A stretch of DNA of 36,889 nt from Neophaeotheca triangularis (Eukaryota), in NCBI GenBank assembly GCA_054600435.1, contig BAAIJX010000053.1, forward strand, positions 124,001 through 160,889. Reading direction: 5' to 3'. Position numbers and translations under genes: made by a program. This document shows, in pieces, positions 1 to 36,889 of this stretch (position 1 is the stretch's first letter; each line of letters opens with the position of its first letter). The notes beneath the pieces are model-generated. The model ran no database searches. It had not been told where the DNA came from and worked only from the letters and a program-made list of their open reading frames with translations.

Positions 1-2305
1 TGTGCTCGCGCCAGGCTTTCAAGGTATGTGTGGCGTCACGTGTGTCCTCGTCGGTGACGAGGCGCAAGATCTTGTTAGATGGCGAATGGCGACCTTTGTC
101 AGGCCTGTTGCGCGCCTCTCGTCTTGCCAGACGAACGAAGGTTGGAGTGCTGCCACCATCTTGGCTTGGTGGTCTTGGCGCATCAAGAATACTGAGCTGA
201 GGCGCTGAAGGACTTGCAATTTTGAGTTCTTTGTGGCGTTTAGAGGTATTCTTCGACGCTGCACTATGCCCTCGCTGCTGCTTTCCGAAACGCTGTTCGG
301 AAGCGCTAGTTGGTTGCTGTCGTACTCGCTGCAAAGCGTCTTTAATCCGAGGCTGACGCTTCTCTGCAGGCTTCCCAGCAGATTCTCTCCTAGATGCGCT
401 CGGCAACATGGGATCAATCCAGTCGACCTCCATATCCTCGTCGTCATCAACAGTGGTCCGATCGACCGTAAGTCGATTGTCTGCAAAGTCCAGCCGGTGG
501 TGCTCGAAAGCAGGAGGTGGTACTACTACCCGGGACTCGGAGTCATCTCCACTGTCGTCGGAGATAACCTGAACTCGTGACGGGGTTCGACTGTTCGTCC
601 TCCCTCCGTGTACTTTTTGCGCAATGCCTTTTTGCGGCATGGTCCGTACAGGTGAGCCAGTCGCTCTCCGCGCTTTCGAGGGAGATTCAATGACGTGACT
701 CTTTTGGCCCTTTGCATCAATCTTCAACCATGAAGCTGGCAATACACCTCTGATCCTGCGCTTCTCTTTCCTGAGCTGATTGTCTTCATTTTCTGGAGAC
801 ACTTCCGAGGAGTCGGACTGTGAACCCGAATCGCTAGAGATCTCTCGCGTCCTCTGCGTGAGTAGCCGCCGCCTTGAAACCAGAGTAGGATTCTCTTCAT
901 CTGACGTTTGGGAGGAGACAGGACCTCTGCCTTCAGAGGAGACATGCGGCGTTGGCAGGGACACTGGCGACATGCCCAGCGGCAATCGAAATGCTGGCCT
1001 AGGTCGAGTGACTTGTCCTGGCGCCGGGGACGTGCTTGATGTCGGAGGCGGTGACGGCGGAATGGCATACTCATCAATGTCTGTAGGTTGTTGGCGAGGT
1101 CCTGGCACAACCGCAACCATCCGCCTGGGAGTTGGCTCCGCTGGGCCGTTCAGCCTTCGCCGTTTGTAAACACCTTGCAGAGCTCTGGGCGGCTTGCGGC
1201 GCAAGATTGCATCGACGTCGGGCAATTCATCATCTGAATTGGAAGCCATATTGACGTGCTTGCTAGCGTCGCCGTCCTGTCCTCCTGGTGATGCATGGCG
1301 CATTGGCGAGCTCTGGGAATGCGAGACCGACTGACATTCTTCTTCGCTCACGGATGCATCCTGTGCCTCTTCAGCTGCACGGGATGCCTCCGCCACCTTG
1401 ATCGGCCGCAAGCCCCTCCCTTTCCACTGTCTCTCATACGCTAGCTTCTCGTACATGTAAGGATGAAGTTGCTGTTCGTTGCGGGCCCTGAAAGTTCTCC
1501 GGGCTCTGCTTTCTTCTCGAGTGGATGCGAGTAAGTCCTGAAGTGTCGGACTGCCCTGTGACGCAGTCTCAGGAAGACCTTGCGCATTCTGCGGCCGTGC
1601 AGCAGCAATCGGAGGTGACCCATCGTAGGAGATATTCGAGCCAGCAAGTCCGGGAAACAAGAACCCAGGTGGTGGTGAGACTTCACGCTCGCTGAGCGGC
1701 GTAGAAGCGCGGCTATGAGTTTCTTCTACAGTGGCAGCTTCTGTGTCATCCACTGCCGCCAATACTCTCGTGGTAGGCGCTTCGCCTCGTTTGTCAGTGC
1801 TGTCGGTGTTGGTGTTTCGAGTAAGGACTTCGCTGGAGGGAAGCGCTGATAACGGGTCGGAATCGGTGGCCGTTGCCTCTGCAAGCGCAGGCGTGCCAGT
1901 GATTGGAATGTTGACGCCGCGCGGACGGGGCACATCTTCTTTGAAAGAAAGTGATGCGCTATTCACCCTGGGAGCTCTCCCCTTTTCCCCACGATGCTGG
2001 CTATTAGAGCTTCCTGAAGTCGCGTGCAAAGTCTCTAATTCAGCCGGCCTCACCGTTCTTGCCTGTTTGCCGTATGTTTTTGGTGGCCGCGATACAGTAA
2101 AAAGTGCCAGGTCGTCTACATCTGTGTCCGGCTCAGGTACATAGCGGGAAGCTGGCAGCCCTTCCAGCGGGTGCTGTGTAGCCTCTTCATCGGTTCTGAC
2201 TTTCTTGCTGATATGTTTCCGGTCCGAATCTCGAGACTGTGTGGCGAGGTCCAGGTCTTCCTCGTCCGAATCCGGTACCTCTCCGAAGTCCTGCCATCGC
2301 TTCAT
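1..2305 (-). CDS. mms22: Mus7/MMS22-family DNA repair protein, 5' part only (runs off the left edge of the window)
   Basis: Absent from the ORF track, consistent with no in-frame stop inside the window. Manual minus-strand translation from ATG 2305 gives MKRWQDFGEVPDSDEED, later RRTFRARNEQQLHPYMYEKLAYERQWKGRGLRPIKV, and near the edge PQLSILDAP...FVRLARREARNRPDKGRHSPSNKILRLVTDEDTRDATHTLKAWREH, all in one frame. These resemble N-terminal motifs of filamentous-fungal Mus7/MMS22 proteins, recognised from memory. Confidence 0.75.
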   Translation of the reverse strand, partial: MKRWQDFGEVPDSDEEDLDLATQSRDSDRKHISKKVRTDEEATQHPLEGLPASRYVPEPDTDVDDLALFTVSRPPKTYGKQARTVRPAELETLHATSGSSNSQHRGEKGRAPRVNSASLSFKEDVPRPRGVNIPITGTPALAEATATDSDPLSALPSSEVLTRNTNTDSTDKRGEAPTTRVLAAVDDTEAATVEETHSRASTPLSEREVSPPPGFLFPGLAGSNISYDGSPPIAAARPQNAQGLPETASQGSPTLQDLLASTREESRARRTFRARNEQQLHPYMYEKLAYERQWKGRGLRPIKVAEASRAAEEAQDASVSEEECQSVSHSQSSPMRHASPGGQDGDASKHVNMASNSDDELPDVDAILRRKPPRALQGVYKRRRLNGPAEPTPRRMVAVVPGPRQQPTDIDEYAIPPSPPPTSSTSPAPGQVTRPRPAFRLPLGMSPVSLPTPHVSSEGRGPVSSQTSDEENPTLVSRRRLLTQRTREISSDSGSQSDSSEVSPENEDNQLRKEKRRIRGVLPASWLKIDAKGQKSHVIESPSKARRATGSPVRTMPQKGIAQKVHGGRTNSRTPSRVQVISDDSGDDSESRVVVPPPAFEHHRLDFADNRLTVDRTTVDDDEDMEVDWIDPMLPSASRRESAGKPAEKRQPRIKDALQRVRQQPTSASEQRFGKQQRGHSAASKNTSKRHKELKIASPSAPQLSILDAPRPPSQDGGSTPTFVRLARREARNRPDKGRHSPSNKILRLVTDEDTRDATHTLKAWREH

Positions 2306-2670
2306 TGGCGCCAGAATTCATTGCTGAAGCATCAAAGAGGCTCGAGTGCCAGAACCTGTGCAATACCAGGTATACCGAAGCTGTAATGTTCTCTTCTTAC
2401 AATGGTCTAAATTCTTGATATTGCATGTCGTCTGGAAGACGCGCTTTGACGCGTCGAGTCGGCAGCTATCGGAGCGCAGGCGCCGAGGTTTACCCCATTG
2501 GGCGTCATGCCGATGCCGGGGCCAAATAATTGTTGGAGCTCCCGGACGTTTCTTCGCGGAGTCCCCAGAGCAACTTTCGAAGTTGTCACGTTCATCATCA
2601 ACCCGAACACGTTGTTTCGCTACCGAGAAGAAACACTTTCCGAACCAATTCACTCACATTCACCGTCACC

Positions 2671-3996
2671 ATGCTCGCTTCCACCACGATCCAGCGTGCC
2701 ACTCGCACAACCGCTCTCAGACAGACCATCCGTGCCGCCTCGGTCTGGTCGCAGGTTCCCCAGGGGCCCCCAGACGCCATTCTTGGTATCACTGAAGCCT
2801 ACAAGAAGGACACGTCCGACAAGAAGATCAACCTTGGTGTTGGCGCCTACCGTGATGATAAGGGCAAGCCCTATGTGCTGCCGTCGGTGCAAGAGGCGGA
2901 GCAGAAGGTCGTCAAGTCAAACCTCGACAAGGAGTACGCCGGCATCACCGGTGTGCCCGACTTCACCAAGGCGGCTGCCAAACTCGCGTACGGTGAAGAC
3001 TGCAAGCAGTTGAACGAGGGCTCCATCGCCATCACCCAGTCCATCTCCGGCACAGGTGCGCTTCGCATTGGTGGCGCATTCTTGCAGCGTCACTACCCCG
3101 GCGCGAAGGCCATCTACATTCCAACTCCGTCCTGGGCCAACCACAAGGCCGTATTCCTGGACTCTGGGCTGGAGGTGAAGCAGTACAGATACTACAACAA
3201 GGACACGATCGGCTTAGACTTTGACGGTATGGTGGAGGACATCAAGAAGATGCCCAAGGGCAGCATTGTGCTTCTGCACGCTTGCGCGCACAACCCCACT
3301 GGTGTCGACCCAACTCAGGAGCAGTGGAAGGCTATCAGTGACGCGGTCAAGGAGGGCGGCCACTACCCATTTTTCGACATGGCGTACCAGGGCTTCGCCT
3401 CTGGCGACACAGACAAGGATGCCTTTGCGCTCAGGCACTTTTTGAAAGAGGGCCACCAGCCTTGCCTTGCTCAGTCTTTCGCCAAGAACATGGTAAGCTT
3501 GCATGAGAATTTAAGCTAAAGGTTCGGCATTAACGGTTCCCCTCAGGGTCTCTATGGCGAACGTGTCGGCGCCTTTTCCATCGTGACCAGCTCCCCCGAG
3601 GAGAAGGCCAGGGTCGACTCCCAGATCAAGATCCTCGTCCGCCCCCTCTACTCCAACCCCCCCGTCCACGGCGCCCGCATTGCCTCCACCATCCTTAACG
3701 ACCCTGCACTGAACAAGCAGTGGCTCGGCGAGGTCAAGGGCATGGCCGACCGCATCATCACCATGCGTGCGCTCCTCAAGGACAACCTCGAGAAGCTGGG
3801 CAGCAAGCACAGCTGGAACCACATCACCGACCAAATCGGCATGTTCGCCTACACCGGCTTGAACGCTGAGCAGATGACCAAGCTGGCCGAGGAGACGAGC
3901 GTGTACGCAACCAAGGACGGCAGAATATCGGTCGCCGGTATCACGAGCGAGAATGTAGGCAGGCTCGCTGAGAGCATCTTCAAGATCACCGGTTAA
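2671..3996 (+). CDS. AAT1: Mitochondrial aspartate aminotransferase (PLP-dependent, class I); exons 2671-3492 and 3547-3996, ~423 aa
   Basis: Arg/Thr-rich presequence [26 protein letters not shown]; motifs [40 protein letters not shown]. The PLP-lysine motif [15 protein letters not shown] is rejoined across a 54-nt GTAAGC...CAG intron (3493-3546). Confidence 0.96.
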
Positions 3997-4211
3997 GATG
4001 CCCACTGGTGCGGTTGAGAAGGATTGCTAAGGGGCGACGTTTGCTTGTGGCGAAGACTTCGATCGATGCCCGTACCTCGCTGCATGTTGTGCGTATGCAA
4101 CGTCGCGTAGCTTTCTGCAGGATGATGTCGCCCCAGTGGAGTGTATGATAAGGTGGTGAGGGGACAGCGTGGGCATTTCAATAGACTTCAACTACCAGCG
4201 TCAAGCGTTAC

Positions 4212-4242
4212 CCATAAAATACCGTTTCCATAAAATACCGTT
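4212..4242. repeat. Tandem direct repeat CCATAAAATACCGTT x2
   Basis: Exact 15-mer at 4212-4226 and 4228-4242. Confidence 0.9.
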
Positions 4243-4244
4243 GG

Positions 4245-4259
4245 TGAGTCAGTGACTCA
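4245..4259. promoter_or_regulatory. Inverted pair of Gcn4/CpcA (AP-1-like) consensus sites, TGAGTCA-G-TGACTCA
   Basis: Two perfect TGASTCA heptamers separated by 1 nt. Function is not demonstrated. Confidence 0.35.
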
Positions 4260-5148
4260 AGCACTGGAGTTGCTGCTGAGTCGTGTTGTCAAAGACGTAC
4301 TTGAGTCGAGAGTGGACTCGGATTCCTCAACGCTCTTTTGACAGCTTCGAGCTGGACCGTTAAAACGTAGGTGGTTCGGAGTTATTTAGTTAGGGTTAAG
4401 ACTCTCTCATTGTTGTTTTCGGGACAAAGCGAGAGACGAAACGTTCGAAGCGTCTTCGATTGCAGCAACGCGATCCACGTGGCTTCCCGACGGGCAAAAA
4501 GAAAGTCTAATGCAGACACGGCGATCGCTGGGACCATCTGCAGGCTGAGGGAAGACGTCAAAGCACCCATGGACCGAACGGACTCGAGGATCGAGGAGGT
4601 TGATGTCATCGTGATAGGAAATGGACGGGATCTGGAATCTTGGATATTGCCCCGGTGTCTACAGTAGTATATGAACCATTCCTTCGCCCCCAAATGTCCT
4701 GAAATAAGAATGCGTCCGGTACTCGTGCCGTCGTGTTGTGCCTCCTACCAAACCACCACAGCTTGTCGGCGACAAGACCTGCGACCTTGAAAGGAACCTG
4801 AAGAGGTGAGGTGAGAAGGAATCCGTCCAGGCGTACTAGGCCCTGCATGAACCTTAGGTACCCAAAGAACCTGTGACGGGGCGGGGGGGCGACGTCATCC
4901 GAACGAACATTTTCCAGGCACGCGAAAAAGACGACGGAAATCGCTGTGAAGAATTGGAACGTAGCAGCGCCTCAGAACAGCTGGAAAACTCTGAACTGTT
5001 GTGTCGAACGCTGCGACAGGACAGCCTTTGGCAACGCTATGCGACATCAATGAACAGCACAACGGCGAGAGAAGATGCATCTTTGGGGTGGGCAGCAGGT
5101 GTGAGACGATCGTCTGGGTTATGACGAAAGAGCACTTTGCCTACATAT

Positions 5149-5183
5149 AGGTAGGTACATACCTAGGTAAGGTACCTTACCTA
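5149..5183. repeat. AGGT/ACCT-rich palindromic element including the perfect 20-bp palindrome TAGGTAAGGTACCTTACCTA
   Basis: Palindrome at 5164-5183. The 17-mer AGGTAGGTACATACCTA (5149-5165) recurs exactly at 36338-36354. Confidence 0.8.
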
Positions 5184-6206
5184 CTACAACGTTAGTACGT
5201 GACAATTTCCTAGTCAGATTGACCACCAAGAAAGGCCCCCTCCCGCCTGAGGGACTAGCTGTCAAGAGCGAACTGACTTACAACAAACTCGTTGAATAAT
5301 TTGTGTAGAACAAGTTCGGCCAGCAGGAGGATACGCCCTTTGTAAGAGTCCAACGTGGACCCGTACGGCGCAAATGGCCCAGATAGTCGGGATAGTTTCG
5401 TTCGCTTGCTCGTCTTCGTCTATTCTGCTGGTTAGACTGAAAAAACTGCGTGATACCCACCCCTCTTCTGTTATGGCCTGTAGACTGTAGGCTTGTAGCC
5501 TTGTAGGTCGCTGTTGGGTTGGTGGGGTTTCAACGAGGCCCCATTCTTACTACATCACCCACTACCACACCACCCCCTCACCCATTCGTACTCGGAAGAA
5601 ACTACCATTAGCCCGTCCTTTTGACAGCCTTGCCTAACTACTACTGCCCATTTCTTATTCACCATTGCTCGTCCACCTATCCGTCCATTCTCAGGCCTGC
5701 CTATCCTAGTCAACGCTACATCTCTCCGAAAGACTTGTGCCCCGCAGACACTCTATAGTCATCTTTGTATGGTGCCAGACGGTTGGTATCGCCGGGTCCT
5801 TGTCCTTGTGTCACGCGACGAAAGTGTGCTAACCAGCAAGCAGCTGCATTCTTCACTTGAAAAAGCGGTCACCGGAGCCAGCGCGCATCCACTGACGGTA
5901 CGCTCCATCCATCTTCACACTCGACGTACCCTACCCTGCCTAACTCGGGAGCTGGCAGTCCAGAGCAGCAATAATCGGCTCTGACATCATACCTATAATT
6001 CTGATCTCACAGTCACACGAGCTCGAGTCTCACAGCACCTGAAGCGCACTTAGCGATTCGTGCGCGCAAAAGAGCAGGGAAGACTTCTACAAGGCTCTAC
6101 AGCCGGCGAGAAAGAAGTCGCTCGACCACATCAGGGACTCTGGAAGAAGGGCGCCAGGACAGAAAGAATCAGCAAGCCTATAAGAGAAAGACGCGTCGCA
6201 GCAACG

Positions 6207-7358
6207 ATGCCAGCAGCCGCCGCACAAGCAGACTCCAGGGTAAAGCAACCAACCTTTCACCTCCCGTCCACACCCACCCGAACAGCATCTCCCTTCCCTC
6301 TCTCCTCCCAGGCCCCCATTGACATCCAACCCACCAAGCAGCGTCCCATCGAGAGCAGCAGTAGCGGCAGCAGCAGGAGGGCGAGGCCCGGCCACAACCA
6401 GGCGGCTTCAACCCGCCCACTCAGCGAAGGCCGTTCTACACCTCCATGCACGGCCGCCTGCTGCTCACCCCTTGCCAAAGCCGCCCCACAAGCGTCCTCA
6501 GAGCCCACGTCTCTCAACAGACCGGTACTGAAGCGCGGCACTACCACCCCCTCCAACACCCCCTCCAACACCCCCTCCACAACACATACCACCCACGACC
6601 GTGCTAGCGCGACGGGTACTGACGGCGCTCTCTTACAGTCTGAAGATGGATCCACGACCGGGTTCCCTGATTTCGGCGACTTGGTCGACGGGAACACTTT
6701 TGAGCAGGTAAGAATAATCACTCGACATGCTTCAAATAGAAGAAGATGAGCAATGCGTATGACGTTTGAGTGCGGTCTGCTGACTCCTTTTGCTCTTTCC
6801 TTCCGCTTAGATCCTTGAGATGGACGATGACGAAGACGAGCGCGAGTTCAGCAAAAGCATAGTCTACGACTTCTTCGCGCAGGCGGATAGCACATTCGAG
6901 AAGATGGACGACAACCTGTAAGTCTAATTCGTACCCTTCTCCGCTATTTGCCCTTCAAACTCCAATCGCTCGCAGCGAGGGAAAAAGTATAAAACGTCGA
7001 AAGACACGAAAAAGACTACTGATCTCTGACCCTCCCACCTCTTCGCAGCGAAAAACAAGACCTAGCCCAACTCTCCGCGCTCGGACACTTCCTCAAAGGC
7101 TCCTCGGCCACCCTCGGCTTGACCAAAGTCAAGGACTCGTGCGAGAAGATCCAGCACTTCGGCGCACAAAAGGACGTCACCGGCACCCACGACGAGCCCG
7201 ACAAGGACAAGTGTCTGAAGAACTGCAAGGAGACCGTTGCCCAGGCGAAGCAGGAGTTCAAAGAGGTCGAGGTGTTGCTGCGGAGATTCTACCGCGATGA
7301 GGGTGGCGCGGCGGATTCCGGTACTGCTGCTGCTGCTGCTGCTACCGCTGAGAAATAG
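6207..7358 (+). CDS. YPD1: Histidine phosphotransfer (HPt) phosphorelay protein Ypd1; exons 6207-6239, 6639-6707, 6811-6917, 7049-7358 (~172 aa; ~305 aa if intron 1 is retained)
   Basis: Spliced translation ...GFPDFGDLVDGNTFEQ|ILEMDDDEDEREFSKSIVYDFFAQADSTFEKMDDNL|EKQDLAQLSALGHFLKGSSATLGLTKVKDSCEKIQH contains the HPt phospho-His motif GHFLKGSSA. GT...AG introns at 6708-6810 and 6918-7048 have CTGAC branch sites. The first exon/intron assignment is less certain. Confidence 0.9.
7326..7343 (+). repeat. (GCT)6 microsatellite encoding poly-Ala at the Ypd1 C-terminus
   Basis: Seen directly in the sequence. Confidence 0.85.
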
Positions 7359-7935
7359 ATTTGCGGAGGGTTCGTGATAGAGGTGGCTGGTGCCCTGGAC
7401 AGGGGTTCGGTCGAGTGGTGTGTGCTTGCTTGCGACCTCTTCTGTCGCGGGTGCGACGCCGCTCCCGTGTGCCACTTGCAGCTGATGGCGTCCTACACGA
7501 GACGAGAGGAGAGGACAGAGCAAACCTAAGCATAGCGATGTTTGGCTTTGAGTTCTTGCCCTTCCGACATCTTTCGCATGCGTTATGCTTGCCGACCTGA
7601 TTGATGCGTTTTGTCTCTTCGTCACGATCTCTCGTTGGATGCGATGGAATTTTCCAAAGCCGTTCTTCTGCATGGGCGTAAAAGCGTTTTGCGAAAGAAA
7701 TACTGCATACATAGACCGAAAATGTACTTTCTGCTGCACGCTAAACCTCCCTATCGATGCACAATATCCAAAGCATGTATTCTACACGTTCGACCCGGAA
7801 AAGGCAGAATGTAACCTTCGATCCGACTTCGCCTGGAACGACACAACGCCCCTTGTCAAAGCAAACCCTGCAAACGCTTTCCCCGACCTCTCAAACGCGC
7901 TTTTGGCCTCTCGCCCAAATTGGAGAGCTCCGGTC

Positions 7936-9016
7936 CTACCGTCGCCTCTCTCCGTCCCTCAGCTCCCTCCACCTCGTCATAAGCGGCGCCATTTCCTCCT
8001 CACAGCTCCTTGTCTCGTCGCGCTGGCAACTGTGGAAATTGGCGACGAAATCGCCTTCTTGGTAGACACCTGCAGTAAGAAAAGCAAAAAGCCGTCAGTC
8101 AACCTAACATACTCCCGAAGTAAACTCTCGCAAGATGGCGCAAGTGTACGAAGGGGATGAATAGGTACTCACCATCGGCCCCCTTGACCCCGAACCCAGC
8201 ATAAGCGTTCACCAGCCTCTGCGGCACCAGCGCCAATTTGGCCAAAACGGTGCCATGCCACTGTACAATATGCTCGAGCGCGTGGCCCTCTGCCTTTTGG
8301 AAGTTGTAGCTCCGATACAACGGATCGAACCAGGCGTCGAGGAAGAACTTCGCCCAGTCGCCCGTACGGATCAGCAGCGAGCCTCCCGCCAGCCCCTCGT
8401 GGTCTTGTGAGAGGATGAAGTCGACGCGCTCGCCGCTCAGGTGCGTGAAGGTCTTGATGACGCTGTCCGGCGGCACCACGGGCTTGTCGACGATCATGTG
8501 CTCTTCGAGGAGGCGGGGGTTGAGGATTTTGCTGTGCAGATCTTGGGCCGGGTTCATGATGAGGGCTGTTGGGGTTAGGTAAAAGAGCCATTCGGCGTGA
8601 GGGTGGAGTGTCATAGCGTGGCGCAGCGAGGGGATGGTGCTCCAGCTGCTAGGGGCGCTGCCGAGGTCGTAGTCGGTGGTGTTGGGGAAGAAGGTTGCGT
8701 AGTTATGGCGGCTGGCGTAGTCGCGGCGGTTGTCGATGATGTTGGATTTGTAACTCGCGCTTATGGAGGGGTCGAGGGGGGTTACGAGCACGACGGACGG
8801 GGTGCCTGGTGGGGGTTTGGGTCTCCTTGTTGTGGATGAAGATGACGGGCTTTTGAAGAGGTGAAGTAGGAAGAAGAAGAGGACGGCGCCGCCTAGTAGG
8901 TAGGGAGCGTAGCGGCGGAGGGTGCGGCGGTTGCGCAGGGAGGAGGATCGCGGGGTGTAGCGGGTGGAGGGGTTGACGTTGACGTCGGAGCTCTTGCGAG
9001 GGTAGGGGAATTGCAT
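7936..9016 (-). CDS. MNN11: GT34 (GMA12/MNN10 family) Golgi alpha-1,6-mannosyltransferase subunit, Mnn11-like; exons 9016-8173 and 8069-7936, ~325 aa
   Basis: Type II TM segment (YLLGGAVLFFFLLHLF); motifs NRRDYASRHNY, VVPPDSVIKTF, FFLDAWFDPLYRSYNFQKAEGHALEHIVQWH. Intron GTGAGT...CTGAC...CTGCAG (8172-8070) joins to GVYQEGDFVANFHSC. Confidence 0.85.
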
Positions 9017-9542
9017 GGTCGGCGGTGAGGGTGAGAGGCTCCGTGGAATCGAGTAGTCCCCCCGCGTGATCATTCGAGTAGTTATGAGTACTGGCGCAAA
9101 GTATATGGCTCCGAATAGTGGTTCTTTTGGGTTTGTTTCTTCATTGCATCATCCTGGCTCTACAAGCAGATCGCGATCCAGCTCTTTTCAATGGGGCGAG
9201 ACGAAGGCAGGACACAGCGGTCTCAGCTTTTCAGTCGTTGGTGTATCTTTTGCGAGTCGGTAGGTATGGTAGTTGTCGGCTGGTGAGTACGTGTGGTTTG
9301 ATAAGATTACGATTGGCGATTGGAGGCAGTACCAACCCGGTTTATATTTAGACTTCTCATGCTCATGCAGGGCAGACCTTCGGCAAGGACCGCAGAGCCT
9401 CAATCAGCTGTCCGTTCCGCGCAAGACGTGAGCTTTGCAGCTTTGCCAAGATTTCGAGCTGAAGATTTACCCCGACATCTTATCGCCGTCTTTCTTCTTC
9501 GCAAATACCGGACATGGCTCGGTGACCCAAGACGTTCACAAA

Positions 9543-11228
9543 ATGGCAGGACTAGAGACGACAGACCTCGTAAAGCCTAATGGCGAGGTCAGAACGGCCA
9601 AAAGGGGCGGACCACCCACGGCGCGCGTAAACCCAGAACAAGCTGCCGCGAAGAAAAGGCAGGCGGAAGCGAATAAGCAGTATGGGCGTGGAAAGAGTAT
9701 CCAGACAAAGGGCATCAAGGACAAGAAAATTCGGGCGAACCTTCGCGCTCTGGAAGATCGATACCAGGATGCCGCACTAAAGGCCAAGGACGCCGAAATT
9801 TTACTCGAGAATGAGTCTGGCTTTCTCGAGCCAGAGAACGAGCTTGAGAAGACATACAGAGTACGACAGGATGATATTAAGACGGATATCGCGGTCGAGA
9901 CGGCGAAGAAGGGCTTCGAGTTGAAGCTCGAAGGTCTCGGTCCGTATGTGCAAGACTACACTCGCAACGGCAGGGACCTGTTGCTAGCCGGTCGCAAAGG
10001 GCATGTCGCAACCTTTGACTGGCGTAGTGGGAAGCTGGGATGTGAGCTACAACTGGGAGAAACCGTACGCGATGCGAAATGGCTGCACAACAACCAATAC
10101 TTTGCGGTAGCGCAGAAGAGGAATGTGTACATCTACGATCACGCTGGCGTGGAAATTCACAACCTGGATCAACATATTGAGGTAACACACATGGAATTCC
10201 TGCCCTACCACTTCCTGCTAGCAACGATTGGCAACGCAGGCTGGCTCAAATATCAAGACACCAGCACCGGCAAGCTAGTCAGCCAAATGGGCACTAAGCA
10301 GGGCACCCCCACCGCTCTAGGACAGAACCCTTACAATGCAATCATGCATGTCGGCCACCAAAATGGAACTGTATCTCTCTGGTCACCCAACTCTCAAACC
10401 CCTCTGGTCAAAATGCTATGCCACCGTGGCCCTGTGCGCTCCCTTGCGATGGACCGAGAAGGCCGCTACATGGTGTCGACGGGGCAGGACATGAAGATGT
10501 CTGTCTGGGACGTACGCAAGTTCCGCCCCGTTCATGAATACTTCCTGCACCAGCCTGGCAGCAGCGTGGCAGTCTCAGACCGCAACTTGACGGCGGTCGG
10601 TTGGGGCACTCAAACCACAGTATGGAAAGACCTTTTCACCAAAGACCGCAGCGACGTGGAGCAAATTAAACAACAGCGACCATACATGTCGAGCGGCGGC
10701 TCGGGCCAGAGCGTCGAGCGCGTGCGCTGGTGTCCTTACGAGGATATCCTGGGCATTGGCCACAACGAAGGCTTCTCCTCCATCATCGTCCCCGGCGCAG
10801 GTGAACCCAACTTCGACGCTCTAGAAGCCAACCCCTACGAGAACGTCAAACAGCGCCAAGAAGGCGAAGTGCGGGGCTTGTTGAACAAATTGCAGCCGGA
10901 GATGATCAGCCTCGACCCCAATTTCGTGGGCAAGCTAGATACGGTCTCCAACCAGCAGCGCCAGGAGGAGAAGGACTTGGACCGCAAGACTGGTGTTGCG
11001 GCTGAGCGGGAGAGAGTCGAGGATTTGAAGAATAGGGGTCGTGGGAAGAATAGCAGTCTGCGCAAGTACATGCGGAAGAAGGGCGGGAAGAATATTGTGG
11101 ATGAGCATAAAGCGAGGGTTACGGAGTTGAGGGAGGAGCAAAGGAAGAGAGCTAAGGAGGCCAAGGAAGGCAAGCAGAGGGAGGAATTAGGACCGGCTTT
11201 GGCGAGGTTTACCAGGAAGGGTGGGTGA
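9543..11228 (+). CDS. UTP7: U3 snoRNA-associated WD40 protein Utp7 (WDR46/BING4 family), ~561 aa
   Basis: YTRNGRDLLLAGRKGHVA, LEFLPYHFLL-like MEFLPYHFLLAT, GHQNGTVSLWSP, and the C-terminal PGAGEPNFDALEANPYE...EVRGLLNKLQPEMISLDP. First ATG in frame at 9543. Confidence 0.95.
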   Translation: MAGLETTDLVKPNGEVRTAKRGGPPTARVNPEQAAAKKRQAEANKQYGRGKSIQTKGIKDKKIRANLRALEDRYQDAALKAKDAEILLENESGFLEPENELEKTYRVRQDDIKTDIAVETAKKGFELKLEGLGPYVQDYTRNGRDLLLAGRKGHVATFDWRSGKLGCELQLGETVRDAKWLHNNQYFAVAQKRNVYIYDHAGVEIHNLDQHIEVTHMEFLPYHFLLATIGNAGWLKYQDTSTGKLVSQMGTKQGTPTALGQNPYNAIMHVGHQNGTVSLWSPNSQTPLVKMLCHRGPVRSLAMDREGRYMVSTGQDMKMSVWDVRKFRPVHEYFLHQPGSSVAVSDRNLTAVGWGTQTTVWKDLFTKDRSDVEQIKQQRPYMSSGGSGQSVERVRWCPYEDILGIGHNEGFSSIIVPGAGEPNFDALEANPYENVKQRQEGEVRGLLNKLQPEMISLDPNFVGKLDTVSNQQRQEEKDLDRKTGVAAERERVEDLKNRGRGKNSSLRKYMRKKGGKNIVDEHKARVTELREEQRKRAKEAKEGKQREELGPALARFTRKGG

Positions 11229-12110
11229 ATGTATCGGATGTTTTGTGGTTCTTGACTGCAGATTATGGTTGTGGGAGCGGTTGCCGCGTCGGGTCTAAAC
11301 TGAAAGCCGGGCCTATTTGGGCCGCAGAATGGGGACTATAGAGATACAGCACCTAGAGGGGGCGCGGCCTTGACAGCTGAGAGGCGTACTGCCCCCGGCT
11401 GAGTTTGGAGTCCAAGCGACTTTAGCGCCTACGAGGCATCGCGCCGCTGGCGCACACATAGCAAGACACGCCAGGTCGAGAGGGGATAGAGTTGTATGCT
11501 GCGGGGGTTGACAAAGCAGCATGGGAGCGTTGAGACAGCGTTGTACGTTTAACTACATTCGGATTGAACGAGCTTTTGCAATTCCAAGAGCTTCCCCCAG
11601 ATCAGATCCTTGCCGCGAGCTCGGCCATAGCCTCTTGTTGGTCTTTGGTAGATCCTCCCGGCGCAGTAGATTGTGAGAAGTGCTGAGCATCCGCCTCTAG
11701 CCCTCCGCTCTACTTAGACGTTGGGGATGTGACATTGACCCTGTTTCTCCGCCTCGAGCAACTCAAACCACCCATACAGTAGTTCTGCCTAAAGTTAGCC
11801 TCGGCGAGACTTTGTGGTCCGCATTGTCCTAGCTGTTTGCCTTCATTACGTGCGAGGGCCTGCCTCGGGCGAGCCACGGGAACAGGAAATCAGCCAGATG
11901 CTAGCGCGGCGGTGTGCAGAAGAGCCAACGAACTGATGCTGTTCTCGAGAGTCACAAGGATTTTTGATATCCATATCTTCGCTGATGCGCTAGTCCTTAC
12001 GCTATGCTCAAATCCGCCCAAAATGCCATCGCGTCTCGCCCATGTATCTATGCAGTGTCGACAAAAACTCCACGCTCTCCTCAACTCCATGCCCTAAGAA
12101 AAAAGATCGC

Positions 12111-12893
12111 CTACCTCTCCATCAGTTCAACCGGCGGGCGACTGGTATGCACAAACTTCTTCTCCACGCCCTCCATCGGGCTCAACTGCCCGGGGCTCTC
12201 ACTCGTATCCACAACCGCAATAGCCGGTAAATCCGGGCTGTGGCCATGGTCCTGTGGGTCATACACCACATTCACGCCCCCACTGCCCGTCCTAACCGTG
12301 CCCGGTCTCCCTTCGACAACCTCATCCTGATCTTGATGCAACGCCTCGTCTGCCTCCGGTCTCGCCTGCAATTTGCTCAGCGCACTGGCCAGATCCTCAG
12401 CGTGCACCTCTTTGTTGGGCGGATCCTCGTTGCGCATTTCCCAGCCCATAGGCGGGCTCGGCGGGGGCGAGATGAAGAAGAGCTTGTTGCTCTTGGGGGC
12501 TTGGAGGTGCTGGTCTTCGAGATCTATTTTGGTTGTTTGGCCAAAGTAGACGCGGACGCGGTTGTCGAGGACGGTTTCGCCGTCGAGGGCGGTGCGGACT
12601 CTGATGGCGTCGTCGATGGTGTGGAAGGAGACGATTATGCGGCGGAAGGATTTGAGGGGTGAAAAGGTGTGGAGCGGTGCTTGTGCATTGAGGGCGTCTT
12701 TGATGCTGGCTAGAGTGGGGGTTGTGAAGATGACTGGGTCGGCGAGGTTGGTAATTATCAGGGTGTTGGTTGGTGGGGTTGGTTGAACAAGGGGTGGGAG
12801 GTCGTCGAGGTCGAGTGAGAGGTTTGGTGAGTGGCGGCGTTTGGTTGGAGAAGAGGCGGGTGGGGAGGACATGTCCATTGACATGGTTGCCAT
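12111..12893 (-). CDS. RCN1: Calcipressin (RCAN/Rcn1/CbpA calcineurin regulator), ~260 aa
   Basis: Signature KLFFISPPPSPPMGWE, N-terminal RRM-like segment FSPLKSFRRIIVSF, PxIxIT-like PAIAVVD, and C-terminal HTSRPPVE. Start chosen at MATMS. Confidence 0.9.
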   Translation of the reverse strand: MATMSMDMSSPPASSPTKRRHSPNLSLDLDDLPPLVQPTPPTNTLIITNLADPVIFTTPTLASIKDALNAQAPLHTFSPLKSFRRIIVSFHTIDDAIRVRTALDGETVLDNRVRVYFGQTTKIDLEDQHLQAPKSNKLFFISPPPSPPMGWEMRNEDPPNKEVHAEDLASALSKLQARPEADEALHQDQDEVVEGRPGTVRTGSGGVNVVYDPQDHGHSPDLPAIAVVDTSESPGQLSPMEGVEKKFVHTSRPPVELMER

Positions 12894-14184
12894 GTGATAA
12901 GTTTGGGAGATATTAGATGTCGACGTGGAGGTGTTGTCGATTGGTCGAGAATGCCGCTCCGTGATTGCTGTTGGTATGGAGGTAGTGAGGAGTCGAAAGG
13001 TGGTAGGAATGATTGATGGATCGATACCTGGTCGCAAGTATATATGTATGTATCTAAATGGTAAGGAAGCCTCGAGTGGCTGTTTGCGGCGAATGCTCAG
13101 TGGCGGCTGTGCAGTTAGCGGGGTGAGGTCGATGCCAAGGCCGCTGCTTCTAGATGGCTCGAGGTCCTTTGCCATCGTTGATCAACGTGAATTGACTCCG
13201 CCAATGTGTTTACGCTTCTTCCAAGTCTGAGGCAGTGCTAACTTATACACCCGATATATTGTTATCGATTGAGTATAAATCTCTGGCCGACCTTGCCGTC
13301 CCCAATCGTGGCTCTGTCTAGCTCGCCACGTGATATGGCTTACGTTTGCTGCTGCGGTTCCGTTGAACGGGCCACCAGACAGGTCATCTACTACTCGGCC
13401 AGTGGCCTACTAGTACTCTGAGGCCAAGTTGTTGCGCTTGGGCAACATACCCTGCTCGTAACACGTAGTTCCTCACGTCGCTGCTCGAGCAAGCGGCAAT
13501 CAGCGGTCGCCGGCAGAAGCGAAAGTTGATACAGCGTCTGTGTTATCAAGGACCATGCCTAGAGTATAAGATAGGGATGCTCTTGTGCAACGAGCGCAAC
13601 ACCCTCCAGCTCGCCAGGCAGTCGTGGAAGACTCGAAGGGCCTCAGGTGCTGCGCTTGATCCATCCGTAGTCTCCTTGATAGCCGCTTTCTTTCAGTGGT
13701 CGACAGTCTTCCTTTCTATATCGGTAGGTAGTCTTCGCTTGTCGGACGCCATCTCCGCTGGCTTGGCGGTCAACTTGACAGTGTGGAGATATATAGAGCG
13801 CCCGCGAGCGAGCGAGCAGATACAGATACAGCCACCATGACCAGCAGTGGTAACACGACCGAGTTTCGCCCGTCACTTGACGTCGGGAAGCAGTGGGGGC
13901 CCTCGGAAGGGATGTCAACTTTGAATTCACGACGCGTTCGCTGCGAAAAAAACAAAGCCTTCCGCCTGTTCATCGTAGGTCCCTGAGATCTCATTAGAAA
14001 GACTGCTGATAAATCGAGCCAACGTCATCGTAGCGACTTTCTACGCTGTCCACCGAAAGGTTCAAGTATCGGTCTCAATCTTTCCTCCAGTCGAATTCTG
14101 TTTTGCACAGCACCCCAACGTTACAACGCCACGAATAACCCTTAGCATTCACATCAAGGAACCTACCAAATTCCACTGCCCAGC

Positions 14185-15321
14185 ATGGCTTCAGCAGAAG
14201 CACCGCCCAAGGCGGCAGACACTAAGCTCTTCAAGCCGCTCAAGATAGGCAACTGCAACCTCTCCAACCGTCTCGTCATGGCACCATTGACACGATTCCG
14301 CGCCGATGACAACCACGTCCAGCTCGACTTCGTCCCCACGTACTATGGCGAACGCGCCAGCTACCCTGGGACCCTGCTCACCACAGAAGCAACCTTCATC
14401 TCCCCTCGAGCAAGCGGCTACAAGAACGTCCCTGGCATTTGGAACGACGCGCAGATCGCCGCGTGGAAAAAGGTCACGGACGAGGTGCACAGCAAGGGCT
14501 CCTACATCTGGCTACAACTATGGGCACTAGGCCGTACAGCAAACCCCGATGTTCTGAAAGAGGAAGGCACCGGCGATCTGGTTAGCTCGAGCGCTTGTGC
14601 CATGGCGGACAATGCCCCCCTACCGCGGGAAATGACTGAAGACGAGATTCAATCTTTCATCTCCGATTATGTCACGGCGGCCAAGAACGCCGTGGAAAAG
14701 GCCGGTTTCGACGGCGTGGAAATCCACGGGGCGAACGGCTATCTGATTGATCAGTTCACACAAGACGTAAGCAACAAACGCACAGACGGCTGGGGCGGCA
14801 GCGTAGAGAAGAGGTCGCGCTTCGCCCACGAAGTCAGCAAAGCCGTCGTCGAGGCCGTTGGTGCGGAAAAGACGGGTATCCGCCTGAGTCCTTGGAGCCC
14901 TTTCCAAGGCATGGGCATGGAAGACCCGATACCGCAATTCTCCGACCTCTGTGAACGTCTCAAGAGCCTGAAACTCGCCTACGTGCACCTCGTTGAGTCG
15001 CGCATCGCCGGTAACGCCGACGTCGAGCGTACGGAGAAGATCGACCCATTCATCGAGGTCTGGGGCCAGACGTCGCCGATTTTGATCGCAGGAGGTTTCA
15101 AGCCCATGTCCGCTTGCAAGGCTGTGGAAGAAGAATACCCAGATAAGGACGTCGCGGTCGTGTTTGGGAGGTATTTCATCTCCAACCCCGATTTGGTGTT
15201 CAGGGTCAGAGAGGGCGTGCCTCTCACTCAGTATGATCGCGATTCTTTCTACATCCCCAAGAGCGAGAAGGGGTATATTGATTACCCGTTCTCGGAAGAG
15301 TGGAAGCAGGCGAAATTGTAA
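14185..15321 (+). CDS. Old Yellow Enzyme family NADH:flavin oxidoreductase (ene-reductase), 378 aa
   Basis: NRLVMAPLTRFRA, GFDGVEIHGANGYLIDQF, GRYFISNPDLV and C-terminal GYIDYPF. Ends in AKL, a possible PTS1 peroxisomal signal. Confidence 0.95.
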   Translation: MASAEAPPKAADTKLFKPLKIGNCNLSNRLVMAPLTRFRADDNHVQLDFVPTYYGERASYPGTLLTTEATFISPRASGYKNVPGIWNDAQIAAWKKVTDEVHSKGSYIWLQLWALGRTANPDVLKEEGTGDLVSSSACAMADNAPLPREMTEDEIQSFISDYVTAAKNAVEKAGFDGVEIHGANGYLIDQFTQDVSNKRTDGWGGSVEKRSRFAHEVSKAVVEAVGAEKTGIRLSPWSPFQGMGMEDPIPQFSDLCERLKSLKLAYVHLVESRIAGNADVERTEKIDPFIEVWGQTSPILIAGGFKPMSACKAVEEEYPDKDVAVVFGRYFISNPDLVFRVREGVPLTQYDRDSFYIPKSEKGYIDYPFSEEWKQAKL

Positions 15322-15426
15322 GGTTGTAACTGTTACGAGATGTATGGCTTAGATAGATGGTTAGAACGATAGAGCTTTATACTCCCAAAATCGCATTCAT
15401 ACTCTCTAGACTCGAACCACATTAGC

Positions 15427-17551
15427 TCACCACAACGTCATGCCGGTGTTGACCTCACGCAATACGCCAGCGTCCCCAAGCGCTTTTACCAGATCCAGCA
15501 GCATCAGATCGCAGTTCCTATGGGCCAGCACATCGATAGCTACAGGCAGCTTCTCCTCCACATTCGAAATGTCGCTTCTAAAGCTGATTTCTCCAATGGG
15601 CAAAGTCACTTCAGGCCCCTGCGACTGCACACTAAAGTAGTAAGGGGTGAAGGAAGTCCAGGAACTGACATTGGGTGGCGAGTAAATGGTATTGCGGTAC
15701 TCCTGCGTGGTAACAACATCAACTCGAGGTCTGCTATGGGAGGACATGTCTAGTACTCACCGGCTCCCCCGTAGCCATGGGGATGACAAAAAGGCTCTCG
15801 GAACAGGCCTCTTCGTCCGCTTTGACAACATTGTTGCCGAACCAGTCGCGGAAGTATGTGAATTTCTCGTACGCGACATCGACGTCTTCCTGCGTGGTGT
15901 TGACGGCACTCGCATATCTCGCGGCCGGGAAAGGGTTTATGAACGGACTCCGCCCGCCAAACGCCGCAGCGTAAGCTGCGCGGAAAGGTTCAATGACCTT
16001 GTCGATCTGGTTCCGCCAGATGAGGTCGAAGCCTACAGTGCGCATGTGGGTCCAGAAGTCGGTGTCCGGGTAGTCGGTGTGAGCTGTGGCGTTCCAGTAG
16101 GTGTCGATGGAGTTTCTTTCGACCGTGGCGTTCAGGAAGCCAGCGAGCTTAGTGATCCACTCGTCGAAGATGGCCTGGCTTGCATTGTTTGCGACGGGCC
16201 ATAAGTTGGTTGGGATGATGATTTTGGAAGGCAACTTGGTGGAGCCTTGTGTGAGGTTAGGGTTGTTTGCGAACCATTCGTAGCCAAAGTCGCGGAGCAT
16301 CCTGAGAGAGCGAGTGTGGTAGCCAAGCGCATCGAAGTACTCGCCTTCCAGCATTACTCCTTCGTTGGAGACGGCGCCAAAAGAAGGGCGGATTCCGTAG
16401 ACGCCATTCTTGCCGGCTGGTATACGAATGCTTCCTCCCGTGTCGCTTCCTATTGAGACATCTACCCAGTTATAGGCCGCAGTTCCGGCACCAGCGCCTG
16501 TCGACGATACACCAGGGTCTTGATAACCATCGCCACGGGGGTTGAATGCGCCGCTGCAAATACGTCAGCGAGCAGTACTGGACTCACTTGGCAGGTCTTC
16601 TTACTGATAATCCACCCAGTCAGCCGTTACTCGATCGGCGTTTGCGAATTGAGCAGTCTTGGTCTTTCCAATGATTGTAGCTCCGAGGTCTACAAGACGT
16701 TGCATCGCCGGAGCAGTAGAGTTTGCCGCTTTTGAACCACGCCCGGTTACCATTTGAGGTCTTGACGCCCTGAAGGTCAATAATGTCCTTTACAGTCACG
16801 CGCACACCAGCCAGCGGTTTGTCGGCCGAGTCTTCTGTGCCCCGGCTGTACAGCCTTGAGGGAACCGGAATGCCTAAGGTGGAGTCACTAAGGGTGTTCA
16901 CGGTGGCGTACTTGAAACCTCCTCCCGCGCCATCAGGGAGAAGGCCGTTCATAAAAGCCATATTTTCGTCATACTGAACCTGGTAGACTGGACCCAACGT
17001 AAATGTGGTTGACGTAACGTGTGCAAAGTATGGTCCAACGGGCACACTGGTGTTGGTCCAAATATGAGTGGCGCCATCCAGCTTGAGGTCGGAGAGCAAC
17101 AATTGCGTGTCATAGGCATCTTCTAGGCATCTTCCCAGTCCAGGCTCCAGATCGAGTTCTCCTGGAAGATAGATCGCTGAACATGAATGGTACAAGGTTA
17201 GCTGAAGATATTATGGCCGTCGTGACGCAAAGACAAGTGGGGAAGCGTACTTTTGAGGAAGCTTGGTTCGAATACGTCGTCGAATGCAAGAAAGTCGTTC
17301 ACCTGCTCCTTCATCCCGGCACAAGTTACTGTTCCGTAGGCGTGTGGAAGTACAGTGAGAGGCACGACCGCAGACAAGCCGTGTGGCTCCTCACAGTCCC
17401 AGTCTTTGACGGCGAGGCTCGATACGTAGCCAGAGAAAATGCCTATGAGTGGCTCCCCGAGCGTGTTGGCCGTTGTGACTGAGTCTGGAAAACCAGAGAT
17501 GGAGGCCGTCCAAGGGACTGATGCCTGCATCAAATTGCGTATGCTGGGCAT
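15427..17551 (-). pseudogene. Amidase-signature (GatA-like) family gene with a frameshift near 16730; exons 17551-17251, 17176-16605, 16553-15761, 15702-15427
   Basis: Catalytic elements present: [53 protein letters not shown]. Three canonical introns. Summed exon length is 1942 nt (3n+1). The frame breaks between NRAWFK and [17 protein letters not shown] with no splice sites available. Confidence 0.75.
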
Positions 17552-18340
17552 GTTTGCGATCAATCAACTTCGGCTGCAAATGTGCTTGGTCTCCGAACGC
17601 CGGGACAGTGATCTGGGAAAAGACAAATACTTATATACAGCACATCATGCTCTCAGTGCACGCCGCCGGGCAATCGTCGTGACCAGGAGATAGAAGCAGT
17701 GTCATGGTTCGAAGGTGATTGCAGCGCCGAGGCCTATCGTTCTATTGTATGGGCAGACCGGCAGCCTCCTGACTCTCAGCCCACTCAGGGCTATCAAAGC
17801 CAAACCTACTAGCAACAAGCTCCAGTGAAGACCAATGCTAGAGCGATTGTAATACGATTTTGTCAAGAGCTATATCTATATCAGAGCCAAGGTGTAGCTG
17901 ACGGTAGAATGAGTCGTAAGGCGAATAGCGTCTCCACTCGAATGACAGCCGCTGATAAGCACCCATCTGCCGTCCGGTATGACAGGGCTCCTGGATGTCC
18001 GTTACGATGTTACTGTCGTGCTGTGCATACGTCTCGAAAGCAAAGGGCCGGGGAACGTGACCGGAGTCAAACATGACGGGAGTATGTAGTGAGTGCAGCT
18101 TTCAGTCTAGACTGCGTTTTCGCGAGCACGTGACACCGCGACGCGTTCCCTCTGTTTATCGATAAGCTCAATGACGGTTGCCTGCGCAGGTGAGTACCTA
18201 AGGGTGCAGGTGGTGTCTAGGAACTTAGGTACCTAAACTAGGTAGTGTTATGACGATCTTCCTGCAACCTACGCTCGAAACTTCCGGACAATTATAGCGG
18301 CGGATCCTTCACCACATCACAACTCAGCGCCACCTACAAA

Positions 18341-20221
18341 ATGTCTGGCCGACGAGCCGGGAATCGCATCCGCGGACCACAGTCTGCGCTCACAGATTTC
18401 CTGGCTGCGAACAACATCTCGGCAGCGCAAATCCGCGATGACTACCAAAGACGTCGCCAGCAGACTGAAGGTGACGACAACGGCGGCGAAGGGCCATCCA
18501 CTGCCGTGCCCGAGCAGACAGAGGAGGAAGCCCAGGAGGCTGCGAATGAAGCTGAGGCTGAAGCTGAAGAGGAGGAAGTAGCAGAGAAGTCGAAGAAGCG
18601 GAAGCGTGCGGAGAAGGATTCAATAGACAGCATCAAGAAAGCGAAAAAGGCCAAGAAGGATGGCAAGAACAAGAAGAAGAAGCGCATGGACCCCGACGAC
18701 GACTTTGAGGACGACGATCTTATTGGGTACGAGAAGTCAAAGCCGGCGCCGGGTCAATTTGAGCATTGCGAGATCTGCAGTAAGAGATTCACCGTCACTC
18801 CGTATAGCAAGGAGGGTCCGGAAGGAGGGCTAGTTTGCACACCATGTGGTAAGGAGCTGGGCAAAGATCTGAAGGCGGAGAAGAAAGCAGCTGCAAAGCC
18901 GGCGGGCAAAAAGAGGCGTAAGCTGGAAAGTGACAGGCTTGATGGTATGGCTATTGGAGGCGCCAAATCACTTCAACAATTATGCATCGAAAAGGTTGCG
19001 CAGCACCATGAGGACGTGGAGGGTCTTGGCGACATGCCTGCGCCGATTGTTGAGCGCTTGAGCGAGATCTTCTCGAAGCGGCGTGTTCTAAAACCCCAGA
19101 CGCTGAAGCTCTTTCTTCGACCTGATCTTGACTCTGTGGTTGTGCACGATGCAGCGTACCTCGAACCAGACGACTACACCCGGATCGTCGCTGAGGTTCC
19201 GAACATGCAGAGGCTAGTGCTTGGGAACGCATGTCAACTCAAGGATAACGGCCTGGGATACATGCTCGAAAAGTGCCACCACCTCAAGCACGTCCAGGTC
19301 TACGCGGGCAATCTAGTGTCGAACGAGATGTGGCACAAGTTCTTCCAGGAGGCGGGACCCAAGTTAGAGACTCTCAAGCTCACTTGGCTAGACGCAGCGT
19401 TCGAAGACGAGACCGTCCGCGACTTGGTCGAGCACAGCCCCAATCTCCGACGTCTAAAGCTCAAACTGTGCCGACGCATCGGTGAAGAATCCGTTACGGC
19501 CATCACAAGCATGCCAGCGCTAGAGCACCTCACCCTACAAATCGGCCAAGAAGTCTCCAACGAAGCTCTATGTGCTCTTGTTAAGACTCGTGGGCCTGGC
19601 CTACGCACCCTCGCCCTCGAAACATTCCGAGATCTCGATGATACTGTCCTCGCCGCCATCCACGATTCCTGCCACAGCCTAAGCAAATTCCGCATATCGG
19701 AAAATGACACCGCCACCGATGCCGCGTTCGCCTCCCTCTTTACCGAGTGGGACAACCCACCGCTCAAATACATCGACGTAAATTCCACTCGCGACATTGA
19801 CAACAACAATCCCACAGGTCCCGAGGAAGCCATCGGAGTCGCCTCGGCCGGTTTTAAAGCCATGATGGCCCATTCGGGCTCTGCGCTCAAACACCTGGAC
19901 ATATCATCATGCCGCCACATCGAGCTCACTGCTTTCGAAGAGGTCTTCAACGGCAGCCACGCGTATCCGATGCTCGAGCACGTCAATGTCAGCTTCTGCA
20001 ATACCATTGACACGACCGCTATCGCGGGGATTTTCAAGAGCTGCCCCAACCTGAAGAGGCTGATTGCTTTTGGGTGTTTCAAGGTCGAGGACGTTGTGGT
20101 GCCGAAGAATGTCGCGCTCATCGGTGTTCCCAGGGCGCAGGATGCCATCGAGCAGTTTGGCGTGGGTTTTGGCATTGAGGAGGCGGCTGAGCGGTTGCCC
20201 GCGGTCACTGCTGGTGCTTGA
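18341..20221 (+). CDS. RAD7: Nucleotide excision repair protein Rad7/Rhp7 (Cys-knuckle plus RNI-like leucine-rich repeats), 626 aa
   Basis: N-terminal IRGPQSALTDFLAANNISA, CEICSKRFTVTPYS...LVCTPC, BC-box-like SLQQLCIEKV, and multiple LRRs. Confidence 0.9.
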   Translation: MSGRRAGNRIRGPQSALTDFLAANNISAAQIRDDYQRRRQQTEGDDNGGEGPSTAVPEQTEEEAQEAANEAEAEAEEEEVAEKSKKRKRAEKDSIDSIKKAKKAKKDGKNKKKKRMDPDDDFEDDDLIGYEKSKPAPGQFEHCEICSKRFTVTPYSKEGPEGGLVCTPCGKELGKDLKAEKKAAAKPAGKKRRKLESDRLDGMAIGGAKSLQQLCIEKVAQHHEDVEGLGDMPAPIVERLSEIFSKRRVLKPQTLKLFLRPDLDSVVVHDAAYLEPDDYTRIVAEVPNMQRLVLGNACQLKDNGLGYMLEKCHHLKHVQVYAGNLVSNEMWHKFFQEAGPKLETLKLTWLDAAFEDETVRDLVEHSPNLRRLKLKLCRRIGEESVTAITSMPALEHLTLQIGQEVSNEALCALVKTRGPGLRTLALETFRDLDDTVLAAIHDSCHSLSKFRISENDTATDAAFASLFTEWDNPPLKYIDVNSTRDIDNNNPTGPEEAIGVASAGFKAMMAHSGSALKHLDISSCRHIELTAFEEVFNGSHAYPMLEHVNVSFCNTIDTTAIAGIFKSCPNLKRLIAFGCFKVEDVVVPKNVALIGVPRAQDAIEQFGVGFGIEEAAERLPAVTAGA

Positions 20222-21191
20222 GCTTGAGTTGGGTCACTTACAGGCAGCTGAGCAAGTGATTGCTTTCTGTTTACCCGGTTGCCCAATTGCTAGTGCGCTT
20301 CGTTGGTCTATGGTATTAATGATGCTCTTGGTTGATGCTTTACGGTGTATATTTACGAAACTACAGACACGAATGTACCATCATTTTGACAGCGCGGATT
20401 TAGCTTGAGCAATGTCGCCATCGTTCTACGCATCACTTCAAACCAAGTTCAGCGTCTCGATGATCGTATATTATTACCATGTAGTATACAGCGGGTTTGA
20501 TAGTGCCTTCATGTTGTTGGGTTCTTGCTGTTGTTGCAGGTGATGTCTTGCTGTTGATTATCAATAACTGGTTTTGACCCTGTCAACACCCGACCAATCT
20601 CAAGGGGCCTGTTTTATTTTATCTCATGTCAAAAGGCGTTGACAGAGTCCCCTCCAAAGCTCTAATACGTATCACGGCGCGATGGCACGCCGTTCTCGTT
20701 GCGTTAACGCTCCCTAGACTTCTATGCCACATAAATAGCACTGATTTGTCAACATCAAGAACCATATATCGAGCTCGAGATTTGATATACGCGGCCAGCA
20801 GCAAGGGACTCGCGGTTTCTAGTTGAGCTTTGGCATAAAGCACAGTAGGCAACCCTTCCCTTCACTTGGAAAGTGTTTTCTCACGTTACGAAGAAAGTCT
20901 GAAAGCTGTTGACGGTCCTCTGCTTCAGTACACATCTGACTGATGTTGCGGACTGGAAGCGCTAGTGCCTTCTTGTGCCGGTTCCTCTTCTTGGTGCGAA
21001 TGAAAGCCTGCCTGGGCATGGGATCAGAGCAGGCAGCAGTGTCGAGGAATCCTGTCCCAATGAAGAGAACGACTATGCGAGGAGCGAGGCGCAGAGACTG
21101 CGGAAGGCGTGCTTGCGTGATAAAGGCCCTCTGTCTCGAATGGAGTGCGGGGCTACGTTGAGTTAATGGGGTTTGAGGTCAGACCAACTGT

Positions 21192-22298
21192 TCAGTCCTG
21201 AAAGAGCAGCCCTGCCGCATACTCGACGTTCCCGTTCGTCATATTGAGCGCACCGACAGCCTGCTGCTGGCTGAAACCCAAATCTTGCAGCGACTTGACA
21301 CTCTCAGCAGGAAAGTTATGTTGAGGCTGCGGCATCTGCGCAGGCGCGCCTTGTCCGTAGGGTCTAATAGGCATCTGCTGCTGAGCCGGCGAGGGCGGAA
21401 GAGGCTTACGCACCACGCCCGCAATCCTAACTGCCCATTTCCATGGCCTATCTTGCCCTCCAGGCAACGCGTTGAAGTACTCCCATCCCATGACACCCCC
21501 GAAACCCGGGTACCGACTCCTAAGCGTATTCAGCACACCCTCCAACCTTGCCCACTCAACATGCCCAGCACCATTCGCGGGATTTGTAACCATGCCCATG
21601 ACAACCTTCTCCTGCTTCCACCCTAAGCCAATGATAGCATCGTACCACGCCGTCGACCCAGCATCCCCCCAGCCACAATAGAACTGCGTATTGTACCACG
21701 CAATTTCATGCCCTCTCATCTGCTCCAGCAAGCGATAATCAAATGCCGGCCCTGATAAATGCGGCTGGTTGGGCAGCAGCGCGGTAGCAACGGGCGCGAG
21801 CGTGATCAAGAACCCCGCCCCAAAGTCCGCCCTCAGCCGGTCTATAAGCCTCACAGTCCCCGGCAGCGACGTCGGCTCCTCGATATCCAAGTCCACGCCG
21901 TCGAAGCGGTGTTCACGGAGCAGGTCGCGGAGGGGTGCATAGTGGGCTTCGAAACGCGCGGTGTCGGTGCCGTCGAGGCGTGCGTAGGAGCCCTGGGCCG
22001 CGCCGCCTAGCATGGCGAGCACTTTGACGCCAGAGGCTTGCAGCCATGCTGTTTCGGCCCAGAGGGTTTGGAACTTGGAGGACGAGGGCCGAGTGTCGTT
22101 GAGGGTGATGTTGCCGGGGCCTTCGTTGAGGTGGATGGCTGCTATGACTACGTGGGTGACGCCAGTGTTGTTGGCGATGAGAGGGAGGAGGGTGACGGGG
22201 GGTCCGCCATTGGGTTTGTGGTGGGTTTGGTGGTAAAGGACTACTCGTGGCCCTTGGCCGAGGGGGAGCAGGGAGGTGGATTCGGGCGTTGGTGGCAT
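21192..22298 (-). CDS. GH18 glycoside hydrolase (cytosolic ENGase-like, no signal peptide) with a C-terminal UBA domain, ~368 aa
   Basis: Catalytic DxxDxDxE motif FDGVDLDIEE; RVVLYHQT, MLGGAAQGSY, WYNTQFYCGWG, FGGVMGWEYFN. A Pro/Gln linker is followed by UBA-like FPAESVKSLQDLGFSQQQAVGALNMTNGNVEYAAGLLF. Confidence 0.88.
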   Translation of the reverse strand: MPPTPESTSLLPLGQGPRVVLYHQTHHKPNGGPPVTLLPLIANNTGVTHVVIAAIHLNEGPGNITLNDTRPSSSKFQTLWAETAWLQASGVKVLAMLGGAAQGSYARLDGTDTARFEAHYAPLRDLLREHRFDGVDLDIEEPTSLPGTVRLIDRLRADFGAGFLITLAPVATALLPNQPHLSGPAFDYRLLEQMRGHEIAWYNTQFYCGWGDAGSTAWYDAIIGLGWKQEKVVMGMVTNPANGAGHVEWARLEGVLNTLRSRYPGFGGVMGWEYFNALPGGQDRPWKWAVRIAGVVRKPLPPSPAQQQMPIRPYGQGAPAQMPQPQHNFPAESVKSLQDLGFSQQQAVGALNMTNGNVEYAAGLLFQD

Positions 22299-22739
22299 TA
22301 TGAAGATGTTGTGGTAGGAAGGAAGTTGTAGGAAGTCGTGGTGAGGGGGAACTTTAGCCGGACTGTGCTGACACTTCTTACCTTGATACACTTATCTTTG
22401 GTACCTTCTATCACGAGATAGGACGACATCACCGCTCACTTTGAGAGACCTTCGTTTCTGAGGACGCGACCATCGAAAGTGAGCTGCTAACATTCTCCAA
22501 TAACCACATTCACTGCACATTATTGCATAAATTAAGCTGTATTACAAAGCGGTTGTTGCTGGTATCTTATCTACACTACAATGGCCCATAGTCATAACTC
22601 CATAACAACTAAAAAGAAAATCTGCCAGTGGGGCCGGATACTTTTCCCACCCAAAGACCCGTAGGTCACGACCTTTCTAAAGATCTAAACAAAAAAACTC
22701 CCAAGACACCATGCATGCGATTTGTGAAAGATAACACTC

Positions 22740-25700
22740 TCAAACAACCTCTTGCGCCACTTGGAAGTATGAGTTCCTCTCAGACCCGAGCCTGAAGGAG
22801 GAGACGGAAGGTGCTGCGGTCGAGAGTCTGGATTGAGACAAGATGCGCGGGCTAGGGCTCTCCAGCTTCAGATGGTAAGTGGAAGCATTGGGCGTAGGAG
22901 CGTGGGAGCGTAAAGCTGGCTGCTTGGAGCGGGCAAGGTAGCGCGGACTCTGCGCCTTGCCGATCCACAGCAGTTGCTCGTGCTCGCGGAGGTAGCGGTC
23001 GCTGGAGAAACTGCTAAGGACGTTGTTGCGGCCCATCATGCCCAGTTTGCGGCGCTGCTCGCTCTTGTCGTACATGCGCTGTTGGATCATGTCCACTTCT
23101 TCCCTCGAGGGGTGGAGGGAGAGCTTGGGCTTGTAGCCGGGCTCGTCTTCGGCCCAGGCGGACCATTTGTCTAGCAAACCCAGGATGTTGACTTGGGCTT
23201 TGGCTAGGGAGTAGGAGTCGTTGGGTGCGATGACTTCGGAGAAGGACTCGAAAGTTACAGGGTCACTGACGACTCGGAATGAGGCTCCCACGTCTGTGCA
23301 GACGACAGGTACACCCGTCAATGCTGCTTCGCCCATAGCTAGGGGAAGACCTTCGGAGATGGAAGAGTTGAGGAATATCCAGGCTTCTTCGAGGACCTTG
23401 GATGGGTTGCCCAGACCCTTGAGTGCAACGTGATCGCGCAAACCCTTGGACGCCAGAATCTCCTTGCATTCGACGGAATAGGCGGGTGCCTTCTCCATGT
23501 CTCCGTAGATGTCGAGTTGGTAATCCTTGAAGCCCCACTCGTTGACAATGATGTCTGCGGCAAGCAAGGCGTTCTTGATATCCTTGACAAAGCGAACGTG
23601 CGACAACATAGTCACAGTCGGAACCTTGGACTTGATCTTTTCGATGGGCTTGAACTTCTCCATGTTGCAGATACCGTTGACAACCGGGTCGATCTTGCGC
23701 GCAAAGGTGCGGCGGTGCTCCAGGATGCCCTCTTGGGTGCCGTGCTCGACTTCCCAGCCTGGGTTGAAGAAGTCGGCGCAGGGCAGTACCACGTCTGCAT
23801 AGTGCAAAATCAAAGTGGAGGCCATGCGCGAGAGATGGATGAGCGATGTGCAGACGAACGGCGAGTCGAAGGACATGGCAGACGACAGGAAGACTGTGAC
23901 TTCTCTCCAACTGATGCAGTGGTCCCAGACGTGAAGAGTGCAGTTGCGCTTGATCTTGCAGAGGACACCGTAAGACGCGCCTGTGAAATGGTGGGAGGCT
24001 TGGAAGACATCTGGAATCCTTTCGGGCACCGGGATGGAGAAGATGAAAAGGTAGCGGTGCCACATGTCCAAGGCAGTGTCGAGATGTAGAAGGGTAGGGC
24101 ACTCTGGGTCCAGCCATTCAGAAATCGGCCGAGCATTTTCGACGTCTTCCGCAAGCCACAACTCCCGCCAGTGCTCCTTGACAATGTCGCTGTTCCAGAC
24201 TTCACCCCAATGACGGTCAGACTCAAAGTACGAGTTGAGATCAAGCAAGGCCTGCGAAGATTCCTCGACGTGCTGGCGGTCGAATTTGATAGCGCGGGCA
24301 CATCGTACCAGACTAGTCAGGATCGGCAGAAAGTTCTTCTTAATGTCGGCATTACTGGTATTGTTCGATCGTTGCTGAACGGCGGAGTCGAGGAAGTCCT
24401 CAAATACACCGTGCGTGGGTGTCAAGAAGTCGAGACCCCAAAGCGGCAGGACCGAAAGAGATTGAACGTTCTTTTCAATCTGGAACTTGGGCACACCGTA
24501 GTCGTTGGCGTTCTCGGCGACTACGTGCCACCTAATAGAGTTCAAGTCATTGACCATGTCACGACGGCATGCAGACACACCACCGCCTTCGTTCGGCCAG
24601 GTCCCGGTATCCATTGCCAACACGTGGAGGACGTCGTCGCTGTCCTGAATCTGAGTCGCTTGGCTTCGAGTGTTGATCCTGCAGTCACCTCCTTGGCCGA
24701 AGCTGAGAAGATCACCATACTTGAAAGCAAGAGAAGACCAAGCACTGACATCGGGGTCAATGTCCGTCCTCGCCATGATGGCGTCGGCTTGAGACTCAAG
24801 GTACTCGGCAGCAGATCTGAGAAGACCGAGATCACGTCCCGTCCAGTAAGGTCGTAGTACCTGGTCAGCGCGCAGCAGGTTCTCGTCGAGCCATCTGGCG
24901 GTGACGGCGTCGAATTCCTTGCCGCTCTTCCAGGCTTGCCAAAGGTGTGTGCGCTTGAGACCAGTCGAAATAGGGTATCTCTTGACGTTGAAACCGAGCA
25001 GGCGCGAGATAATGCCAGCATGCACCGAGCGGAACAGGAAGAGAGGGTTATCCGCAAGGAAACTGCAGTTAGTGGGCTTCTTGAGGATGCCAAACCAATC
25101 GTACAAGATCATGGGTGGCGTATCGACATACTCGCCATTGCAGGTTGTCTCGATGGTCGGGTGAGATCGATGGTCGTACTTCCACTTTGAGTGCCAGACA
25201 TCAGTGCCCTGAGTGTACGTGGCTTCGGTGACCTTGGTGTAAGGGAGCCAGGTATCGAGTTTCTGCGAGTGTTTCGGCGGCGGCACAGACCACGAGATCT
25301 TCATGTGGATGTGAGCCAGCTTGTAGTCAGCCCGTAGCAGTTCGTCGTCGTATTTGGCGTTCTTGCGGTACTCGTTCTTGAACTCTACCAAGTTGCCGTC
25401 TTTCAGATAGGAACCGGACGTGATGTAGCCTCGGTCGTCGTACTGTATGATTTCGCCGCTCATATCACCTTTAGTGCAAGTACGGCTCATGGGAATCTTT
25501 AATCCCGACGAGTGACCACCCTGGGGATACTCGAATTCGTAGATATTGGAGATGGTCTGGTTGCGGTACTCTTCCTTCTTCAGCAGTACCAAGTCCTTGG
25601 TGTAAGTGCTGATGGACTTGAGCTGACCGTTGCTCTCGGGTTGCTTGTCGTGACGGCCACTATAAAGGTGGAACTCAGAACCACCGGCAGGGAGAGGCTT

Positions 25701-28700
25701 GAAGAAACCCGTAGAAGGGCCCTGGAGACTGTCGATAACAATGCGCTTCTTCTCAATCGTAGTCTTGGTGCCTTTCATCAACCCAAAGAGAGCAGACACA
25801 TTAGGTCGGCCGTAGAACAAGAACCATGGGAGAATCAACTTCTGGAGAAGCTTGACGTAGTTCCAGATACCGTTCAGAATAAATCTAGCAGGCCAGCGGA
25901 TGATGAAGGGCTTGTCGCGGATCACATAGTCGAGCTCGCGCTGGAACTCGGGGTCGGCGACAATCGATACGACGAAGAACTTGACACTGAGTCTCACCGC
26001 CTGGATGATAGACAAAAGGGGATGTTTCGCGCGGTCTTTTAGCTTCTTCACCGGCGAGTCGGTCGCTAGTTTCTGGGAGGCGGCGATAAACCTCTGGTAG
26101 TCGGAGTAGAGAGGCTCAGGGCCGCCGCGGAATTCAAAATCGATCTGTGTCGACCTTGCATACTCTTGGATCATGGAAGTCAGCGAAGCACCCAGGTTGC
26201 AACGAGCAAGATGTTCCGGCACCAAGGAGTCGTCGGCGCAGAATGTGGAGCTGATCCAACCAAGCTGCTCATGGGTAATATGGCATGGGTCACCGCAGGC
26301 GCGCTTCATAAGGAACGACCTGACGAAGCGAGGTAGTAGGTCCCAGTCCCTGTCACAGTCCAAGCCGAGCAAAAGATAACGAAGCAGCTCTTGGTCAGCA
26401 TTCTTCACAACTCGTAGACGCTCCGTGGCAGACCATTCCAGCTGACGCTTGACGCCTTCTGGAATAGAAACTCCAGATCGGTGAGCGGGCTCCACGGCAA
26501 GGATCTCAGCGAGAATAGACTGATCGTAGGACATGCCAAAGCGGGCTTCGGTAGTTGCTTGCATAATGGCCTCGGCGATGACCTTGCAGTTCCTGCGGAT
26601 ATCCATCATCCTTTCATTGCCCTGCTGCTCGTTGCCAACAAGTACGATGATGTGGAGGATATCGCCAGTATCGCGGCTAACACTCCTCATCTTCTCTTCC
26701 TTCTCGAAGAGGTGGCGCGCCGGGACTAGGTCGACGACTATTTTCCCGCTGTGCCAGAGCCCGATGGTTTCCTGTGTCAATCTTTCGGCGAGGGGAAACG
26801 CAGCGCGCACACGAGCCGACTTGCTGGTATTGGCATGCATCCTGAGCGTTTCCATGACCTCAGTACCAGGATGGGTATTGGGATCTACTCGGAAGCGGTG
26901 TTCTTCAGGGAGATCGACAGCCGCGTCGAAGGTATCTTTGAGCTGGCGTTCTGAAAAGTCGGGGTACGGTGCAAGAGAACCCGCAGAGTAGAAAGTCTTG
27001 GAGTTTGAACCCTTCTTTGCCTTGCGATCCTTGAAGCTCGGCCAGCCGATGTTTGCTGTACGCATCGAGAGGGCAGCGGCTGTCCAAGCGGCAATAGCCA
27101 AAGCCACTACACTGCTATAAGGGAAGTCCTCGGTCTGGGTGTGGAGTACGAGACCGACGACCAAACCAGCAACCGCAGCTATAATCAAGTCACCCATGGC
27201 CAACGCTCCGGTGTAGATTCTGTTGTACTGGTACCAGAGCAAGCCCGTGTATGAGCCCACGTAGGCAAGAAACATGATCGTGGCGTCGCGAGCGTCTTCG
27301 AAAACCCACATGAGCGCAGCAACAACAGCGAGACCCCAGATGTGCATGAAGAAGAATTTGGCAAAGTTTTTCCAGTAGAGGCTTCGTCGAGCCCTGGCAT
27401 CGCGTACAGCGGCCTCGCGGAGGAAGTCGAGAGAAGTAATCGGCTGGTCTGTCCTCTTGTTGGCAAGCGGCCATAGTGGAGTAGCAACAGCATCGAGGCA
27501 AACAGCCGCAACGAGGTAGTAGGCGAGACCGAAACCGACAGACAAACGGAAGTCGTCGCTGTCCGCCGCGGACAAACCGACCAGAGAGGAGCCAGTAAGG
27601 AGCGCAACCCACTTGTCCATGAGAGCGACAACGAAGTAAAGCACGCCGCACCAGACCTCGGCACCACCGTGGCGCCAATGTATGAAGGCGTTGTGAAGCT
27701 TCAAACCCTTTTGCATGTCCTTGAGCGTATCGACGCCAGCCTTGCACTGCAAGTTCCAAGTTGGGCTGTACGGGTAAGGCATTTTTGTCCTGGAGTATTT
27801 GCAGTACCAATCCATCAGGAACAGCGTGGCATCGTGGCCTTTGGCGAGTTTTTTTATGAATACGTCTGAGGTGGACTTCTGCCATGGGCTACGGTTGCGT
27901 TCTTTGTTCAGAGCCTCCATGAGAGCCAGGCGAGGAAGGGGTGTCGCGGCGAGGTCAGTAACACCCTCGGGCAGCTCCATTTTCTCGCCAGTGACCTCAG
28001 CCTGTTGCGTGTACCAGTTGACGACTTCCGTGTCAGAGACGATTGGCACATCCAGATACCAGTTGTTCCAGTTGGAGGCGACCCGACGAGCTCCGAATGT
28101 GAGCAAGATCAGGAACCCGCTCAATACGCATGGGTAGACAATGATGTCGTTTCCAATCCAAAGTGTAAGGATAGGTGAGATGAAAAGCAGCGGGATGCAC
28201 ATGACGATTGTCATCCTTCCGGACTGGAACTGGAAGCCAGGGAATTGGTAGATGGCAAGGGTCGCAAGCATCGTGAGGTATGTCGATAACATGAGGAAGT
28301 AAAAGACGAAGATGAAACCTTCGTATGGACTTCTGATCACGCTGAGAACGATGAAAGCGCCAACGCTGATGATGAGGCCGAGAGCGATACCAGCGATGAA
28401 GCGGGTAAGGACAAACATATTCATCGCTGGGAAGGCCATGCAGTACAGGTAGTAAGCTCCGCCGTGGCCGACCCAGGTACCGATTCCACCCACGAGGAGC
28501 AGGGCAATCATGAGGCCTCCAGTGGCCATGGTCTTCTCACCTTCGGACATGTAGGTGCTGAGGTAAAGTCCTCGGCCAATTGTAGTAAGCATCAAAATAT
28601 CCACCAAGGCCGGAACAGCAAAGATACCGAGGAAGGTGACATGGTAGTATAATGGGATCTCTTCGCGGCCGGCGTTTGGATCTTCATCAGTACCCATGGA

Positions 28701-31250
28701 GGCGTACGCGGTCGGCAGTTCGGTGGTTTTATCGTCACGGTGAGGCGGCTGGTGCATTTGGTAGTAAATCTTGTATTTGTCCGCCAGGATTCTTCCCACG
28801 GCATTCGAAGTCATGTCCAGGTAAGCTTCGCATTGCGAGCCGAGAGCGAACATTTCGGAAAAGCATGCTGCCTGGTCTGCGTGAGCACCGTTGGGCATAG
28901 GGTTGCGGTCCAACACTTCGAGATAGACTTCTTCGATGGCCAGTTTGCGAAACGCACAAAAGACGGAGAGAGCGAAGATGTCGGCGCTTGCATCGATTTG
29001 GCCTTTCCGAAGCACCTTCTCCAAGGTTTTCTCCAGGACCGCGAGCTGCGGAGCTTCTTGCCGCATCAATACGCCTGGCAGCCAAGAGTCGATCGCTTTG
29101 AAGACAGAGAGTGCGGCCGCGGGGCGAGGGCCGTTGCAGCCCTTTTCGCGGTACCATTCGAGACGAGATTCAATCAGCTCCTCTGGCGAGATCTCGCCGG
29201 AAAGATAAGCAGTAGTATTGAGATGGCGCAGACGGGTAATCGAAGGAACCTCCAGAAGCTGATATTCGCAACAGACCTGAATCTTTCTGGAAAATGACAT
29301 TGCTTCTCTGCAACTAGACATTCGCAGTCGCTGTAAAAGCAAGAGGTTTTCCGTGGGTGTGAGTGCTTCGATATCCTTGACAATGCGGTCCGGTAGATCC
29401 CAGGGCTCAGCGAGAGTTTCAGTGCGCTCTGCCAGAGCCATTTCGGCGACATAGCAGTCAAAGCGCGAGAAGCTCCTACTGGATAGGAACGTGTGCAAGA
29501 GCGCTCCGGTTCGATCTGTGGTCTTCGCGGAGAGGTAAATGTCGGTCGTACCTGCCGCGGTGTTGATATCGTAGAGACCCCACGCCTGATGATCGGTCCC
29601 CGCGTGGAATCCAGAGTGCAGACCGACGTAGACACGAAGGCGATCTTCCATGTTTCCCTGGGCAACGCTGATCAAATCGAGCAGCTCCTTCATCGCCTGA
29701 GAGCTCAATGAAGCGTTTGGCCAGGAGCTTCGCTTCTCGTATGCGACCTGGAGTTTCTCAGCCATGGCGTTCAATTCCGTGGGCTGCACAAGATCCAGCA
29801 TTTTGAGGTCTCGGAGCCGGCGCTGGCCTTCCACGAGACCGGCAAAGTCGCCAGCCGTGAACTTGAGACCGAGTTGGAAGCAACCAAGTCCAGTGTAGTC
29901 TTCGTTGCTAGCTGAAATGGAAAATGGGTTGCTAGCGGTGTCACCGTGCTGCATGGACCAGTCGAAATCGCCGTTAATGATGCCTTGTGCAGCTAGACGT
30001 TGATCACGCTCTGCTGGCTGAAGCTCCAGCGCGTCTGAGATGCCAGGCAGGAAGTCGTCGAGCGATTGGTACGTGTCGGAATTGCCAGCAGAGTCCTTCA
30101 CAATGCGATCGTTCTTGCGCCAGGTCTCATGGTATTTGATTGTGTCGTTACCCTTCAGCCACATCAATGCGCCAAGTGGCTCCGCGGTGAAGCACCGCTG
30201 TACAGCGACATCAGCGTCCGTGAGAGCAGCATTTGGTCCAATCCAGCTAAAAGCCGTATTGAATCGGCACCAGTTATAGCTTCTCTTGACAACTGAATGA
30301 GACAGCTCGACATTGTCATCAATGGTCTCCCACATCATGAGCGTTGATCCGCCACTCCAAGCATGCTTTGCCAAAGCTCTCTGCGCCCTTCGCATGGAGT
30401 CCATCTGGAAATAGTTGCGCCTATCGCCGTTGGACAAGATGGTACCATTCTTGCAGACGAGGCCGCTGATCAAAGACATGTCAATCTGCGCGACCTCTTG
30501 GGGCGTGAGGTAATCGGGAGGGGATACCTCAAGGTATGCCCCAACGTTCGCTGACTGCAGGTATTCCAGAAGCTTGTTCAGGATGACCGGGTGGAAAACA
30601 GCTCCATAGTTGGCTATCAAGATCCCGCAAAAGGGCGAGCGAGCATCTGTTCGGCGCTTGAACTGACTGCTAAGAGTCTCGACGATCCTCGTCAACGCTT
30701 GGACGTTGTTGGTGCCTCCGCTGCTGCTCGCGCCTACGATAGCCTCGACATCCAAGCGCCCGACTATACGGCCAGACGTCGACTGGGCCGCAGCGTCCAA
30801 GACGCCCGAACGAGCAGGGTCGAGTACGAGGAGGTCCCATTGTGAGAGAAGTTGTGCTTGGTTGGCTGTAGGTGGGTTGTTGAATGCTCCCAAAAAGACG
30901 CCAAACGTTTTTGGAGGTTTGATCGATCGTTGCTGAGGGTAGATGGAGTTCAGATCCCCCGCAAGGCTATCGAGGTATTTTGTAACGGCGGCAGGTACTT
31001 TGGGAGTCCGACCCCGTCGCTTACGAATGGTCTTCCTGACGTATTTGTAGATGGCCCAGACGAAGTACAGTGCGCCAATGACAAGACTGACGAGCGCGAG
31101 AAAGGCGAGTGTCTGACAGCAATCGATCGTCAGAAAAGGTCTATCAGTGTAGCAGGTCACAATAGCGGAGCGACTTACTCTATCCCACCAATTCTCGATC
31201 ATGAGGTCCCAGCCAATGGCCGATAGGCCCAGAAACTCTGCTCCGGCCAT
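22740..31250 (-). CDS. gtb3: Giant multi-pass membrane GT4 glycosyltransferase, Gtb3-like (putative galactosaminogalactan synthase; PelF-like catalytic domain); probable 66-nt in-frame intron 31178-31113, ~2814 aa
   Basis: C-terminal GT-B motifs SHVRFVKDIKNALLAADII and NSSISEGLPLAMGEAALTGVPVVCTDVG; two clusters of hydrophobic helices at ~28650-27060; N-terminal TM segment. Intron GTAAGT...CTGAT...TCAG. Adjacent to spherulin-4 genes, as in the Aspergillus GAG cluster. Confidence 0.85.
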   Translation of the reverse strand: MAGAEFLGLSAIGWDLMIENWWDRVSRSAIVTCYTDRPFLTIDCCQTLAFLALVSLVIGALYFVWAIYKYVRKTIRKRRGRTPKVPAAVTKYLDSLAGDLNSIYPQQRSIKPPKTFGVFLGAFNNPPTANQAQLLSQWDLLVLDPARSGVLDAAAQSTSGRIVGRLDVEAIVGASSSGGTNNVQALTRIVETLSSQFKRRTDARSPFCGILIANYGAVFHPVILNKLLEYLQSANVGAYLEVSPPDYLTPQEVAQIDMSLISGLVCKNGTILSNGDRRNYFQMDSMRRAQRALAKHAWSGGSTLMMWETIDDNVELSHSVVKRSYNWCRFNTAFSWIGPNAALTDADVAVQRCFTAEPLGALMWLKGNDTIKYHETWRKNDRIVKDSAGNSDTYQSLDDFLPGISDALELQPAERDQRLAAQGIINGDFDWSMQHGDTASNPFSISASNEDYTGLGCFQLGLKFTAGDFAGLVEGQRRLRDLKMLDLVQPTELNAMAEKLQVAYEKRSSWPNASLSSQAMKELLDLISVAQGNMEDRLRVYVGLHSGFHAGTDHQAWGLYDINTAAGTTDIYLSAKTTDRTGALLHTFLSSRSFSRFDCYVAEMALAERTETLAEPWDLPDRIVKDIEALTPTENLLLLQRLRMSSCREAMSFSRKIQVCCEYQLLEVPSITRLRHLNTTAYLSGEISPEELIESRLEWYREKGCNGPRPAAALSVFKAIDSWLPGVLMRQEAPQLAVLEKTLEKVLRKGQIDASADIFALSVFCAFRKLAIEEVYLEVLDRNPMPNGAHADQAACFSEMFALGSQCEAYLDMTSNAVGRILADKYKIYYQMHQPPHRDDKTTELPTAYASMGTDEDPNAGREEIPLYYHVTFLGIFAVPALVDILMLTTIGRGLYLSTYMSEGEKTMATGGLMIALLLVGGIGTWVGHGGAYYLYCMAFPAMNMFVLTRFIAGIALGLIISVGAFIVLSVIRSPYEGFIFVFYFLMLSTYLTMLATLAIYQFPGFQFQSGRMTIVMCIPLLFISPILTLWIGNDIIVYPCVLSGFLILLTFGARRVASNWNNWYLDVPIVSDTEVVNWYTQQAEVTGEKMELPEGVTDLAATPLPRLALMEALNKERNRSPWQKSTSDVFIKKLAKGHDATLFLMDWYCKYSRTKMPYPYSPTWNLQCKAGVDTLKDMQKGLKLHNAFIHWRHGGAEVWCGVLYFVVALMDKWVALLTGSSLVGLSAADSDDFRLSVGFGLAYYLVAAVCLDAVATPLWPLANKRTDQPITSLDFLREAAVRDARARRSLYWKNFAKFFFMHIWGLAVVAALMWVFEDARDATIMFLAYVGSYTGLLWYQYNRIYTGALAMGDLIIAAVAGLVVGLVLHTQTEDFPYSSVVALAIAAWTAAALSMRTANIGWPSFKDRKAKKGSNSKTFYSAGSLAPYPDFSERQLKDTFDAAVDLPEEHRFRVDPNTHPGTEVMETLRMHANTSKSARVRAAFPLAERLTQETIGLWHSGKIVVDLVPARHLFEKEEKMRSVSRDTGDILHIIVLVGNEQQGNERMMDIRRNCKVIAEAIMQATTEARFGMSYDQSILAEILAVEPAHRSGVSIPEGVKRQLEWSATERLRVVKNADQELLRYLLLGLDCDRDWDLLPRFVRSFLMKRACGDPCHITHEQLGWISSTFCADDSLVPEHLARCNLGASLTSMIQEYARSTQIDFEFRGGPEPLYSDYQRFIAASQKLATDSPVKKLKDRAKHPLLSIIQAVRLSVKFFVVSIVADPEFQRELDYVIRDKPFIIRWPARFILNGIWNYVKLLQKLILPWFLFYGRPNVSALFGLMKGTKTTIEKKRIVIDSLQGPSTGFFKPLPAGGSEFHLYSGRHDKQPESNGQLKSISTYTKDLVLLKKEEYRNQTISNIYEFEYPQGGHSSGLKIPMSRTCTKGDMSGEIIQYDDRGYITSGSYLKDGNLVEFKNEYRKNAKYDDELLRADYKLAHIHMKISWSVPPPKHSQKLDTWLPYTKVTEATYTQGTDVWHSKWKYDHRSHPTIETTCNGEYVDTPPMILYDWFGILKKPTNCSFLADNPLFLFRSVHAGIISRLLGFNVKRYPISTGLKRTHLWQAWKSGKEFDAVTARWLDENLLRADQVLRPYWTGRDLGLLRSAAEYLESQADAIMARTDIDPDVSAWSSLAFKYGDLLSFGQGGDCRINTRSQATQIQDSDDVLHVLAMDTGTWPNEGGGVSACRRDMVNDLNSIRWHVVAENANDYGVPKFQIEKNVQSLSVLPLWGLDFLTPTHGVFEDFLDSAVQQRSNNTSNADIKKNFLPILTSLVRCARAIKFDRQHVEESSQALLDLNSYFESDRHWGEVWNSDIVKEHWRELWLAEDVENARPISEWLDPECPTLLHLDTALDMWHRYLFIFSIPVPERIPDVFQASHHFTGASYGVLCKIKRNCTLHVWDHCISWREVTVFLSSAMSFDSPFVCTSLIHLSRMASTLILHYADVVLPCADFFNPGWEVEHGTQEGILEHRRTFARKIDPVVNGICNMEKFKPIEKIKSKVPTVTMLSHVRFVKDIKNALLAADIIVNEWGFKDYQLDIYGDMEKAPAYSVECKEILASKGLRDHVALKGLGNPSKVLEEAWIFLNSSISEGLPLAMGEAALTGVPVVCTDVGASFRVVSDPVTFESFSEVIAPNDSYSLAKAQVNILGLLDKWSAWAEDEPGYKPKLSLHPSREEVDMIQQRMYDKSEQRRKLGMMGRNNVLSSFSSDRYLREHEQLLWIGKAQSPRYLARSKQPALRSHAPTPNASTYHLKLESPSPRILSQSRLSTAAPSVSSFRLGSERNSYFQVAQEVV

Positions 31251-36889: not shown

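Follow-up and report, generated by a model that had tools for sequence, protein, structure and literature searches.

A cytosolic GH18 ENGase-like protein of Dothideomycetes with a Ddi1-type UBA domain, and its possible recruitment to ubiquitinated glycoproteins

A single gene of the fungus Neophaeotheca triangularis encodes a GH18 hydrolase domain, a linker and a C-terminal ubiquitin-associated (UBA) domain. It lies in a stretch of 36,889 nucleotides (positions 124,001 to 160,889 of contig BAAIJX010000053.1, assembly GCA_054600435.1), which was analysed as a whole and is here called the window. This arrangement had been noticed at 21192-22298 in a first-pass annotation of the DNA, and we confirm that the GH18 domain, linker and UBA are within one gene. 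We think it probable, although far from certain, that the product is a Dothideomycete cytosolic ENGase of subgroup B5 whose Ddi1-type UBA, carried behind the linker, recruits the enzyme to ubiquitinated ERAD glycoproteins.

Architecture of the gene and its product

Table 1. Features of the GH18-UBA gene (window positions; residues are those of the predicted protein)
Feature	Position	Strand	Details
Complete intronless CDS	21192..22298	minus	368 codons + stop; single open frame
Start codon ATG	22296-22298	minus	
Stop codon TGA	21192-21194	minus	
GH18 (beta/alpha)8 catalytic domain, predicted fungal B5 ENGase type	21408..22253	minus	residues 16-297; Pfam, PDB, AlphaFold2
Catalytic motif FDGVDLDIEE	21876..21905	minus	residues 132-141; D136, D138, proton donor E140
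Pro/Gln-rich linker, predicted disordered	21318..21407	minus	residues 298-327
C-terminal UBA, predicted Ddi1 type	21195..21317	minus	residues 328-368; sequence match and three-helix model

The translation of 21192-22298 has no internal stops and gives a product of 368 residues that can be aligned over its full length with homologues of 355-380 residues (Table 1). A search of the coding sequence for an intron-like signal found none, and there is no in-frame ATG 5' of 22298 before the first stop. GC3 is 0.70 in the GH18 part, 0.60 in the linker and 0.68 in the UBA, against a flank GC of 0.43-0.51; the linker value is still coding-like. When the UBA was compared between two isolates, the sole difference was synonymous.

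The first-pass annotation had claimed an intact GH18 DxxDxDxE motif, the absence of a signal peptide, a Pro/Gln-rich linker and a C-terminal segment with UBA hallmarks, and all four were borne out. The motif can be read directly in the translation, and alignment A1, which consists of 22 aligned Dothideomycete homologues, shows no variation at D136, D138, E140 or E141. The catalytic residues match D129/E131 of Endo T as given in the available part of its description (PMC3408457). A check against the Pfam GH18 profile, proposed earlier, gave 43 bits for PF00704 (cut-off 29.6). The best sequence match in the PDB is Aspergillus fumigatus ChiC (2Y8V, E 2.8e-98), followed by Endo T (4AC1, E 4.1e-77), and the third-ranked GH18 match falls to E 9.9e-9. 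AlphaFold2 modelled the GH18 domain at a pLDDT of about 90 or more (87.8 for the model overall), and Foldseek placed the model on 2Y8V (E 3.5e-35, target-normalised TM 0.91, 56% identity) and on 4AC1 (E 2.0e-32, target-normalised TM 0.94), with an rmsd of 1.7 Å over 288 columns in the superposition on Endo T. Databases label the family 'chitinase' or 'class III chitinase'.

The enzyme is predicted to be cytosolic. The absence of a signal peptide, transmembrane segment or anchor was judged by the start of the barrel and a hydropathy heuristic: with both the GH18 match and the first strand of the barrel starting at residues 16-18, there is no space for a signal peptide, and the highest Kyte-Doolittle hydropathy reached by 10 consecutive residues among the first 40 is just 0.43. 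The N-terminus, MPP-x-P, is common to this protein and to proteins of the Eng18B type. Between the barrel and the UBA, 16 of the 30 linker residues are Pro (9) or Gln (7). The linker is modelled as disordered, with a pLDDT of 44-55 that drops below 50 at residues 307-318, and it is variable and gapped among homologues, with no invariant column in A1.

The C-terminal segment is, on sequence and model evidence, predicted to be a real UBA fold. The part singled out earlier, 21195-21314, corresponds to residues 329-368, and ALNMTNGNVEYAAGLL occupies residues 350-365. AlphaFold2 predicted three helices both in the full-length model, where they span residues 331-339, 344-353 and 358-367, and in the segment alone (pLDDT 82.4). 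A hydrophobic [ML]-G-[FY] loop between helices 1 and 2 is the ubiquitin-contact surface of UBAs; here it is LGF at residues 340-342, with G341 and F342 invariant in A1 and LGF present in 109 of the 120 closest homologues. Sixteen of the 41 UBA columns are invariant in A1, compared with none in the linker. By phmmer, the segment matches the yeast Ddi1 UBA (2MR9) at E 9.8e-10, with 22 identities over 40 residues, and the A1 profile matches the Ddi1 UBA at E 2.5e-9 and also the UBAs of NUB1 and USP13. The Pfam UBA profile, proposed earlier as a check, was matched only in part as expected: PF00627 was found at E 6.5e-4, but its 19.9 bits are slightly below the 22.4-bit cut-off. Four of eight relatives scanned exceed this cut-off (32-38 bits), and a precomputed PF00627 match exists in most of the 120 homologues listed. 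With the isolated 50-residue model of the tail, Foldseek returned nothing at E 0.001 or better (best E 0.014), and the top seven matches were all UBAs (TM 0.67-0.73), five of them with an rmsd of 0.4-1.2 Å. Generic UBA clusters were returned by the ESM Atlas for the tail query with scores of 0.76-0.78, which serve as leads only.

Kinship and distribution of the UBA tail

A metagenome scan with the 50-residue tail as query yielded 64 loci. The GH18 and UBA parts share a single ORF in 19 of these (19/19 of the related loci), 40 have an upstream Ddi1 aspartyl-protease domain, and five are too short to classify. All 40 classifiable loci without GH18 are Ddi1 genes, and no other family was seen among the 45 non-GH18 loci; both Pfam PF09668 and the UBA were matched in all eight Ddi1-type loci checked. 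The window UBA is 46-63% identical to the 40 fungal metagenome Ddi1 UBAs and has in common with them an F-P-x-E-S lead-in and G-N-V-E-Y-A-A-G-L-L-F at the extreme C-terminus. The UBA of the fusion is accordingly assigned on sequence to the Ddi1 type, in a comparison whose fungal UBAs were those of yeast Ddi1 and of the metagenome loci. The yeast Ddi1 UBA binds ubiquitin with a Kd of 43 µM, according to the accessible text of PMC5028754, and by analogy the window UBA probably binds ubiquitin as well.

With a custom HMM, the UBA fusion was found in 116 of the 120 closest homologues and is the norm in Dothideomycetes; it appears to be the standard form of the enzyme across the class and nothing special to the N. 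triangularis genome. No UBA was found in 120 Sordariomycete homologues of the Eng18B/gh18-10 type or in 120 Eurotiales homologues of ChiC, both of which have conserved tails of other kinds. An acidic C-terminal motif, [VL]-P-x-x-F-[ED]-Y-[YHF]-S-D, is present in 117 of the 120 Sordariomycete homologues, and the Eurotiales homologues, of 296-343 residues, have a short amphipathic tail. The tails of Endo T-like proteins have another motif, D-Y-L-G-M-V-N, and gave no UBA match.

In a careful tree of 53 rows, the window protein groups with Dothideomycete UBA forms in a clade of 15 (support 98/91), which is sister (95/83) to two cytosolic forms with an F-[ED]-Y tail motif. Both the UBA clade and this sister pair are separate from a secreted Endo T-like clade (100/98), which was recognised via P0149, a match to 4AC1 at E 4e-116. 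The window protein, Trichoderma Eng18B orthologues, a Neurospora gh18-10 orthologue and Endo T-like proteins together form a fungal clade with support of 100/97, and the Trichoderma proteins P0308 and P0328 have DGLDLDVE at residues 127-134, in agreement with the published description of Eng18B. The enzyme thus appears to belong to the fungal GH18 subgroup B5, beside Eng18B and gh18-10. The earlier expectation that it would group with Eng18B rather than with chitinases was upheld by the 100/97 clade and by ChiC and Endo T as best PDB matches, in a tree among whose named rows there is no classical chitinase. Since the tree does not settle how the fungal B5 clades branch at depth, the case for orthology to Eng18B draws in part on the cytosolic features that the proteins have in common.

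A signal-peptide-bearing paralogue clade (Cercospora, an Oidiodendron-like form and Atractiella) retains a recognisably homologous tail. In these secreted paralogues the LGF loop and the helix-3 residues typical of ubiquitin-binding UBAs are lost, while in cytosolic forms the loop is kept and the helix-3 residues are invariant. Ubiquitin cannot be the ligand of the tail in the signal-peptide-bearing paralogues, and this secreted sister lineage seems to carry a decayed copy of the UBA. Drechslerella P0165, Atractiella P0167 and the Cercospora paralogue P0183 were considered as UBA proteins and rejected; their custom-HMM matches are weak, they do not match the Pfam UBA, and their tails are homologous only. 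In a quick tree of 98 rows the secreted clade with UBA-like tails branched within that of the Dothideomycetes, but in the careful 53-row tree it did not. In an AU test, the tree with all 19 UBA-tailed rows together was the better tree (p-AU 0.753), which is compatible with one origin of the UBA tails and shows merely that a single origin is not rejected.

Proposed function and alternative explanations

By analogy with its characterised relatives, the GH18-UBA protein is likely to be an active ENGase, and we infer for it a role in ERAD with capture of substrates. The UBA would bind the ubiquitin chains of glycoproteins that have been extracted from the ER and ubiquitinated, and this binding would keep the catalytic barrel close to the substrate. 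The barrel would cleave inside the N-glycan chitobiose core, leaving one GlcNAc, and the chain would then be accessible to the proteasome. One fused polypeptide would in this way do the job of yeast Png1 together with the UBA protein Rad23. The analogy draws on Neurospora crassa, where, in the available text of a preprint (10.64898/2026.03.25.714127), gh18-10 is cytosolic, deglycosylates RNase B and substitutes for Png1 in the yeast RTL ERAD assay; the cytosolic PNGase of this fungus, PNG-1, is catalytically dead, and the GH18 ENGase is proposed there to replace it on ERAD substrates. A close N. tetrasperma orthologue of gh18-10 is without a UBA. Since this UBA-less type works in the yeast assay, the UBA would be dispensable for the basic role and is putatively an accessory recruiter.

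A wider reading of the tails is possible but tentative, and we hold it as clearly less probable than recruitment by the UBA itself. The C-terminal tail of the cytosolic fungal ENGase would be a swappable address label by which the enzyme is brought to retrotranslocated glycoproteins. In Dothideomycetes the linker and UBA would have been captured from the 3'-terminal part of a Ddi1 gene, and the address would be ubiquitin. In Sordariomycetes the acidic P-x-x-F-[ED]-Y-x-S-D at the extreme C-terminus would serve, perhaps as a phospho-regulated dock for an ER-surface, Cdc48 or proteasome partner; we take this motif to resemble FFAT motifs, loosely. In Eurotiales a short amphipathic helix would be the address. 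The UBA would have been captured once, and a later duplicate would have gained a signal peptide while its UBA decayed. If this were true, the long-argued link between these ENGases and ERAD would be physically grounded in a different way in each class.

Recruitment of the enzyme to ubiquitinated glycoproteins, the reading we prefer, has to be weighed against four others. The strongest of these, which we regard as unlikely but deserving of serious attention, accepts the UBA as real but not as a substrate-capturing domain: it might bind the UBL of a shuttle (Rad23, Dsk2 or Ddi1) or a ubiquitin-like modifier, dimerise, or stabilise the enzyme against the proteasome. Among the solved UBAs near the model there are indeed some paired with a UBL and some that are dimeric, Dsk2 (as a UBA-UBL complex) and Mud1 being examples, and C-terminal UBA domains shield Rad23 from degradation. 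Binding of ubiquitin by the monomeric Ddi1 UBA is moreover weak, at the 43 µM reported in the part of PMC5028754 available. However, the cytosolic forms preserve without variation the LGF loop and the helix-3 residues characteristic of ubiquitin-binding UBAs, which the secreted paralogues have lost, the closest relative of the window UBA is one shown to bind ubiquitin, and UBL-binding, dimerising or stabilising roles are also compatible with ubiquitin binding.

It is improbable that the enzyme acts on non-ERAD substrates, such as free oligosaccharides, cytosolic chitin oligomers or cell-wall turnover products, with a UBA that only regulates its own turnover or localisation. The 'chitinase' and 'class III chitinase' names of the family in databases would suit such a role, and the relatives for which ENGase activity is known, Endo T and gh18-10, come from outside the Dothideomycetes. 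Nevertheless, the nearest characterised relatives are ENGases, with gh18-10 active on RNase B in the preprint text available, the model superposes on Endo T (1.7 Å over 288 columns), and Endo T is stated, in the accessible part of PMC3408457, to play no part in chitin degradation.

Still less probable is a three-helix tail that is a leftover, or a folding or pro-peptide element without ubiquitin function, like the C-terminal peptide cut from Endo T. That peptide, at 43-46 residues, is of similar length (PMC3408457, available text), a homologous tail is kept in the secreted paralogues, and the AU test found the tree uniting the 19 UBA-tailed rows to be the better one (p-AU 0.753). On the other hand, invariant columns make up 16/41 of the UBA and are missing from the linker, the lone difference in the UBA between two isolates is synonymous, the LGF loop is kept in cytosolic and lost in secreted forms, and Endo T-like tails have D-Y-L-G-M-V-N in place of any UBA match. 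Finally, although the fusion in the window is known from genomic DNA alone, it is hardly credible as an artefact, whether of an open frame arising by chance or of two genes or exons misread as one, given its continuous frame, the coding-like GC3 of 0.68-0.70 against a flank GC of 0.43-0.51, and the same one-ORF layout in 19/19 independent metagenome loci and 116/120 homologous proteins from many genomes.

How an ERAD-linked GH18 ENGase finds its substrates is not answered in the literature consulted. Recruitment by a fused Ddi1-type UBA, conserved across a fungal class, would be a concrete and testable mechanism for misfolded glycoproteins and could explain both how they are found and how they are stripped. 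The fusion would also be natural evidence that ENGase belongs to the ubiquitin-proteasome pathway and would clearly illustrate how one proteostasis gene can capture a domain of another, and the tails found in place of the UBA in other classes point to additional partners that could be sought in Neurospora, Trichoderma and Aspergillus.

Comparison with known systems

No paper describing a GH18/ENGase-UBA fusion was found in the literature, although subscription papers may mention one, and we found no genome surveys of fungal deglycosylating enzymes that cover Dothideomycetes. The fusion is annotated automatically in databases. The Ddi1-type origin proposed for the fused UBA appears to be new here.

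Hypocrea jecorina (Trichoderma reesei) Endo T, or Eng18A (4AC1), has the same fold and catalytic residues as the window protein, but it is secreted, glycosylated and processed at both the N- and C-termini with removal of 43-46 C-terminal residues (PMC3408457, in the text available), and it belongs to a separate clade. Trichoderma atroviride Eng18B and N. crassa gh18-10 are like the window protein in their B5 GH18 domain, missing signal peptide and MPP-x-P N-terminus, and are likewise present as one copy per class-level clade. They differ in having no UBA, the acidic [VL]-P-x-x-F-[ED]-Y-[YHF]-S-D tail standing in its place, and only a GH18 module is reported in the portion of the Eng18B paper available. 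Aspergillus fumigatus ChiC (2Y8V, 'class III chitinase, putative') belongs with the window protein to one cytosolic type and starts with MPP, and its Eurotiales homologues are without a UBA.

In the yeast Png1-Rad23 and mammalian NGLY1-p97 systems, the latter through the PUB domain of NGLY1, a cytosolic deglycosylating enzyme reaches ubiquitinated ERAD substrates via an adaptor of the ubiquitin system. The window enzyme differs from both in that it would be an ENGase, a glycosidase and not an amidase, with the UBA in the same polypeptide. Ddi1, a proteasome shuttle and ubiquitin-dependent protease of UBL-RVP-UBA architecture, has the same type of C-terminal UBA as the GH18 fusion, but in the fusion a GH18 barrel takes the place of the retropepsin-like protease and the UBL domain is missing.

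Gene structure, catalytic domain and neighbourhood

The first-pass annotation had described at 21192-22298 a GH18 enzyme fused to a UBA domain, and its account of the gene was correct in coordinates, FDGVDLDIEE motif, linker, LGF tail and absence of a signal peptide. No upstream in-frame ATG was present as far as the preceding stop, and no intron-like signals were found within the CDS. The protein begins MPPTPE and reaches the first strand of the (beta/alpha)8 barrel already at residues 16-18. Signal-peptide absence was judged by our own hydropathy heuristic rather than SignalP, the top 10-residue hydropathy in the first 40 residues being 0.43 (Kyte-Doolittle). The GH18 part has a GC3 of 0.70 and the tail one of 0.68; overall flank GC is 0.43-0.51.

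Features of the GH18-UBA locus and adjacent genes (window positions, or residues of the window protein)
Feature	Position	Strand	Description
Open frame, 368 codons + TGA	22298 to 21192	minus	translation without internal interruption
Catalytic motif FDGVDLDIEE	residues 132-141	minus	sequence
Pro/Gln linker	residues 298-327	minus	16/30 Pro or Gln; disordered in model
Tail	residues 328-368 (21195-21317)	minus	three short helices, LGF between helices 1 and 2 (model)
Rad7/Rhp7-type gene	18338-20218	plus	rhp7 treble-clef zinc finger (E 7.7e-19), leucine-rich repeats
Giant open frame	22740-31271	minus	2,843 codons, directly upstream of GH18 gene

The GH18 assignment was borne out by a Pfam score of 43 bits (cut-off 29.6). 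Among solved structures A. fumigatus ChiC (2Y8V, E 2.8e-98) comes closest, followed by Endo T, the Trichoderma reesei ENGase (4AC1, E 4.1e-77), with the third-ranked GH18 structure far weaker (E 9.9e-9). ChiC and Endo T also rank first when the AlphaFold2 model (mean pLDDT 87.8) is searched with Foldseek, which aligns it to Endo T at an rmsd of 1.7 A over 288 columns.

A DNA run of a second isolate (X2, 21000-22500) differs at 12 single bases, all in the 1,107-base CDS and none in 394 flanking bases. Seven are synonymous and five nonsynonymous, too few for measuring selection, and the only one in the UBA is synonymous. The same run yields two alternative contigs at about half depth across 21996-22109, pointing to heterozygosity or a mixture of strains at that place.

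The DNA-repair gene of the Rad7/Rhp7 type is an ordinary neighbour without evident link to the fusion. The giant frame has many hydrophobic segments and, in its C-terminal part, matches to DUF3492 and to glycosyltransferase group 1 (GT4) domains. Its product has the look of a giant membrane polysaccharide synthase, presumably resembling the Aspergillus galactosaminogalactan synthase.

A tail of Ddi1 type

The annotated reading of the C-terminal segment as a UBA was upheld by the structural comparisons. In Pfam, four of eight relatives scanned score 32-38 bits for UBA, and the window protein itself, at 19.9 bits (E 6.5e-4), falls slightly under the 22.4-bit cut-off. The 50-residue tail matches the yeast Ddi1 UBA (2MR9; E 9.8e-10, 22 identities over 40 residues), the next matches (USP13, USP5 and NUB1 UBAs) being far weaker, and a profile from 22 homologues agrees with this single-tail search of solved structures. 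Modelled alone (pLDDT 82.4), the tail forms three helices and its top seven Foldseek matches are all UBA, with UBA, UBA-like or CUE domains prevailing below; with a domain this small the E-values are weak, 0.014 at best.

Metagenome contigs scanned with the tail returned 64 loci, of which 19 encode GH18 and UBA in a single ORF and 40 place an aspartyl-protease domain of Ddi1 type ahead of the UBA; 5 have upstream DNA too short for classing and none belongs to another UBA family. All eight Ddi1-type loci checked have Pfam matches to PF09668 and UBA. The window UBA is 46-63% identical to the metagenome Ddi1 UBAs and shares with them an F-P-x-E-S lead-in and the extreme C-terminal G-N-V-E-Y-A-A-G-L-L-F. 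In the 40 fungal Ddi1 genes (L021-L064) the UBA ends G-N-V-E-Y-A-A-G-L-L-F-Q as in the GH18 proteins, near-invariant in both families. On the simplest account, the GH18 gene acquired its tail by capturing the 3' end of a Ddi1 gene, with both direction and date of transfer inferred.

Distribution, alternative tails and phylogeny

A survey of domain architecture, as the annotation had proposed, found the UBA in 116 of the 120 closest homologues (own tail HMM; LGF loop in 109). All named members are Dothideomycetes (Zasmidium, Pseudocercospora, Cercospora, Zymoseptoria, Ramularia, Hortaea, Aureobasidium and Baudoinia among them), except two records labelled Quercus suber; of the four without UBA, three are truncated predictions and the other has a Sordariomycete-type tail. 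The tail also occurs in 21 of 150 representatives of 50%-identity clusters, the named ones again all Dothideomycetes (Patellaria, Periconia, Aulographum, Trichodelitschia and Venturia, whose protein is named 'UBA domain-containing protein' in UniProt).

Among 120 Sordariomycete homologues (Purpureocillium query) no UBA was found by precomputed Pfam, or by our HMM even at E 10, and 117 end in [VL]-P-x-x-F-[ED]-Y-[YHF]-S-D with acidic residues after it. Extended by G, this motif is invariant and has a median distance of 5 residues to the C-terminus (P0303-P0421, P0123). It has the appearance of a short docking motif for a putative partner, possibly phospho-regulated, and may loosely resemble FFAT-type motifs. 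The set includes Trichoderma orthologues of Eng18B, with DGLDLDVE at 127-134 precisely as in the published description; a Neurospora tetrasperma gh18-10 orthologue (P0542), recovered outside this set as a member of a cluster, shares the tail type. The 120 Eurotiales homologues examined (ChiC-type query) have neither UBA nor the Sordariomycete motif and typically end in a short amphipathic tail. Many of them (P0422-P0541) carry a conserved Met/Leu-rich G-P-M-A-S-S-L-x-N-x-L-R-D-M-M-N-Q, which could form an amphipathic helix.

A careful maximum-likelihood tree of the GH18 domain only (53 rows, five bacterial-type rows as outgroup) recovered 15 Dothideomycete UBA proteins as a clade (98/91), which joins two cytosolic proteins with a Sordariomycete-type tail (95/83), alongside the main Sordariomycete clade (100/100), the Eurotiales clade (100/98) and a secreted Endo T-like clade (100/98; anchor P0149, E 4e-116 to 4AC1). 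On this alignment the window protein falls among the cytosolic forms, apart from Endo T; the tree gives no firm order among the clades, and strict sisterhood with Eng18B is not proven.

In a further clade (100/97) the proteins bear signal peptides, and their tail, recognised by our HMM but not by Pfam, keeps the helix 2-3 pattern while the LGF loop is gone. It comprises a Cercospora paralogue (P0183), an Oidiodendron-like protein (P0548), one from Atractiella (P0167) and one unnamed (P0181). A constrained tree uniting all 19 UBA-tailed rows, a group chosen after tree inspection but by a trait outside the alignment, was not rejected (log-likelihood +14.4 versus the free-search tree, p-AU 0.753). 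We read this as a probable single UBA capture, followed by a secreted duplicate whose UBA decayed. A minor alternative, that the tail has a non-ubiquitin role, draws on its persistence in these secreted paralogues, where ubiquitin cannot be the ligand. These paralogues come from a Dothideomycete, a basidiomycete and a Leotiomycete-like cluster, a distribution hinting at duplication with possible horizontal spread.

Proposed function and relation to known enzymes

Both the enzyme family and the ERAD role proposed for it are already known, and the GH18 and UBA pair is visible in automatic database annotation. A conserved GH18 fusion with a UBA of Ddi1 type, together with the class-specific alternative tails, appears undescribed: a full-text literature search partly covering subscription literature found no paper on a GH18/ENGase-UBA fusion and no genome survey of fungal deglycosylating enzymes covering Dothideomycetes, and a term search of the accessible text of the papers on Eng18B and on the Endo T structure (PMC3408457) and of the gh18-10 preprint (10.64898/2026.03.25.714127) found neither a UBA nor ubiquitin linked to these enzymes.

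According to that preprint, N. crassa gh18-10 is cytosolic, deglycosylates RNase B and restores degradation of the ERAD substrate RTL in png1-delta yeast, N. crassa PNG-1 being inactive (10.64898/2026.03.25.714127). By homology the window enzyme most likely shares this activity. The yeast Ddi1 UBA binds ubiquitin with a Kd of 43 uM (PMC5028754). The window UBA most likely binds ubiquitin too, and this would raise the local concentration of enzyme on ubiquitinated, retrotranslocated glycoproteins. Because UBA-less forms already work in the png1-delta RTL assay, the UBA would be an accessory and not a requirement. In Endo T a C-terminal peptide of 43-46 residues is cleaved off (PMC3408457); that peptide differs from the UBA tail and represents a tail type of its own, D-Y-L-G-M-V-N.
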